Positions 1 through 64,000 of a stretch of DNA of 64,000 bases are shown here, piece after piece (the stretch's first letter is position 1; each line of letters begins with the position of its first letter). This stretch comes from a virus: positions 32,001 through 96,000 of IMG/VR virus record IMGVR_UViG_3300027863_000020. The stretch is one strand, 5' to 3'. Both the position numbers and the translations under genes were made by a program. Below the pieces are notes generated by a model. That model was not told the DNA's origin. It did no database searches and was given only the letters and a program-made list of their open reading frames with translations.

Positions 1-597
1 CAGAAGGCGATTTCCAACATTGACGGCAATGTCGATGCCCTCACATCCACTATGGGCGTTTCCCAAGGCCATACGAACCTTGGAACATGGACTGGCACTG
101 GTGCTACCCGAATCCTTGCCAATGCCTCTGAAACGGCTAAAACGGCTATCCAGAAGGTCGCCAACGAGATCGGTGGATTGGCGGGTGGTCAAGGTGATTA
201 TGTTTCCAATCAGGCCGTCAATCCGAACCTCAATGCGATTGACACCATCTTGACCCAAGCCTTGAAGAAGATTGCCGTCTCGAATGTTCCGACCGATACG
301 GAATATGTGGTCGATACCTTGGACTTGAGTGGGGACATCCGATTCGTGGAATGGGATGTGACCATCATCCAATCCACTACCCCCGCCAACCGATACTCTT
401 GCAAGATTCGTGGCATGGCTTCCACTGGTGGATCGGATTTCACGGAATATGCGATCTTGACCATCGGAACAACCATCGGCAATGTGGTCTTCTCCGTTGA
501 TTCGTCCACCCTCAATGCCACTACCCTCAAGGTACAGGCAAGCGTCACGGGTGGATTCAATGTGAAGATCGTTCGCAGAACTGGTCTGGTTGCTTAA
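1..597 (+). CDS. Virion structural/tail fibre-associated protein, 5'-partial
   Basis: Frame is open from base 1 to TAA at 595-597; Thr/Ser/Gly-rich with a beta-rich C-terminus; lies upstream of a fibre-like gene. Confidence 0.55.
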   Translation, partial: QKAISNIDGNVDALTSTMGVSQGHTNLGTWTGTGATRILANASETAKTAIQKVANEIGGLAGGQGDYVSNQAVNPNLNAIDTILTQALKKIAVSNVPTDTEYVVDTLDLSGDIRFVEWDVTIIQSTTPANRYSCKIRGMASTGGSDFTEYAILTIGTTIGNVVFSVDSSTLNATTLKVQASVTGGFNVKIVRRTGLVA

Positions 598-636
598 CCA
601 GACCCCTTTGTGGGACATTGAACCAAAGGGATCAAA

Positions 637-2475
637 ATGGATAGAAGCAAAGCATTTCGTACCAAGAACGGTATTTCTCTCAATGATGTATCGTGGCTTG
701 GCTATACTGGAAACGACATCGAAGCGTCTTTCTCCGATGAAGGCGATCTGGTCGTTCGTACCTATACCGTTGGATCGGATAGCTATTCCGAACTGTTCTT
801 GAAGAAGGCCAACAAGTATGTGAAGCTAATTGACGCAAAGCACAACCTGAATGCGTCCGTTGCTCCGACCGTATCGAACGACTCTTCCCAAGGATACTCC
901 GTTGCGTCAATGTGGATCGACACAACGGGGAACAAGGCATACATTTGTGTGGATAATGCCGTTGGCGGTGCTATCTGGATCGAGATGGGTGGTTCTGGTG
1001 GTGGCGGGGGTACAGCGTATCCTTACGCAATCGTTGGGGAACCGTCTGGATTCACCAATCCGAAACTGATTGATGTTTCATACAATCCCACCAACAAGAC
1101 CGTCACATTGACGGGAACCTTCGTGTGCTTGAAGCAGGGCGTACAGATACCCGAACTGGTGAGTGGATACACAAGCCCCGCACACCCAGACCCAACGGGA
1201 ATACCGTACTTCCTTTTCTACGAGGTTGAGACATCTACGATCAAGTGGAGCACTACCCGTTGGAAAGACGAAGATATTTCAATCGCACTCGCCTTCCGTG
1301 ATGGCTTCAATTTCTGTCTTCGTGAAGTGCATAGCTTCATGGATCAGCGTGTTCATGCGTCCCTTCACAAGAACTTCGGAACCTATGTCGATGAAGGACT
1401 GCAATGGGTTCCCAACAGCTATGTGTTGAATAGCAATGTCGCAACCGACCGAAGGCCACAGATAGGCGAAGGTTGGGTAATGGATGAAGACCTACCGACA
1501 TTCATTGCATCCAATCTTGGTTCTGGCTATTACACCCATTTGCGATTGACGGGATCGGGAACCGCAACCGAATACTTGGATCAGGTCGAACAGCTTGCAG
1601 TAAGCGGAAACCAACCATACTACAATCAATTTACGGGTGGTGTCTGGACACAGACCTTGATGAGCAACAATAGCTTCTCCAAGGGATTCGTGATGGCGGT
1701 TCCCGTGACAAGCAACCCCGAATGTCAGAAGAAGCGACTTGTCTGGATTCAACCACAGAACAATAGCTCCGATGAAGTCGCTATCAGAGCACTCACACCG
1801 AATTCGCTCAATCTTGGTAATATCTCTTCGGCACTTCAGGAATTCGTGTTTGTTGGAGAGTACATCGTCCAATATACTGGTGGAAATTGGGTGCTTCGTG
1901 AAGTGAACAATCTTCGTGGAACACGGTATTCGCAGACATCGAACCCCGCCACGGTATCGAACAACAAGGAAGTGACCCGTCAATATCTCAAGAATTTCGC
2001 ATCCGCTACCCAAATGCTAAACTGGTCGGATGCCAACCCACAAATGCCCGATTATGCCAATTACCCGACATGGATAAATGCGGGGTTCCAAGGAAGCATG
2101 ACGAACGCCCGTGGTGCGATTATGATGCCATTCACGGCAAACCGTGTGGCATATTCTGGACGGCTACTACTGTACCGAATCGGTGTCGGGCCTATTGCTT
2201 CGGGAACATCGGTATCGGGAACCATCCATTTGGTGAGAACCAATGCTACGAATGCGTCCGTCATTGCCACGATTCCAGTCACCATGACAACAACGGAAAC
2301 ACTCAACCAGAACCAAGGACAGCAACCCAACAACCCAAGCAACTTCAGTGGTAATGTTGTGTTGGGTGCTTCGTTGCCCGTTGGTGGCTACATTGGGGTA
2401 TCGTTCACATTGGCAAGTACGGATTGGGCGGTCATTGGCGATGTCTCTATTTCACTCAATATCAGGGCTGAATAA
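637..2475 (+). CDS. Tail fibre/receptor-binding-like virion protein (612 aa)
   Basis: Motif 'APTVSNDSSQGYSVASMWIDTTGNKAYICVDNAVGGAIW' typical of phage fibre proteins, followed by a poly-Gly hinge and beta-rich domains. Confidence 0.6.
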   Translation: MDRSKAFRTKNGISLNDVSWLGYTGNDIEASFSDEGDLVVRTYTVGSDSYSELFLKKANKYVKLIDAKHNLNASVAPTVSNDSSQGYSVASMWIDTTGNKAYICVDNAVGGAIWIEMGGSGGGGGTAYPYAIVGEPSGFTNPKLIDVSYNPTNKTVTLTGTFVCLKQGVQIPELVSGYTSPAHPDPTGIPYFLFYEVETSTIKWSTTRWKDEDISIALAFRDGFNFCLREVHSFMDQRVHASLHKNFGTYVDEGLQWVPNSYVLNSNVATDRRPQIGEGWVMDEDLPTFIASNLGSGYYTHLRLTGSGTATEYLDQVEQLAVSGNQPYYNQFTGGVWTQTLMSNNSFSKGFVMAVPVTSNPECQKKRLVWIQPQNNSSDEVAIRALTPNSLNLGNISSALQEFVFVGEYIVQYTGGNWVLREVNNLRGTRYSQTSNPATVSNNKEVTRQYLKNFASATQMLNWSDANPQMPDYANYPTWINAGFQGSMTNARGAIMMPFTANRVAYSGRLLLYRIGVGPIASGTSVSGTIHLVRTNATNASVIATIPVTMTTTETLNQNQGQQPNNPSNFSGNVVLGASLPVGGYIGVSFTLASTDWAVIGDVSISLNIRAE

Positions 2476-2906
2476 TGATTAAGACGATGCACTTGACCAA
2501 TAGGACGGATGCCGACATAACCTTTGGTACATTCGTCATTCCCGCAACAAAGACCATCACGCTCTATGATATTGGCGACAAGGCCACATATGAGAATGCG
2601 ATGTATATGTGTCGGAATTTCTTTGATGCTATCAAATATGCGGTTGTCGCCAAGCGATTGTCTTTCTTGTTCAATGGCTCGATCCCCTTTACCAAGGAAG
2701 AACATTTCAATTCTCTTTGGGATGAGTTGAAGCCAATGTTTACCAATCACTCCATCGGGTTTTCGAGCGAACACCGCTTCTACTTCGATCTTGGAAGGGA
2801 AGCATTTTGTGTCACCAACCTGATTACTGGAAAGACATATCGAATCAAGATGGAGAAAGAGGGCGAAGGAACGCCTTGGCTCAATCAGGAAGGCGGGGGT
2901 ATTTGA
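2475..2906 (+). CDS. Hypothetical protein
   Basis: TAATG overlap with the upstream gene. Confidence 0.6.
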   Translation: MIKTMHLTNRTDADITFGTFVIPATKTITLYDIGDKATYENAMYMCRNFFDAIKYAVVAKRLSFLFNGSIPFTKEEHFNSLWDELKPMFTNHSIGFSSEHRFYFDLGREAFCVTNLITGKTYRIKMEKEGEGTPWLNQEGGGI

Positions 2907-3265
2907 TGAGCGATCAAAAGAAGATAGCCACGGAAGAATATGCGTCATACTTGATGGCGAAGCGTCTTCTCACACCTCCGAAGGAAACGGAAGCGTTCAA
3001 GCGTGGTCTGATTGACGAACAGGGCAATATCCTTCGAGACCCCGAATCAATCGAGGATGAGCTTGCGTTCACCCTTCTCGACAAACTTGCCCTCTATTTG
3101 AGAAAGCAATTGGGAACCCGCATAAATAGATTGAGGGATTTCACAGCGGTCTATATGTTCGAGGATGACAAGTTCTCCGACAAGTTCGTTCTCAAGAGCG
3201 GAATGGAAGATAGGCCACAGGTGCAGAATCTCTCGAAGAAATTGACCGACCGATTGAAGCAATAA
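2906..3265 (+). CDS. Conserved T4-like phage hypothetical protein
   Basis: TGATG coupling gives ATG at 2906; 'KRLLTPPKETEAFKRGLIDEQGNILR' resembles a recurring T4-like hypothetical family. Confidence 0.6.
   Translation: MSDQKKIATEEYASYLMAKRLLTPPKETEAFKRGLIDEQGNILRDPESIEDELAFTLLDKLALYLRKQLGTRINRLRDFTAVYMFEDDKFSDKFVLKSGMEDRPQVQNLSKKLTDRLKQ
3121..3129 (+). promoter_or_regulatory. Possible late promoter (CATAAATAG), intragenic, upstream of gp2
   Basis: Exact match to the late consensus of this window. Confidence 0.4.
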
Positions 3266-3283
3266 TTCACGAAGGATTGATCC

Positions 3284-3937
3284 GTGGCGAATCCCCTAGC
3301 ACAAGACAAGTATCTACAAGACCTAGTGGACTTGGATGATACCATTTCCCTTTTTCCTAGAAAGGTGCGCCTTCCCACAGGTGCGGGTGCGACAGAGGCC
3401 ACCCAAAAGCGTTTCAAGGTGCAGGGGCTTCAGGATTACCTCAAGGTCATTCAGGGATTCCCTAAAGTCAAAATGCCACTGCCGGGTTATTTCTATTCCT
3501 ATGCGTATGCCTTTGCGAAGACGGACACATGGAGCAAATTGAGGCTCTACGATTATCACCCCCTTGCGTTCATCTACTGGATGGAACGGAAGAATGGGAA
3601 CATCTATGCGTGGGGAATCAATTTCCATCGGTTGCCCGTACAGATTCGTCTTCAATTGCTCAATAAGATTTTTTCGATGTCTGGAATCAATCCAACATCG
3701 GTCACGGCAAGAAAGCGTCTTCTTTGGAATTTCCAGAGAATGAAGCCATTGCTGAAGAAACTTTCATTTGCAGTCCGCTTGTACCGTGTAGATCGTATGC
3801 GGAACATTCGGGGAATATCCTTGAGGTATGTGAAGCAACTCATGGTGTTCTATCCAGAGACATTGTACCGTGCTAGGGTTGCCGACCTCTTCAGCGCATA
3901 CAAGACATTCAAACCAACACCGCCAAAGCGCAAGTGA
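3284..3937 (+). CDS. gp2: DNA end protector protein (T4 gp2-like)
   Basis: 'YDYHPLAF...WGINFHRLPVQIRLQLL' matches the gp2 YD.FPL...G.N.HYLP..R pattern; basic protein. Confidence 0.75.
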   Translation: MANPLAQDKYLQDLVDLDDTISLFPRKVRLPTGAGATEATQKRFKVQGLQDYLKVIQGFPKVKMPLPGYFYSYAYAFAKTDTWSKLRLYDYHPLAFIYWMERKNGNIYAWGINFHRLPVQIRLQLLNKIFSMSGINPTSVTARKRLLWNFQRMKPLLKKLSFAVRLYRVDRMRNIRGISLRYVKQLMVFYPETLYRARVADLFSAYKTFKPTPPKRK

Positions 3938-3943
3938 TAAATA
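3936..3943 (+). promoter_or_regulatory. T4-type late promoter (GATAAATA)
   Basis: TAAATA core upstream of the portal RBS. Confidence 0.65.
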
Positions 3944-3960
3944 AGGATGGAGACTAATCT

Positions 3961-5529
3961 ATGAATATCATTTCTCTTGCGAAGATGAACCCGTTTGGAA
4001 AATACTTCCTACCCGATAAAGTACAGGAAAAGGAAATTGAAAAACAGGAAGATAATCGGGCGGCTATATCCGAGATTGACTTGGAGTTCATGGCGACATA
4101 CGGCAACTTCAATGAAGTTGGTGCGATGTCCGAAACCATCAATTTCACGGAAGCATTCCAGAACAAGTTGTCCCGCAAGATCATGTATCGGGAGATGAGT
4201 TTCTATCCAGAAATTTGTGAAGTCCTTGATGCCATTGCCGATGATGCGGTTGCCAAGGATGTGGATGGTAAGGTCGTTCTTCCCATGATTGACAAGGCCG
4301 TTCCAGAGAATATCCGCAAGGCGATGGAAGACAACTTCGATTACCTATGCTACCACATTCTGAAAGTCCAACACACTGGTTGGGAAATGTTCCGTAAGTG
4401 GCTCATTGAGGGCGAACAGTTTGTGGAGTGGATTCAGGATGGCAAGGGCGAAGACATCGTTGGCTACCAGATTCTCCCATCCGCAATCACCTTCCCCGTT
4501 TATGAGAATGCCCGAATCCTGAAATTCCTTCAGGCCAACTACGACATGAACATCAATCGTGCGTCCGATGGCAACGGGTATAGCTCGAAGGTCGTTGGAG
4601 ACCTTGGAAACAAGTCATTCGAGGTCAATCAGATTGCATACGCCAATTATGGTGTATTCGGTCGAAATGCCATTGATGTCCTTGGCTATTTGGAAACCGC
4701 CATTCGTTCGTACAATCAGCTTCGTGGCCTTGAGGATGCCCTTGTGGTCTATCGCATGGCAAGAGCACCCGCAAGACGCTTGTGGAACATCGAAGTCGGT
4801 AAGATGAGTTCTAACCGTGTTGGCGAATACATGAACCGTGTGATGCAGAAGTATCGCAGACGGTCGGTGTATAACCCCGCCACGGGCGAAATTGACTCCG
4901 TTCGCAATGTTCAATCGGTGGTCGATGACATTTGGTTCCCCAAACGCCACGGTGAAGGTTCATCGGTCGAAGAGTTTGGCGGGTCAATGGAAATCGGAAC
5001 AATGGATGATGTCAAGTATTTCTTGCAGAAGCTCTACAAGTCCATGCGGTATCCAAAAACCCGTTGGAACACGGAACAGTTCGATCCATTCTCATTGAGC
5101 AAACCCGGTGAAGTCCCCCGTGATGAAATCAAGTGGTCTCGCTTCATCAATCGTGCTAGGGCGAAGTGGGGTAATGGAATCATCCTTCATGGATGGATGC
5201 AACTCAATCGCATGAACATCACGGATGCGAAGATTTCCGATTGGAACTCTACCCAATACCTTGGCATCAATTTCGTTGAAGACAATGTGTTCGAGGTGCA
5301 GAAGCGCAACGAGCTATTGGAACAGCGTTTCACCATGCTAGGCAATGCCGCAAACTATATGGCTTCTCCCGAAAATCCGAATGGCCTGTTTGCTCCCGAA
5401 TACATCTTGAGGGAAGTGTTCCGCATGACCGATGATGAATACAAGCTCAACGAGAAATATAAGAGTTCGCAGAAGGCCAATGAACCGCCTCCCGATGAAG
5501 GCGATATGGGCGATGACCTTGGAGAATAA
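3961..5529 (+). CDS. gp20: Portal vertex protein
   Basis: 'YREMSFYPE', 'NQLRGLEDALVVYRMARAPARR', 'DDIWFPKR', 'DDVKYFLQKLYKSM' are T4 gp20 motifs. Confidence 0.95.
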   Translation: MNIISLAKMNPFGKYFLPDKVQEKEIEKQEDNRAAISEIDLEFMATYGNFNEVGAMSETINFTEAFQNKLSRKIMYREMSFYPEICEVLDAIADDAVAKDVDGKVVLPMIDKAVPENIRKAMEDNFDYLCYHILKVQHTGWEMFRKWLIEGEQFVEWIQDGKGEDIVGYQILPSAITFPVYENARILKFLQANYDMNINRASDGNGYSSKVVGDLGNKSFEVNQIAYANYGVFGRNAIDVLGYLETAIRSYNQLRGLEDALVVYRMARAPARRLWNIEVGKMSSNRVGEYMNRVMQKYRRRSVYNPATGEIDSVRNVQSVVDDIWFPKRHGEGSSVEEFGGSMEIGTMDDVKYFLQKLYKSMRYPKTRWNTEQFDPFSLSKPGEVPRDEIKWSRFINRARAKWGNGIILHGWMQLNRMNITDAKISDWNSTQYLGINFVEDNVFEVQKRNELLEQRFTMLGNAANYMASPENPNGLFAPEYILREVFRMTDDEYKLNEKYKSSQKANEPPPDEGDMGDDLGE

Positions 5530-5573
5530 TTCACATTCAATCGACAGAGTGTGAATACATTGAAATGAACTTG

Positions 5574-5581
5574 CATAAATA
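5574..5581 (+). promoter_or_regulatory. Late promoter (CATAAATA)
   Basis: Consensus TTGCATAAATAG. Confidence 0.75.
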
Positions 5582-5592
5582 GAGGTATAGAG

Positions 5593-5772
5593 ATGAGCAC
5601 AGTTGCAATCCCATCCGATGTCCTAGCCCGTTTGCCAAGGACATCCCTAGTTCGGAGACTCTACGAGGGTGATCCCAAATTGAGTACCGACCTGAATGCG
5701 GTTGTTCGTTCCAAAGTAGTGGGGCGCATGGATGAGGTCAAGAAGAGGCTTATCGCTGAAAAGAGGTTATGA
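5593..5772 (+). CDS. Small prohead core protein, gp67-like (59 aa; not in the ORF track)
   Basis: GAGG RBS then ATG 5593, MSTVAIPSDV...EVKKRLIAEKRL*; lies between portal and protease. Confidence 0.6.
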   Translation: MSTVAIPSDVLARLPRTSLVRRLYEGDPKLSTDLNAVVRSKVVGRMDEVKKRLIAEKRL

Positions 5773-5774
5773 TT

Positions 5775-6458
5775 ATGACACAACAACTCCTTACCGATGA
5801 TTTCATTTCGTCCCCGTACCGTTTTTCCGCAAAGGAAATTCTGGAAGAGCAGATTGACGGCAATGGTATCAAGCGCAAGATGATTGCGTGTCCTATGATC
5901 GTCATGGAGCGTAAGAACTCCAATGGTCGCATCTACGCCTACGATGAGACTTGCCGTGCGGTCGAACGCTACATTGACGAATGGGTGAAGCCCCGTGGTG
6001 CAATGGGCGAACTCAATCACCCGGGAACTCCCCGTGTCAATCCCGAACGGGCTTGTATTGGCATCACATCCCTTGTTCTGGATGAGAAGAACAAGTGGTG
6101 GTATGGAAAGGCCAAGTTCCTTTCTACCCCCCTTGGACGGCTTGTGGAGACCCTTCTGGTCGAAGATCAGATTCAATTGGCGACATCTTCCCGTATGCTT
6201 GGAGCCACAGACCCCATCACTGGACGCACCAAGGGTTCTCTATCGGTGGTGACTGCGGCTGATATTGTGACCGACCCATCCGCATCCCAAGCAATCATTG
6301 AGGTGATCGAGGAATCCAAGAACTATGTCGTTGGAAGCTCCGAAAGTGCCAATATGACCTATGAAGAACTGGAAATGAAACTCGCAACCAAGGGACTCCG
6401 TACCCCCGTGGATGACATTCTTGAGGGGTTCTTGCTCCGAATCGGAAAAGAACTGTAA
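5775..6458 (+). CDS. gp21: Prohead core protease
   Basis: 'KNSNGRIY', 'AMGELNHP', 'STPLGRLV', 'SSRMLG', 'ADIVTDPSA'; the start may be 5769. Confidence 0.92.
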   Translation: MTQQLLTDDFISSPYRFSAKEILEEQIDGNGIKRKMIACPMIVMERKNSNGRIYAYDETCRAVERYIDEWVKPRGAMGELNHPGTPRVNPERACIGITSLVLDEKNKWWYGKAKFLSTPLGRLVETLLVEDQIQLATSSRMLGATDPITGRTKGSLSVVTAADIVTDPSASQAIIEVIEESKNYVVGSSESANMTYEELEMKLATKGLRTPVDDILEGFLLRIGKEL

Positions 6459-6539
6459 TCCAAGAAGTGCGAAATTTGCAAGAAATCAAAGAACCAACAA
6501 AAATTATGCACAAAATGACACTATATCGGTTTTTCGTTG

Positions 6540-6547
6540 CATAAATA
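6540..6547 (+). promoter_or_regulatory. Late promoter (CATAAATA)
   Basis: TTGCATAAATAG before a GAGG RBS. Confidence 0.75.
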
Positions 6548-6566
6548 GAAGAAAGAGGTTGAGAAA

Positions 6567-7469
6567 ATGGCAGACAAGACCCTAGAACAACTCAAGACCC
6601 TCCTTGATGGTGGAACCTACAAGGCGTTCAAAACACGCCTGAATGCGATCATTGACCGTAAGGTGAATGAGCGGGTTGCGGTCATTGAGGAACAGAAACT
6701 TGAGGCCATTCGGGTCATCAAGGACAAGTTGCAGAAGAAGGCCGAACAGTTCACAGCCGACAAGACCCGTGAACTGGAAACACAGTTCAATGCCGTCCTT
6801 GAGGAATCCAAGAAGCAAATGAAGGATGAGATGGTACAATCCTTGCTTCTCGTGGAATCCAAACTGGTCTCCCACCTTGACCGTGTTCTGGAAGAATCCG
6901 TGAACACCAACACCCCCACCGACATCCTTGAGGAAGCGGTGAAGGCACAACATTATGGGAAGGTCGCCAAGGCAGTTGCTTCGGTGATCGAGGAACAGAA
7001 CATTGTCATTGACAAGTCTGGTTCTTCCCGCATCCAAGAGCTTGAGCAGATGGTCTCCCAATTGAATGGTAAATTGATGGAAGAGCAGACGGCACGGGAA
7101 AACATTTCCAATCGTGCCAACTCTCTCCAACGGGAACTTCTCCTTGAGAGCAAGACAAGTGGACTCGATGAGGATGGACGAAAGAAAATCCTTGGTCAAT
7201 TCCGTGAGTCGAGCTACGAAGTAATACAAGAACAAATTGACAAATCCATTGAACTCTTACAAGAGTCCCGCAAGCAAGAGCGAAGGGGACGGGTTGCAAA
7301 CAATAACACCCTAGTAGGTGATTCCGCTCCAAACATGAATTTGAGCGGTGGCAAGAAGTTGATTGAAGAAGAGGTCAAGAACCCTACGGCAACGGCACGG
7401 ACTCCCGTGTTGGAAGAGTCCGTACAGGCTCCTTCGGTCTTTGACGCAATTGATGACTTGCTCCCATAA
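6567..7469 (+). CDS. gp22: Prohead core scaffold protein
   Basis: Coiled-coil, Glu-rich with many (I/L)xE sites; between gp21 and gp23. Confidence 0.8.
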   Translation: MADKTLEQLKTLLDGGTYKAFKTRLNAIIDRKVNERVAVIEEQKLEAIRVIKDKLQKKAEQFTADKTRELETQFNAVLEESKKQMKDEMVQSLLLVESKLVSHLDRVLEESVNTNTPTDILEEAVKAQHYGKVAKAVASVIEEQNIVIDKSGSSRIQELEQMVSQLNGKLMEEQTARENISNRANSLQRELLLESKTSGLDEDGRKKILGQFRESSYEVIQEQIDKSIELLQESRKQERRGRVANNNTLVGDSAPNMNLSGGKKLIEEEVKNPTATARTPVLEESVQAPSVFDAIDDLLP

Positions 7470-7511
7470 GGGAACCACAGGGTATCAACCAATCCATTTC
7501 GAGGTATAAAG

Positions 7512-9065
7512 ATGAAACCATCTATCCCCGCTCCTCTTCAGCATCAGGCCATTGCCAAGAAGTATCTGGCAAAGAAGTGGTCTGAAGTCAAGTCCAAGAA
7601 GCTCTCCGTTTCTTCCATCATGGAAGAAGACCGCAAAGAGAATGTGGCACAGCTTCTCGAAAACCTTGCCAATCTACCCGGTTCTGCATTCTTGATGCAG
7701 GAACAGAATGGCTCTTCTGGCATTGACGGCTCTTCCTTGGGCAATGCTTCCATCAATCAGGGTATGTTCACTGCCGCCACCCTTGACCCCGATGCACACA
7801 AGTTCCGTCCGATTGAGATGGCACTGGTTCGTCGTGCTCAAGCCGATCTGTTCGCCTACAATCTCGCAGGTGTTCAAGCCATGAACGGCCCGGTCGGTCT
7901 GGCATACGCCCTCCGTTTCTTCTATGACGGCACTCGCACCGAAGCGGGCTTCCAGTCCGTTGGTCAGTACAGTGGTTGGAGCGGTAAGCCCGGTGTTGCG
8001 GGTTCCAATGGCGTGTTCAAGGTCACGAATGCGGGTGTGGTTGCCGACCTGAAGGCCGCTGGCCTGAATGGTGTCGATGCCAAGACCCTCATCAACATGA
8101 CCACTGGCGAATGGGCAGTGACTTGGACTGGTGCTTCGACCACCGTGTACACTGCGGGTACAGCCGTTGCGGGTTGGGTTGGTGGCGGTTGGGGTCAAGC
8201 CCTGTCCGTGACCGATGCTGAAAAGCTCGCAATCATGGCTCCTTCTGCGGGTACTGCTCCCCGTGACATCGGAACTGCGATTCCGAATGCCACTACTGGC
8301 GTGTCCCCTTACGCCATGCGTCAGCTCAAGATGTCCTTCGACAAGAAGAGCATTGATGCCCAAGACCGTATGCTTGGTGCTTCCTTCTCCGTCCAGTCGC
8401 TCTATGACATCCGCACCATGCAGGGTGTGGACATCGGGCGTGAAATGGTCAAGAAGCTCACCTATGAGTCTGGTGCGGAAATCGACCGTGAAATCCTCTG
8501 GAAGTGCAAGAACGCCGCCGTCTTCGGTGATGGTGGTCAGAATGGTGTGGTCGAAACCTTCGATCCTACCACCGTTTCCTCCACCTTCCTGTACGACAAG
8601 AAGGCCGCCATTGCCGACAAGTTGATTTCGCTCTCCAACGAAATCCACACTGCAACCTTGCAGGGTTCGGGCAACATCCTTGTTGCTTCTCCCCGTGTTT
8701 GCACGGCTCTTCAGACCATCCAGAACGGCTCCTTCAAGTCTTCTGGTGTGTTCAACTTCGACCAGAAGGGCTTGATCGAGGTCGGTACTCTTGATGGTCG
8801 CATCAAGGTCTATCGTGATCCTTGGGCATACTTCGATGGTGGCGTGGACTACGCTCTGGTCGCCTACAAGGGCGCAGGGATTGACGAAGCGGGTGTGCTC
8901 TATCACCCCTATATGCTCAATCTGGTGAACACTGCGGTTGCACAGGAAGACTTCGGTACTCGCATTGGCGTTCTCTCTCGCTATGCCATCACCGACAGCC
9001 TCTTGGGTAGCGGTCGCTACTACCGCTACATCGAATTCACTGGTCTGGCCGCTCTCGGTCTGTAA
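7512..9065 (+). CDS. gp23: Major capsid protein
   Basis: 'AQLLEN', 'LVRR', 'GVQAMNGPVGLAYALR', 'EIDREIL', 'GTLDGRIKVYRDP', 'SRYA'; strong codon bias. Confidence 0.97.
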   Translation: MKPSIPAPLQHQAIAKKYLAKKWSEVKSKKLSVSSIMEEDRKENVAQLLENLANLPGSAFLMQEQNGSSGIDGSSLGNASINQGMFTAATLDPDAHKFRPIEMALVRRAQADLFAYNLAGVQAMNGPVGLAYALRFFYDGTRTEAGFQSVGQYSGWSGKPGVAGSNGVFKVTNAGVVADLKAAGLNGVDAKTLINMTTGEWAVTWTGASTTVYTAGTAVAGWVGGGWGQALSVTDAEKLAIMAPSAGTAPRDIGTAIPNATTGVSPYAMRQLKMSFDKKSIDAQDRMLGASFSVQSLYDIRTMQGVDIGREMVKKLTYESGAEIDREILWKCKNAAVFGDGGQNGVVETFDPTTVSSTFLYDKKAAIADKLISLSNEIHTATLQGSGNILVASPRVCTALQTIQNGSFKSSGVFNFDQKGLIEVGTLDGRIKVYRDPWAYFDGGVDYALVAYKGAGIDEAGVLYHPYMLNLVNTAVAQEDFGTRIGVLSRYAITDSLLGSGRYYRYIEFTGLAALGL

Positions 9066-9090
9066 TCAGTTCGTTCGACTGGCTACTACG

Positions 9091-9122
9091 AAAAGGGCTT
9101 GGAGAAATCCAAGTCCTTTTTT
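9091..9122 (+). terminator. Rho-independent terminator after gp23
   Basis: AAAAGGGCTTGGA-GAAA-TCCAAGTCCTTTT hairpin plus T-run. Confidence 0.85.
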
Positions 9123-9124
9123 CA

Positions 9125-9153
9125 TTGACAGGATAATGAGTTGAATCCATATT
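9125..9153 (+). promoter_or_regulatory. Sigma70-like early promoter TTGACA-N17-CATATT
   Basis: 17-nt spacer; ATG 6 nt after the -10 box. Confidence 0.7.
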
Positions 9154-9159
9154 TTAAGC

Positions 9160-9546
9160 ATGGATATACTGGACATCGTAGCAATAGTCATCATAGCCCC
9201 GATCTTCGCATTGACGATGATTGTGTTGGGTATGCTATTGTTCGGAACGATATGGTGGATTTGGGATAAGTTCGAGCGATCCCTGTACCCCATAACATTC
9301 GTCCGTGCGTCAATCTTGGCATTGTCAATCATTCTGGTTCCCGTATCCTTGACTCATTCCGTTGTTCGCTTCACAGACAGTCCAGTCGTTGCGTATGACT
9401 TCGGAACCTATGAGTTTGTCAATGTCATCGAAATCGTGAGTTATGAACATCCGAATTTTCTGGTGATTGAGCCGAATTTTCCATTTGTGAAAATCCGACC
9501 CATGATGGGCGGGAGTACGGATCGAATATGCGCTTTGGGTACATAG
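9160..9546 (+). CDS. Membrane protein, hypothetical
   Basis: Two hydrophobic segments at the N-terminus. Confidence 0.6.
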   Translation: MDILDIVAIVIIAPIFALTMIVLGMLLFGTIWWIWDKFERSLYPITFVRASILALSIILVPVSLTHSVVRFTDSPVVAYDFGTYEFVNVIEIVSYEHPNFLVIEPNFPFVKIRPMMGGSTDRICALGT

Positions 9547-9591
9547 AGACCCTACCCGCCCAAAACAGGGTCGTGTCCATAACTCACAATG

Positions 9592-9625
9592 AATGGCGAT
9601 GCTTCGGTGTCGCCATTTGTCGTTT
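9592..9625 (+). terminator. Hairpin with C(UUCG)G loop, probable terminator
   Basis: AATGGCGATGC-TTCG-GTGTCGCCATT. Confidence 0.6.
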
Positions 9626-9626
9626 G

Positions 9627-9634
9627 CATAAATA
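9627..9634 (+). promoter_or_regulatory. Late promoter (CATAAATA)
   Basis: TTGCATAAATAG. Confidence 0.75.
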
Positions 9635-9650
9635 GTACAGAGGTACTATT

Positions 9651-10298
9651 ATGAAAGCCCCCGATGCAATCGAACAAGTCTATACAGAAGTCCTTGAGGA
9701 TTTCAGCAAGAACCGTCAATCGGAAATGAAGCAACTCATTTCGTTGCTCACCAGAACAACCGATCCCGATGATGCTTCCCCCGACAAGCACATGACCCCA
9801 ATTGAGAATGGCGATGGATACCTCAATCCATTTTCGATTGCCAAGTTCGGAAACTTCAGACGGTTCTCCCAAGAGTTCCCCAACTATGTCTCCGAATGCT
9901 TGGAGTTCTTCATTTCCAAGGCAACCGAATCGAAGCAGATTACCTTTGACCAAGGCTCCATGCTTGTGGACAAGTTGGTTGAATGGGTTGGCTACATGAA
10001 GCCACTCATGGAAAAGATTATGAAGTCTGCTTCCGATGCCAACATTGACTTCGTGAAGTTCTGTACCAATGTGCGAATCTCCAATCTATTTCAACGAGCC
10101 GATGTTCTTTTCAAAGACGGGTCTTTCGATGTTGATTGTGTATTCGGTGCTATCGTTGCCGTTGAACTGGACATCAAGGTTCTTGAACGCCTCATCAAGT
10201 CTTCCGTGACCAATGATCTTTTCGGTGGTGAAGTCGTTGTCAATCGCAAAGGTATCGACCATAAGATTGATACCCCTTCAATCGCAGACCTTCTTTAA
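9651..10298 (+). CDS. Hypothetical late protein
   Basis: GAGG RBS and late promoter; 215 aa. Confidence 0.7.
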   Translation: MKAPDAIEQVYTEVLEDFSKNRQSEMKQLISLLTRTTDPDDASPDKHMTPIENGDGYLNPFSIAKFGNFRRFSQEFPNYVSECLEFFISKATESKQITFDQGSMLVDKLVEWVGYMKPLMEKIMKSASDANIDFVKFCTNVRISNLFQRADVLFKDGSFDVDCVFGAIVAVELDIKVLERLIKSSVTNDLFGGEVVVNRKGIDHKIDTPSIADLL

Positions 10299-10307
10299 GG
10301 AGCATCT

Positions 10308-11060
10308 ATGCCCGTAGTATCCCGTTTGGCTTCTATGTCCGATGCTATCAATTATGCACGGACTATGCTTGGCGAACCAATCGTCAATGTGGAATTGACC
10401 GATGACCAGATCAAGCAATGTGTTCTCGATGCCGTCCAGATTTTCCAACGCTACAACATGGGCGAAGGTGTCTATGAGGAATCAATCGTCTTCACCATGA
10501 AGGCGGGACAACGGGTGTACCCAATGCCAGACAACATTGCAGAAATCACCAAGTATTTTGCATCCTACAATGGCGATGTGAACCAACTTTTCACAGCAGA
10601 ACACCAGATTCTCATGGAGACTGGCATCCTTCCTTCATTGACGAAACAGTTGGCGGGTCAATCGGTGGGTATGGACTTGGCGGGATATGACATTGCAACC
10701 AAGTACCTTGAATTGTACAAGCACTACTTCAACAAGACCTATTCTGTCAATTTCCACCACTTGCGAAGGGAATTGACGGTCGATCCTACTCCGACAACCG
10801 ATGTGGTCGGTATCATGCTTGTGTGGAAGAAAGAAGCCCTATCCAATTGCGTGGATCATACCGATGTCAAGAAGCTCATCATTGCCAAGTGCAAGCAATT
10901 GTGGGGCATGATTCGTGGCAAGTATTCCATTCAGTTGCCGGGTGGCGGTTCGATTGAAGGCGAATCCCTGAAGAGCGAAGGAAAGGAAGAAGAGCGGGAA
11001 ATCATCGAACGCATGGATGACGAATCTGAAGGCAATGCGCTTGGCTTCTATATCGGGTAA
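10308..11060 (+). CDS. gp13: Neck protein
   Basis: 'LGEPIVNVELTDDQI', 'KQLWGMIRGKYSIQLPGG', C-terminal 'FYIG'. Confidence 0.9.
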   Translation: MPVVSRLASMSDAINYARTMLGEPIVNVELTDDQIKQCVLDAVQIFQRYNMGEGVYEESIVFTMKAGQRVYPMPDNIAEITKYFASYNGDVNQLFTAEHQILMETGILPSLTKQLAGQSVGMDLAGYDIATKYLELYKHYFNKTYSVNFHHLRRELTVDPTPTTDVVGIMLVWKKEALSNCVDHTDVKKLIIAKCKQLWGMIRGKYSIQLPGGGSIEGESLKSEGKEEEREIIERMDDESEGNALGFYIG

Positions 11061-11063
11061 ATT

Positions 11064-11192
11064 ATGAATTCTCTGTTTTCTCTATTTCGGGTGTTCGTGT
11101 GGTTCCCAATCAAGTTGATAGGGGTCTGCGTGTTCATTGCGTATCAAGAATGGAGAAGCGAAATCAAGAGGTGGCAATATGGGAAACTTTGA
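11064..11192 (+). CDS. Possible small membrane peptide (42 aa; not in the ORF track)
   Basis: Fills the gp13-gp14 gap; one hydrophobic stretch. Confidence 0.4.
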   Translation: MNSLFSLFRVFVWFPIKLIGVCVFIAYQEWRSEIKRWQYGKL

Positions 11193-11901
11193 CCATCTAT
11201 CCAGACTTCCGAAGCCTTGGTTCAAGCGTCATGCTCCCAAGTATGACAATGAACGAAAATTGATTGCGGATATGGGAGCCGAAATGATTAACCATCATGG
11301 GGTTCTCTGTGAATACATCCTCATTTCAAACGATCCTTCGTATGACACTCTTTTTGGTGATGACCGAAATCGAAGGGTTATCCGAAAATTTCTTGTGATG
11401 GTTTATTTCGATCTTCCCGCTGAAGATGATCGTTGGAGTTCGTTTGGTATCGAAGGACTTGACAACTTCTCAATGATTGCAAGCATCAAGCATTTTTCGG
11501 AACGAGGGAAGCTAGATGTTTTACCAGAACAGGCGATCTATTCTCCCCGTGTTGGTGACATCATCAAGCCAATGTACAACAACTTCTATTATGAAGTGAC
11601 TGCGTGGTATGATGGTATGACATCCATGAACTTCTTGCAGATGGATAATGTGTATGAGATCGTTGTCAATAAGATGACCGATGACCACATCAATGATCCA
11701 GACAATCTCATCAATTCGTCAATCAGACCTCTTGGCGCACAAGACATCTTTGACGATACCGATTTCATCAATACCATGAATGGAAGCACGGCTATCATTC
11801 CAAACACATTCCCAGAGACAACGGGGAAAGGAAAGCCATCTCCATTGTATAAACCAAAGGCGGGTGAGAAAGCACCCAATGATCCATTCGGGGGTTTCTA
11901 A
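11179..11901 (+). CDS. gp14: Neck/head completion protein
   Basis: 'DTLFGDD', 'SSFGI', 'PRVGDII', C-terminal 'NDPFG'; start at ATG 11179 after GAGG. Confidence 0.85.
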   Translation: MGNFDHLSRLPKPWFKRHAPKYDNERKLIADMGAEMINHHGVLCEYILISNDPSYDTLFGDDRNRRVIRKFLVMVYFDLPAEDDRWSSFGIEGLDNFSMIASIKHFSERGKLDVLPEQAIYSPRVGDIIKPMYNNFYYEVTAWYDGMTSMNFLQMDNVYEIVVNKMTDDHINDPDNLINSSIRPLGAQDIFDDTDFINTMNGSTAIIPNTFPETTGKGKPSPLYKPKAGEKAPNDPFGGF

Positions 11902-12768
11902 ATGGCACATACCCAACAAGACGGTGTACAGGACGGTGATCGGTACAATGGGAAGGCTTGGTATTCTCCCAATGTCCTTCGTAGCATCACGCTTGGCCTT
12001 GCCGATATGTTCAACGACATCGTGGTTCGCAAATTCGCAAAGGACTTCATCACTGTAATCAAAGAGATTCCAGTTCCTCTCCATGTCGCTCCGAAGACGA
12101 AAGAATACTTCGAGAGAAAAGAAGATTATACATCGGATGGTGGGGGTCGCTATTACCAACAAGTCCCCGCATTGGCTCTTGTGTTCACTGGAATGAATTA
12201 TGCCCAACAACGGGTGATGGCTCCCAATGAAGAACGGGCGTGGCCTTATCCAGTCGATTCTTCGGTTGATCCCGATTACTTCAAGGACTATTCACCGACT
12301 CCGTATGACTTGACCTATGAGTTGAAGATCAGAACAGAGTCGATGGAAGATTACATCCAGATCATCGAACAAATCATTCCATTCTTCAATCCTTCATTGA
12401 CACTCCGAATGAAGGAAATCCCGTTCCTTGATGTTGCTCGAAATGTTCGTGTCAATCTGGACAATCCTTCCATCGAGATTCCACAGGAATTGACTGGAAG
12501 CGATATGAACCAGATCGAAGGAACATTGAGCTTGACTTGCGAAGCCTACCTGTATCGCCCAATCACGAATGCGATCTTCTTGAAGGAACTCTACAAATAC
12601 ATCTCCGTCATTGAGCTTGATGGTGACAAGAGCTTTGATCGAAGGATCAGAACACTCATGGCATTTTCGGAAGAAGAGATACCACAGGAAGCCGTCAATA
12701 AGAGGAAAACCCTCTATGGATATTGGTTGTACGAACTTTTGGATCAAGTCAATGATATTGGTGCATAA
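11902..12768 (+). CDS. gp15: Tail terminator/sheath stabiliser
   Basis: 'FNDIVV', 'VPL', 'PTPYDLTYEL', 'QIIEQIIPFFNP'. Confidence 0.9.
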   Translation: MAHTQQDGVQDGDRYNGKAWYSPNVLRSITLGLADMFNDIVVRKFAKDFITVIKEIPVPLHVAPKTKEYFERKEDYTSDGGGRYYQQVPALALVFTGMNYAQQRVMAPNEERAWPYPVDSSVDPDYFKDYSPTPYDLTYELKIRTESMEDYIQIIEQIIPFFNPSLTLRMKEIPFLDVARNVRVNLDNPSIEIPQELTGSDMNQIEGTLSLTCEAYLYRPITNAIFLKELYKYISVIELDGDKSFDRRIRTLMAFSEEEIPQEAVNKRKTLYGYWLYELLDQVNDIGA

Positions 12769-12771
12769 ATA
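12764..12771 (+). promoter_or_regulatory. Late promoter, leaderless geometry
   Basis: CATAAATA-N5-ATG. Confidence 0.7.
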
Positions 12772-12776
12772 GAAGT

Positions 12777-14282
12777 ATGAAGTATTCGCAGATCAAAGAA
12801 CACCGTGAGGTAATTGAAGAGTCGATTCGGCTCAATCGGAACTTTTCCCAGACGGAAATAGTATTCGTCCGATACCTTGCAAGGAGACTGAATCAACCGA
12901 TCTATCGTGTCGGTGGCTCCGACTTCGTGGTCAATTACCGTCATGGTAATGATTTCGGGCGTGGTATCCGTTATGTGTTCATGCTCCCCATGATGACCAG
13001 TTTCCGAATCAATTGGACTGGAAAGCGTCAAGCGATTACTCCGACAAGCATTGATGTGTTCTTGAAGAATCAAAAGCGTCCATCGTATCGGTTGGCTATT
13101 TCTGGAATGGGGCTTGGTTCGATTGCTTCCGTCCTAGCCGATGTCCTTTCTAGCCGTGAAATCCTCAAGAACGATATTCCAGTGATTACCAATGGTGGTG
13201 ATGAATACCTGATTGACGAAGGTTCTAGCGCACTAGCCAAATCGAAGACCGCATTGACGGTTCTGGAAAAGAAGCAGAAGCCCGAACTGGTGGTACTTGA
13301 TCTTCTTCGCCTTGGATACACCCCTCTCGAAATCAGTGGGTATGCGAAGATTCCTCTCCCCATTGCCGAAAATGCTCTCAAGCTCAACCCCGATTCGTTT
13401 GGGTCGGTGGAGAATCCGAAGAAGCGTACTGTTTCCTTCATCAAGATCATCACAGGCCGTCCAGACAAACAGGAACTTCCCACAGAGAAATGGAACACTT
13501 CTGTCATTGCCGAATGGATGAACGACAACAAGGGTCGCATTCGTGGAGCACTGGAACCCGCAATCGAAGCAGTTTCCACCCTTCCAAGTGGTCGGAATTT
13601 CAGTCTGGTTGTGACTGGAATTGATGAAAACAATCTTCGGGTTCCGTTCGTCAATTCCGTTTCTGGCTTTTCCAAAGTACAGGTCATCGACTGTACGGAA
13701 CTCATGCCCGATGACATTGCCCCTCTGTTCTGGCAGATTAGAAACGATGACAAGGCAACGATCATCCTATTGGGTGTCGAACGCCTTGCCGATGATCCCA
13801 TTTCTCGCCAAATTCTTGCCGATGCTTCCGTCAATCGGAATGTACGAACCATCAACCTGAAGGGAAAGAAGTACAAGGACTATGGCTCCATGCCCATGTC
13901 CGAAATCGAGAAAGCCGTATCGAGCGGTGATCTTCTTCCTACCAAGTTCGAGTTTACCGCCAATGTCGTACTGGTTTCGGATACGAAGCCATCGTTTGTT
14001 GGAAACTCCATCCAGAACCCGATTGTAGAGGTCGTATTGCCCCCTGCAACGGTGTTCGAGGTGATAGCGTCCACTATGGGCAAATTGACCATTGGGACAG
14101 CGGACATGGCTATCAAGACCGAATGCTTGGAATATCTGAAGGGATTGGGAAAGAGCTTCGGTGGTTTCACCATTTCCATGTTCGAGACAGCGGTGGTGTG
14201 CCGATTGACCGATCAGTCGCATTTCCAAAAGCTATTCAGCGCACACACAACGAGCCAATACGGTGGAGTTGCGGAATTTTGA
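12777..14282 (+). CDS. Late protein with a degenerate C-terminal AAA-like domain
   Basis: 'SLVVTG', 'PTKFEFTANVVLVSD' resemble phage AAA ATPases, but Walker A/B residues are missing. Confidence 0.55.
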   Translation: MKYSQIKEHREVIEESIRLNRNFSQTEIVFVRYLARRLNQPIYRVGGSDFVVNYRHGNDFGRGIRYVFMLPMMTSFRINWTGKRQAITPTSIDVFLKNQKRPSYRLAISGMGLGSIASVLADVLSSREILKNDIPVITNGGDEYLIDEGSSALAKSKTALTVLEKKQKPELVVLDLLRLGYTPLEISGYAKIPLPIAENALKLNPDSFGSVENPKKRTVSFIKIITGRPDKQELPTEKWNTSVIAEWMNDNKGRIRGALEPAIEAVSTLPSGRNFSLVVTGIDENNLRVPFVNSVSGFSKVQVIDCTELMPDDIAPLFWQIRNDDKATIILLGVERLADDPISRQILADASVNRNVRTINLKGKKYKDYGSMPMSEIEKAVSSGDLLPTKFEFTANVVLVSDTKPSFVGNSIQNPIVEVVLPPATVFEVIASTMGKLTIGTADMAIKTECLEYLKGLGKSFGGFTISMFETAVVCRLTDQSHFQKLFSAHTTSQYGGVAEF

Positions 14283-14311
14283 GAATTTTCGCACATTGAC
14301 GATCTTTTGAG

Positions 14312-14947
14312 GTGACTATGCAGATTCATTCAGGGTTCAACGAGAACGCCCAACACTTCTTCGATTCTCTTGATGCCGACTTCGTGCCACAGAAACCCGT
14401 GGCAATCCCCGCCACAGCGTCCGTAAGAGCGTCTGAAGAGGCATGGGGTAGTTCGGGCGGGTTGCCACAGGAAACCCCGCCACAGCCCCCCGTACAGGCG
14501 AATACGGTGGCTCAATTGCCCGATCCCAAGACAGTCGAGCCAATTGATCGGAATTCGTATGACTTTCTGGACAGGTCGTATCGGGACAACATAACGACAA
14601 TTGAGCAAGCGATTTCACAGATCGAGGGCGAAATCATGCCCGGTGCTCATCCGAAGCTATTGGAATCGTATGCTCAATTACTGGAAAGACGGACAAGCGC
14701 AATCAATTCTTACACGGAATTCCTCAAATTGAGGCGAAAGTCCGAAATTGAGGAACGAAAAATTCGCATAGCCGAAAAGAAAGCGGGTATGGGTGTGAAG
14801 ACGGGTGATGCTCCGTCCAATGGGCTTACCATGAGTCCCCGTCAATTGGCAGAATTCATGCGTGAATTGGATGCTTCGAGGATGAGCGAAATTCCTGAAG
14901 CAGAAGAAGTACCTTCCGATGGGAAGCCCGATAGGAGCTTTGAGTAA
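14312..14947 (+). CDS. gp16: Terminase small subunit
   Basis: 'YDFLDRSYRDNI', 'HPKLLESYAQLL'; directly upstream of and coupled to gp17. Confidence 0.7.
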   Translation: MTMQIHSGFNENAQHFFDSLDADFVPQKPVAIPATASVRASEEAWGSSGGLPQETPPQPPVQANTVAQLPDPKTVEPIDRNSYDFLDRSYRDNITTIEQAISQIEGEIMPGAHPKLLESYAQLLERRTSAINSYTEFLKLRRKSEIEERKIRIAEKKAGMGVKTGDAPSNGLTMSPRQLAEFMRELDASRMSEIPEAEEVPSDGKPDRSFE

Positions 14948-17913
14948 TGGCGTTTCGTGGCAATCCAAGACTCCGTGGTCATAGGGAGACATACGAGTAT
15001 TCCGAAGCAGAATTGACGGAATATCTCAAATGCCGTGCCGACTTTGAGTATTGGGCAGAGAAGTATGCCAAGATTGCCACTCTTGATGATGGTATTGTGA
15101 CCATCAAGCTACGGGGATACCAGAAGAGGATGATCCGAACGATCAAGAACCTTCCCAAACAGGGGAAGCGTGGAATGGTCGTATTGGCTCCCCGTCAATG
15201 TGGAAAGACCACGGGCATCTATCTGTACATCCTATGGCTAATCATTTTCTTCGAGTACAAGCGTGTTGCCATCATCGCCAACAAGGGCGCAAACGCCCGT
15301 AAGGTGATCCGTGACATCAAGCAAGCCTACGAATTTTTGCCACTCTGGATGCAACCCGGTGTCAAGGACGGTGGGTGGAGCAAGGGTTCGATTGAGCTTG
15401 AGAACGGTTCTATGGTGGTGTCTGGTTCGACTACGAGCGATTCGATCCGTGGTCAAACCTTCCATTGTTTGTCTGGTCGTAGTGAAGTAATCGTCCGTTT
15501 CGCAAATGGCGAAGTCTATAAAACGACAATGCGGGGGTTGAACGAACAGGATGAAAGTACATTCGTCAAATTAAACAATGTATATTTCGGTAATGACCGA
15601 CCTGTTTCTGAAAAACAAATATCTGGATTGGTACAACCGAATAATGCTTTCGGATTGGAGCGGTATGACCGAACTCCATCACATAATCCCACGAAGCCTT
15701 GGTGGTACGGATGCTCCGTCAAACCTGAAGCGATTGAGCGTAAAAGCTCATTTGGTAGCACATCATTTATTGACCAGAATAACCACGGGACAACATTTGC
15801 GGAAAATGCTATTCGCTTATGCTCAAATGATGTCGGGAAGACAGGGAAAACTTGTGGGGATGGACTGGAAATCCCAGAAAGTAGCCATTCGTCAATTGGC
15901 AGAGAGTCAATCGAAACGGATGAAAGGAGTTCGTTTGACAGAGGAATGGAAGAGACGGATTTCGGAATCCAACAAGGGAAAAACTTTGTCGAAAGAAACC
16001 AGAATCAGAATATCGGTTTCCAAGAAAGGAAATTTGAAGGGCGTTCCGAAGACGAACGAACACAAGCGGAAAATATCGGAAGCGAATACGGGGAATCCCC
16101 GTCCGTATGTTGTGAAAATGAACAAGAATCCAGAGAAGATTCGCAAGACAGCGGAAAAACATCGTGGAATGAAACGAAGCGAAAAATCACGAGAATTGAT
16201 GAGCCAACAACGGAAAGGGAAACCGTCTCCGTTGAAGGGGGTTCGTGGAATCATATCGGAAGAGACACGAGAGAAGATGCGTCAATCAGCAATTCTTCGA
16301 GTACAGCGTTTGGGGATTTGTGGGGACAAGACATTGAAGTCTTCACCGATGAAGGATGGAAACGATTTGAAGGGTGTGTAAACAATGGCTTTAAGAAAAC
16401 TTGGAGATTGAACCTATCAAATGGATTGACGATTGGTGCAACGGACAATCACGAATTCTCTACATACCGTGGGTGGGTTCGCCTTGATGCTCTTCAATCG
16501 GACGATATGGTCGATACAGTACATGGTCAATCCAATGTAGCATCAATCGAATATGTTGGCGAAGAGGATGTATATGATCTACTCAATGTAGAAGACATCC
16601 ATTGTTTCTACTCCAATGGAATAAAAGTCCATAATTGCGTGTACATTGACGAATACGCATTTATTCCAAAACACGCCGCCGATGACTTTATGAAGTCGGT
16701 TCTCCCGACTATCCTATCTGGAAAATCGGCTCAATTGTTTGCGACAAGTACCCCCAAGGGAATGAACCAGTTTTGGCGAATGTGGAGAAAGGCCGAAGCG
16801 GGTAAGGGTATGCTTGTACCCGTCAAGATCGACTATACCGAAGTTCCGAACTATACCAAGCCCGAATTCAAGAAGATGATTATTGAAACGGAAGGCTTGG
16901 CGACATGGAGACAGGAATTCGAGTGCAAGTTCCTTGGATCGTCCAAGACTCTAATCAATGCAGAATGCCTTGAAGAAATGGCACTGAAGCTACTCCCAGA
17001 ACCAATCGTCCGTCATTTCGATGACAAGTTCAAGATATGGGAGAAGCCTTCCAAGGGCGCAAGCTACATCCTTGCCGTGGACAGTGGAAAGGGTGTCGGT
17101 GGTGATTACTCCATCGTACAGGTTCTCCGAATCTATGGAATGCACAAAGCAGAACAGGTTGCGGTCTTTGCCGACAACTATACCCCAATCAACGACTTTG
17201 CCCAAATCTGCGTGTCAATCGCACGGTATTACAACAATTCGGAAATCATTGTCGAGAACAACGATCTTGGTGGTGTCCTTTGCGAACGAATCTTTGAACA
17301 ACTTGGATATGACCGTCTGGTTTCCTATGAGAAGGATTACTTCGGTGTTCGCTCGAACAAGAAGAACAAGGCCATTGGCAATATCGCCCTACGAGAATAC
17401 ATCGAGTCGAATTGGGTCAAGCTCAATGATGAAGAGACCGTAAAGGAATTTTCGTTCTACGAAGAAGTCCGTGACAATGTGTTCCAAGCAATCGAGGGCG
17501 AACATGATGACCGTGTGATGAGCCTTCTTTGGGCATTGTTCTGGTTGAAATCCAACTCCGAATTCGAGGATGAGGGTATCAATCAGATCAATGCACGGTT
17601 CCGAATCCATGACAAGGAATTGGGATACGAGGATACTGGAATGGGTGACGGGGATGCCGACTGGATGGGTGGCGGTGGTTCCACGGGTGACTGGTTGGGT
17701 GATTCCGATTCCCGTCAATCTGCGTCAATTTTCGGAAAAAGTGCCACAGCCGACAACCTATTCTCTGGTTTTGGCGGTGGGGACGATGACTTTTTTGGGT
17801 CTATGAAGGTAGGTGCGAATTCACCGAACCACAATTCAATGAGATTTGAGAACGGTGGGTACAGGCATTCAAACGGTGCTTTGGCGTTTGAGGATGATAT
17901 ACCGTCTCTCTGA
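14947..17913 (+). CDS. gp17: Terminase large subunit, intein-containing (988-aa precursor, about 598 aa spliced)
   Basis: Walker A 'PRQCGKTT', Walker B 'YIDEYAF', 'STPKG', 'QEFEC.F.GS', nuclease 'AVDSGKGVGGDYS', 'HDDRVM'. Confidence 0.95.
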   Translation: MAFRGNPRLRGHRETYEYSEAELTEYLKCRADFEYWAEKYAKIATLDDGIVTIKLRGYQKRMIRTIKNLPKQGKRGMVVLAPRQCGKTTGIYLYILWLIIFFEYKRVAIIANKGANARKVIRDIKQAYEFLPLWMQPGVKDGGWSKGSIELENGSMVVSGSTTSDSIRGQTFHCLSGRSEVIVRFANGEVYKTTMRGLNEQDESTFVKLNNVYFGNDRPVSEKQISGLVQPNNAFGLERYDRTPSHNPTKPWWYGCSVKPEAIERKSSFGSTSFIDQNNHGTTFAENAIRLCSNDVGKTGKTCGDGLEIPESSHSSIGRESIETDERSSFDRGMEETDFGIQQGKNFVERNQNQNIGFQERKFEGRSEDERTQAENIGSEYGESPSVCCENEQESREDSQDSGKTSWNETKRKITRIDEPTTERETVSVEGGSWNHIGRDTREDASISNSSSTAFGDLWGQDIEVFTDEGWKRFEGCVNNGFKKTWRLNLSNGLTIGATDNHEFSTYRGWVRLDALQSDDMVDTVHGQSNVASIEYVGEEDVYDLLNVEDIHCFYSNGIKVHNCVYIDEYAFIPKHAADDFMKSVLPTILSGKSAQLFATSTPKGMNQFWRMWRKAEAGKGMLVPVKIDYTEVPNYTKPEFKKMIIETEGLATWRQEFECKFLGSSKTLINAECLEEMALKLLPEPIVRHFDDKFKIWEKPSKGASYILAVDSGKGVGGDYSIVQVLRIYGMHKAEQVAVFADNYTPINDFAQICVSIARYYNNSEIIVENNDLGGVLCERIFEQLGYDRLVSYEKDYFGVRSNKKNKAIGNIALREYIESNWVKLNDEETVKEFSFYEEVRDNVFQAIEGEHDDRVMSLLWALFWLKSNSEFEDEGINQINARFRIHDKELGYEDTGMGDGDADWMGGGGSTGDWLGDSDSRQSASIFGKSATADNLFSGFGGGDDDFFGSMKVGANSPNHNSMRFENGGYRHSNGALAFEDDIPSL
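15466..16635 (+). mobile_element. Intein (390 aa) inserted just before terminase Walker B
   Basis: Starts C1 'CLSGRSEV', block B 'ATDNH', block F 'DVYDL', ends 'NGIKVHN', +1 Cys; removal restores 'SIRGQTFH/CVYIDEYAF'. Confidence 0.93.
15593..16381 (+). CDS. HNH homing endonuclease with NUMOD3-like repeats, in the +1 frame inside the intein
   Basis: 'ELHHIIPRSLGGTDAPSNLKRLSVKAHLVAHHLL' HNH core; repeats 'KGKTLSKETRIRIS', 'KGVPKTNEHKRKIS', 'RGMKRSEKSRELMS'; alternative start 15578. Confidence 0.9.
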   Translation: MTDLFLKNKYLDWYNRIMLSDWSGMTELHHIIPRSLGGTDAPSNLKRLSVKAHLVAHHLLTRITTGQHLRKMLFAYAQMMSGRQGKLVGMDWKSQKVAIRQLAESQSKRMKGVRLTEEWKRRISESNKGKTLSKETRIRISVSKKGNLKGVPKTNEHKRKISEANTGNPRPYVVKMNKNPEKIRKTAEKHRGMKRSEKSRELMSQQRKGKPSPLKGVRGIISEETREKMRQSAILRVQRLGICGDKTLKSSPMKDGNDLKGV

Positions 17914-17927
17914 TTGGTTTTTCAAAG

Positions 17928-17935
17928 CATAAATA
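17928..17935 (+). promoter_or_regulatory. Late promoter (CATAAATA)
   Basis: Upstream of the AAGGAG RBS of the sheath gene. Confidence 0.75.
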
Positions 17936-17975
17936 GGATAGAGAACCATTTGGTCTTATCCACAAGGAGTTAAAC

Positions 17976-19961
17976 ATGGCAGTCACCATTCGTAAAGAAG
18001 ATGCGCCCGGCACTTATCTGGCAGAGAAGGATGAGTCTGGTGGTCGTGTCCTTCCCGCTTCCACCCGTGGAGTTGCCGTAGTCGGCTACTTCGCAAAAGG
18101 CCCGGTGAATCGGAGAGTCCGTCTTCGTTCACAGGATGAACTCATTTCCGTCTTCGGTGCATCCGACATTGCCAAGTTTGGCTATGCTTGGTGGGTCGCA
18201 TACGAAGCACTCACCGAATCCGATGAAGTCTATGTGATCCGTGTTGTCAATGACACAGCGGTCGCAAATGACAAGTTGCTCTATGCGGGACTTGCCTACA
18301 ATGCGGGATGGGGTACTACCTTTGCGGGTGTTGCCGAACTCCCCACAAGCTCCGTGGTCTCCCATGAAAGTCTCCCTCTTGGAAAGGGCTATTCTCCCGA
18401 CAAGATCGTCTCCCTTGATGGTATGACCGTTGCCAACGATGGCTTCACTCTCGCAAGTGCAGTACCCGGTCTCGAAGGAACCCTGATTGGTTTCGAGATT
18501 GTCGGTGCGAAGGCCAACATCACAACCATCACTCCGACTTGGAGCGCAACCCCGTCCACCCCCGTTCTCAACGATCTCTACGAAGACACGAATGGAAACC
18601 TTTGGCGCATCACGAAGAGCGGTGCGGTTGGAACCACTCAACCCGCATGGCCTACCACTCCGTATTTCGGACAGCAAGTGACCGATGGCAATGCCGTCTG
18701 GACTTCCACAACCGAAATCCGTGAAAAGGATGTCCTTGGTCTTTCCGCAAAGTATCCTACGATGTGGTGGAAGATTCTTCGCCTCCGTGTTTACCAGAAG
18801 CCGAATTCTTCCGTGACTACCTTCACTGGTCTCCCCATTGTCGATGAATTCTTCTTCACCCTTGACGATTCCGTGACCACTGGTGGCGTGGCTATGCAAG
18901 CCAATCGCATCATCAATGGAAAGGGTCGCAATCTGGTCTATATCCGTGTCGGCTCCGACTTTTCCGATGGCACGATTGACATGAGCGAAGGTGTGTTTGA
19001 TGGTTCCGAATTCAACACCAGTGGGATCAAAGCCCTTCTTGGTGGTCAGGTCGGTGTCAATTCCATCACCCATACCTCTGGTCTCGCTCAAATTGGAAGC
19101 GGTTGGGAACTCTTCAAGGTTCGTGAGTATTCTTCTTGGAATCTCGCAGACACTTGTGTTGATCCCGATTTGGATGCCACTTTCAGCGTGTCCCAGAAGC
19201 TCAATGATGTGGTCGCAACCCGCATGGGTGCGATGTACACCGCTCAAGTGTCCAAAGTCACCGACATCCGAAAGGAACAGGTGGAAATCACAGCAGAACC
19301 CGCCTTTGCGGGTCTCAAGGATGCGTCCTATGGTGCGTTCTATGCGGGTTTCGACCGTAGGCGTGATCCGATCAGCGGTCGCCTTGTGTGGCTCCCCAAG
19401 TCCATCGAAGGTCTCCGTGCTATCCTGAAGGCGGGTCGTATGTTCAACGATGCACAAGCCCCTGCGGGTGCGGTCGTTGCGGTCTGTAAGGGCATTGAGC
19501 AGAATGTCGAGTTCTCCAAGGTCGATTGCGGATACCTCTACGCCAAGAACATCAATACCTCCATCAAGAAGCCCGAAGGCAATGTGATGTGGGGTCAGAA
19601 GACCGCACAGCGTACCGAATCCAAGCGTGATCGCATCAATGTAAGGCGTATCCTCAACAAGATCGGTCTCGATCTCGAACAGATTGGTGATAGCCTGATT
19701 TGGTCGAACATCTCCCCCGCTTTGATGGAGCGTCTGTACACAGCAGTTGATCGCAACCTTGAACAGCGTTCGGGTGAGGGGTATTTCGATACCTCCACGA
19801 AGGAAGCGGGTAAGGGTTATCGTGTCAAGGTCATGCGGAACCCCGACAACAAGAACCGTCTCGATGTCCGTGTGGAAGTCATCCCGATTGACACTCTGGA
19901 ATGGGTCGGTGTCGAAATCGTTGTGACCGATGCGGGTGTTGAATCCGTGACCGAAGTGTAA
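17976..19961 (+). CDS. gp18: Tail sheath protein
   Basis: 'PGTYLAEKD', 'GYFAKGPVN', 'APAG', 'WGQKT', 'RINVRR'. Confidence 0.95.
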   Translation: MAVTIRKEDAPGTYLAEKDESGGRVLPASTRGVAVVGYFAKGPVNRRVRLRSQDELISVFGASDIAKFGYAWWVAYEALTESDEVYVIRVVNDTAVANDKLLYAGLAYNAGWGTTFAGVAELPTSSVVSHESLPLGKGYSPDKIVSLDGMTVANDGFTLASAVPGLEGTLIGFEIVGAKANITTITPTWSATPSTPVLNDLYEDTNGNLWRITKSGAVGTTQPAWPTTPYFGQQVTDGNAVWTSTTEIREKDVLGLSAKYPTMWWKILRLRVYQKPNSSVTTFTGLPIVDEFFFTLDDSVTTGGVAMQANRIINGKGRNLVYIRVGSDFSDGTIDMSEGVFDGSEFNTSGIKALLGGQVGVNSITHTSGLAQIGSGWELFKVREYSSWNLADTCVDPDLDATFSVSQKLNDVVATRMGAMYTAQVSKVTDIRKEQVEITAEPAFAGLKDASYGAFYAGFDRRRDPISGRLVWLPKSIEGLRAILKAGRMFNDAQAPAGAVVAVCKGIEQNVEFSKVDCGYLYAKNINTSIKKPEGNVMWGQKTAQRTESKRDRINVRRILNKIGLDLEQIGDSLIWSNISPALMERLYTAVDRNLEQRSGEGYFDTSTKEAGKGYRVKVMRNPDNKNRLDVRVEVIPIDTLEWVGVEIVVTDAGVESVTEV

Positions 19962-19987
19962 GTCAATTGATGAAATTGACGGGATTT

Positions 19988-20016
19988 GGGATAGGGTGTA
20001 TGCCCTATCCCTTTTT
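19988..20016 (+). terminator. Rho-independent terminator
   Basis: GGGATAGGG-TGTATG-CCCTATCCC-TTTTT. Confidence 0.85.
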
Positions 20017-20027
20017 CAATATCAATA

Positions 20028-20068
20028 ATGTATCTTGTATTGCACAACTATCGAAAATGTGTTATATT
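20028..20068 (+). promoter_or_regulatory. Early promoter TTGCAC-N17-TATATT with an upstream inverted ATACAAGATACAT box
   Basis: -35 at 20040, -10 at 20063, ATG 6 nt later. Confidence 0.65.
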
Positions 20069-20074
20069 GAAGTT

Positions 20075-20287
20075 ATGAGACAGAATTGGACACATAATAG
20101 GTTCCGTTGTGGCGAAGTGGTTGATACCTGTTTTGGTGTTGGTAAGGTCGTTGGAATCGACCTCCCTCAATCACAGAATGCGTGGCGGTGGCTTGTGGAA
20201 ATCGTCAATCCCACCCGCCCGATATATGGTTCACCAGTCCTTGCATTCTTCGACAAGGAATTGACTGGAATTGAAACCCATAAATAG
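20075..20287 (+). CDS. Small hypothetical protein (70 aa)
   Basis: MRQNWTHNRFRCGEVV...; start inferred from promoter geometry. Confidence 0.6.
   Translation: MRQNWTHNRFRCGEVVDTCFGVGKVVGIDLPQSQNAWRWLVEIVNPTRPIYGSPVLAFFDKELTGIETHK
20279..20286 (+). promoter_or_regulatory. Late promoter (CATAAATA)
   Basis: Consensus match before an AAGGA RBS. Confidence 0.7.
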
Positions 20288-20316
20288 AATGTAAGCCTTA
20301 ACCCCAAGGAACGATT

Positions 20317-23193
20317 ATGCCATTGAAGATCAGTGAGAAGAAGAAAGAGGAATTGAAGAAGCAGATCATCGAAATGCGGAAGAAGCGTTCCGCAAGTCAC
20401 GATGTCACTGCGATGATTGACGGTTTCAAGGGGGTCGATGCCTCCGACAAGCGTTATGAGAAAATCATCGACCTGTACATTCGTCTTGGTGGTGGTCAAT
20501 ACGGTGCTACGAAGGAAAAGATCATTGCCAAGCTCAATGAAGAATCCAAGAAGTCAGCAGAAGCCCGTAAGGATTTGAAATCCACCACTTCGATGGCGAA
20601 GTACGGGATTGACGGTGCGTTCGATGGCTTGCTCATGGAAATCGCAAAGAATCCACAGCTTGACGATCTCATGGCATTCGAGGATGAAAACTTCCCCGAA
20701 ATCAATCTCTCCGTATTCTCCGACTTCTGTACACAAATCCGATTGGATTATGGATCGTTCCTTTTCAATGGGTCGGTAATCAACAATGGCTACAACGAGA
20801 AGCCCCGTACTCCCGAATTCGTGCTCTGGTCTCCCAAGGGTGGCGCAATCAATTCCAAATGGGATTTGATGGTCAAGAAAGGTCGCATTCCCAACAAGCC
20901 CGAATATCAACCCAAGACCGCATGGTGTGATCCCCATGCTATGATGGCGTTCAATGTCGATCTTCTCAAGTCGTTGATGATTAAGGCATACTACACGGGT
21001 GTCACCGCCAAGGATTCCGCACGGGGAAAGAAGTACAAGTCCAATGGTGGAAAATTCCCAGACTATTGGTGGCCTGTCGAGTACATCATCATTCACGAAG
21101 TTCTGCATTTCAAGCAGGGCGACTTCTACAATGTCGAGCAAATGAGTTCCTTGATTGACGAACTCAAGTCGAATGCCAAAAAGCCATTCCACAAGACCAA
21201 GTTTGCCCACACGATTTCCAACATCACCCAAGACCTCATCAATAACTGGATGATTTCCGAAAAGTTGGGACTTCCGATCTTGACTACTGGATGGGTGTCT
21301 GAAAAGCTCAATATGCTAACCCTCAAGGAAGAGTCCCTGAAGACGGGCGAACCTCCCCTTATCGTGGGTATGCGTATTGTGATGAATGACCTCATTTCGC
21401 TCAAGAAGGAAGACCCCGAAGAGGCCAAGAACGCTATGGAGAATCAGCAAGATCAGCACCACAACGACTCCGAAGATTCGGAAAGTGGTGACGATCAAGG
21501 CGAAGGTGGCGAAGGCCAAGGTCAGGGCGAAGGCCAACAAAGCGATGGAATCGAAGATGATTCCGAAGATGGTGATGGTCAGGGCGAAGGCCAAGGCCAA
21601 GACGGTCAGGAAGGTGGTCAGGAAGGCGAAGAACAGGACGGGCAAGGTTCTGGTTCTGGTGAAGACAAAGATGGTCAGGAAGGCGATAAAAAGGGCAAGG
21701 GAAAAGGAAAGGGTGTTCCCTCCGACAAGGACATTGACGATATGGAAGACCTTGCCGATGAAGTGAGCCAAGAGAAGCCCGAATTGGGCGATGAGACCAA
21801 GAACGATGAGGGTCAAACGAAGACCAATCAGCAAGCCAATACCGCCCAAAAGAAAAAGAAGAAGATTGACGATGCTTTGGACAAGTCCAATGACAAGAAG
21901 GGCGAACCACAGGAAGGTGATGGAAAGGACGGTAAGGGGGAAACCGATTCTGGTAGCGATTCCACCGATTCGTCCACCGACCCATCCGAAACCGAAAGTG
22001 GCGAAAACACTGGAAACTGGCAAGACAAGGTATCGAAAGAAACCGATGATGTCGAGTTCGATCCTACGAATATGCCACAGGGCGAAACCGATCAGGAAGC
22101 AGAACAAGCAAGCGAAGATGCTTTCAATGATGTCGATGACGCATGGGACAATATGAACGAGGGTCTGGACAAGATTTCCGATCAGCTTGACAAGGTTGCC
22201 GACACCGAATCCAAGATGCGTACCCGTGAGGAAATCGAAGAAGCGGAGAAGAAGCGCAAGGAAGAACGAGCGGAAGCGGCACGGTCGATTGGACAGCAAT
22301 TGTCCAAGGAATCAGCGGTCATTTCAGCGGATTCGGCACTCTCTTGGAAGACCATGATTAACGAGTTCTTCGTCAATTACAAGATCAAGCAAGAGACCTA
22401 TGCCCGTATGTCTTCCCAGACCATTGCCAATATCACGGCCTCCGATGGAAAGGGCGCAATTGCGATTGATCCCGGCATCATCAAGGAAGATTCCAAGCAG
22501 AAAGTCCGTGTTGTGTTCTGCTTCGATGTCTCTGGCTCCGTGTGGAACCAGATTGGAAAGGCCAACCTTCAGCTTTGGAATTATGTCAAGAAGTTCGGAA
22601 ACCGAATTGACGAATGTTGGTTCATGCGCTTCAGTTCCGAAAACAACTACGACATTCACCTTCTCTCCGATACCAAGAACTTCTCTGGTGTGAAATTGAC
22701 ACCTTCTGGAAAGCGGAAGATCATGGAAGCGGGTAAGGGGAACAAGGGAGAATTCAAACTGGATGTAGAAGACATCTATCCAAGGCCAAGGAAGTTCTCT
22801 GCGATCATGTCGGGCGAAGGCGGGAAACAGACATACAATGCCGATGAGGATGAATCTTCTGCGATCCCCACGGGTGGAACCGACTTCACCAACAAGATTC
22901 TCAATATGTTGGAAGCCTTCTATCGTAGGGGTTGTGGTATCATCTTCTTCACGGACTCCGATTGTGCGGGTGGGCAAAATCTTGAGTCGATGAAGACCAT
23001 GCTATTCGACACCTTTGGCGTTCCTCCCCGCAAGAAATCAATCGGTGTGTGTATGACACAGGCCAAGGACTATGTTGCTATGGTCAAGGGTCTTGGAACC
23101 GAAAGCTCTGCGAATGGAGCATGGCGAATCACCTATTTCACCAACGAAGCCTATACCGAAGCGGTTGGCTTTGACGATAGCGACACTAACTAA
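20317..23193 (+). CDS. HExxH metallopeptidase-like domain + acidic linker + VWA domain protein (DUF2201-type architecture)
   Basis: 'IIIHEVLHF'; long D/E/G/Q linker; MIDAS 'FDVSGS', 'GGTDF', 'IIFFTD'. Confidence 0.85.
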   Translation: MPLKISEKKKEELKKQIIEMRKKRSASHDVTAMIDGFKGVDASDKRYEKIIDLYIRLGGGQYGATKEKIIAKLNEESKKSAEARKDLKSTTSMAKYGIDGAFDGLLMEIAKNPQLDDLMAFEDENFPEINLSVFSDFCTQIRLDYGSFLFNGSVINNGYNEKPRTPEFVLWSPKGGAINSKWDLMVKKGRIPNKPEYQPKTAWCDPHAMMAFNVDLLKSLMIKAYYTGVTAKDSARGKKYKSNGGKFPDYWWPVEYIIIHEVLHFKQGDFYNVEQMSSLIDELKSNAKKPFHKTKFAHTISNITQDLINNWMISEKLGLPILTTGWVSEKLNMLTLKEESLKTGEPPLIVGMRIVMNDLISLKKEDPEEAKNAMENQQDQHHNDSEDSESGDDQGEGGEGQGQGEGQQSDGIEDDSEDGDGQGEGQGQDGQEGGQEGEEQDGQGSGSGEDKDGQEGDKKGKGKGKGVPSDKDIDDMEDLADEVSQEKPELGDETKNDEGQTKTNQQANTAQKKKKKIDDALDKSNDKKGEPQEGDGKDGKGETDSGSDSTDSSTDPSETESGENTGNWQDKVSKETDDVEFDPTNMPQGETDQEAEQASEDAFNDVDDAWDNMNEGLDKISDQLDKVADTESKMRTREEIEEAEKKRKEERAEAARSIGQQLSKESAVISADSALSWKTMINEFFVNYKIKQETYARMSSQTIANITASDGKGAIAIDPGIIKEDSKQKVRVVFCFDVSGSVWNQIGKANLQLWNYVKKFGNRIDECWFMRFSSENNYDIHLLSDTKNFSGVKLTPSGKRKIMEAGKGNKGEFKLDVEDIYPRPRKFSAIMSGEGGKQTYNADEDESSAIPTGGTDFTNKILNMLEAFYRRGCGIIFFTDSDCAGGQNLESMKTMLFDTFGVPPRKKSIGVCMTQAKDYVAMVKGLGTESSANGAWRITYFTNEAYTEAVGFDDSDTN

Positions 23194-23210
23194 TCAAAAG
23201 GAGTACCGAA

Positions 23211-23513
23211 ATGGACTTGCAGACATACCTCACAGCGAATACCCAGAACCTCTCCGATGACGAAAAGAAGGCTCTTGGATTGACCAACCCCGTGAAAGCG
23301 GATGGAACCCCCGATACCGAACCGAAGGGCGTGACCCCCAAATCGTACTCCATCAATGAGTTGTACGAAATGGTCAATCCCGCCACGGGGAGACGGTATT
23401 CGATTCCGTTCCTGTCCCCTGCCGACCCCGACTACAAGAAAAAGTATGCGGACGCAATGCGGACGATGATCGAAGACCCCGAAGTGTTCCAGAAGCTCTT
23501 GGATGGCGAATAA
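23211..23513 (+). CDS. Hypothetical protein (100 aa)
   Basis: AAGGAG RBS. Confidence 0.7.
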   Translation: MDLQTYLTANTQNLSDDEKKALGLTNPVKADGTPDTEPKGVTPKSYSINELYEMVNPATGRRYSIPFLSPADPDYKKKYADAMRTMIEDPEVFQKLLDGE

Positions 23514-23533
23514 TCGAAATTGACGAATCAATC

Positions 23534-23560
23534 AAGTCCCCCAAATCGGGGGACTTTTTG
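23534..23560 (+). terminator. Rho-independent terminator
   Basis: AAGTCCCC-CAAATC-GGGGACTT-TTT. Confidence 0.8.
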
Positions 23561-23632
23561 TTTTTATGCGAAAAACGGCAAACTAACCACGGACGATCTT
23601 CTTCAATGTCAATCTATACCTCTTTCTGAAAC

Positions 23633-23640
23633 CATAAATA
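23633..23640 (+). promoter_or_regulatory. Late promoter (CATAAATA)
   Basis: Consensus match. Confidence 0.7.
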
Positions 23641-23684
23641 GGAATAGCGAGAGCTTGAACTTCATAAACGAAAAGAGGTCATAC

Positions 23685-26600
23685 ATGAAGAAACTGTACC
23701 CAATCACCAAGTTCGTCATCGGTGCTATCCTTGAGGAAGGAGCCGATGGGGGCTATACCGACAAAACCCTGATTTTCCCGCCCCTATTGGATGGCTCCCC
23801 TTCGGATGCAATCATCGGGCAACTGGAAGCATCCGCTCAAAAAGACGGTGATCGGGTCAATGAGAACGCCTTGGCATTGACGATGCTTGGAACTGGTATC
23901 CTCAATATCGAGGATGTCATCAAGTACACGAAATGCTTTGAGGGGAAGATCAATTCGACCCGTGCATCCACTCTCAATCGTGTGAAGGTCAATCTTTTCA
24001 AGAATCCTTCCCTGTACAAGCCATATCCCGGTCAGGAAAAGTATGCCAAATGGGTGGGCTATTCCGACCGAAGTGCCGAAACCAACGGAAACACCTATCG
24101 TATCGAGCGTGATCCCGCCAATCCCGAAAAGGTGCGTTTCCACAAGGTCAATCGTGGTGTGGCGGTTGCCGTCAATGCCGACATCGACAAGGTTCTGAAT
24201 GGCGAAGCGTATGCCCAAGAGGGATTGAGCATTCCGTCCCCTGTCGCAACCCCCTCCGTCCCCCCTCCCGCCCAAGAAACCAAGATTGACGCTCCCGAAG
24301 TCAAGGAAACCCCCGTCACTCCCGAACCGACTTCTGCGCCTACCCCCGCTGAAACAGTGCCTAGCGGTGGTGTCGAAGCATCCGCTCAAGAGGCTCTTGC
24401 CAATGCTCAACAAGCGGAACGCATTGCAACGGGCAATCCCGCCATTCCTACGGCCTCTGTACCGTCTTCCGAAGCCGTCCCTTCCACCAACGAGCCTGTC
24501 GCTCCCGAAGCCACAGACATCTCCAAAGCGGGTGTCAATCAGGTCAAGGATGAGACACAGACCATCAACAACGATCCAGAACCACAGAACACGGGCGACC
24601 AGTCTGGTGTTGGTGATACCCAAGTGTCTTCCGATGAAGCCCAAGCCCCCGCAGTCGGTGGTGGTGCTACTGGAACTGGAATGGGTGCGGTGAAGGCTAT
24701 TGCCGAATCTGCGAAATTCCAAGAAGACATTTCCAAATTGATGTCCCGCTACAAGGCGGGTGAGCGTCTGAAGCAGAAGTACAACCAGAATGTGAGCGAC
24801 CTGTTCTCCGACAAGAAGATGGTGAAGATCAAGAACATCTCCCAGAATTTTGTCGATAAGCTCAAGGTTGTCATGGTGGACATGAAGGAAAAGGCAACCA
24901 AGGGCAAGAATGCCAAGATGGGTATGCTTCTCACTGGTGATCCCGGTGTTGGTAAGACCTCTTTCATCCGCTCCCTTGCCGATGCAGTCGGTCTTCCGCT
25001 CATCACAATCGAAGCTCCCCATATCACCAAAGAACACCTCATCAATATCCCATTCCTTGTGAAAGACCCCTTCATTCCAGAAGGTGTCCAGAAAATCGCA
25101 ACTGGAAAAGACCATGATCCGAACCTGAATGATGACAGGCACGATTGGCGCATTGAGAATGCGGAATCGAACATCGTGACCGAAATGATTAAGGCACGGG
25201 GCAAGAAGAAGAACAAGTTTACCGATGAATTCTGGATGAAGAAGATTCGTACTTCTCCGATCATTGACAAGGCGTTCGACCAAGACCCGAACCTCTTGCA
25301 GACCGCCCAAGTCATCCGTCAATTCTTCTCTTGCATCTTCTTTGTGGATGAATTCTTCCGCACGGACGATCCTAGCGTCCAGAACATCCTCCGTGCTATC
25401 ATCAATGGAAAGGTTGGAAACGACAACCTTCCAGACGATGTGTACTGCATCTATGCCGCCAACATGAAGAATGACGATGGTTCTTTCTCCAAGATTCCGT
25501 CCAATATGCAGTTTGGTGGTATGCTCAATTTCGACATGGCTACCGCTGAAGATTGGGGTAAGCAGTATTTCAATGTCCAGTACACGGAAAATGTCGCAAT
25601 GGCACGGGAACTGAAGGCCAAGGTCGAATCCAATACCGCAACCGATGAAGAGCGGGAAATGTGGAATTCTTCTGAAAAGACCCGCAACCTTGCCAACATG
25701 ACCGTATCCATCAATCAGGATTTGACCAATGCGATTACCGATGCTATCGGGGATCAGCTTGGCAAAGTCACCGATGGAAAGGGTCTTCGCCTGTCCCCCC
25801 GTAGGCTTGAGCAGATCGTGTTGTCGATCAATGCGATTGCCGATGGTATTGGAGATGGAAAGTATCCGTTCCTCAATGCCGAAAACATCAATGCGTTCCT
25901 CCGTGTCCAGTTCCGTGACTACCTCTCTGGTGCGGTCAATGAGGATGTCTTCAAGGCGGTCTCCAAGGCAGTTCTTGAGAAGTTGGGCATCCCACAGACC
26001 GATAAGGTCACGCATCCGTCCAATTGGGAAGATAGCATGAAGCTCCAATTGTTCCTCAAGGACAAACTTGGTTCCTTCCGTAGCTATCCCACGGTGGTTG
26101 CGGGTGAGCCCGGTATTGGAAAGACGCAGATTATGGAGTCTGCTCTTGGCTCAATGAACATCCAAATGATTACCATTGAAGCCCACACATTGACAAAGGC
26201 ATCCGTCATCGGTATGCCGATTGTCAAGACCATGAGCGAAGATGAAGTCAGGCTCCGTAAGGAAACGACCGACAAGTATCTCTCCAAGAGTTCCCAAATC
26301 TCCAAGGAAATGATGGATCAGGTCATTGTCGAATCTGGTATGGACTCCAAGGTTGTGACCGACTTTATGAGCAAGTTGGATGTCGGACGCTATACCGAAT
26401 TCGCTCCACCCGCACTCTATCGCTACATCATGTTCGAGTATTTCCGCTACCTCTCCGATTATGCACGGTATGATCGGGAAGAACAGCAGGGAGTCGCCAA
26501 GAACGACCGCAAAGGCCGTCCCCGTCCAGAAGGCAAGTACAAGGTTGCTCTGTTCCTTGACGAATTGAGCCGTGTCGAAGATACCTCCATCTTCAATGCA

Positions 26601-27884
26601 CTCCGTCTGGTTCTTCTGGAAGGCAAGTTTGGCGATGGCAACAAGCTCCCAGACGATATGCTCATCATTGGCGCACTCAATCCGACCGACCGTGGAGAGA
26701 ATGTGCGTGAATTGACCGACCATATGAAGGATGTGCTCGACATCGTTCCCGCTGAAGCTAATTGGCCTGAATGGTACAAGTGGCTCCAATCCCATGCCCA
26801 AGACCTGTATTCCGAACAGGTTGGTCATTACAACAAGATCGTTGAAAAGGGAACGGTGGAACTTGAAGAAGGCGATTCCGTCCCCGCAATCATCGTTGCC
26901 TCCGATATGTACCCTCTCGGAATCAGTCCGTTCAATTTCGCAGAAGCGGTTGCCGAAGTCCTCAATTATGTGGCATCCACCCACATGAATGTTGGCAAGT
27001 TCGGAGATCAACCAGAAACCCTCAAACGGTTCCCAATGATCGGAACCCCCGCAGTCAATTTCTATTGGCAGGGTATGTCCCCAACCGACAAGGCACTGTA
27101 TCACAACCCACGAAACCTTGCATTGACATTCGATGCGATGGTATCGAGGGCTTTCAGCGATGCGAAGGTGTCAATCGGTGGTGAAGAACTGGATGGAAAC
27201 TTCCTTCTCTTCAAGTTGTTCGAGGTTGAACCCGAAGATCGTCCACCCGCAATGATTGAATCCTTCTTCGGTGTGGTGCGCCAAGGCTTCCTCAATGCCT
27301 ACGAAGCCCAAATGCACGGTCAATTGACCAATATGCAAGAGGTCTCGGAGAATTCCTACAAGGCTTGTTTGGCGAACTTCACGCAGGGCTTGATGGATGA
27401 TGGCACTACGACCATTCTGGAACAGGTGCTTGTTGGAAAGGAATCGAAGCTCGAAGTCGAGAATTTCGATGCCTTCATCAAGAAGAATGGCCTGTCGGTC
27501 AATTCAATCAAGAACTATGCGTATGCCGAAAAGATCAGCAACGATGGCGAAGTCATTGTTGCCGAATTCAATGCGGTGTACGAAGAAGCAATCAAGAACC
27601 CCCCTAGCGGTGGGTACACGATGCTTATGCGCTTGATGTGGATGGTTGCTACCCAGATCGAAGAAAAGCTCCAAACATTCGAGGGAACCGAAAACAAGAA
27701 GGTCACTCTGGATGTGGTGTCTGGAATTCGCACTGGTCTGAAGAAGAGCCTCATCAATTGGTACGGGGCGATCTTTGAACCGCTCTTCACCGATGAGCCT
27801 TCCGTCAAGACCATCATGGAAGACGAAAAGTTCGAGGCGACCTTCACCGATCCGAACATTGAATACTTGAAGGATTATGTCTAA
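23685..27884 (+). CDS. Tandem AAA+ ATPase, MoxR/AAA_5-like (about 1400 aa)
   Basis: Two Walker A (GDPGVGKT, GEPGIGKT), two Walker B (FFVDE, LFLDE), sensor-1 'AAN'/'ALN'; ATG 23685 after GAGG. Confidence 0.88.
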   Translation: MKKLYPITKFVIGAILEEGADGGYTDKTLIFPPLLDGSPSDAIIGQLEASAQKDGDRVNENALALTMLGTGILNIEDVIKYTKCFEGKINSTRASTLNRVKVNLFKNPSLYKPYPGQEKYAKWVGYSDRSAETNGNTYRIERDPANPEKVRFHKVNRGVAVAVNADIDKVLNGEAYAQEGLSIPSPVATPSVPPPAQETKIDAPEVKETPVTPEPTSAPTPAETVPSGGVEASAQEALANAQQAERIATGNPAIPTASVPSSEAVPSTNEPVAPEATDISKAGVNQVKDETQTINNDPEPQNTGDQSGVGDTQVSSDEAQAPAVGGGATGTGMGAVKAIAESAKFQEDISKLMSRYKAGERLKQKYNQNVSDLFSDKKMVKIKNISQNFVDKLKVVMVDMKEKATKGKNAKMGMLLTGDPGVGKTSFIRSLADAVGLPLITIEAPHITKEHLINIPFLVKDPFIPEGVQKIATGKDHDPNLNDDRHDWRIENAESNIVTEMIKARGKKKNKFTDEFWMKKIRTSPIIDKAFDQDPNLLQTAQVIRQFFSCIFFVDEFFRTDDPSVQNILRAIINGKVGNDNLPDDVYCIYAANMKNDDGSFSKIPSNMQFGGMLNFDMATAEDWGKQYFNVQYTENVAMARELKAKVESNTATDEEREMWNSSEKTRNLANMTVSINQDLTNAITDAIGDQLGKVTDGKGLRLSPRRLEQIVLSINAIADGIGDGKYPFLNAENINAFLRVQFRDYLSGAVNEDVFKAVSKAVLEKLGIPQTDKVTHPSNWEDSMKLQLFLKDKLGSFRSYPTVVAGEPGIGKTQIMESALGSMNIQMITIEAHTLTKASVIGMPIVKTMSEDEVRLRKETTDKYLSKSSQISKEMMDQVIVESGMDSKVVTDFMSKLDVGRYTEFAPPALYRYIMFEYFRYLSDYARYDREEQQGVAKNDRKGRPRPEGKYKVALFLDELSRVEDTSIFNALRLVLLEGKFGDGNKLPDDMLIIGALNPTDRGENVRELTDHMKDVLDIVPAEANWPEWYKWLQSHAQDLYSEQVGHYNKIVEKGTVELEEGDSVPAIIVASDMYPLGISPFNFAEAVAEVLNYVASTHMNVGKFGDQPETLKRFPMIGTPAVNFYWQGMSPTDKALYHNPRNLALTFDAMVSRAFSDAKVSIGGEELDGNFLLFKLFEVEPEDRPPAMIESFFGVVRQGFLNAYEAQMHGQLTNMQEVSENSYKACLANFTQGLMDDGTTTILEQVLVGKESKLEVENFDAFIKKNGLSVNSIKNYAYAEKISNDGEVIVAEFNAVYEEAIKNPPSGGYTMLMRLMWMVATQIEEKLQTFEGTENKKVTLDVVSGIRTGLKKSLINWYGAIFEPLFTDEPSVKTIMEDEKFEATFTDPNIEYLKDYV

Positions 27885-27891
27885 TCCGCTT

Positions 27892-27921
27892 GGAAGGGGT
27901 ATGAGTGTACCCCTTCCTTTT
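27892..27921 (+). terminator. Rho-independent terminator
   Basis: GGAAGGGGTA-TGAGTG-TACCCCTTCC-TTTT. Confidence 0.85.
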
Positions 27922-27929
27922 ACCTTTTG

Positions 27930-27937
27930 CATAAATA
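27930..27937 (+). promoter_or_regulatory. Late promoter (CATAAATA)
   Basis: TTGCATAAATAG then AAGGAG. Confidence 0.75.
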
Positions 27938-27955
27938 GAATAAAGGAGTCCAACT

Positions 27956-28519
27956 ATGGCACAAAATCGTGACCTCCATATCAACAACCTTCAGCGGTTT
28001 GGTGATATTCAGCGTACCTACCTTTGGCAAGTACAGATCAATGGTCTGTCTGGTGCTGAAGACATGAAGTTCCTTGTCCGTGAAGCTACTTGGGCGGGAC
28101 GAACCAACACACAGATCGAATCCTACTTCCTTGGGATGAAGCAGTTTTTCCCGGGCAAGGAAGAGTTCTCTGGTGACTTGACCTTGCAGTTTGAAGAGCA
28201 TGAGAGCCTGTTCGTTTCCAAGACCCTGTACAAGTGGAAACAACAGATTTTCGATGTGACCCGTGGTGCGTCCAATGCCGTGAACACTGGTGCGGAAAAG
28301 GCCGAACTTGCCAAAGACATCACATTGACCCTTCTTGCCTACAACAACGAACCGCTACCTTACCGTATGCGTTTCAAGAATGCGTGGCTGAAGAATGTCG
28401 ATGATGTGTCCTTGTCGATGTCGGGTGGCGAGGCCATGATGGTCGGCTCCACCTTCCAGTACGACTATTGGGTACTTGTCGATGAACAGGGCAACGAGAT
28501 TGCCTACGAATCCCTCTAA
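27956..28519 (+). CDS. gp19: Tail tube protein
   Basis: 'QRTYLWQV', 'FPGKEEF', 'NAW', 'TFQYDYW'. Confidence 0.88.
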   Translation: MAQNRDLHINNLQRFGDIQRTYLWQVQINGLSGAEDMKFLVREATWAGRTNTQIESYFLGMKQFFPGKEEFSGDLTLQFEEHESLFVSKTLYKWKQQIFDVTRGASNAVNTGAEKAELAKDITLTLLAYNNEPLPYRMRFKNAWLKNVDDVSLSMSGGEAMMVGSTFQYDYWVLVDEQGNEIAYESL

Positions 28520-28535
28520 CCTCAAGGTGCGCTGA

Positions 28536-29093
28536 ATGGCGAGTTTGACGGAAACAAAGGATGGCGGGATGAAACCCGCCTCTTCTGGATTAGCGGATGA
28601 GCTAAAGCGATTCCGTGCGTCCACTATTCAGCGTGACTACACATTCATCGCTTCCTTCTTGGACATTGACTTGTCGGATATTGTACAGCCACAGCAGATC
28701 GTGGCGGTCGGTATCCCCCAATGGCAGTTCACGAAGGATGCAGTGTACAAGAATATGTACCCTGTCGCCTATCCAAAGTATGACTCCGATGGATGGGAAG
28801 CTAGGGTGTCAATCAGGGAAGATGCGTTTGGGTCGGCACGAACATTGACGGATGCCTTGGTTTCCCGAATCAGGCGACCCGATGGCCTGTTCAACCCCCC
28901 GAATCAGGCAAAAATCCTTGGATTGCAGATCAAATTGCTCGATTTGAGCGGAAACATCACCGATGTTTACCAATTGAGAAATATGATGTATCTTTCTTCT
29001 GAAGAAATCGCCCTCAATCACAATGGGTCGGACATAATCCTTCGGGATTTGCAGTTCCATGTAGAGGATGTTCTTCGGGTAGGGAATGTATAA
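28536..29093 (+). CDS. Tail tube-like paralog (gp19/gp54 fold)
   Basis: 'IQRDYTF', 'IKLLDLSGN' parallel the gp19 pattern. Confidence 0.6.
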   Translation: MASLTETKDGGMKPASSGLADELKRFRASTIQRDYTFIASFLDIDLSDIVQPQQIVAVGIPQWQFTKDAVYKNMYPVAYPKYDSDGWEARVSIREDAFGSARTLTDALVSRIRRPDGLFNPPNQAKILGLQIKLLDLSGNITDVYQLRNMMYLSSEEIALNHNGSDIILRDLQFHVEDVLRVGNV

Positions 29094-29094
29094 T

Positions 29095-29152
29095 AGCGGA
29101 ACGGTCAGAGGTTGGGTTGGGTGATCCGTTAGGTGGATTTGACCGTTCCGCT
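29095..29152. other. 13-bp perfect inverted repeat with an internal sub-hairpin
   Basis: AGCGGAACGGTCA...TGACCGTTCCGCT. Confidence 0.7.
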
Positions 29153-29162
29153 TTCCTTGCAT

Positions 29163-29170
29163 ACTAAATA
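29163..29170 (+). promoter_or_regulatory. Late promoter (ACTAAATA), leaderless geometry
   Basis: TAAATA-N5-ATG. Confidence 0.6.
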
Positions 29171-29175
29171 CTGGT

Positions 29176-30201
29176 ATGCCAACCGTTGATAAACTTACAC
29201 AATCCGACATTGACACCATCAATAAGCTGAAGGCTGGTAAGATCAGTGGCTTATTGCCCCGTTTAACCCCCTCCGTGCTCATTGCAGGGCAGAATGTGGT
29301 TGCGGTCGATACAAGCCTCAAGCCAGACCTATTCATTGCCAAAGAGACCAAGAAACGGAAGATCGTGCTCCATGCCACGGTCGGGCTTCTTGCGTCCGAC
29401 TTACCGACATTGACAAGCCAGAAGCAAATGACTACTCATTACATCGTAGCCCGTGATGGGACGATCATTGAGGTCTATCCTCCGAAGTATTGGGCATTTC
29501 ATCTTGGTAAAGGTGCGATTGGTGGAAATGGTGCGATGTCCCAAGAGTCAATCGCAATCGAAATCTCCAATTACGGGCCGCTCGAACTCAAGAACAAGGG
29601 AGACAAGGCCAACCCCGCAGACGATAAGTTCTACACGGTCTATGGAAGCCTGTATGGTTCGGGAAACGAGAAGGTGGACACGAAGGGATTTGTCGGTGGA
29701 AGCAATCCTAGCGTCACCAAGCTACTCCATGCGTACAGAGGGTACAAATACTATGCCTCAATCACCGAAGCCCAATACAGTGCTCTAAACGCCCTTGTGA
29801 CCGCATTGTGCAACAAGTTCGCTATTCCATTGACGGCAATCGAATACGAAAACCGATTCAAGGTATTCGAGAACGACCAGAAAGCAAAGGATTTCCAAGG
29901 TATCTGCTCCCATGTCAATTTCAGACCTAGTGGTAAATGGGACTTGAGTGCTTGGTGCGATTGGGACAAGATTACCACTCAATCCGATTCAATCGAATGG
30001 GAAGAAGCCTCATCCACCGAAGAACCAGAAGGCAACCCAGAGGGTATCCGTGTTCTCAAGGAAGAGAAGTTCGATGGAGCGGATGACAATTGGGAGTACA
30101 CCGATACCATCGACCCGATTTCTGGTGCGGTGATTGAAACAGCAGAGAACAAGAAGATGCGGATATTGAGGGAAAATAACCCCTTGATTTGTGCGTTCTA
30201 A
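29176..30201 (+). CDS. N-acetylmuramoyl-L-alanine amidase (Amidase_2 family)
   Basis: 'IVLHAT', 'HYIVARDG', 'AFH', 'SIAIE', 'TEAQY', 'SH...KWD'. Confidence 0.88.
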   Translation: MPTVDKLTQSDIDTINKLKAGKISGLLPRLTPSVLIAGQNVVAVDTSLKPDLFIAKETKKRKIVLHATVGLLASDLPTLTSQKQMTTHYIVARDGTIIEVYPPKYWAFHLGKGAIGGNGAMSQESIAIEISNYGPLELKNKGDKANPADDKFYTVYGSLYGSGNEKVDTKGFVGGSNPSVTKLLHAYRGYKYYASITEAQYSALNALVTALCNKFAIPLTAIEYENRFKVFENDQKAKDFQGICSHVNFRPSGKWDLSAWCDWDKITTQSDSIEWEEASSTEEPEGNPEGIRVLKEEKFDGADDNWEYTDTIDPISGAVIETAENKKMRILRENNPLICAF

Positions 30202-30204
30202 ATA
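30197..30204 (+). promoter_or_regulatory. Possible late promoter (TCTAAATA)
   Basis: TAAATA before the GAGG RBS of the array's first gene. Confidence 0.5.
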
Positions 30205-30220
30205 CGATTGAGGATCAATT

Positions 30221-31849
30221 ATGGCGAAAGTGTCTGTACGGTTCAAGAAGGTAAAGTCTGGTGAGTTCGTGGAGTTTGAAATCGCTCCGATTCTCGACCA
30301 GTTCCTTGAAATGCGATTCGATGATCTTCAAGCGTGGTTTTTTGGATTCAGCGAACGGGAACTGAAGAACTGGTTGGATGACCTATCCGAACTGAAACGG
30401 AATGACTATGCCCCGAAGGAACTCAAGTATTATTCCAAGGGCGGGACAGCACAAAAAACTGGTGGGCATATCGACCAGTGGTATATCAAGACATTGACGA
30501 TGTTCCTTGCTTCGACCGATTCGATGCGTGGCAGTGGTGCGGGGCGTGTGTATGCTCCCGTGAAAGGATTTCCATTCTTCACCGATGTCCAGAACAATCA
30601 ATCAATGACGAAGACAAGCGAACTCATGGTATTCACGCATGAGTACGAACACGATTGGAGCGACAAGATCAATCAATATGTGACGGTGGAAGACGCTACT
30701 ATCAGCTATGGTGGTAGTTCGTCCACTCATTTCGTGTTCAAGAATTGTACCATGATCGTGGTCGATTCGACCGACTATGACAAGGGCGCAAAGCTCGAAA
30801 GCAATGCCAAGTTCATCAATTGCAAATTCATCAAAGACGCATCTTTCAGATCGTCAATTGGATTACACACCAACAACGAGCGGGATACTAGCCCATCACA
30901 TTTCGGAGAAGTTGATGGATGTTCCTTCACTGGTTTTACATTCGAGCTTCCCGAAGGGCATGGCGGGGGAGCCAAACTAGTCCAGAATTGCGAGTTTACC
31001 AAGTGCGTTTTCGAGAAAGAAAAGTACGACAAGACATCGGATTTGATGTTCCGTCATTGCAAGCTCAATGGGGTCACGGTAAAAGGAATCCACACGCTTC
31101 TCGACAATTGTACTGGAACGGTCGAGCAGTCAGCGGATTGGAAAGATGCGAAGGGTCTTCGTGACTACGACTACATGATAACACCGACATTGTATGTCCG
31201 TGGTGACACCGCTCCGTCAATAACACTCAATCAGCATAGCTTTGGAGCACGGCTTGTCAATTTGACTAAATCGCCTCTGAAGGTGAAGGTCGAACCAAGG
31301 CAGACGAAGTATTCCGAACGGGGTGGATGGAAACAAGGAACATATCAAGAGATTCCCTACACGCTTGTTGGAGTCGGAAATATCGAATTGGAAGGAAGTC
31401 TGTATGGTGCAGTCGTTCCGCAAATGGCACAAGTCAATATGGGGTTCGCTCCCCGTGATGCGTCTAGCAATATCGACACGATAGTCAGGGACTACAAGGA
31501 GCTTGAAAACGCCCATGTCAATTTCATCAAGAAAGATGGGATGTTCCAACTATGGAATCCAGTGGTCGATGGAAACAAATTCGGATATGGTGGAATGTTC
31601 TTGAATGGCGATGATGTTCTTCCAATGATCGTATCGACTTTCAATTCCGTATGCTTCGGATCGTTCTTCAAGTTCTTCAACAAGAAACTTGGTGGACGGG
31701 CAATGGCTATCGCTATGTACGACAAGGCACTAGCCGTATTCATCGAAGTCATCAAGAAGAATGGTCTGTATTCCATCAATGATGCCAAGCAAATCCAAGC
31801 CCGTGCCGACCGCATTGCGAATTTCCTACGATTGGGTGGTGTAAAATGA
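30221..31849 (+). CDS. Beta-solenoid paralog family member 1
   Basis: FxNC/xCxF repeats; 'RLVNLTKS', 'LNGDDVL', C-terminal 'RIANFLRLGG'. Confidence 0.7.
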   Translation: MAKVSVRFKKVKSGEFVEFEIAPILDQFLEMRFDDLQAWFFGFSERELKNWLDDLSELKRNDYAPKELKYYSKGGTAQKTGGHIDQWYIKTLTMFLASTDSMRGSGAGRVYAPVKGFPFFTDVQNNQSMTKTSELMVFTHEYEHDWSDKINQYVTVEDATISYGGSSSTHFVFKNCTMIVVDSTDYDKGAKLESNAKFINCKFIKDASFRSSIGLHTNNERDTSPSHFGEVDGCSFTGFTFELPEGHGGGAKLVQNCEFTKCVFEKEKYDKTSDLMFRHCKLNGVTVKGIHTLLDNCTGTVEQSADWKDAKGLRDYDYMITPTLYVRGDTAPSITLNQHSFGARLVNLTKSPLKVKVEPRQTKYSERGGWKQGTYQEIPYTLVGVGNIELEGSLYGAVVPQMAQVNMGFAPRDASSNIDTIVRDYKELENAHVNFIKKDGMFQLWNPVVDGNKFGYGGMFLNGDDVLPMIVSTFNSVCFGSFFKFFNKKLGGRAMAIAMYDKALAVFIEVIKKNGLYSINDAKQIQARADRIANFLRLGGVK

Positions 31850-33354
31850 GTGTGTTGATGCGATTCATTCCCGACCCATCCATCACTAAACAGGATGGAT
31901 CAAAACTGGATGTGATTGAAGTTCCTTTCGATTACAAGAACAAGTCTTTGGTGATGGGCAAGTATTCCAAGTACAAGCCAGAAGCTCTCGACCATGATTT
32001 TTTGAAATCGTTGGTGATCGAAGACTTTATCAAAGAGCCGTTGGTTTTCCCCATTGGGTACGAGGGGATTAGTCGGTCTGAAGTTCTGTACGAGCTTCCG
32101 CTATTCCGAAAAGAACGAGTTTCCCCGTATCACAGATATGAGTTCGTGGTTGTCAATGAGAAGGTTCTAATCGACAACGACACACGATTGCCCGATTTCA
32201 ACTGGTTCCGTGATTGTGACATCCATTTCACAGGAACTACTCCAATGTTCATTCCATATAGGTTCGTCAATTGCGCCCTATATGGCAAACATTCGGACAA
32301 GAATATCAAGCCATTCTCATCTTCTCTCTATTTCCATTTGCAGACTGTTATTGGTGGTGGTAGTCGAGCCGATGGTGCGTTTCTGAAGAACTGTACCGTG
32401 AACGACATTCGTTTCAAGATGACCAATTTTGAAGGCTCTGCTTATACCGTACCCATCGAAGGCGGTGCTCTCAACAAATGTACTTTCGAGGTGACTACAA
32501 AGAACATCGGTACAGGAACCGTCACTACGAAGCAAGTTGGTCATGCAATTGCTCTCAAGAATGTATCTATTTCCAAAACTGAATTTGGCTCGATTGATGT
32601 CTTTGCCGAAAATTGCGAAGGTATCATTTCCGCAACCAGACCTACCAAATTACAGGGTGTTGGTAATTCGGTCATCGTCAATAACACGAATGGAACGAAT
32701 CCCCCTAGCGTTTTCGTTGGGGATGAATGTACTTCGTTGCAAGTTGTCAATTTGACTAAATCGGAAATGAATGTGATGTTCCAGAACAGGGACTATGCGA
32801 AAGACCGATTCGCTATGTTTACCAACCTGTATGTCAATGGAAACATTCGTCTTTCCGCACAAATGACTACATTCGCAACCACGATGCGGGAACAGTTCGA
32901 TAGGAGTGGACACAAACAATCCAATGCCCAAATCGTAGTCAATACTTCAAACACCGCTCCCGACACTATGGGGAACCACGATTGGCGACTCACCGAAGAA
33001 TACATGGGCGATTTCTTCAAAGCGAAGGAATCCTTTTCGGATAAAACACAACTGCATATTCCAGACAATTTGCTTGGAACCTTTGTCTTTTCATCGAAGC
33101 GGATAACCGTCAATGGGGACAATCTGCTTGGTCTAATCATCACCACATTGAGCAATATAAATGACCATAGCGAAATCAAGCTGAAGGACGATGTGCTCAA
33201 TCAGGTTATCCTATTGCTTCACAATGGGATGAAAAACGAAGTTCCCAAGGATATGGACTTTGGGACTGAAGAGGGGAAGCCGATTATCGAAAAGATCGTA
33301 CTTCGTGCTTTCAGATTGTACAAGATTTGTCACCTTGCAAAGAGGGTTCTGTAA
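31846..33354 (+). CDS. Beta-solenoid paralog family member 2
   Basis: 'FVNC', 'LKNC', 'QVVNLTKS', 'VNGDNLL'. Confidence 0.7.
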   Translation: MSVLMRFIPDPSITKQDGSKLDVIEVPFDYKNKSLVMGKYSKYKPEALDHDFLKSLVIEDFIKEPLVFPIGYEGISRSEVLYELPLFRKERVSPYHRYEFVVVNEKVLIDNDTRLPDFNWFRDCDIHFTGTTPMFIPYRFVNCALYGKHSDKNIKPFSSSLYFHLQTVIGGGSRADGAFLKNCTVNDIRFKMTNFEGSAYTVPIEGGALNKCTFEVTTKNIGTGTVTTKQVGHAIALKNVSISKTEFGSIDVFAENCEGIISATRPTKLQGVGNSVIVNNTNGTNPPSVFVGDECTSLQVVNLTKSEMNVMFQNRDYAKDRFAMFTNLYVNGNIRLSAQMTTFATTMREQFDRSGHKQSNAQIVVNTSNTAPDTMGNHDWRLTEEYMGDFFKAKESFSDKTQLHIPDNLLGTFVFSSKRITVNGDNLLGLIITTLSNINDHSEIKLKDDVLNQVILLLHNGMKNEVPKDMDFGTEEGKPIIEKIVLRAFRLYKICHLAKRVL

Positions 33355-34883
33355 TGTCCTACTTCATTCGTATGTTTCCGTCACAGGATTCCAGTCGTAG
33401 TTCGTATGATTATTCTTTGGATGATTACAACAAGATTCTGGAATTCTCGAAGTACGACCAGACCCCCTACACTGGTAAGGATGCGGGTGGTCTTTTGAGT
33501 TTCCCATTCGATTCGCATGACAAATTCTTGCGGGATGTCGCCCATACATTCCCATCCCCGCAATTGACATTGAGCACCTATAAGGGAAAGGACGATCTCC
33601 GATTTGTTTTTTGGGACAATGCTTTCTTTATCGGTGCAAATCTTGTCGTTGAGAACGAAACGGTTTACATATCGAAGGACTGCGAACTGACCAATTCGAT
33701 CCTACTCAAGAACTGCAATGTGGTTCTGGTAGGTGGTGGTGTGATTGACCATCGGATATTCTTTGACGGATGCAAAATCCGTGGTGCGGTCAAGAAGGAT
33801 GGATACCCTACATTCACGGGTACATTGGGAATACCTATCCATGCTATGCCAAACTTCAGCACCGATGGCGGGAAATCGAATGTCCTTTTGCAGAGTTCGG
33901 TATTCATCAATTGCGAGATAACAGGTGTATCCATTGGTAGTGAATTTGATTCATACACCAATCCCGTTTTCAAATTGAAGGGATGCAAACTGGTCAAGTG
34001 TGACTTTGGATATATTGGACGAAAGAAGCATGACCATATGCGTGGGATCATTGCGGAAGATTGCTCTTTTGATAAAACGGTGATTGATGGTGTGAAGATG
34101 ATTTCGGATAATTGTGATGGAACAATCGAAATCCGTCATACCAAGCAAACTTCTCCATATCCTGTTCTCATGGTGGTCGGTAAGACCCCGAAGGTTGTCA
34201 TCGGAAAGGAAACCATGACATCGGTTCGTGTTGTGAATGCGACCGATTCGATAATTCCCTTATACATCGAAGCCCCTGAAGTGGCTTCATCCGTTCTTCG
34301 TGGAATTGCCCTCAATGGAAAGTTCGACATCGACATTGATGAAAAGAGTCGGTTCACCGTAGCACACACCAATAAATCGACTGTTTTGTGTACCATCGTA
34401 GGTCTTGCCAATAGTACCGCTCTCGAAATGGGCATCAAGAACAATAGCATCCTTTGGAACAAGTCGATTGCCCAAGTACATTCCGAATTCGACAAACGGA
34501 CAACGACCACGATAGCGGACATCACGATTCCGTCCGAGAAATTGGGTCTATTCGGTGGTTATTCCAATCCGACCGTGACCGTCAATGGAGACCCCGTTCT
34601 CATGTTCGTGACCCAGATCATCGGAGTATTGACCGTTGATGGGAAGGCCAAGACCGATTTGAAGGCAAAGGAATTGATTATCAAGTCGGTCATGGGTACG
34701 CTCAAATCTCTTGGGTATGCGGATCGAAACCATCTCCCAGAGATTCTTGATACCATCTATTCCAAGACATCGAAGATTCTCCGTCTCATGGGATTGACCG
34801 ACAGGCAACGGCTCCATTATATGAAGGAAAACAAGACCCTTCAGAAGTGGTGGTCTCACAATACCGAAAACTCTGAAAAATGA
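33354..34883 (+). CDS. Beta-solenoid paralog family member 3
   Basis: TAATG coupling; 'LKNC', 'FINC', 'RVVNATDS', 'VNGDPVL', 'KILRLMG'. Confidence 0.7.
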   Translation: MSYFIRMFPSQDSSRSSYDYSLDDYNKILEFSKYDQTPYTGKDAGGLLSFPFDSHDKFLRDVAHTFPSPQLTLSTYKGKDDLRFVFWDNAFFIGANLVVENETVYISKDCELTNSILLKNCNVVLVGGGVIDHRIFFDGCKIRGAVKKDGYPTFTGTLGIPIHAMPNFSTDGGKSNVLLQSSVFINCEITGVSIGSEFDSYTNPVFKLKGCKLVKCDFGYIGRKKHDHMRGIIAEDCSFDKTVIDGVKMISDNCDGTIEIRHTKQTSPYPVLMVVGKTPKVVIGKETMTSVRVVNATDSIIPLYIEAPEVASSVLRGIALNGKFDIDIDEKSRFTVAHTNKSTVLCTIVGLANSTALEMGIKNNSILWNKSIAQVHSEFDKRTTTTIADITIPSEKLGLFGGYSNPTVTVNGDPVLMFVTQIIGVLTVDGKAKTDLKAKELIIKSVMGTLKSLGYADRNHLPEILDTIYSKTSKILRLMGLTDRQRLHYMKENKTLQKWWSHNTENSEK

Positions 34884-34886
34884 TAC

Positions 34887-34915
34887 TTGACAAGATACAT
34901 TTGGCGAAGTAGATT
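34887..34915 (+). promoter_or_regulatory. Early promoter TTGACA-N17-TAGATT containing the CAAGATACAT box
   Basis: 17-nt spacer. Confidence 0.6.
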
Positions 34916-34960
34916 ATGTGATGTCGGGGCTATTCCCGACAATTACACGATAGGTTGAAT

Positions 34961-35722
34961 ATGAATATCTTGAGTATCTTCAGTTCGGGATTCCCCGAAA
35001 AAGCAGACAAACGCCTCTTGAAGAACCTTTCCATCCGTGGAAAGGAACTTGGCACGAAACCAATCCAGTCTTGCGACATCATCGGGTGCGACTTCCGTGG
35101 TGCTTCTGCTTCCAATAAGTCGTTCACCAAATCCCATTTCCACAACTGCGACTTCCGTGGAGCCGATTTCATCAATTGTACATTCGGTGCGGTGAGCTTC
35201 GACAATTCCGACCTTCGGGGTGTCAATCTGTCTGGTTCCCTTCCAGTGGGATCGACTTGGCGGTATTCTTGGGCAAACGCTTCGGTGTTCGTTGGATGCG
35301 AGTTCACCAAGTCGGTCTTTTGCGGTGTCAATTTCCAAGGCTCCGATCTTCGTATGGCGAAATTGATTGACTGTCAATTTGCCCGTGAGAACATCACCCC
35401 CGATCTTCCCGTCACTTCGTTCGCCACTGCGAAACTGGACAATGCAAACTTCTCCAACACCAAAGCACCTATGGTCGATTTCCGTCACTGTACAGCACGG
35501 GATACCAATTTCTCGAACTGCGACCTCCGTGGTTCCGACTTCCGTGGTTCCCGCCTCATGGGTGCGTCTTTCCATAATGCGAATGTGGAAGGGTGTGATT
35601 TCCGTGGTGCGTTCCTTCATGGATGCGACTTTTCTGGTGTCAATCTGGATTCCTTCCGTTGGAATTCCGAATACTATGTGGAACGGGATGGTGTTATCCT
35701 CTCCAAGAAGGAGATGCGCTAA
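34961..35722 (+). CDS. Pentapeptide repeat protein
   Basis: Canonical repeats CDFRG/ADFIN/SDLRG/ANFSN. Confidence 0.9.
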   Translation: MNILSIFSSGFPEKADKRLLKNLSIRGKELGTKPIQSCDIIGCDFRGASASNKSFTKSHFHNCDFRGADFINCTFGAVSFDNSDLRGVNLSGSLPVGSTWRYSWANASVFVGCEFTKSVFCGVNFQGSDLRMAKLIDCQFARENITPDLPVTSFATAKLDNANFSNTKAPMVDFRHCTARDTNFSNCDLRGSDFRGSRLMGASFHNANVEGCDFRGAFLHGCDFSGVNLDSFRWNSEYYVERDGVILSKKEMR

Positions 35723-36504
35723 TGTTGAACCTCACAAAACACAGCATTGTCATGTCCACCCTGTTTTCCAGAATTCGTCCGATTTCCAAGGAAGAAATCC
35801 ACCTGATTCTGGACAAGGACGAATTCTCCAAAACCCATCTTCCACAGGTTGCCGAAGCGATCAAAGACGATGAAGACATCCCAGAGCGAATTCGGGAAAT
35901 GCTTGTCGATGCGCTTCCGAAGTATCTCAATGAAGCAAAAGACCCGAAGGTCGATCCAGTCGAAATTGACCAACTGGTTCCCATTTGCAAGAAGTGGGCG
36001 GGAAGGCACATTGGAAAAGATTTCTCCGATAGCATGGATGACTGCATGGAAGGGATTGATACATTGATTGAATGGCTCAAGTCCCGTGGATTCGAGCCTG
36101 TCAATGTTCGTTGCGACAATCCAGAGTGTCATGCGATCCATGCCATGATTCCATGCCAGATTCCGACCGATTGGGCGAACCATCCGAATGAACTCTCCGT
36201 CATCGACAAAGATGCGTTCTCCAAGGATGGATATAGCCTTGCGCTCATCGACTTGGAAGACTTGCTCTCCGTGGTATCTGGTCAATTGCGGATTTTCCTT
36301 GGGTTCTACTACGAAATGTGCAAGAGCTTCCCACAATACAAGATCGACCCCGATTCGGTCGAGTTCGGTGGTCTCCGTGTCCAGAGGGATGGGGAAGACA
36401 TGGGGCTATTGGTCGATACCAACATTCTTGCCGTCAAAGAATGGATCAATCTGCAACGGGTTCTTCATTACCGAAATGGGGATGGAGTATGGACAAAGCG
36501 TTGA
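35722..36504 (+). CDS. Hypothetical protein
   Basis: TAATG coupling; AAGGAG RBS. Confidence 0.7.
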   Translation: MLNLTKHSIVMSTLFSRIRPISKEEIHLILDKDEFSKTHLPQVAEAIKDDEDIPERIREMLVDALPKYLNEAKDPKVDPVEIDQLVPICKKWAGRHIGKDFSDSMDDCMEGIDTLIEWLKSRGFEPVNVRCDNPECHAIHAMIPCQIPTDWANHPNELSVIDKDAFSKDGYSLALIDLEDLLSVVSGQLRIFLGFYYEMCKSFPQYKIDPDSVEFGGLRVQRDGEDMGLLVDTNILAVKEWINLQRVLHYRNGDGVWTKR

Positions 36505-36764
36505 TTGTATCCTATGTCGTTGAAGCGACTCTCGAAGGAATACCGTGCGAGGTGTCCCTTCTTGACAAGGATGGGAACGAGGTCGGTTTTTGGGCGTATG
36601 GAGCCTTTACCGACTCTTCCGTTCTATGCCCGTGCTCCGACAATATACGCCCTTCGTTACATCCTGAAGGGCATTCCAGAGACGAAGCGAGTATAGCCCA
36701 ACTCATAACTAAAAATCTTCAATCGGGATTCAATAGAGTCCCGATTTTTCATTATCATAAATAA
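36489..36764 (+). CDS. Hypothetical protein
   Basis: GGAG RBS then ATG 36489 (MDKALIV...). Confidence 0.45.
   Translation: MDKALIVSYVVEATLEGIPCEVSLLDKDGNEVGFWAYGAFTDSSVLCPCSDNIRPSLHPEGHSRDEASIAQLITKNLQSGFNRVPIFHYHK
36721..36749 (+). terminator. Rho-independent terminator
   Basis: AATCGGGATTC-AATA-GAGTCCCGATT-TTT. Confidence 0.65.
36756..36763 (+). promoter_or_regulatory. Late promoter, leaderless geometry
   Basis: CATAAATA-N5-ATG. Confidence 0.7.
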
Positions 36765-36768
36765 TGAT

Positions 36769-38589
36769 ATGAAACGAACTCTTCTCATTTTTGGCTACTC
36801 CCCGTCTGGTATGTTCAAGGCAGTCCGTGAGTATTTGAAGGATCAAAATGGTTGGTCTGGTGGTGACAAATACGATGGACTCAAGTACAACAACTTGACC
36901 TATGCGTTCTCCAAAGAAATCGAGGTCAATGACCAGAACACCGTTGCTATTGCGGAACAGGCCAAGATCAGCGAATGGGGTATGTATGTCGCAATTCTCA
37001 ATGAAGATGAGACACAGTGGCGACTTCTGGAATCGTCCGAATGGAAGCCTATTTCCAAATTGACGATCAATAACGCAAACAAGATTGCGAAGGAATCGGC
37101 ACGGACATCGGTTTCGTCAATCGAGTCGGACATCATGGCGGTTGCGTTTCTACGACAGAGGTATTTCACAAATACCGTCCGTGGACGGAATGGTATTCGT
37201 GACGATGCCAAGCCATACCGTGATTATCGTGGTAAGAAGGGATGGAGCGATAAGCCCCAAGAAGAAATGACTTATCGCAAATTGACACCAGACGAATCGG
37301 TCGGATTCGGTGTCGATGAAATGTTCCCGAAGAATACCTATGAGAAGATAATCGAGGAAGTTGGTAGTGGTACTCACAAGAATCGGTCGTATGCCGAAGA
37401 TGCCATCAATATCCTATTTCTGGTCAATACGAAGACTGGAAAGATGATCTGCATTCGGAAGAACCATTCTAGCTCTTATGATATTGTGGAGTCCAAGGAC
37501 ACCGCTGAATCAGTATCGTTGAAAGATGTTCGTGTCAATTTGACTGAATATGTTGTCGATGAAGTAATCACAGCAGGGTCTCAAATCATTTCCAGAGTCT
37601 TCAATCTTCCAGTTCCATTATTCGGATACTCCGATTTGCGATTTGTGAATTGCGAAGTGTTCACAAGACTAGGTGATGCCAACTTGGTCAATGTCTATTT
37701 CGATTCGTGTAAGTTCGATGTGAATAAAATCCAGTTATTCGGAACCTGTCACTTCGATAATTGCAAACTTGAGCTAGGGAAAGTCGGTTCCATAACGACA
37801 CACGGGAATCTATCATTCGATAAGTGCCTTGTCGATATAACGGCTCTCCATATCTACCTTTCCGAAAATGCCGATTTTGAAGCGAACAATTGCCAATTCA
37901 ATCGGGCGACAATCATTGCCTATTGTGAAAAGGAATTACCCGCCAAGTTCACCAATTGCAGATTTGAAAACAACTATACGATCAATTTGAGCGACAAAGC
38001 ATACTTCATGTTTACCAAGTGCCATTTGAACCCTATGGCGGTTCCTTTCAATTTTGGTCAATCGAAGGCTCAATATCCGTGCGTTCTGATTGACAGCTTC
38101 GTTGTCCATTATATCAGTGGAAAGCCCGTGCGGGTCATTGGCGATGCGAAGGGAAGCACTTATCTACTGAAGGGTCTCGATACCGATGCCGATTTCTCAC
38201 AGGCTAGGAACGCAAGCATTCGAGCACTCAATTGTACGCTTGGCGGTATCTTCATTCCACCACAGGATGCGGTGATAATCGAGGAAGTCGAGAAGTTCCT
38301 TCCATTCAAAGACAGTGAAGAAGACAAGCAACGACACATCTTCTTTTCTGGATTGAACAAATACGAAGTCACTACCTTCATGGGAACTACTATCCGAAGG
38401 GATGACAACGACAAGCCAGAGACATGGGATTGGACTGGATGGTGGGCATCATTCATTGACAAGGTGGCGAGTCCGATTGACTTGAGTTTCATAACTCCAC
38501 CGAAAGATTATGCCACCATAAAGAAGTATGCTCTGCGTTGGTTCAAGTTCCGTAAGTTGTTCAAGAACGGACACCAGAGGGTTGTATAA
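36769..38589 (+). CDS. Beta-solenoid paralog family member 4
   Basis: FVNC/FDSC/FDNC/FDKC/FTNC/FTKC repeats. Confidence 0.7.
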   Translation: MKRTLLIFGYSPSGMFKAVREYLKDQNGWSGGDKYDGLKYNNLTYAFSKEIEVNDQNTVAIAEQAKISEWGMYVAILNEDETQWRLLESSEWKPISKLTINNANKIAKESARTSVSSIESDIMAVAFLRQRYFTNTVRGRNGIRDDAKPYRDYRGKKGWSDKPQEEMTYRKLTPDESVGFGVDEMFPKNTYEKIIEEVGSGTHKNRSYAEDAINILFLVNTKTGKMICIRKNHSSSYDIVESKDTAESVSLKDVRVNLTEYVVDEVITAGSQIISRVFNLPVPLFGYSDLRFVNCEVFTRLGDANLVNVYFDSCKFDVNKIQLFGTCHFDNCKLELGKVGSITTHGNLSFDKCLVDITALHIYLSENADFEANNCQFNRATIIAYCEKELPAKFTNCRFENNYTINLSDKAYFMFTKCHLNPMAVPFNFGQSKAQYPCVLIDSFVVHYISGKPVRVIGDAKGSTYLLKGLDTDADFSQARNASIRALNCTLGGIFIPPQDAVIIEEVEKFLPFKDSEEDKQRHIFFSGLNKYEVTTFMGTTIRRDDNDKPETWDWTGWWASFIDKVASPIDLSFITPPKDYATIKKYALRWFKFRKLFKNGHQRVV

Positions 38590-38691
38590 TGTTGGAATTA
38601 GCCATGCTCTCAATCTTGATGCTACTAGCCCATCACAACTTCATAGTGCTTGGGCGAAAGCGATTCCGTGATAGATGATGAATCATGGGTT

Positions 38692-38699
38692 CCTAAATA
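38692..38699 (+). promoter_or_regulatory. Late promoter (CCTAAATA)
   Basis: TAAATA then GAGG and ATG 38714. Confidence 0.55.
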
Positions 38700-38713
38700 C
38701 ATTTGAGGAACCT

Positions 38714-40258
38714 ATGAAATACGATAACGACAAGAACATCCATTCGGAAGATGATTTGGCGAAGGCTTATTCCCTAGCACAAACCGAAGGTGTTTCTTCA
38801 ATTGCGGTCGGGATAGTCGAGAACCCGATGGTCATGGAAGTTGTCCGTGGCCTTTCCGCATTCAAGGGCAAGTATTCTCCAAAGAAGAATTCCGTTGGTA
38901 TCGAGATCATCGAGAATGACGGGTATTCCATCGTGTCGCTAATCAATTCAAAGGGATTGGCGATGCACGAAGAAGTCATCAAAGAATTCGTACAAATCTT
39001 TTCATTCAGAAAAGGCAATGCGTTGTGTTTTGTCGAGCAACCGATTCTGAATTTAGCGACAACTTCTGGACTAGATGGCGTTTACCTAGTCAATCAGAAA
39101 ATGGATCACAAGGTAATGGATTCCATGCGAAGGCTTTTGTTCTACAAATGTCAATTCGATTTATCCGTTAAAGGATTGGGGGCTTCAAAAGCACAAGCAA
39201 AACAGAATAGGGTAAGCGAACCGATCCAACTACTTGACAATTGCAAGCTCATCGAATGTTCCGTTGTCAATTCGAGACCGACTGATTCGTTGCAAAGGTA
39301 CGCATTGGTTCGGGTTGTTGGTTGCGATCTAGTCAATACCGACTTCGTGGGCATAGCAGTGGGGTTGTTCGACCGCAACACATTGGAACGGTGCTATTTC
39401 ACCCGATGCTATGTATTCGGTGCAGAAGACCCCAATCAACCGAAGCTCAATTTCAAATTCGAGCAGAAGTTCTCCAAGTGCAAATTTGGATTTGATAATC
39501 TAATCGCACCAACTCAAAACATATTCGACCTAGATGATTGCGAAACCTTCCACAAGCCAGTATTGAACGAGATTGGGAAAATCCGTCCGTTTGCCGAAGT
39601 GACCAGTTCCTTCGGGTTCGATGGATCACATCTTCCTAATCAAATGGTGTTCCGTGGATCGACTATGCCTATGGTGTCGCAAGACCTTTCCATGAGCGAT
39701 CATGTGTATATGTATTTCACCCTAGTCGGAAACCGAATCAATCCAACACTGGATACGAGGGCATTCATCGGAGTCGGTATTGCCAATACCAAGATGATGG
39801 TCGAACGAAAGGGTGGAACCGATCCAGTCGTATTGACTCTTTCTGGAAAGACCACTATTCCCGATTTCGATGCCCGTGAAAATGACCCAGAACTCTATAC
39901 TCCATCCGATCCGTCAATTCCGTTTCTTGAAATGAAGGGCGTTGATGTATTGGCGGTTCCTACTGGATACGACAGAGACCCCGTACTGGAAAATGGTATT
40001 GGTGTCTTCTTGGAGAAAGTTCGTGGAATCCATACCATCATCGACTTCAAGGACAGCAGAACATCGGTGTTCTATGTCTATTATCCGTTGATGCAAGCGA
40101 TCATCAAAACAAGTGGACGCAAGGTTGTCGAAAAGACTCTCAAGAAGGTGTGTGATGAAATTGAGAGAAAGCCGTCAATCGGTGAGTATCTGAAGAACGA
40201 GCCACCCGAAATAACCCGTCTTCGTAAAATGTTTGAACTTCTATCAAGAGGTCTTTAA
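38714..40258 (+). CDS. Beta-solenoid paralog family member 5
   Basis: FYKC/LDNC/FTRC/FSKC repeats; C-terminal 'RLRKMFELL'. Confidence 0.65.
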   Translation: MKYDNDKNIHSEDDLAKAYSLAQTEGVSSIAVGIVENPMVMEVVRGLSAFKGKYSPKKNSVGIEIIENDGYSIVSLINSKGLAMHEEVIKEFVQIFSFRKGNALCFVEQPILNLATTSGLDGVYLVNQKMDHKVMDSMRRLLFYKCQFDLSVKGLGASKAQAKQNRVSEPIQLLDNCKLIECSVVNSRPTDSLQRYALVRVVGCDLVNTDFVGIAVGLFDRNTLERCYFTRCYVFGAEDPNQPKLNFKFEQKFSKCKFGFDNLIAPTQNIFDLDDCETFHKPVLNEIGKIRPFAEVTSSFGFDGSHLPNQMVFRGSTMPMVSQDLSMSDHVYMYFTLVGNRINPTLDTRAFIGVGIANTKMMVERKGGTDPVVLTLSGKTTIPDFDARENDPELYTPSDPSIPFLEMKGVDVLAVPTGYDRDPVLENGIGVFLEKVRGIHTIIDFKDSRTSVFYVYYPLMQAIIKTSGRKVVEKTLKKVCDEIERKPSIGEYLKNEPPEITRLRKMFELLSRGL

Positions 40259-41784
40259 TGCCCATTTTTGTAGAAATCGCTACCAAGTCCCAAGCAGGGC
40301 AAGGCGTTGTCAAGGAAGCCCTTATCGTTGGGTTGAGTTCCAATGTCACATTTACCGCACCGTCATCTCTTCGTTTCTTCAGAGTGACTTGTACTATGTC
40401 TGATGTGTATGCGGAGAAGGGAATCGTTGAAATCTTCAATGCGATTTCTACTCCCAAAGCATCAAAGTCGATACAAATGATCGAAGTTAGGACGGTAGAT
40501 ACCGCATTCAAATGGCCTTTTACTACCAATGTTCCATTTTTACATAGTAGCGCATTTTATTTCCAAGATTGTCTTGTCGAATTTGGAAGGAAGCCCGTAT
40601 TACCCGCAAAAGTGGTAATACAGGGAAGGAAGAGCGGTATTGTAGCGGACTTTACTGGTGTTGATGATTTGGGTGTCATGGAATTCCGAAATATGGGGAA
40701 TTTCGATATAACGACCAATCCACAGGTCAATGCCAAAATGATGTTCTCGAATTGTGACATTGGCACTGGACTGAAATGCGGCAAGTACGATGTGAATTAT
40801 GTTCTTCCAAAGAAGATCGGTGGAAATTACATTGAAATCCGCACGGATTCGTCAATTGGAAAACATGGCGAAGAATTATATGTCGGTGGAGCATTGCAAT
40901 TCGCAACCTAAGGATGTAAGGTTTTCGGTAAAGTCTATCCTCTATTTGGATTTATTGGTTATATGCCAAAAGGCGATGGAACCATCTATACGGGTGTTCG
41001 CAACCATGAAAAAATTGGTGGTTTTAGAAACCACAATATCTACTTGGGAGCCAATACGCATTTTTCCGAAATGGCAACATTGGGAATTCCACACTCCGAT
41101 AAGTTGAAAAGTGCCATTCATGCGAAGAACCGACAGCCATTGAATCAGAACTTCAACGACCAAACGCCCGTATTGTCTTTCATTGACGAGCGAAAAGAGA
41201 AGGATCGTGTTTTCCTCAAGATTGACGCTCAATCGGATTTCATATTCGATACGAAAGACCCTATTTCGTCACTACTCCATACCGAAATCGAACTTACCGT
41301 CATGGGTGCGAGACAGGGAATCGTTGATTATTTGCTCATTCATGGAAACGATCTTCCAAATCCACGGACTAATACAGCAAAGCCACAACTCATTATGTCT
41401 GGTGATGACCTCATTCCGAACTATACTGGAAGAGCGTACAAGTCCTACATGGATATGATGGATGAGCACTACAAAGCCCAATTCTCGACAGTCGATCCAC
41501 AGAACATCGAAAACCTGTTCAAGATGAATTCCGACATTATCTGTACCTACATGGACGGGACTACAAGCGAATACCTGTATTACAGAACCAAGTTGCTCAA
41601 TATCATTCTCAAGCCCAATATCCCGAACATCCCGTGGTGGAAACGACATTCGTTGTGGAAGAACCTCAACGAAATTACCAAGTCCATATTTGACACAAAG
41701 CGGGAAAGCATCCATATTGTAGAACAGAACACGGTCAAGTACGACCGTATCGTCCATTTCTTGAGGCTTTGTGGAATCAAATGA
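40258..41784 (+). pseudogene. Family member 6, interrupted by one in-frame TAA (40909-40911)
   Basis: ORFs 40258..40911 and 40963..41784 share a frame with no other stop between; C-terminal 'RIVHFLRLCG' matches member 1. Confidence 0.7.
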
Positions 41785-43133
41785 GCTACCTTGGAACGCT
41801 AATATCCGATGAATTGAAGAGCCTTGGTTGGGATCGACTCATGCCACAGGAAGGGAATGTCCAGACCACGGACATCCGAAAGTGGACTTGCCATGCCATG
41901 AGCAAAGCGATCTGGAAATTCGCATACGAGCGATATACCCTCAATCTCATTGCGAATGGATCGTTCGTCAATAACTCCAATTATCAGGCAACCCAAGCGT
42001 CCGTTCCGTACCAACAGCCGACCGTTGGAATCTCATTGACGGGTTGGCTTCGGATTCCGTCCCACAAGAAGCTCTATGACATCCTTCTCCCTTGGATGAG
42101 GCAAAGCGATAATCCCCCCGATGTCTGGATTGATACTTTTCAACGAATCTTCATCGACTGGTTCGGTGTTCTCGAAGTACAAGCGGGACAGGATGGACAG
42201 ACCCCGCTCCCGATCATTCCATCCCCGACTTTCAATCCATCCCCTCCGTATTTCCACTCAATCAATGGATCGACCTTGGATTCCAACAAGTTCATTCCCC
42301 CGATTGAGAACCCCCCTCCGTCCGCTTACCCCGTCCCCTGTTCCAGTAGCCCCTCTGGTGGTATGTCCGTCCCTCCGATTGACACGGGCATTCAGGATGC
42401 AAAGGATTCCGAATCGAGCCGTTGGGACTCCCTACGGGCGACAGCGGTGTCATTCGAGGCCACCGCATTGACCAATTGGACGAATGCTTCAGGAACGACC
42501 GATCCTACCCAATTGGAAGCCCTGCGACAGCCATACCGTGACCGTTGGCAAGTCAGTCTGGAAGCCCTGCGAACCGAACAGGGCGAATTGAGAGGGGAGT
42601 CATCCCCAAATACCACAAGATTGACCGAAATTGACGGGCAGATTCAGTCAATCCACGACAATGCGCTCTCCTATGTGGATACCGACTACCCATCGGCAAC
42701 CGCCCGTATCGAGATGATCGACTATGAGAAGGGCTTGGCGACCTCTGGAAGCTCCGTTCCACCCGTTGTCCCTCCCATACCCCTACCCGTGGGAGAAACG
42801 AACCCAGATGCCCCCGAAATCGGGAATGCGAACCTATTGGAACCGAATGCCCCCGACTACGAATGGCCTCCAATCGTGGCATGGTACTCCACCCCTCCAA
42901 AAATCACATTCCCGACTTGTGCATCACACGGACAGGCTTGCTACGATGAGCTATCGTCATCGAACCCCGCCTCAATGGAAGAAGCATGGGACATCATCGG
43001 AAAGCACTTGGCAAACGCATTCAATGACCATTTGAAGGCGGTTGGTGGTGGTTCTGGATACGCCTATGGATTGCCCGTCAATCCGTGGAATGGATCAATC
43101 CTGATTGTTTCGTGTGTTTGGGACGATGCCTAA
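41781..43133 (+). CDS. Pro-rich hypothetical protein, possibly virion-associated
   Basis: ATGA overlap at 41781; 450 aa. Confidence 0.6.
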   Translation: MSYLGTLISDELKSLGWDRLMPQEGNVQTTDIRKWTCHAMSKAIWKFAYERYTLNLIANGSFVNNSNYQATQASVPYQQPTVGISLTGWLRIPSHKKLYDILLPWMRQSDNPPDVWIDTFQRIFIDWFGVLEVQAGQDGQTPLPIIPSPTFNPSPPYFHSINGSTLDSNKFIPPIENPPPSAYPVPCSSSPSGGMSVPPIDTGIQDAKDSESSRWDSLRATAVSFEATALTNWTNASGTTDPTQLEALRQPYRDRWQVSLEALRTEQGELRGESSPNTTRLTEIDGQIQSIHDNALSYVDTDYPSATARIEMIDYEKGLATSGSSVPPVVPPIPLPVGETNPDAPEIGNANLLEPNAPDYEWPPIVAWYSTPPKITFPTCASHGQACYDELSSSNPASMEEAWDIIGKHLANAFNDHLKAVGGGSGYAYGLPVNPWNGSILIVSCVWDDA

Positions 43134-43141
43134 AATAATAC

Positions 43142-43174
43142 CTTGACTATACAAGATACATAGTGTATATTCAA
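43142..43174 (+). promoter_or_regulatory. Early promoter repeat copy 1 (TTGACT-ATACAAGATAC..-TATATT)
   Basis: Near-identical to 48628 and 50566; 17-nt spacer. Confidence 0.8.
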
Positions 43175-43177
43175 GGT

Positions 43178-43432
43178 ATGATGACAATACACGAAACATT
43201 GAAGGTTATCAGGGAAAAGGCAGAAGCCCTCAAAGCCCCCTACAATGGTTGCGTTCTTTCCGTGAAATTGGGCGAAACCGTCCACAAGGTAGAAGCTCAC
43301 AAACAGCACTGGTTGGTGGAAGGTTCGTATCCGAACTATTCGGTTGGTCTGTATGTGTTTGCCGATCACGCCAAACTCTATATCTCTCAATACTCTTGGG
43401 AATCGTTGGTGGTCGGGGTCGAATTCAAATGA
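43178..43432 (+). CDS. Small hypothetical protein
   Basis: ATG 6 nt after the -10 box. Confidence 0.6.
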   Translation: MMTIHETLKVIREKAEALKAPYNGCVLSVKLGETVHKVEAHKQHWLVEGSYPNYSVGLYVFADHAKLYISQYSWESLVVGVEFK

Positions 43433-44985
43433 TTGCGTTCTCATATTCCAAGAACGACATCCTATCCGAAGAAGCGAAAGAAGCCTTCTTTGGAAAAAGA
43501 CCTATGGGTGAAATCGAAGTCGGGATAATCGTCAATCAATTGGATAATAAGAGCGTGGCGACAAATTTCATGCAATACATCCAATCCAAGGGGTTCGACA
43601 AATTTACGATTGAGAACAAGAATCTCATCGTTATGAATACCAAGTCGAAACAGGTCAAAGCATCCGACATTGACCGAATGGCCTATTGCATATCTCTCGA
43701 CAAAAATCTCATGTACTTCAAGGACATCACCATTTTTGCGGGTACTGGATTGGGTAATTCCGATCCACCATCGTCTAACAATTGGAAGATAGAGAATTGC
43801 GAAATCAATATGAATGGCTCGACAATGAAGTTCACCAATTCGGTGATAACCATTGTCAATTGCACAATCAATGGAATGAGCCAGTGTATTTCATCCGATA
43901 GTGCTTATATGGAGTTCATCAAATGCCGTTTCGCCAAACGAAACATAAGCGATGGAGAATTCACTTCTTTCATAGCGGGTAATACATCATCTATCCACAC
44001 TCCGACAAATCACATGGCATCTTCCATTGATTTGAAGCAGTGTGATTTGACCTCTGTTAATCTGAAATTTGAGAATACCCGTCAATCCGCAAGCCTATCG
44101 GTAATTGATTGTGATATGACATCGTGGGGATTTTCAAAGATCAAGCCAAAGACAATACTCATCATTGGAACCTCACCAGTCCAATTCCGTGACTGCAAGT
44201 TTCCAAAGCTCCATGTATTCCCGCACAACAAGGACAAGAGCACCGAAGCACGGAACATAGTCGCATTATACCAGAATGGATATATCGAATATCCTCTGTA
44301 TAAAGGAATCATGGATCACACAACGGTTCGTCTAGTACCCGTTGGTATGAATGCGATTGCGGTGATTCCAGACAATATCATAGTTTCGGAAGATGGTGAT
44401 TTCATCATGGCTTCGATATATGAGAACAATTGCTACCTAATCGGAACCGACATCAAGATAGGTCATTCCGATACCGCATATGATGGCGACCACCCACCCA
44501 AGTACACTCCAACATCATTCAAGTTTCAGCATTGCCATGTCGATTGCTCCCAAGCGATGACATTCACTCATTACTTTGGAGTGACCAGTACCGTATCAAT
44601 CGGGGATCATGGTATCTTGTGCCTTGATGACATCAACGATACTTCGGGGACTAATATCGTTTCGGACAACTCGTTGTATGCTTTGCTTGCCGATGGTAGG
44701 TTGAGACTGAAAGGAACTCTCTGGTCGAAGATTGACAGGGTAATAAGAACTCCGTCAATCACCATTCGCCCAATAAGAAGGAAGCCGATGTTTTCCGACA
44801 GGTATGGATGGCTCTATTTCGTACTGGACGGAAAGAAGGGTACTTTGTCGAAAGCCCTTGGTGTTGCCGACAAGGTTGCATCCGAACTTCCGATTGAGAA
44901 GTGGGGAACCTATGCGGACAGGATCACAAATCAGCTTCAGTTTTTTGTGGATAACGAGAAGATGCTTATGAAATTGAGCAAATAA
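43429..44985 (+). CDS. Beta-solenoid paralog family member 7
   Basis: ATGA overlap; IENC/IVNC/FIKC/FRDC/FQHC repeats; N-terminus resembles member 5 (I.VGI+). Confidence 0.65.
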   Translation: MIAFSYSKNDILSEEAKEAFFGKRPMGEIEVGIIVNQLDNKSVATNFMQYIQSKGFDKFTIENKNLIVMNTKSKQVKASDIDRMAYCISLDKNLMYFKDITIFAGTGLGNSDPPSSNNWKIENCEINMNGSTMKFTNSVITIVNCTINGMSQCISSDSAYMEFIKCRFAKRNISDGEFTSFIAGNTSSIHTPTNHMASSIDLKQCDLTSVNLKFENTRQSASLSVIDCDMTSWGFSKIKPKTILIIGTSPVQFRDCKFPKLHVFPHNKDKSTEARNIVALYQNGYIEYPLYKGIMDHTTVRLVPVGMNAIAVIPDNIIVSEDGDFIMASIYENNCYLIGTDIKIGHSDTAYDGDHPPKYTPTSFKFQHCHVDCSQAMTFTHYFGVTSTVSIGDHGILCLDDINDTSGTNIVSDNSLYALLADGRLRLKGTLWSKIDRVIRTPSITIRPIRRKPMFSDRYGWLYFVLDGKKGTLSKALGVADKVASELPIEKWGTYADRITNQLQFFVDNEKMLMKLSK

Positions 44986-45014
44986 TTGACAGGTTTTTGA
45001 ATACCATCCATATT
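44986..45014 (+). promoter_or_regulatory. Early promoter TTGACA-N17-CATATT
   Basis: Similar to the 9125 promoter (TTGACAGG...ATCCATATTTT). Confidence 0.7.
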
Positions 45015-45036
45015 TTCAACTAAAGGACAAATTGAA

Positions 45037-45579
45037 ATGAATGAATTTGATATTGCGGTGCTTTCCGATGCACTCGAAAAAGCGATGAAGATGTACGATG
45101 GAATCGTTCTGGATAAAAGAACGGTTGCTATGGTCGAATCCAATGTTCAATCAATCGTTCGTGATGCGGTCGAAAAAGGCCAATTCGATCCAGAAGCCAA
45201 GGTTCGGGTGGTCAAGGTTGGACGGAATGGATTGAACATCGTACTTACTCCGAAGTTCGTAGAGTACAGTATTCCATGCACCCATCCCGATCTCGATACT
45301 CTCATGGACAATACAGATCAGGACAAAATCAAAATCCTGATTCGCAGACAGTTCGGGAATAACGCCCATGTGATTTTATCCAAGTTGAAATCTATGTTGA
45401 GCAAGTTGGGGAATCCACCGTTCTCCCATCTTCGGATTGCCATTCTGGACAGCAACGATACGGTGCGAATGTTTCTGGAAGCCCGTGGTCGGTGTTGCGA
45501 AATTGAGGAAGACTTATTTGACCTCAATGGAGAAACCGTGGCGATTGGATTCAATCATGGACATTCGAGGAAGGTATGA
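45037..45579 (+). CDS. Hypothetical protein
   Basis: RBS; first gene of the early operon. Confidence 0.65.
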   Translation: MNEFDIAVLSDALEKAMKMYDGIVLDKRTVAMVESNVQSIVRDAVEKGQFDPEAKVRVVKVGRNGLNIVLTPKFVEYSIPCTHPDLDTLMDNTDQDKIKILIRRQFGNNAHVILSKLKSMLSKLGNPPFSHLRIAILDSNDTVRMFLEARGRCCEIEEDLFDLNGETVAIGFNHGHSRKV

Positions 45580-46013
45580 ACAAGAAGCCAAGAAAACTTC
45601 AGATACACAAGCACCCGAAGCTCAATTACAGTGTGTATGTGGGGGACATCCAATTGCTCCCTCTTTCCGAACTCACCGAAGCCGATGAACGGGTGGTGTT
45701 GCTCAAGCCCTTGTGTGGTGTCGAGAACCTAATCCTTGAAGTGGTCGATAAGGGCATCATCAATAATAAGATGATGGTTAGCTTGAAGACCGAATTGGGT
45801 AGCCTGTGGGTGACAGTGGACAAAGTGGCGAACATTCCGTCCAGAGTCCGCAAGCCGAAGAAATTGAAGTACCGCATCCATTTCAATCAGATCAATCAAA
45901 TGCACTATACCATCGAAGCGTTTTCCGAAAGCGAAGCCATTGCCGAAGCGACAAGACAATGGAAGCGGGATAACAAAGAGCCTAATTTGATCGAAGTGGA
46001 TATTGTATTATGA
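45576..46013 (+). CDS. Hypothetical protein
   Basis: ATGA overlap. Confidence 0.6.
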   Translation: MNKKPRKLQIHKHPKLNYSVYVGDIQLLPLSELTEADERVVLLKPLCGVENLILEVVDKGIINNKMMVSLKTELGSLWVTVDKVANIPSRVRKPKKLKYRIHFNQINQMHYTIEAFSESEAIAEATRQWKRDNKEPNLIEVDIVL

Positions 46014-46384
46014 ACTTCGGTCTCGATATTGACAAGGAAAAGGAAGAACTACGAACGCTCTTTTCCAAGAAGTATCCCGATGTGTCGAAGATCAGACAGA
46101 CCGATCTTCACAAGCTAGTGTACTTGCTTGACAAGCAACTGGATTCCCATTATGCGGATGGACACCTTCGGATGTACATGGAGCCGATCAATTCGTTCGT
46201 AGCCCGTATGATCCGAACCAAGGGAATCCAGTACAGAGGAATCGAACTCAAGGTCAATTCCCACTACTTTTCTGGAAGACAAGCCATTGAAATATCCAAA
46301 GACGGAAAGGTCTATTTCTGTGGTTGGGCAAGTGGTGTCAATCATGTCCCATTTTTAATCGCATTCGCAGAGTGGTTGGAATGA
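46010..46384 (+). CDS. Hypothetical protein
   Basis: ATGA overlap; 'HYFSGRQAI...FCGWASG.N'. Confidence 0.6.
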   Translation: MNFGLDIDKEKEELRTLFSKKYPDVSKIRQTDLHKLVYLLDKQLDSHYADGHLRMYMEPINSFVARMIRTKGIQYRGIELKVNSHYFSGRQAIEISKDGKVYFCGWASGVNHVPFLIAFAEWLE

Positions 46385-46890
46385 TCCACAAGTTCACAAC
46401 ACCCGAAATGGAACTAGCTCTTGTCAATCCACGGACAGGAGCATTTCCGTTTGTCCGTTATTTCGTGCTACCACGGGTTGCTTATGGATTGAATCATATC
46501 AACCACGAATGCGATCTACTCATTCTCTCGAAGAGTGGAGTATTGCACGAAGTCGAAATCAAGATCAGTAAAGCCGATCTATTGGCAGACAAGCGAAAGC
46601 GTCATACCCACGATTCCAAAATCATAAAGCGTCTTTGGTTCGCAGTTCCAGAGCATTTGAAGGACTTTGCGATTGACCATATTCCAGAGAAGGCGGGATT
46701 GATCTATGTAGTCCGTCAATTACTTCGGAATGGATCAATCAGGGAATCGTGTCATGTGGTCAAGATGCCCAAGCACAAGGGCAAGGACAAGCCAGATCAG
46801 GCACTTGTAGCCCATATGTACGAGCTTATGGCTATGAGGTACTGGTCGGAGAAGATCAGGGTGTACAACCGCTCTATGAGGAAAGTATGA
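46381..46890 (+). CDS. PD-(D/E)xK nuclease, MmcB-like
   Basis: 'ECDLL...HEVEIKISKADLLADKRK...LWFAVP...AGLI'. Confidence 0.75.
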   Translation: MIHKFTTPEMELALVNPRTGAFPFVRYFVLPRVAYGLNHINHECDLLILSKSGVLHEVEIKISKADLLADKRKRHTHDSKIIKRLWFAVPEHLKDFAIDHIPEKAGLIYVVRQLLRNGSIRESCHVVKMPKHKGKDKPDQALVAHMYELMAMRYWSEKIRVYNRSMRKV

Positions 46891-47063
46891 GTTATCAAAT
46901 GCAATTGATGGCGGCTCTTGCGATGTATGGAGCATCCGCAAAATCGGACTGGTATCATCATCCAAAGAAAGGCCAATCGGTGTTCAAGAACAAATCGAAG
47001 ACTGCCCATAAACGAAAAGCACAAAAGAACGCTCGAAAGATTCAACGGAGGCATAATGGCTAA
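46887..47063 (+). CDS. Small basic hypothetical protein
   Basis: ATGA overlap; Lys/Arg-rich tail. Confidence 0.5.
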   Translation: MSYQMQLMAALAMYGASAKSDWYHHPKKGQSVFKNKSKTAHKRKAQKNARKIQRRHNG

Positions 47064-47307
47064 ACCAAATTCGCACGAACAGACGATTAAGATGCAGAAG
47101 GAGTTGATCGACTCCCTCAATGGTCACTTAACGACCATTCGCAAAACCGCCAAGTCCATTCGGAAGATTGTAAACTGTATCGAAATTCTCGAACAGCATG
47201 GAGTATGTCCAGAGAACCTTCGTCCCATTCGGGAATACCAGTCCATGTTGGCACGGGAAGTAGAATGTATCGTCAATCGTGCGTTGGTAGAAGACGATGG
47301 TGAATGA
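47056..47307 (+). CDS. Hypothetical protein
   Basis: GGAGG RBS then ATG 47056. Confidence 0.6.
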   Translation: MAKPNSHEQTIKMQKELIDSLNGHLTTIRKTAKSIRKIVNCIEILEQHGVCPENLRPIREYQSMLAREVECIVNRALVEDDGE

Positions 47308-47512
47308 TGCCAATAAGAATCATCCAACGGGAGGCTCTATCGTCTTCCCACGGGGTCAATCGAAGTCGAAACTCCCCTTTGAAATCCCTTCATTGTCAGA
47401 TTGGGCAAAACGGTTCGTCCTTCGGGAAGAATACAATCGCATCCTGATTGAGAATGCGATGCTCAAGGCCAAGATAGCCCGTCTCGAACGGAACAACCCA
47501 TTTGGAGTATGA
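47297..47512 (+). CDS. Hypothetical protein
   Basis: Overlapping operon packing. Confidence 0.5.
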   Translation: MVNDANKNHPTGGSIVFPRGQSKSKLPFEIPSLSDWAKRFVLREEYNRILIENAMLKAKIARLERNNPFGV

Positions 47513-47513
47513 T

Positions 47514-47669
47514 ATGAGTTGCCCAAAATGCAATTCCCCCGAAGTGTCGTTCAATAGCCCGAAGACCAAGTATTCGTGTGGTTCGACCGACTACGATCAG
47601 CGACCAAACACCTTCAATCAGACCGAAGCGTGCAAGACTCTCGAAGCGAGGAAGAATGCAAGTACCTAA
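47514..47669 (+). CDS. Small Cys-rich (Zn-ribbon-like) protein (not in the ORF track)
   Basis: GGAG RBS; MSCPKCNS...YSCGS...EAC. Confidence 0.55.
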   Translation: MSCPKCNSPEVSFNSPKTKYSCGSTDYDQRPNTFNQTEACKTLEARKNAST

Positions 47670-48039
47670 TCGCCCAACCCATGCAGTCCACCGCATCAAC
47701 AATTGGGATGGACAAGAAGACGATGTGTGTTGTCTTGCCTATGTCGGTCACGATGGCGAACTATACGACTTTGATTCTGGTGCGAGACTTCTTGAGTATG
47801 AAGGCGACAGGATCATCAAAGCCATTCCACTGGTATGGAACTCGAACCGTTCTTTCCTTGTATCGTTCATGGATGAAGATGGGAGAGCATACAACAAAGC
47901 AATTGACACCGAAGGCGAACTTCCGTCAATCGAGACATTGACCAAGTTGGAAAAGGAAGTTGCTATCACCTACGATAGTGCGTGTATGCAGGTCATTTCT
48001 ATTTCCGAAATCGCTTACACTACGAAGGAACCAGAATGA
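47656..48039 (+). CDS. Hypothetical protein
   Basis: GAGG RBS then ATG 47656. Confidence 0.6.
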   Translation: MQVPNRPTHAVHRINNWDGQEDDVCCLAYVGHDGELYDFDSGARLLEYEGDRIIKAIPLVWNSNRSFLVSFMDEDGRAYNKAIDTEGELPSIETLTKLEKEVAITYDSACMQVISISEIAYTTKEPE

Positions 48040-48272
48040 TTCATATGCAGTTTGTTAGGATTCGGGACAATGCGTTGGTCATGGACGGATGTTGCCCATC
48101 GGAAGATCATATGAATGATTTTTTGTATGAGAAAGTATCCGAATTGGGGCTTGGTGATTGGTTGGTGAACCGACTGAAACAATGTCTTTGTTTTGAAAGC
48201 CGTGCGATGTTTCTCGAACGATGTGGATTAAAGGTTCTGTATGAAACGCTTGAACAGAAAGAAGATTCTTGA
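48036..48272 (+). CDS. Hypothetical protein
   Basis: ATGA overlap. Confidence 0.5.
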   Translation: MIHMQFVRIRDNALVMDGCCPSEDHMNDFLYEKVSELGLGDWLVNRLKQCLCFESRAMFLERCGLKVLYETLEQKEDS

Positions 48273-48603
48273 AGCATTGGAGACCGCACGGCAGGGGTTC
48301 AACTCAATCTGTCTTCGATTCATTGGAAGCGACCAACTCCAAGACAAGGTTGTCCTCATGTCAATGACGGCACACCATCACCAATTGAACTGTGTCATCG
48401 TGGAACTAGGCGGGGAATCGGTCGTTCTCAATGAGTCGATCATTCGCCCCAAACTGGACGGCAAGCCAATCGCCCAACAATTCCAAGATGACCTGAATTC
48501 ATTGATTGACAATTACAGGGATCAGGGAATCACCCTATCGGAAACGGTTGGAGCGATAGAATTGGTCAAATTAGACCTATGGAAAGAGTCTATCGAAGAA
48601 TAA
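48241..48603 (+). CDS. Hypothetical protein
   Basis: ORF ending just before the next promoter. Confidence 0.55.
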   Translation: MKRLNRKKILEALETARQGFNSICLRFIGSDQLQDKVVLMSMTAHHHQLNCVIVELGGESVVLNESIIRPKLDGKPIAQQFQDDLNSLIDNYRDQGITLSETVGAIELVKLDLWKESIEE

Positions 48604-48627
48604 CCCCAATTTATTTAAGAATACCCT

Positions 48628-48660
48628 CTTGACTATACAAGATACATAGTATATATTGAA
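48628..48660 (+). promoter_or_regulatory. Early promoter repeat copy 2
   Basis: CTTGACTATACAAGATACATAGTATATATTGAA. Confidence 0.8.
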
Positions 48661-48690
48661 AGTGTAAGGAAACGATAAATTGAGGTGAAT

Positions 48691-48981
48691 ATGAAATCCT
48701 ATTCCGAAACCACCGTCCAACGGGTTCTCAAGTCGGTATCCAAGACCTACAAGAAGCTCCCCAAGTTCTTTGTTCGTGTCCATATCAAAACCAAGTCACG
48801 CATTAAATATATCATCGGAGGTGCTACCCAGATTGACAACATCAATCGGGAAGTAGCCAAGTTAGTGGATGCGTTCGGAGGAAGCTATGCGGAACGCTTT
48901 GACAGAAGCTCAATCGTGGTATGTGTTTGTGAAGGTAAAAAAATTCTTGCCAAGGCTACCTTGGCGCAAATGATGGGTTAA
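48691..48981 (+). CDS. Hypothetical protein
   Basis: GAGGTG RBS. Confidence 0.6.
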   Translation: MKSYSETTVQRVLKSVSKTYKKLPKFFVRVHIKTKSRIKYIIGGATQIDNINREVAKLVDAFGGSYAERFDRSSIVVCVCEGKKILAKATLAQMMG

Positions 48982-48983
48982 TT

Positions 48984-49373
48984 ATGAGTGAAATTGACAT
49001 GACCGTTCCCGAAGACATCGACCTCAAGATTTGTGCAGAACTCTTCAATGAGTTCAGAGTAGCACGGGATCGCTATTCATCTTTCGCACAAAAGTTGGCG
49101 GTGCAACGGTGCGCCTATTTGGTTGGCGACATCGTAGTGGACAAAACCAACCATTGCTATTACCAGATCAAGGAAATCAAGGGCTATGCGGTTGCCAATG
49201 TGGGTGATATGAGCGACAATTTCTTTGGGGTGGAAATCCGTGGAGAACGAGTAAATAAGAAGACCCTCAAATTGACGGGTTCTACCTATGCGGGTAGGGT
49301 GAAACTGTACGAGCGTGATATTGTTCTGTACCACCGAAGCGGGTTCATTCATCATGGAGTGGAGGTGAAATAA
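48984..49373 (+). CDS. Hypothetical protein
   Basis: Operon packing. Confidence 0.6.
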   Translation: MSEIDMTVPEDIDLKICAELFNEFRVARDRYSSFAQKLAVQRCAYLVGDIVVDKTNHCYYQIKEIKGYAVANVGDMSDNFFGVEIRGERVNKKTLKLTGSTYAGRVKLYERDIVLYHRSGFIHHGVEVK

Positions 49374-49780
49374 TGGAAGTGTCCGAAAACCTGTTATCCA
49401 AGCCAGTACAGGCTTTCTACCATAAGGACTACACCAGTATCGTAGTCCTTCGAGCGGACAACACCAGAGAGTTCGTTCCCATCCGAACCCCTATCAAGAA
49501 CAATTGTGCGTCAATCACCATTCAGGAAATCACAATCACGAATGGCGAAGTCCACCACGAATATGGAGTATATCCCCATGATACGGGTGACTCCATCCTG
49601 AAGAATGGAACCACCGTCTATGTAGTGACCGATCCGTGTTCTGGATCAGCACGGGGAGAGCCGTGTCATTGCAAATTGACACCGACCGAAGAATTCGGAA
49701 TGAGTACCAATCTGGACAATGGTGAGTCCTGTGAATATGCACGGGTGAAAATTACCAGATTGCCAGTGGAATTCCTATAA
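49373..49780 (+). CDS. Hypothetical protein
   Basis: GGAGGTG RBS; TAATG coupling. Confidence 0.6.
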   Translation: MEVSENLLSKPVQAFYHKDYTSIVVLRADNTREFVPIRTPIKNNCASITIQEITITNGEVHHEYGVYPHDTGDSILKNGTTVYVVTDPCSGSARGEPCHCKLTPTEEFGMSTNLDNGESCEYARVKITRLPVEFL

Positions 49781-49822
49781 TGTATCTTTCCTAGTATCAC
49801 TTAACCTACAAGAGAAATTGAC

Positions 49823-50548
49823 ATGAATGACCCCAAGATTGATCCGAAAGACCTCAAGAATATCTTGAATTCGTTTGCCGAAATCAAGGAAACCAGTACC
49901 CCGTTGGCAGAGCGGAACCCCGTGGTTATCCAAGAGGGTCGCCCACCCTATGAAGTGTCCAAGCTACCAGAAGAAGCCCGTGGAACCCTCTTGGCCTACT
50001 TCGCAATTCGATTCAAGCCGTCTTTCATGGCATCCTATCCCCGGGACAACATTTCATACATCGCATACATCCAACCGCAAATATGGCACAACTTGACGCT
50101 TGCGTATTTCTCCGCTACGCAACCAATCGAGATTCCATGTGTTCTCGAAATGTTCGCAACCGACCGTCTCCCAGACAAGAATGTCCCCGACCATGATGAA
50201 GAGAATGCGTCAATCGTATTCTCTCCCGAACTCAATCCCGAAGACCAGAAGAAGACCCCTTGGTGCAAAGTCGAACTGAAGGGTATTGCCATCGTCAAGG
50301 AAGAGTATTGGTTCGTCCAAATGGAAGGAATATCCAGTACCCATCCCCATCCCCATGCCATCCGTATCCCTTGGAGGCGGGACAAGGGCAAGTTCTATGG
50401 ATTGACATTCAATATGGATTACAAGGTCAATGCAGTCCATAAGATTGACGAATCTATGTTGATTGACGAATCCGAAACGAAACAAATTGGCGTTTCTACC
50501 GAAGCGGTTGTGACCGACTGTGAAGTGGAAGGAACACAAGAAGCATAA
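49823..50548 (+). CDS. Hypothetical protein
   Basis: 241-aa ORF with phage-typical codon usage. Confidence 0.65.
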   Translation: MNDPKIDPKDLKNILNSFAEIKETSTPLAERNPVVIQEGRPPYEVSKLPEEARGTLLAYFAIRFKPSFMASYPRDNISYIAYIQPQIWHNLTLAYFSATQPIEIPCVLEMFATDRLPDKNVPDHDEENASIVFSPELNPEDQKKTPWCKVELKGIAIVKEEYWFVQMEGISSTHPHPHAIRIPWRRDKGKFYGLTFNMDYKVNAVHKIDESMLIDESETKQIGVSTEAVVTDCEVEGTQEA

Positions 50549-50565
50549 AATAATGAATTGATCCA

Positions 50566-50598
50566 CTTGACTATACAAGATACTTGATGTATATTCAA
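50566..50598 (+). promoter_or_regulatory. Early promoter repeat copy 3
   Basis: CTTGACTATACAAGATACTTGATGTATATTCAA. Confidence 0.8.
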
Positions 50599-50623
50599 GA
50601 TATACGAACAATTGAGGTTGAAA

Positions 50624-51184
50624 ATGGGTACTGATACGAAAGGTTTTATCCCTCTTCCAAAGAGCAAGAAGGACGCATTCAAGATCGTCTATGCTATGGA
50701 AACCGCCATCCAGAATTTGATGAAGGCGCATCCCGAAGCTATTATCTTCGCAGAAGAAAAGAAGAAGCAAGGTCATCTTCGTCAATTACCGTGGAACATT
50801 CGTGTCAAGGATGGAAAGCGGTATGGGTTCGGTGATGTATCGAACTCCGATGAATACTATGCAATGGAGCAACTGTTCTCCTATCCAAGAACGGAATTCT
50901 GTCATATCGAATCCCGCATGGTATCGTGTCAGTTCATCTACAACGGTGAGAAGCGTGATCTAAAGGTATTCTTCGACTGTGACCACGATTATTTCGATTC
51001 GACTGGTGTAGAATCCAAAGTGATTTTCGACCTGTCTTGTTGGGGATCATCGGTCGAAATCATCCATATGGTCACTCAAGCGGTTGCCGAAAAGATGGGT
51101 GCGAAGAACTATTACACCATCGACAACGATTGCTCCGATGAGTGGGTGAAGGATTCTACGATCATCAAGAAGGAATACCCATGA
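50624..51184 (+). CDS. Hypothetical protein
   Basis: GAGG RBS then ATG 50624. Confidence 0.65.
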   Translation: MGTDTKGFIPLPKSKKDAFKIVYAMETAIQNLMKAHPEAIIFAEEKKKQGHLRQLPWNIRVKDGKRYGFGDVSNSDEYYAMEQLFSYPRTEFCHIESRMVSCQFIYNGEKRDLKVFFDCDHDYFDSTGVESKVIFDLSCWGSSVEIIHMVTQAVAEKMGAKNYYTIDNDCSDEWVKDSTIIKKEYP

Positions 51185-51480
51185 ATATCTCAAACACTGT
51201 AAAGTATGCGTGTATGGGGTTTCTTGGGATTCTCATTAGCGGATACTGCGTATTTTGGGCGACCGAATTGTATATACGAATAACAGAAAAACCAGAACCG
51301 ATGATGGATAGGGAAATCCCTATCGGTGCGTCCTTGCTCAAGACATACGATACCTACGGATCGTACAAATTGAAACTGTGGAAGCTCGATGGAATGTGCT
51401 TCATATCGTACAACCTAGAAACGCCTAGTGCGTTATTGACCTATGTACCCTGTCCAACACAAGAAAAGGAAAAACCATGA
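51181..51480 (+). CDS. Small membrane-anchored protein
   Basis: N-terminal hydrophobic helix; ATGA overlap. Confidence 0.55.
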   Translation: MNISNTVKYACMGFLGILISGYCVFWATELYIRITEKPEPMMDREIPIGASLLKTYDTYGSYKLKLWKLDGMCFISYNLETPSALLTYVPCPTQEKEKP

Positions 51481-51734
51481 CCCGTCAATTTTCAAAGCAG
51501 AAGCAAGTTGTCGAAGAGCGCAAGCGCATCGTCAATGAGTTCATCATGCCCCTCAAGACTTGGCTAGAAACCAAGCCAGAAGGCCATACACGGTCTTCTG
51601 TGGCACTTTCCCTTGGTCTCCAACGGAATGCCCTATACAAGTTCATCAGTGGAACCCAGACCCCCACGATTGACACCATTGCCCGTATTTCGTTGTTCCT
51701 CAAGCAACACGGGATCGAACGGGGGTGCGTATGA
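51477..51734 (+). CDS. XRE/Cro-like helix-turn-helix protein
   Basis: 'TRSSVALSLGLQRNALYKFISGTQTPTIDTIARI'. Confidence 0.75.
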   Translation: MTRQFSKQKQVVEERKRIVNEFIMPLKTWLETKPEGHTRSSVALSLGLQRNALYKFISGTQTPTIDTIARISLFLKQHGIERGCV

Positions 51735-52501
51735 TTCTTCTTCGGTGTGATGTGTGCAAGAGAACCGTGGAGAATCCGAAATTGATGTTCGTTTCGTCTT
51801 CCCCCGTGGTTCTCGGAAACGGAACCCTTCTCAATCCAGAACTCCATGTGTGTGTCTTCTGTATGGTTTATCGCCTGAAAGCGGTTGCGTACAATCTCAA
51901 GAACCAATGTGGGGTGGATACCGAAAGCACCGCTGAATCGGTGCAGAAGGCAAAGATGTTCGTTGTTTCCGACATCATCATCAATCCAGAAGAGAAGAAT
52001 ATCGCAGAAGTCCAGACATCCGCAATGGTTCTTCCCAAGTTGGACAGACTGGACAATGGCTTGCGGAAATCCACTCTTCCAAAGCCCGTGTTTGAAGGAA
52101 GCACCGACATCGAAACGGTCTTCAAGGAAGCTCTGAAGGACATGAAGGCGAAGGGAGTCCGTCATCGGGTAGTTGCCGTGACCGATTCCTATGGGAAGTA
52201 CATCGGGGATGCGTCTCTCGATGGCAAGCTCAATCTATGGGAGAATTACAAATCCCTTGTTGGTCTCATTCCATCCTATTCTGGAAAGATTGACCTAGCC
52301 AAACATCCGAACTCCCGCCATTTCGACCTTGTGTGGAATGAACTCATCAATGGGAAGTTCGTTTATGTTCGGGTCTATATGGGCAAGGTCTCCGTGTACA
52401 CCTATTTCGGCTATTCCAAAGATCAAGTCAAGTTCGCACTGAAGGAACTCAATGCGAAGGTTCTGAAGATCGCCCGAAAGACACCAAAGGTAATCGAATG
52501 A
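51731..52501 (+). CDS. Hypothetical protein with N-terminal CxxC...CxxC
   Basis: 'RCDVC', 'VCVFC'. Confidence 0.6.
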   Translation: MILLRCDVCKRTVENPKLMFVSSSPVVLGNGTLLNPELHVCVFCMVYRLKAVAYNLKNQCGVDTESTAESVQKAKMFVVSDIIINPEEKNIAEVQTSAMVLPKLDRLDNGLRKSTLPKPVFEGSTDIETVFKEALKDMKAKGVRHRVVAVTDSYGKYIGDASLDGKLNLWENYKSLVGLIPSYSGKIDLAKHPNSRHFDLVWNELINGKFVYVRVYMGKVSVYTYFGYSKDQVKFALKELNAKVLKIARKTPKVIE

Positions 52502-52866
52502 ACAACCGCACTCCCGAACAACACAAAGCACGGGTATCTGCATTCCGTTGTCAATTATGCAGTAAGGTGTCCACCGATCCATCCGACTTCCGTGAAATCA
52601 TCGGAAATGTCCATATCCCCGACTGTGGTGGATTGATTGGAAACAACTTCCGTGACGAACGGGATATTGACCGCAACAAGGATTCGTTGGGTGAACCGAC
52701 ATTCGTGTTCTACGAACGCACTCCTTCCAGTGATTATCGTCAAATCAATGTGTATTCGACCATTGTGTGTATTCCGTGTTTCCTCAATATGGCGCATATT
52801 GACGGAAAGACCTGTTCCCATTCCGAAAACCGTCCATCCAACCACCCCCAACCAGAGGTCATTTAA
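52498..52866 (+). CDS. Zn-finger-like hypothetical protein
   Basis: 'CQLC', 'CIPC'. Confidence 0.55.
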   Translation: MNNRTPEQHKARVSAFRCQLCSKVSTDPSDFREIIGNVHIPDCGGLIGNNFRDERDIDRNKDSLGEPTFVFYERTPSSDYRQINVYSTIVCIPCFLNMAHIDGKTCSHSENRPSNHPQPEVI

Positions 52867-53456
52867 TGTCCAAGAAAAAGGATACGATTCAAACAGACTT
52901 GTTTCTGAATTCGATTGAGAAGCCCAAGAAGCCCCTCAATGAGTTCCAGACCCGCAACTTCCTGTACATGATTGATAGGATTCGCTCTTACCGTTTCGGA
53001 AAGCTGAATGAAGCCCGTAGGCTCGAAGAAAGGGAATTGGAGAAGTTGCCGAAGCCTACCATGAACGACATCATCCGTCTCATCAAGAACGGAAAACTGG
53101 TTCCCCACAAGCGGAACAACCGCAACAATCGGGACTATGATATTAGCTACTCTGGTTCCGCTCTGTACAACGAAGAAAAGAACCAGACCGAAGGTGGATA
53201 CAATATCACCTTCTCCGTCAAAACCATCCCGACCTTCAAATCCCCCGAAGTGGAATCGGAAAAGATTTCCCAGAAATGGAAGGAACAGGAACGGCTCGAC
53301 AATGAGCGCATTGCGGGTATCAAGATCAAGCTCCGTTTGGGTCACATTGACTCCGAAACCGCTGAAAACTTCGTCAATGAACTCATGGGCGAATGGAATG
53401 TACCCATTACCATCGTTGCCGAAGCCAACCACACCAATGCTTCTTGTGCGAGGTAG
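52866..53456 (+). CDS. Hypothetical protein
   Basis: TAATG coupling; GAGG RBS. Confidence 0.6.
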   Translation: MSKKKDTIQTDLFLNSIEKPKKPLNEFQTRNFLYMIDRIRSYRFGKLNEARRLEERELEKLPKPTMNDIIRLIKNGKLVPHKRNNRNNRDYDISYSGSALYNEEKNQTEGGYNITFSVKTIPTFKSPEVESEKISQKWKEQERLDNERIAGIKIKLRLGHIDSETAENFVNELMGEWNVPITIVAEANHTNASCAR

Positions 53457-53458
53457 CC

Positions 53459-53788
53459 ATGTACGGACTGGAAATCTCCAAAAACGAAAACATCGTTTCG
53501 ATCATCGCCTACAATGTCGGGAACCTTCCAGAGAAGAAGGCACGGAAAGTCTGCTCCGATCTGGAAAACACCTTGATTGACAAGGGATGCAAGGCCATTG
53601 TCATTCGTGAAACAACTTCGTTCACACACACAATCGAAATCAACAAGAACACCGAAGCGATACCCGTCATTTTTCTCTCCACTGGAAAGATGACTGCGAC
53701 CAAGAAAGAACAATTCTTCGAGACCGTGCAGACAAAGTTGAAGAAGTACGGAATCACGAATTTCATTCTTGCGGGGGGATTCGAGTGA
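53459..53788 (+). CDS. Hypothetical protein
   Basis: GAGG RBS then ATG 53459. Confidence 0.6.
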   Translation: MYGLEISKNENIVSIIAYNVGNLPEKKARKVCSDLENTLIDKGCKAIVIRETTSFTHTIEINKNTEAIPVIFLSTGKMTATKKEQFFETVQTKLKKYGITNFILAGGFE

Positions 53789-54273
53789 CCAAGGAACTTC
53801 CTACCGTACAAAACAACTTCTGCCCACGGTGCGGTGTGGCGAAGTTTTGTGTAATCAAGATGGAAGGAAGGATTCGGAATCAATCGTTTTCCGCTCAATA
53901 TGGGGCAAACGAATCATTCACCAATACGACATTTGATGGATGTCAATGTCTGGTATGTGGCGAAGAGTGGGCATTCCTCAATGGAAAGGTAAGTGTTGCG
54001 AATACGCCTATCGAACCAGACCATGATTGGATGTCCATTTTTGAAAACATCGTGAGCGGAATTCGTGGGAACATTGACAACAATGTGTCGAATCGGGTTA
54101 TAAACGAGACCGACCTACTGTGGACAAAGCTCCAAGTCCGAAAGCACAATGTACTGATCCATAAGGAACTCCTTATCAAGAGGAATTCCGTACCAAATCC
54201 ACCTAATCCACCACCACTGGAAACATGGGGAGGAAATGTTCCTTTCCACAATCCAATCAACCCAAAGGAATAA
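53785..54273 (+). CDS. Zn-ribbon-containing hypothetical protein
   Basis: 'CPRC', 'CLVC'; GTGA overlap. Confidence 0.55.
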   Translation: MTKELPTVQNNFCPRCGVAKFCVIKMEGRIRNQSFSAQYGANESFTNTTFDGCQCLVCGEEWAFLNGKVSVANTPIEPDHDWMSIFENIVSGIRGNIDNNVSNRVINETDLLWTKLQVRKHNVLIHKELLIKRNSVPNPPNPPPLETWGGNVPFHNPINPKE

Positions 54274-54275
54274 AC

Positions 54276-54875
54276 ATGGGAACCGCTGATTTTGCAAGAA
54301 AGGAATTCGCCTTTCGGGGATGGGACAAGCCAGAGACCGATGAAATGCAGAAAATGATCTGCGCCAACATCATCGAAATCTGTGAGAAGTTCGATGGTCA
54401 AGGACATTCGGGTAGTTCTGCGAACTATGTCATTGCCATGCTCAATCGTGTTCTTCGGTACAAGCCCATTTCCCCATTGACGGGCGAAGAGTCCGAATGG
54501 CACGAAGTTGGTTCTTCGTTTCGTGGGATCAATGTATTCCAGAATGTCCGTGACTCCGAAGTCTTCAAGGAAGGAAAGGATGGGAAGGCGTATTGGGCAT
54601 TCGGCAAGGTCTTCCGTGATCCGAAGGGCTTTACCTTCACCAATCGGGATTCCCGTGTTAATATCGAATTCCCTTGGGTTCATCCAGAGAAGCCAGAGAT
54701 TGTCGATGTGGTTCCCGCTGATCCCGAACCGATGGAAGAGCCTGTGATGGGTAAACCCGAAGTACAGGTTGCGCCCGTTGGTCAAGGAACTTCGGAATTG
54801 ACCGTTTCGGTAAATGACAATTGTGAAAGTGTCAATTGTTCGGAAGAACCACCGCAACCAGACAAGGTAGGGTAA
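54276..54875 (+). CDS. Conserved phage hypothetical protein
   Basis: 'FDGQGHSGSSA...KPISPLTGEESEW...QNVR' recurs in phage proteins. Confidence 0.7.
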   Translation: MGTADFARKEFAFRGWDKPETDEMQKMICANIIEICEKFDGQGHSGSSANYVIAMLNRVLRYKPISPLTGEESEWHEVGSSFRGINVFQNVRDSEVFKEGKDGKAYWAFGKVFRDPKGFTFTNRDSRVNIEFPWVHPEKPEIVDVVPADPEPMEEPVMGKPEVQVAPVGQGTSELTVSVNDNCESVNCSEEPPQPDKVG

Positions 54876-54880
54876 TAGCC

Positions 54881-55165
54881 ATGTCCACTCAATTTGTCGT
54901 AATCGACAAACTCGACCACCCGACCAATGCCTTATCAATCGAAATTGAAGAACGCTCTTGTCGGTTTGACTTGGATGTATGTGTGGTATCGCAAGATCGA
55001 ACTACATTCAACACCGTACCAATCACCAAGACAGAACTGCTCGAAATGGCGAAGTCAATCATTCGGGTATGTGTTATCCATGCCGATATGGAAACAGATC
55101 GACAAGTTGATGAGCTACATAGTCTTGTCGATGAAATGCGGTGCATACCACGATCAACGAAATAG
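54881..55165 (+). CDS. Hypothetical protein
   Basis: Last gene before the convergent terminator. Confidence 0.55.
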   Translation: MSTQFVVIDKLDHPTNALSIEIEERSCRFDLDVCVVSQDRTTFNTVPITKTELLEMAKSIIRVCVIHADMETDRQVDELHSLVDEMRCIPRSTK

Positions 55166-55186
55166 CACACATCCGCATAAAACTAC

Positions 55187-55213
55187 AAACGCACCCGTCT
55201 TGGGTGCGTTTTT
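55187..55213. terminator. Bidirectional terminator between convergent blocks
   Basis: AAACGCACCC-GTCTT-GGGTGCGTTT-TT. Confidence 0.8.
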
Positions 55214-55234
55214 CGTAGGATTCCTACAAATTGA

Positions 55235-55753
55235 CTATCGGTTCCTCAAGAATTCTGGTCTTGGTAGTTCACCAGTCGGTGCATGGACACCCCTAGAAGT
55301 CTGTGTGATCGCATTATTGTGACCATTGACTACGATGGGCTTGTCCGTCTTTCCGTTGTCCAGAATGAACAGTATGGGCAAATCCCTGAAGTCGGACTGC
55401 TTGATGTAGCACAACTTCCTGATTGACGGATTCGGATGCTCAAAATGCTTCATTGCGCCCGTATTGGACGAACAGATTTCATTGAACATCTTGAGGGCAT
55501 CCGCTGTCTTGTCCCTTTTCAGCAATAGAACGAATCGGTTGTATTCAAACTCATACCCAGAGGCACTAATCATCTTGATTGAGAAAGTGGCCTTGACCCA
55601 CTTGCTAGGTCTCATCCAGAACAACAATCTGGACGGTTTCCGCAATGTCGCAAATAGCGCACCGCTACGGATTCGCCACTCATATGTGGGGGATGTGTCG
55701 GATGCGACCAGTATTGATCGCAAATCAAGCGGATTTTCAGTTTTAGCCATCAA
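55235..55753 (-). CDS. Hypothetical protein
   Basis: 172-aa ORF at the end of the minus-strand operon. Confidence 0.55.
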   Translation of the reverse strand: MMAKTENPLDLRSILVASDTSPTYEWRIRSGALFATLRKPSRLLFWMRPSKWVKATFSIKMISASGYEFEYNRFVLLLKRDKTADALKMFNEICSSNTGAMKHFEHPNPSIRKLCYIKQSDFRDLPILFILDNGKTDKPIVVNGHNNAITQTSRGVHAPTGELPRPEFLRNR

Positions 55754-55787
55754 TTCAACCTATCAATCAAGGAAACACCATTCTATC

Positions 55788-56519
55788 TTATTTAGGGCTA
55801 CCAGAATCCTTCTTTTTGATTGGAAACGAGAACTTACCAGTTTTTGCCTTGATCTTGTTGTCGATAGCACCCGCCTTGGGAGTGGCGATAGGGGTCTCTT
55901 TTGGCGTTTCCTTGACCTCTACGGGCTTTGCCACCACGGGGGTAGGCTTTGCCAGTGCTCCGATCTCGATGGTCTTGGAGAGGACGCTAGGGGGGTTCTT
56001 TGGGTCGAACGGAATATAGGACTTTCCATTGTCCAAGGAATAGAGCAAAGGTCGGGCATGAAGGCGGGATTGAGCCACTTTCGGGGTGAAGATTCGGGAA
56101 GGAACATTGGCGATATGGAGCCAATCGTTGCCCTTGGCACTGGTCTCGAAGATCAATTGACGGGGGCGGTCAATCGGGTTCGGATACTTGGTCAAAAAGT
56201 AATTGACGATGTGGAGGAATATCGAACGGAGACCGGGGATATAAAGATCAACGGCTCCCACTGCACCAGTGTAGGTTTTTCCATTCACGGGTACAGGGAG
56301 GCCAAAGAAATGGTCGGATGTGACCGAAGGATTGTACCCGTTCCGCTTGAGCCTCAAGAAATCGTCAATGGTACGCAACCCAGAGGTAGGTACGCATTGG
56401 CGATTGACGAAATCCTGTACTTCGTTGCACAACTCCACGGCTTCATCAAGAAGTACGGTCGTTGCTTCATCGGGTACGAATCCCTTGGGGATCAATTGGG
56501 AACGGGTAATTGGGGTCAT
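55788..56519 (-). CDS. Hypothetical protein with a Pro/Lys-rich tail
   Basis: Operon packing. Confidence 0.65.
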   Translation of the reverse strand: MTPITRSQLIPKGFVPDEATTVLLDEAVELCNEVQDFVNRQCVPTSGLRTIDDFLRLKRNGYNPSVTSDHFFGLPVPVNGKTYTGAVGAVDLYIPGLRSIFLHIVNYFLTKYPNPIDRPRQLIFETSAKGNDWLHIANVPSRIFTPKVAQSRLHARPLLYSLDNGKSYIPFDPKNPPSVLSKTIEIGALAKPTPVVAKPVEVKETPKETPIATPKAGAIDNKIKAKTGKFSFPIKKKDSGSPK

Positions 56520-56520
56520 C

Positions 56521-56829
56521 TTACTGTCCTTCCATCAAATCACCACCAAGGAAGTGGTCGGTCTGTTCCATGAGAAGATTGCGGGGATTCTTCGATTCTT
56601 CGAGGTTCTTCTTTCCTTCGAGCACCTTCTTCTCATCACCTTCCTTCAAGAGACGGTTGGCAATGCCAGTCGATACCTTGGAAAGAGCTTGCATGAATTC
56701 GTTGGAAAGGGGATCATCGGAGAAGGCAAGACCCTTGAGCAACTGCACCGCTTTCGCCTGTGAGTCGTTGTCCTTGCCCCAATCGGTATCACCCAATTCC
56801 TTGATTACTTCTTTGACCTTGATAGCCAT
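56521..56829 (-). CDS. Putative head-internal protein
   Basis: C-terminal 'LLMEQTDHFLGG' motif; many LxE sites. Confidence 0.6.
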   Translation of the reverse strand: MAIKVKEVIKELGDTDWGKDNDSQAKAVQLLKGLAFSDDPLSNEFMQALSKVSTGIANRLLKEGDEKKVLEGKKNLEESKNPRNLLMEQTDHFLGGDLMEGQ

Positions 56830-56833
56830 TTGA

Positions 56834-57325
56834 TTACCCCTTCAGATTGATGGAGTAGGTCATCTTGGCGATGTCGAGAACACCAGTCACCACGCCCTTA
56901 CCGACCACTTCAACGATCTTGTTCAAAGTTGAAATCTCTTGGGGATCGACTGCGACAACGATGGATTTCTCATCGGATGTCATGCGAACACGGCTTCCCA
57001 GAGTGGCGGTGATTGCGGACATCACATTGGAAAGAACTTCGCTTTCGTTGATTTCTTCCGTGGTCTCTTCGGATTCATCATCCTTCTTGGGGATTTCTTC
57101 CGATTCGGTAGAAGAAGCATTCGCTTCGGGAGCGGATTCGGGAGCGGATTCGATGACCGTACCAACGGGAAGGTCTCCTTCAACACCGTCTGCTTGGATG
57201 CTTTCGCCTTCCTGTACGGTGTGTGGGGTTTCCAGAGTCTCATTGACGGAAGTGTCCACGGGGGTCACTGTCACGCCAACGGGGACTTCAGGGGTTTCGT
57301 CTGTGATGATCGGGTTCTTTGCCAT
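56834..57325 (-). CDS. Acidic hypothetical protein
   Basis: GAGG RBS; late promoter upstream. Confidence 0.65.
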   Translation of the reverse strand: MAKNPIITDETPEVPVGVTVTPVDTSVNETLETPHTVQEGESIQADGVEGDLPVGTVIESAPESAPEANASSTESEEIPKKDDESEETTEEINESEVLSNVMSAITATLGSRVRMTSDEKSIVVAVDPQEISTLNKIVEVVGKGVVTGVLDIAKMTYSINLKG

Positions 57326-57348
57326 AGTATCCTCTGTGTGGTTTCTTG

Positions 57349-57356
57349 TATTTAGT
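57349..57356 (-). promoter_or_regulatory. Late promoter (ACTAAATA)
   Basis: Reverse-strand match. Confidence 0.55.
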
Positions 57357-57534
57357 TCATCAAAGTATGAAGGTCTTTGTGGTCGGGAATCAGGCTCTTT
57401 GTCTGCTCATCGAACTTCTTTTGATTCTCAATGAGCATATCGGACACACCATCCCAGAAGTCATCGTCTAGCTTCGAGTAGTCCACCGTTGCATCGGATT
57501 CTATCAGGTCGGAAAAATCCGATAGACGGCTCAT
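57352..57534 (-). CDS. Small putative head-internal protein
   Basis: ATGA overlap; N-terminus MSRLSDFSDLIE resembles T4 capsid-targeting sequences. Confidence 0.5.
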   Translation of the reverse strand: MSRLSDFSDLIESDATVDYSKLDDDFWDGVSDMLIENQKKFDEQTKSLIPDHKDLHTLMN

Positions 57535-57872
57535 AATGCTTCCAATTTCTTGATGGCCTTCTGTATTTCTTTGAGACCCTTGGAAGCCTTTTCCTTTGCC
57601 TTGGATACCAGAACCTTGGCTTCGCCCTTGTCCGTCCAACTCCCGATTCCATCAAGGAATGCTTGTGCGCCCTTGAGCGTGTCAATCGCACTAGCGTATT
57701 CCTGATTGATGGAGAAGATAGCTTCGCCCTTTTCACCAATAGGATCGACTGGATCGGATTCGCCATCCATATCATCGGGTTCGAGAGGTGGAGACCCACC
57801 CTCTTCTTCCAAGAGATTGTCCACTTCACGGAACAATCTTCCAATGATCCTATTGTGATTGACGAAGTTCAC
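57531..57872 (-). CDS. Putative head-internal protein
   Basis: Acidic; 'LLEEE' near the N-terminus. Confidence 0.55.
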   Translation of the reverse strand: MNFVNHNRIIGRLFREVDNLLEEEGGSPPLEPDDMDGESDPVDPIGEKGEAIFSINQEYASAIDTLKGAQAFLDGIGSWTDKGEAKVLVSKAKEKASKGLKEIQKAIKKLEAL

Positions 57873-58510
57873 TTGATTACCTCAAAGCAACTTGGAATTG
57901 ACGGGCGTTCCTTGCTCCAACCCTTCTCATATTCCGCAACCACCCCGCCATCGGGGAATTCGTCAATGTCCCATCCATTCCACTTGTAGCGAATCTTCTC
58001 CTGTTTGGAGAACGCAACATCCTTCCAGTAGGCATTGAACATGGATTCGGAAATGGTCTCTTCCGATTCTTCGTTCTTCGGACGGAACTTCGTGGTCATG
58101 GTGTATTCGGTCATGCCACGGGTGTTGAGGAATACGGTCTTGCGAATGCGAGTGTCAATCTCATCATTGGGCTTCAATATGAAACCCTGTACGATCTTTT
58201 CGGTACTGAATTTGGTCTCTTGTTTCACCAAGTCTGGAACCTTCCTCAATTTGAAGGAAAGTTCGTCTTCGATCTCCACACTTTCTTCAAGGACTTCTCC
58301 AAGAAGGTATCCAACCTGTTCCTCAAGGGTGGATTTCAGGCCAAGCATCTTCTTGAGGATTCCCGTGACATAGGCATAGAAAGAATCACCATCGGATTCC
58401 TTGTGGCCTTCATCATTTGCCAATTTCTTGGCTTTGTCCCATAGGCGTTCTACTTCGGCAATGGGCTTACCGCTTTCTTTGGCGAATGATTTGAGTGCGG
58501 GTGTTGGCAT
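57869..58510 (-). CDS. Fusion of a small helical T4-like domain and a CYTH-like domain
   Basis: N-terminal 'EVERLWDKAK...YAYVTGILKKMLG'; C-terminal 'IVQGF..RIRK..YTMTTK..E.E..I..KIRY..WDIDEF..VAEYE'. Confidence 0.6.
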   Translation of the reverse strand: MPTPALKSFAKESGKPIAEVERLWDKAKKLANDEGHKESDGDSFYAYVTGILKKMLGLKSTLEEQVGYLLGEVLEESVEIEDELSFKLRKVPDLVKQETKFSTEKIVQGFILKPNDEIDTRIRKTVFLNTRGMTEYTMTTKFRPKNEESEETISESMFNAYWKDVAFSKQEKIRYKWNGWDIDEFPDGGVVAEYEKGWSKERPSIPSCFEVIK

Positions 58511-58511
58511 A

Positions 58512-58913
58512 TTATTCCTTGAATGAGAGGCGTTCTTTGATGAACGATTTGACCTTCTTGACCATCTTTCCTATGGGCTTCCCGTCAAGAACACCAATGC
58601 TTGCTTCGCACAATTCGTACAGAACATCTTGCTTGTCAATCTTGGCATCGTTGGCCTTCGGATTGCTTCTCAATTTCTCCGATTGGCTTTCGTGAATAGC
58701 CATTCGTTTCTGAATGGCCTTCTTGTCATACTTGGAAGACAACCAGACGATGTAGTCGTTGATGTAGCCTTCGTCCATCTTCAAAAAGTCGGATGGTTCC
58801 TTGTCGGCAAGGATCTCTGCCAATGCGTCCAAGTGGTCTTTATCCTCTTGCATGAGGGAACCACCAAGCAAATGATCTGTCTGTTCTTCGAGAATGCTTG
58901 CCTTCATAACCAC
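58512..58913 (-). CDS. Putative head-internal protein
   Basis: N-terminal 'ILEEQTDHLLGG'. Confidence 0.6.
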   Translation of the reverse strand: MVMKASILEEQTDHLLGGSLMQEDKDHLDALAEILADKEPSDFLKMDEGYINDYIVWLSSKYDKKAIQKRMAIHESQSEKLRSNPKANDAKIDKQDVLYELCEASIGVLDGKPIGKMVKKVKSFIKERLSFKE

Positions 58914-58915
58914 TC

Positions 58916-59974
58916 CTATTTCTTCAATGACTTGTTCTTTCTGCGTTGAGCCATCGTTGCCCGATATTTGGAGAACATCTTGCGCTCGATATTCGGAATC
59001 AGATTGGCTCTGCGTTTGACCATTGCATCAACATCCACCTTTGCGCTCAAGGAAAGATCGTCATACTTTCCACCCTTGGACTTGGCGAACTTGTTTTTCA
59101 AGAATTTGATTGCGGCTTTGTGGACTCTGCTCTTGACCGTCTTCATGTCGGTACGGAAGAACTTGACCTTCCTACGGGCTTTCATCTTGGAGGCCATGCG
59201 CTTCATCCTACGACCCGCTACGAGCTTCCTACGGATCAATTCACCCTTGTTCAAAGGCTTCTTGAAGACCGCTTCTTCGATGACCGCACAAAGCTCCTTG
59301 TCCAACTGGATATTGAACTCATCATTCATCTCTTGCATGAGGGTGAACGATGAAAAGTTCTCCATCTCGAACTTCTGGTATTCGGCCTGTTCCTCAAGGG
59401 TAGGCTCTTCCTCTTCTTCGTCCAGACGGGGATCGTCAATTTCGATCTCTTCGTCCAATCCGTTCATTTCATACGGGGTATCATCAATCTCTTCGTCATC
59501 GTCTGGATCATAGAACAGGTCATCATCGAATTCGGTGGAATCCACTGCGTCATCCGCATCATCGGAATCGTCTGCCAGATTGACAAGGATTTCAGCAACC
59601 TTGTCGGCAACCTTCTCGATGAAGTCTTCATTCGACCAACACCATTCCTTGCCTTCGTCCTGTTCTTTGTACAGTTCGGCATCGGGATCGGCTTCGGTCT
59701 TTTCCTTCTCTTCGGGCAACTGGTCTCCCGCCTGTGGACGCTTTGCGGGGCGAACCCATCCACGCCCATAGACCTTGTAATCGCCCAAGGAATTGGAATC
59801 AATGGCACTGGAACCAGATTGAGCGGGTTCCCCTTCTTCCTTGAGAACCTTCTTGCCTTCTTCCATGATACCCAACCGTGTGCTCTCTTGAATACCCAAG
59901 GCACGATTGATGATGGAAGCAACCTTGGGATGCGGTTGTGCGTTCTGCATGAAAATTGAGGTAGGGGATTTCAT
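58916..59974 (-). CDS. Acidic/basic bipartite protein, prohead core-like
   Basis: Very acidic middle, very basic C-terminus, many LxE sites. Confidence 0.55.
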   Translation of the reverse strand: MKSPTSIFMQNAQPHPKVASIINRALGIQESTRLGIMEEGKKVLKEEGEPAQSGSSAIDSNSLGDYKVYGRGWVRPAKRPQAGDQLPEEKEKTEADPDAELYKEQDEGKEWCWSNEDFIEKVADKVAEILVNLADDSDDADDAVDSTEFDDDLFYDPDDDEEIDDTPYEMNGLDEEIEIDDPRLDEEEEEPTLEEQAEYQKFEMENFSSFTLMQEMNDEFNIQLDKELCAVIEEAVFKKPLNKGELIRRKLVAGRRMKRMASKMKARRKVKFFRTDMKTVKSRVHKAAIKFLKNKFAKSKGGKYDDLSLSAKVDVDAMVKRRANLIPNIERKMFSKYRATMAQRRKNKSLKK

Positions 59975-59982
59975 AGAAGCTC

Positions 59983-60384
59983 CTAGAACTTGATCTTGTG
60001 GGAAATGAACCAGTCTGCGACCTCTGCTTTCTTGACGATGGTGAGTTTTCCATTCGTCAATTGGGAAAGGGTCTGTGTCGGGTCACAATCAATCATATCC
60101 CACTCACGGAGTAGCTTCGCAACAAAGCCAAGCCTATCCTTGTCATCCTGTGAGAGATTATCGTATGCGTTCTTGTAAGTGAGTAGGAACCATTCCTTGA
60201 AATGGATAAGGAAGAATTTGGTCTTCCCCTCAATTTCGGTATGGTACAGGTACACACTTGGGGCAAGGGCTTTCTGATAGACCTTGTTCACAACTTCGGG
60301 TGCGGGGGGACGAACCTTGACACCGATTCGGTTCAGAGTTTCACGCACCACATTGGGTTTCACTTTCAAAGATATTTCGATCAT
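59983..60384 (-). CDS. regA: Translational repressor RegA
   Basis: 'MIEISL..VRETLNRIGV', 'IHFKE', 'D..R...AKLLREW', 'W...HK'. Confidence 0.88.
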   Translation of the reverse strand: MIEISLKVKPNVVRETLNRIGVKVRPPAPEVVNKVYQKALAPSVYLYHTEIEGKTKFFLIHFKEWFLLTYKNAYDNLSQDDKDRLGFVAKLLREWDMIDCDPTQTLSQLTNGKLTIVKKAEVADWFISHKIKF

Positions 60385-60406
60385 ATAGTTTCCTGTCCTT
60401 ATACTC

Positions 60407-60414
60407 TATTTATG
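60407..60414 (-). promoter_or_regulatory. Late promoter (CATAAATA)
   Basis: GCATAAATAG on the minus strand upstream of regA. Confidence 0.7.
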
Positions 60415-60416
60415 CG

Positions 60417-61307
60417 TCATGCTTTGGATAGGTCTAGGACTGGTGGATTTTTGGATGGTTTGGTTTTTACCAACTTCGTGAACTTCGCAAGACGCTTGAA
60501 TGCCTCTTCATTGTTCACCGTCAATCCGATTTCCTTGGCGGTTTCATTGTTCAAGAAGTCGGTGAAGTTGGTCAGGTCTGATTGACCGAATACTACGATG
60601 AGGGGGTATTTGTCGGAAAGACCAGTGATGGTCAATGATGCTCCCCCTGCGTTGTTGATCCCAATACAGGCTTCGGCCTTGATTTCGGAATTGAACGCAA
60701 CCACCACCGATTTGCTTCCTTCAAAAAGGGTTGCGAAATTCGGGAAGGTATCACGGTAATTTTCGGAATAAGTCAGGAATACGCTGTCTGCCTTGATGCG
60801 ACCGCCTTCTGCGAATGAAAATGCGGTATCCATGCCAACGAAGTTCTTTACCCGTATTCCCGCCTTGATTGATGTGAGTCTGTGGGAGACAACGGTTCCA
60901 TTCCAATCAAGGCCATCTAGCATACACCCGAATAGGGAAATGCGCCCATTGATGCTACCACCGATGAAATGGGCGTTTGCGAACACCATGTCCTTTTCAT
61001 ACTGGTTGTTCTTCAGTATCAATCGGGAATAGAGACTGGTGTTTCCCACCGAAGTAGTCGTGCTTTCCATGTTGAGGGCATCGGCATACGAATGGATCGA
61101 ATGTGATGCGGTCTGCGATAACTTCCCGTCCTTAATTTCACCAATGAATGCGCCATTCTTCTTGTAAACATTGGTGACACCATTTCCGCTTACTCCATCA
61201 AGCCCTTTCCAGAGTTCCACCCATTTGGCATCGGGATAGAAATACTTGACAACGGTATTCTTGGTCGTACCTGTCTTTTCGTAGTATCGCTTCAAAACGC
61301 TAATCAT
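60417..61307 (-). CDS. Hypothetical protein, possibly a short member of the beta-solenoid family
   Basis: 'FANAHF', 'LFGC'; C-terminal 'KRLAKFTKLV'. Confidence 0.55.
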   Translation of the reverse strand: MISVLKRYYEKTGTTKNTVVKYFYPDAKWVELWKGLDGVSGNGVTNVYKKNGAFIGEIKDGKLSQTASHSIHSYADALNMESTTTSVGNTSLYSRLILKNNQYEKDMVFANAHFIGGSINGRISLFGCMLDGLDWNGTVVSHRLTSIKAGIRVKNFVGMDTAFSFAEGGRIKADSVFLTYSENYRDTFPNFATLFEGSKSVVVAFNSEIKAEACIGINNAGGASLTITGLSDKYPLIVVFGQSDLTNFTDFLNNETAKEIGLTVNNEEAFKRLAKFTKLVKTKPSKNPPVLDLSKA

Positions 61308-61897
61308 ATCGCATCCACCTCTGTTCGAGCACCTTCCCATTCGCTAGGATGTGCTTTGTCATCGCTCGATTGACCATCATTGACACCGATGTAGTCGAAC
61401 TCCAAATCTTGTGCGGTCAATGAAATGGTGAAGTCGAGTTCTTCGGAAGTACCCGATACCATCGTCAAGGAAGAGATTGAAGTAAGACATACATCCAACA
61501 ATCGGATTCGGAGTCGTTCCCGCTTCTGCGTATCAAGCAACCAAGCGGTGCAATGCGTGATGAAGTTCATGTACGGAGCGGGAACACCGTTCCGATTCTC
61601 CACGCTTCCACGCCTTAATTGATACCACCATTTCATAAACCACCAATAGTTCTCGAATCCTTCGGAGACCTTCATGGTGATCGTGAATGGAAACAATCCC
61701 TGATTTCGGTTGGGATTCATGTTCATCATTTCTCTTCCCGCAAAGAACGAACTGATATTGTCCACGGTCATATCGGGAAGAGTGAAGGTTGTGATGTACT
61801 GATCGAACAATCGAAGATCGACCTTCTCACCTTCTGCACTAGGCATATCACCAATGGCAAAACGCCATTTGTCCGCTTTGGCTACATTCGGTATCAT
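61304..61897 (-). CDS. gp3: Tail completion/sheath stabiliser
   Basis: 'KWRF', 'TLPD', 'FTITMKVSEGFENYWWFMKW'; AAGGAG RBS then ATG 61897. Confidence 0.75.
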   Translation of the reverse strand: MIPNVAKADKWRFAIGDMPSAEGEKVDLRLFDQYITTFTLPDMTVDNISSFFAGREMMNMNPNRNQGLFPFTITMKVSEGFENYWWFMKWWYQLRRGSVENRNGVPAPYMNFITHCTAWLLDTQKRERLRIRLLDVCLTSISSLTMVSGTSEELDFTISLTAQDLEFDYIGVNDGQSSDDKAHPSEWEGARTEVDAI

Positions 61898-61898
61898 A

Positions 61899-63098
61899 TC
61901 ACTCCTTGAACATTGAAATGTCGGATTCTTCCATAGCCAGTCCACGCTCCATTCCACCACGCATGAGCACCAAATACATGAGGTGCCCAATAGGATGTTC
62001 GTGGTGATGGACTATTCCACCGATGATGTAGTTTCCACCATAGATTCCATCCATAGCAGACTTTTCGCCACGGTTCATAAACTCAAATTCGAGCTTGACC
62101 AGTTTCCCCAATTGATAGTCCTTGTGTGGTTTCACGCACACGATGGCACTTGCGGATGCGAAGTCGAGTTTCTTCTTCTCATTGAAGACTTCGCTTGCCA
62201 TGATATTGTCATGTCCGCTAGGGGTCTTTTCGGTCTCGATAATCTTGTTCGATTGACCATTCAATTCTTTACGCATTTGATGGAATTCGGCAAGAGTTCC
62301 AACGATCTGCGAATTGACGATGGTTTCGTATTTTCCCCAATCATAAGAGAAATCGGTTATCCCATATCCACCTGTCATATTGTGGAGGGATGTGATTGAT
62401 TTGTAGGTGAATCCAACGAAGGGGTAGAACTTGTTTTCTGGTTTCAGATCATTCGGCTCGATGTCTTCGGCATAGGCTTCTGGAAAATGACGGAGGATCA
62501 TCGGAGCGTCTGCTTCGATTGTCTTCAGGCTAGTAACCACCAATTTGCTATCCCGATTGGTGAACGCAAGCATCAAGTCATCATCCGCAACATGGGAGTG
62601 TCTGGATAAGTGCTTCAGGAAATCAAGTGTCGTTCCTGATTGGAGCCAAGTCATCGAATCGTTGGAATTGACGGAAATCTTCGGCTTGAACGACAACTCA
62701 CCCGCCAACTGTTCAAAGACCTTGGAGCTTGTTTTGTTCGGAAATGAACGGAACCTATGTGGGTGATTGAGATTGGTACAGGCAAGGATACCAACCAATT
62801 GATGATCGGTTGCTTCTTGCTGTTTGTCCGTGATGTGTGCCTTCAATTTGAAGTATGCTTTCACGGGAAGTTCACGGACTTCGGGAGGGCGACCACCTAG
62901 CTCAATTTCAATGATGTCATCTTCTTGAAGATTGATACCACCAAAGAATTCTTCGGTCGATCTGAAATTGATGGAAATGGTAGGGATGAAATCGAACACC
63001 CATTCACGGATGGTTATGTCCCTGATATTGACATACAGGATAGGAATACCCGCAATGGATAATCTGCAATGGGGCAATCTGGTATCAAATTCACTCAT
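61899..63098 (-). CDS. Baseplate hub-like protein (gp27/phage late control D type)
   Basis: About 400 aa; 'LGKLVKL...GNYIIGGIVH'; follows gp53. Confidence 0.6.
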   Translation of the reverse strand: MSEFDTRLPHCRLSIAGIPILYVNIRDITIREWVFDFIPTISINFRSTEEFFGGINLQEDDIIEIELGGRPPEVRELPVKAYFKLKAHITDKQQEATDHQLVGILACTNLNHPHRFRSFPNKTSSKVFEQLAGELSFKPKISVNSNDSMTWLQSGTTLDFLKHLSRHSHVADDDLMLAFTNRDSKLVVTSLKTIEADAPMILRHFPEAYAEDIEPNDLKPENKFYPFVGFTYKSITSLHNMTGGYGITDFSYDWGKYETIVNSQIVGTLAEFHQMRKELNGQSNKIIETEKTPSGHDNIMASEVFNEKKKLDFASASAIVCVKPHKDYQLGKLVKLEFEFMNRGEKSAMDGIYGGNYIIGGIVHHHEHPIGHLMYLVLMRGGMERGLAMEESDISMFKE

Positions 63099-63415
63099 AC
63101 ATCAAGTCCTTTTCTGCGAATCGCCTTGACATACCACCGTTCCATTTCGTTCTTCGGAGGGCATTTCAAGATGATTCCCGCTTTCAAATCATTCCAGACA
63201 TCGGAGATGGAATTGAACTTCATCAATATCCACCAGAAGCGATCATCCCCATACAGGGCATATGCGATAAGGTCGGGTCTTCCAACCTGTACCGATGTGA
63301 CGGTATGCGGGGTTGTCTTTCCCTTGTACACGAAATCTTCAAAGCCAGTCTGTAATAGGTCGAGTTCTCCACGCCCATTGACTGCTTCGGTTTTGATTAC
63401 TTTGGAACGCAACAT
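63095..63415 (-). CDS. gp53: Baseplate wedge LysM-like protein
   Basis: 'RPDLIAYALYGDDRFWWILMKFN'. Confidence 0.85.
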   Translation of the reverse strand: MLRSKVIKTEAVNGRGELDLLQTGFEDFVYKGKTTPHTVTSVQVGRPDLIAYALYGDDRFWWILMKFNSISDVWNDLKAGIILKCPPKNEMERWYVKAIRRKGLDV

Positions 63416-64000
63416 TATTCTTCCCCTTCAACGATTGTCACTCTCGATCCCCCGACTGGATACGACTCATAGGTGACGGGTTCGACTGTCTCGAAGGTGA
63501 TTGTGAATGTGGCATACATAGGACCGGCTGTTGTCATTTCTTTCGAGAATGTCGCACCGAACGACTGGATAAAGACCTTCATTGACGCAACGGGGGATGC
63601 TCCCTGTGTTTGGGCATACCGACCGATTCGGATATGGATTGGATCGGGAGCCTTGACCGCATTTCGAGCCAATGCACCCTGCATGGCCTCATCGTCAATC
63701 AGACCACCCGCACCCGCCACGGAAGCAATAGCTGTACCCGCAACCGCCATAACCGCATTCTTCAGGCTGTCCTTGAGGGAACCACCACTGGAAAGACTAG
63801 CCAACCCTGCCGCAAGCCCCGAATTCAGCATTTCCGAATCGGACAATGCCTTGGGAAGAGCGATGGACTTGAGCATTTCCCAACGATCCCACACCACACC
63901 AGTACCATCCCAATCCACGATGGTCACATTGGCATTCCAATTGAAGTAGCTTGCTTTGTCAAAGACCTTCTTTGCGGACAATCCGAACCCTTTGCCAGAA
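63415..64000 (-). CDS. Baseplate/tube initiator-like protein, 5'-partial
   Basis: Frame open to the window end; 'IHIRIG...FIQSFGATFS...PMYATFTITFET'. Confidence 0.55.
   Translation of the reverse strand, partial: SGKGFGLSAKKVFDKASYFNWNANVTIVDWDGTGVVWDRWEMLKSIALPKALSDSEMLNSGLAAGLASLSSGGSLKDSLKNAVMAVAGTAIASVAGAGGLIDDEAMQGALARNAVKAPDPIHIRIGRYAQTQGASPVASMKVFIQSFGATFSKEMTTAGPMYATFTITFETVEPVTYESYPVGGSRVTIVEGEE

Follow-up and report, generated by a model that had tools for sequence, protein, structure and literature searches.

The gene for the large terminase (TerL) of a T4-like phage (a myovirus from metagenomes, 150.8 kb) contains a class-1 intein, and the middle of that intein is, in the +1 frame, a gene for an HNH homing endonuclease with NUMOD3 repeats. 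We judge it probable (roughly 0.8) that the two make up a composite selfish element in which the endonuclease is produced as a protein of its own. Both frames are kept open under selection, purifying selection acts on the HNH frame only, and the locus provides a quantifiable case of two-frame coding in which one frame is merely stop-free and the other is conserved as protein. The layout itself has already been published, and the window (the whole stretch of 64,000 nucleotides analysed here) holds a widespread variant of it, not a new kind. What is new is the position of the endonuclease gene at the break point of the split TerL inteins, and the presence among relatives of four other states as well as an empty allele.

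In the proposed mechanism, the small class-1 intein interrupts the essential TerL immediately ahead of its Walker B motif, and the HNH-NUMOD3 gene, of the free-standing type, lies nested in the +1 frame, in the loop that follows block A. Ribosomes translating TerL would stay in frame 0 across the endonuclease DNA, generating a hydrophilic, disordered loop of about 259 residues, and the 28-residue N part and 103-residue C part would assemble into one HINT domain, whose splicing would convert the predicted 988-residue precursor into a 598-residue TerL. The HNH protein would be made separately, from the ATG at 15593, and in a mixed infection it would cut an intein-less terL, the repair of which would copy the whole 1170-bp cassette.

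The terminase precursor and its intein

The TerL ORF is free of stop codons over its full length, and blastn against GenBank phages returned no match for it. Some wastewater RNA runs contain small shares of the 64-kb stretch. A profile search of the intein frame yielded a sole match, Intein_splicing, which is confined to the two ends. Block B has the TxxH motif as TDNH (16441-16452) and the C-terminal end reads VHN; residues C1, T326, H329, H389 and N390 are invariant across 17 relatives, and C+1 is likewise called invariant. In the AlphaFold model, residues 1-28 and 288-390 form a HINT domain (pLDDT 75-97), and residues 29-287 are devoid of secondary structure, with pLDDT below 50 (about 28). 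Foldseek aligned the model with the NpuDnaB, gp41-1, VidaL and Cat inteins (E 1e-9 to 1e-4), with probability 1.00 and TM (target) of 0.6-0.75 against the NpuDnaB, gp41-1, RecA and VidaL inteins, and the IntC-like part also matches the NpuDnaB intein in sequence (E 8e-9). The splicing residues and the predicted fold are thus intact and, given that the host gene is essential, suggest that the intein splices. The earlier note had placed a TerL intein at these coordinates, and this holds in full: the 390 codons contain no stop, and Cys+1 follows directly. An Rfam search (E <= 1) found no group I intron; its lone match was a sub-threshold chance scaRNA at 17420-17500.

Table 1. Features of the terL locus, in window coordinates.
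Feature	Coordinates	Strand	Remarks
TerL precursor, T4 gp17-like large terminase	14947..17913	+	ORF of 988 aa; Terminase_6N/6C and PHROG terminase matches split around residues 174-563
Class-1 intein, Cys1 to Asn390	15466..16635	+	390 codons; invariant splicing residues, predicted HINT fold, Foldseek mini-intein matches
IntN-like part, residues 1-28, block A	15466..15549	+	AlphaFold pLDDT 75-94; predicted as two strands plus one helix
Read-through loop, residues 29-287, intein frame	15550..16326	+	HNH gene read off frame; hydrophilic, predicted disordered
IntC-like part, residues 288-390	16327..16635	+	Block B, blocks F/G ending HN; pLDDT 87-97
Cys+1 codon TGC, C-extein residue 1	16636..16638	+	Directly before Walker B (VYIDE)
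HNH-NUMOD3 homing endonuclease gene, +1 frame	15593..16381	+	262 aa; ATG 15593, stop 16379-16381; alternative in-frame ATG 15578
HNH catalytic core HH..N..H..H	15677..15766	+	Invariant H29, H30, N44, H53, H57; beta-beta-alpha element
Hyper-conserved HNH-frame motif NKNPEKIRKTAEKHRGMKRS	16121..16180	+	Conserved as protein; recurs at TerL loci in GIY-YIG nucleases and in free-standing ones
Genuine two-protein overlap	16316..16381	+	Low-confidence HNH tail (residues 242-262) over the first IntC strands
Candidate internal -10-like element	15579..15592	+	TG, TATATT (15581-15586), 6 nt, ATG; putative function

The nested HNH endonuclease gene

The +1 frame is open from 15575 to 16381, and its ORF matches Pfam NUMOD3 in three stretches (E 2e-14) and PHROG 655, annotated as 'homing endonuclease' (E 5e-31), in agreement with the initial description of an intact HNH nuclease with NUMOD3-like repeats. 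The match to Pfam HNH is weak (E 1e-3; 19.6 bits, below the gathering cut-off of 21.4 bits). The core has a profile match to the Cas8-HNH motif, is modelled by AlphaFold as strands 26-30 and 45-49 followed by helix 50-63, and has its catalytic His and Asn residues invariant in 17/17 relatives. The model as a whole has a mean pLDDT of 79, rising above 90 over the first 110 residues; a Foldseek search of the PDB had no match at E <= 0.001, and the wide VIA-align search gave generic helical matches only (Z <= 6.4), with no clear nuclease among them. Toward the C-terminus lies the motif NKNPEKIRKTAEKHRGMKRS, which is probably a DNA-binding module and whose conservation is at the protein level, since third codon positions vary freely; the C-terminal module of the HNH family is also present in the GIY-YIG nucleases of fractured terL genes. 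Only at 16316..16381 do two real proteins overlap, and there (alignment columns above 240) the codon-position pattern flips toward the intein frame.

The best start of the HNH gene is the ATG at 15593: it falls at the start conserved among all relatives, in every one of which a Met lies 1-3 residues ahead of an invariant NKY motif. A Shine-Dalgarno sequence precedes this start in 6/17 relatives, vs 6% of background ATGs. None was found at the window's own start, where a weak -10-like TATATT is the only signal; the same TATATT-N6-ATG geometry occurs in the nearest relative, L001. The conserved start points to separate translation of the HNH protein from its own ATG. In the public collection the nested gene was not called as a protein, and homing endonucleases of this type are under-counted in phage genomes because gene callers miss them.

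Constraint on the two reading frames

Within 15466-16635, frame 0 has no stop codon and frame +2 has 34. The earlier note had predicted that no Lys, Asn, Glu, Asp or AGN codon of the nuclease would be preceded by a T-ending codon, a rule that turns out to be exact: a T-ending codon comes before 0/80 of the HNH codons that start with AA, AG or GA, vs 55/187 of the other codons. Such neighbours would be forbidden because the resulting frame-0 stop would destroy TerL. When synonymous codons were shuffled with the HNH protein held fixed, the intein frame was expected to contain 13.5 stops with the gene's own codons and 18.1 with genome codon usage, and the stop-free probability that the note had proposed computing came to 0/20,000 for the window. 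The same two-frame layout was found in 5 relatives and about 35 IMG/VR loci (about 40 diverged loci); in the window and the five relatives, shuffling predicts 11-25 stops where 0 are observed, with 0/20,000 shuffles stop-free for each. Relatives in which the gene is fractured serve as a natural control, since no read-through is needed there, and they have 37-59 stops in the same relative frame. Selection on both frames, as suggested from the window sequence, is therefore borne out by the shuffles and by some 40 diverged relatives that have the same layout.

The nature of the constraint differs between the frames. Among relatives, HNH codon positions 1, 2 and 3 mismatch at rates of 0.44, 0.37 and 0.62, position 3 being the most variable, and amino-acid identity reaches 46% for the HNH frame vs 24% for the middle of the intein frame, a figure that, together with the predicted disorder, bears out the view of the off-frame middle as a passenger. 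In a wastewater strain, 13 SNPs separate the overlap from that of the window, and none of them creates a stop; read in the HNH frame, 9 are synonymous and 4 nonsynonymous, and read in the intein frame, 1 and 12. An additional selection for hydrophilicity of the loop was considered and rejected, the observed hydropathy being equal to or slightly less hydrophilic than that of the stop-free synonymous null (z -0.4 to +2.7).

Relatives and allelic states

Presence/absence polymorphism of the cassette is seen directly in one pair of relatives, P0004 with it and P0006 without it, whose exteins are 95-99% identical and whose flanking DNA is 85-95% identical, the empty site being precise. Ongoing homing is suggested mainly by this pair, and would require a putative specificity of the enzyme for intein-less terL. 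The empty allele (L087) has GCA (Ala), not Cys, at the +1 position, and may be either a cleavage-resistant or a never-invaded site. At the same site, P0003 has a mini-intein of 127 aa, so that both intein-less and mini-intein relatives, which the earlier note had proposed to look for, do exist; the overprinted state may derive from invasion of a mini-intein, or the mini-intein may have arisen by later deletion of the endonuclease. Free-standing HNH relatives adjoin intein-less TerL genes in P0121, the closest called HNH relative (43% identity), and in L039. Together with P0003, these fit and support the proposal that a free-standing endonuclease invaded a mini-intein.

In other relatives (L027-L029, L041-L045) the HNH of this family forms an in-frame fusion with IntN and a stop codon divides TerL; in L052 and L058 the gene is split at the same break point and the same extein site as the window intein. 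The states found besides the overprinted one are thus the free-standing gene, the fractured gene, the IntN-fused nuclease and the mini-intein, in addition to the empty allele. The tree of the TerL C-extein places the window, L001 and L002 on a branch about 3.5 substitutions per site long, which has no counterpart in the HNH tree. Horizontal transfer as a reading of this incongruence was dropped: the AU test is compatible with the monophyly of the three sequences, and co-inheritance of the HNH with TerL by vertical descent is not rejected (p = 0.30).

Alternative explanations

Vertical inheritance is also what would be expected if the cassette were an immobile, decaying relic in which only the terminase frame is truly selected, and the lack of a Shine-Dalgarno sequence at the window's HNH start points the same way. 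We consider this unlikely, in view of the purifying selection that the codon-position pattern of the HNH frame reveals at deep divergence and at strain level alike, the catalytic residues that are invariant in every one of the 17 relatives, and the fact that among 80 loci no broken HNH was seen inside an open intein frame.

HNH proteins that cooperate with terminases are well established, for example in HK97-like cos phages, and the HNH gene described here always lies in or beside terL; it could accordingly be a domesticated packaging accessory and not a homing enzyme. This is quite improbable, given that the gene is absent from the close relatives P0006 (empty site) and P0003 (mini-intein), that NUMOD3 repeats are typical of homing endonucleases and the C-terminal module is common to GIY-YIG nucleases of fractured terL genes, and that a T4-type TerL already carries its own nuclease domain (Terminase_6C).

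The relatives with HNH in frame with IntN indicate that such a fusion is viable as an endonuclease, and raise the question of whether the window's HNH is not separate at all, but is joined to the N-extein and IntN by +1 frameshifting, or appears out of frame through two compensating assembly indels. This we regard as very unlikely. The +1 arrangement is common to about 40 independent assemblies, no slippery site was noticed, and the Met start is conserved, in 6/17 cases behind a Shine-Dalgarno sequence, whereas the in-frame relatives have a stop-split TerL and so represent a different solution. Indels that would place the HNH in frame with the intein, named at the outset as grounds for refutation, are excluded at the contig level, the contigs from four other sequencing runs having no insertions or deletions at the locus.

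The purine-rich composition of the HNH gene does lower stop frequency in some frames, but an open intein frame arising by chance or composition is already refuted by the composition-preserving shuffles of all six sequences and by the stops of the fractured-gene controls, as is a group I intron, for which Rfam gives no family and which the full set of intein catalytic residues and the HINT fold contradict.

Relation to the atypically split TerL inteins

The composite of intein and overprinted endonuclease has a close parallel in the split terminase inteins. A fractured 'Terminase' gene was described in GOS data (Dassa et al. 2009, PMC2677866), AceL-TerL and GOS-TerL have been published as splicing in trans at this break point (review PMC11766414), and Cat is their consensus (PDB 6DSL). 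The endonuclease gene of the window lies at the AceL/GOS/Cat-TerL break point, between blocks A and B. The host protein is the same, with insertion directly before Walker B, the IntN is of similar length (28 residues vs 25-37), as is the IntC (103 vs about 104), which has all motifs except N1, and an endonuclease gene is present at the break. CatC (6dsl_B) matches residues 288-389 weakly but over its full length (phmmer E 7.7e-4), and a Foldseek alignment with it of 101 columns has 29% identity (E 8e-5). The split inteins, however, are encoded by two genes and splice in trans, whereas the window has a single stop-free ORF for one polypeptide, in which the endonuclease gene, read off frame, supplies the stretch that bridges the intein. 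It is therefore a contiguous relative of AceL/GOS/Cat-TerL, and not a member of the split class.

Taken jointly, these observations lead us to a tentative proposal, to which we would give slightly less than even odds: that the overprinted contiguous intein is a long-lived sister state, possibly the precursor, of AceL/GOS/Cat-TerL. A TerL-targeting endonuclease invading the loop of a mini-intein after block A would have created the break point, and one-base frame changes or a single stop would switch lineages among overprinted cis-splicing, IntN-fused endonuclease and fully fractured trans-splicing, with the C-terminal module NKNPEKIRKTAEKHRGMKRS of the HNH and GIY-YIG nucleases recognising the Walker-B region of terL. 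Such a natural series of intermediates would bear on the origin of split inteins with an IntN of 25-30 residues, and joins the literature on out-of-frame intein endonucleases to that on atypically split TerL inteins, which serve as tools of protein engineering and protein ligation.

Relation to known out-of-frame endonucleases

Inteins with a homing endonuclease in another frame or strand go back to Gorbalenya (1998), as cited in later papers. Actinophage inteins, some of them in TerL, contain a frame-3 gene for an endonuclease VII-like protein (Gosselin, Arsenault & Gogarten, bioRxiv 10.1101/2025.01.02.630785), a study that reports HNH only in frame, and a cyanobacterial dnaX intein has its LAGLIDADG in the +2 frame (Phillips et al., bioRxiv 10.64898/2026.09.14.751524). 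In light of these three reports, the caution of the earlier note, that the arrangement was rare but perhaps not unprecedented, was correct. The window fits this non-canonical class, having a complete nested endonuclease ORF and a host frame open beyond chance. As in the published cases, the intein is contiguous, with the host frame open across the off-frame gene, no splicing block falls within the nested ORF, that ORF is under purifying selection with the host frame relaxed, and the element is proposed to have arisen when a free-standing endonuclease gene invaded an intein. The window differs from them in its nuclease (HNH-NUMOD3, in the +1 frame), its host (a T4-like myovirus from metagenomes), the site of insertion, between blocks A and B and not at the canonical endonuclease site, and the large, deeply diverged family (about 40 loci) to which it belongs. 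The arrangement has thus persisted over deep divergence, whereas earlier authors expected it to be short-lived.

A related case is the ShiLan domain, an HNH encoded out of frame within the DNA methylase gene of an actinophage (Arsenault et al. 2025, PMC11855218), which has no obvious ribosome-binding site and for which leaderless initiation was proposed (PMC11855218). There too, the frame of the host gene remains free of stops across an HNH gene written over it; ShiLan, however, lacks a splicing domain, so that the host protein retains the read-through peptide, whereas the complete intein of the window would remove it. Finally, the free-standing HNH and GIY-YIG genes of T4-like phages, which lie between or beside conserved genes, have the same NUMOD3 repeats and C-terminal module, but the copy in the window is nested in a coding frame, where it would be harmless only through the intein.

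Organization of the nested nuclease gene

The record of 150,817 bp is judged complete, and the window holds its T4-type late-gene block, in which the gene for the large terminase (TerL) carries an intein that encloses a second gene in another reading frame. It probably comes from a hot-spring metagenome sample. The earlier note had described the intein frame as open over all 390 codons and unrecognizable in its middle, with an HNH nuclease bearing NUMOD3-like repeats encoded in the +1 frame of the same DNA. This description stands: no stop is present in the terminase frame (34 in the +2 frame), the only Pfam matches of the intein frame lie at its two ends, and the +1 ORF matches Pfam NUMOD3 over three stretches (E 2e-14), PHROG 655 'homing endonuclease' (E 5e-31) and, weakly and under the cut-off, Pfam HNH. 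The nested gene is absent as a called protein from the public protein collection. A weak Rfam match to SCARNA18 within the TerL C-extein (24.5 bits, with a gathering score of 40; E 0.019) is almost certainly a chance occurrence.

Features of the terminase gene in the window
Feature	Coordinates	Strand	Description
TerL large terminase ORF	14947-17913	+	988 aa; Terminase_6N/6C and PHROG matches, broken between residues 174 and 563
Intein	15466 (Cys) to 16635 (end of His-Asn), then Cys+1	+	Pfam Intein_splicing at its two ends only
Open stretch of +1 frame	15575-16381
Nested HNH gene	15593-16381		+1 frame
NKNPEKIRKTAEKHRGMKRS motif	16121-16180		20 residues, near-invariant
Block B	16441-16452		TDNH
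SCARNA18 match	17420-17500	+	within C-extein

Selection on the two reading frames

A stop in the terminase frame can arise by one route only, namely a T-ending HNH codon placed before a codon that starts with AA, AG or GA. The avoidance of such pairs, put forward as a codon rule in the earlier note, is complete: in the window, none of the 80 HNH codons of this type follows a T-ending codon, as against 55 of the 187 other codons. The probability of a stop-free frame under synonymous shuffling, a check also named there, was addressed by holding the HNH protein constant and redrawing its codons 20,000 times; 13.5 (the ORF's own codons) or 18.1 (genome codon usage) terminase-frame stops are expected in the window, none is observed, and no redraw was stop-free (0/20,000). 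For five long-intein relatives, 11-25 stops are expected each, and stop-free shuffles again number 0/20,000 each. Relatives with a fractured terL serve as natural controls, since the free-standing nuclease gene there requires no read-through; in these, the corresponding frame contains 37-59 stops. The overprinted feature is real and under selection.

A comparison of six diverged sequences gave mismatch rates of 0.44, 0.37 and 0.62 at the first, second and third positions of the HNH codons, a pattern that is normal for coding DNA when read in the HNH frame and inverted when read in the intein frame; pairwise identity averages 46% in the former and 24% in the latter. One strain differs from the window by 13 substitutions inside the overlap, of which 9 are synonymous and 4 non-synonymous in the HNH frame, compared with 1 and 12 in the intein frame, with no new stop in either. 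Contigs from four further runs, of hot-spring, freshwater and wastewater origin, contain no indels in the region, such as might place the HNH gene in frame with the intein. In AlphaFold models built on a 17-sequence alignment, the HNH protein reaches a mean pLDDT of 79 (>90 over the first 110 residues), with a predicted beta-beta-alpha core around an invariant HH...N...H...H, and the intein frame is folded only in residues 1-28 and 288-390 (pLDDT 75-97), residues 29-287 having a pLDDT of ~28 and no secondary structure. The folded part matches the mini-inteins NpuDnaB, gp41-1, VidaL and Cat with a Foldseek probability of 1.00. The loop is strongly hydrophilic, exactly as the stop-free synonymous null predicts, so that stop avoidance is the only constraint detectable on it. 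Real overlap between two proteins is minimal, involving the low-confidence HNH tail (residues 242-262) over the first strands of the intein C part, where the codon-position pattern reverses. The interpretation of this locus as a dual-coding intein with an overprinted HNH gene is correct.

Expression of the nested gene

A Met located 1-3 residues ahead of an invariant NKY motif is aligned in every relative, and a Shine-Dalgarno sequence precedes it in 6 of 17 relatives, compared with 6% of background ATGs; none was found before the window's own HNH start, which has a TATATT-N6-ATG geometry in common with its nearest relative, L001. At 11-12 nt before the HNH ATG, TATAAATA is present in L020, L022, L023, L026 and L034, and ATAAATA in L011, L035 and L036. 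The TATAAATA-like elements, which fall in an otherwise unconstrained part of the intein frame, resemble T4 late promoters and lie at a fixed short distance from the nested start; as promoters, they would imply a very short or absent leader. The conserved Met, the Shine-Dalgarno sequences and the upstream elements together make independent translation of the HNH protein likely.

Arrangements of the nuclease at terL

A search with the TerL protein yielded long-intein relatives at 29-63% identity, as well as the intein-less and mini-intein relatives that the earlier note had proposed to seek, namely P0006 (567 aa), which has no intein, and P0003 (725 aa), in which a mini-intein of 127 aa occupies the same site. 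All five long-intein relatives with DNA encode a 245-272-aa HNH-NUMOD3 protein in the +1 frame and have no stop in the terminase frame, and an IMG/VR scan with the HNH alignment gave 80 loci, ~35 of them overprinted likewise. Five arrangements of this nuclease family, or of its C-terminal module, are seen at terL.

Arrangements of the nuclease family at terL
Arrangement	Examples
Free-standing gene adjoining intein-less terL	P0121 (43% identity), L039, L070, L075
Gene between halves of fractured terL, split intein at same break	L052, L058
N-extein + IntN + nuclease in-frame fusion, stop, then Met + IntC + C-extein	L027-29 (HNH), L048 (GIY-YIG)
Overprinted within contiguous intein	window and ~40 loci
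Nuclease absent	P0003 (mini-intein), P0006 (empty site)

In L027 (1124-3900), and likewise in L028 and L029, Met, IntC and C-extein follow directly past the stop of the fusion ORF in the same frame; this fusion is a split intein with the endonuclease on its N fragment.

The NKNPEKIRKTAEKHRGMKRS motif is also found at L048:3241, L058:3151, L052:2298, L070:3145, L075:3178 and L088:4053. It is common to HNH and GIY-YIG-type nucleases, all within or adjoining terL, and has the look of a transferable DNA-binding module, directed at the terL target and exchanged between nuclease families. L088, with a free-standing HNH gene upstream of terL, also has a second small NUMOD3 ORF (65 aa, 6424-6621) between terL and the sheath gene, perhaps all that is left of a further endonuclease gene.

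Insertion point and comparison with known inteins

Block B lies downstream of the nuclease gene, which places the insertion after block A, between it and the remaining splicing domain, and not between blocks B and F, where the endonuclease of an intein canonically sits. Dassa et al. (2009, PMC2677866) described a split intein of a terminase as 'fractured at an unusual point', with every motif but N1 in its C part, and in AceL-TerL, GOS-TerL and the consensus Cat, IntN comprises 25-37 residues and IntC 104 (review PMC11766414); the folded pieces of the window's intein, of 28 and 103 residues, correspond to the same break point. CatC (PDB 6dsl_B) is matched from end to end, both in sequence (E 7.7e-4) and in fold (Foldseek). 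Break point and CatC match identify the window's intein as a contiguous relative of the atypically split terminase inteins, although, not being split, it lacks their defining feature.

Endonucleases in alternative ORFs of inteins have been known since Gorbalenya 1998, as cited in later work. Out-of-frame endonucleases in inteins of other phages, mentioned in the earlier note, are indeed published for actinophages, in the form of antisense LAGLIDADG and VSR-like genes and, in inteins including that of TerL, a frame-3 endonuclease VII-like gene; HNH is listed there in frame only (Gosselin et al. 2025, bioRxiv 10.1101/2025.01.02.630785), whereas the HNH-NUMOD3 gene of the window is in the +1 frame. 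Frame-specific selection for a +2-frame LAGLIDADG has been reported in a dnaX intein (Phillips et al. 2026, bioRxiv 10.64898/2026.09.14.751524), and a methylase that has no splicing domain has been described as containing an HNH out of frame (Arsenault et al. 2025, PMC11855218). Literature searches found no description of an HNH-NUMOD3 gene lying out of frame within a terminase intein of the T4-like kind, nor any link of out-of-frame-endonuclease inteins to the AceL/GOS break point. Overprinted HNH-NUMOD3 TerL inteins are widespread and new as a variant, out-of-frame intein endonucleases as such being already known; they add quantitative proof of asymmetric dual-frame selection and an evolutionary bridge to atypically split terminase inteins.

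Age, mobility and spread

In the HNH tree, a single change of state suffices for the overprinted group, which spans more than 1 substitution per site, so that the arrangement is old and stable. P0004, with the cassette of intein and nested gene, and P0006, without it, have exteins 95-99% identical and flanking DNA 85-95% identical, and the empty site of P0006 is precise, which indicates a recent gain, or precise loss, of the cassette between them. The +1 codon of the empty site is Ala (GCA), not Cys (TGC), in a comparison of intein-less L087:3001-4704 with intein-bearing L001:3001-5886, from closely related phages; homing would therefore need to co-convert that codon; alternatively, the empty allele is perhaps a resistant site. 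Wider horizontal transfer may have occurred, as branch lengths suggest. Of the words sampled from window 15300-16800, 52-87% recur, as near-identical DNA, in runs of different studies labelled as hot-spring and freshwater metagenomes, and 30% in a wastewater run, so that the phage or close strains are geographically and ecologically widespread.
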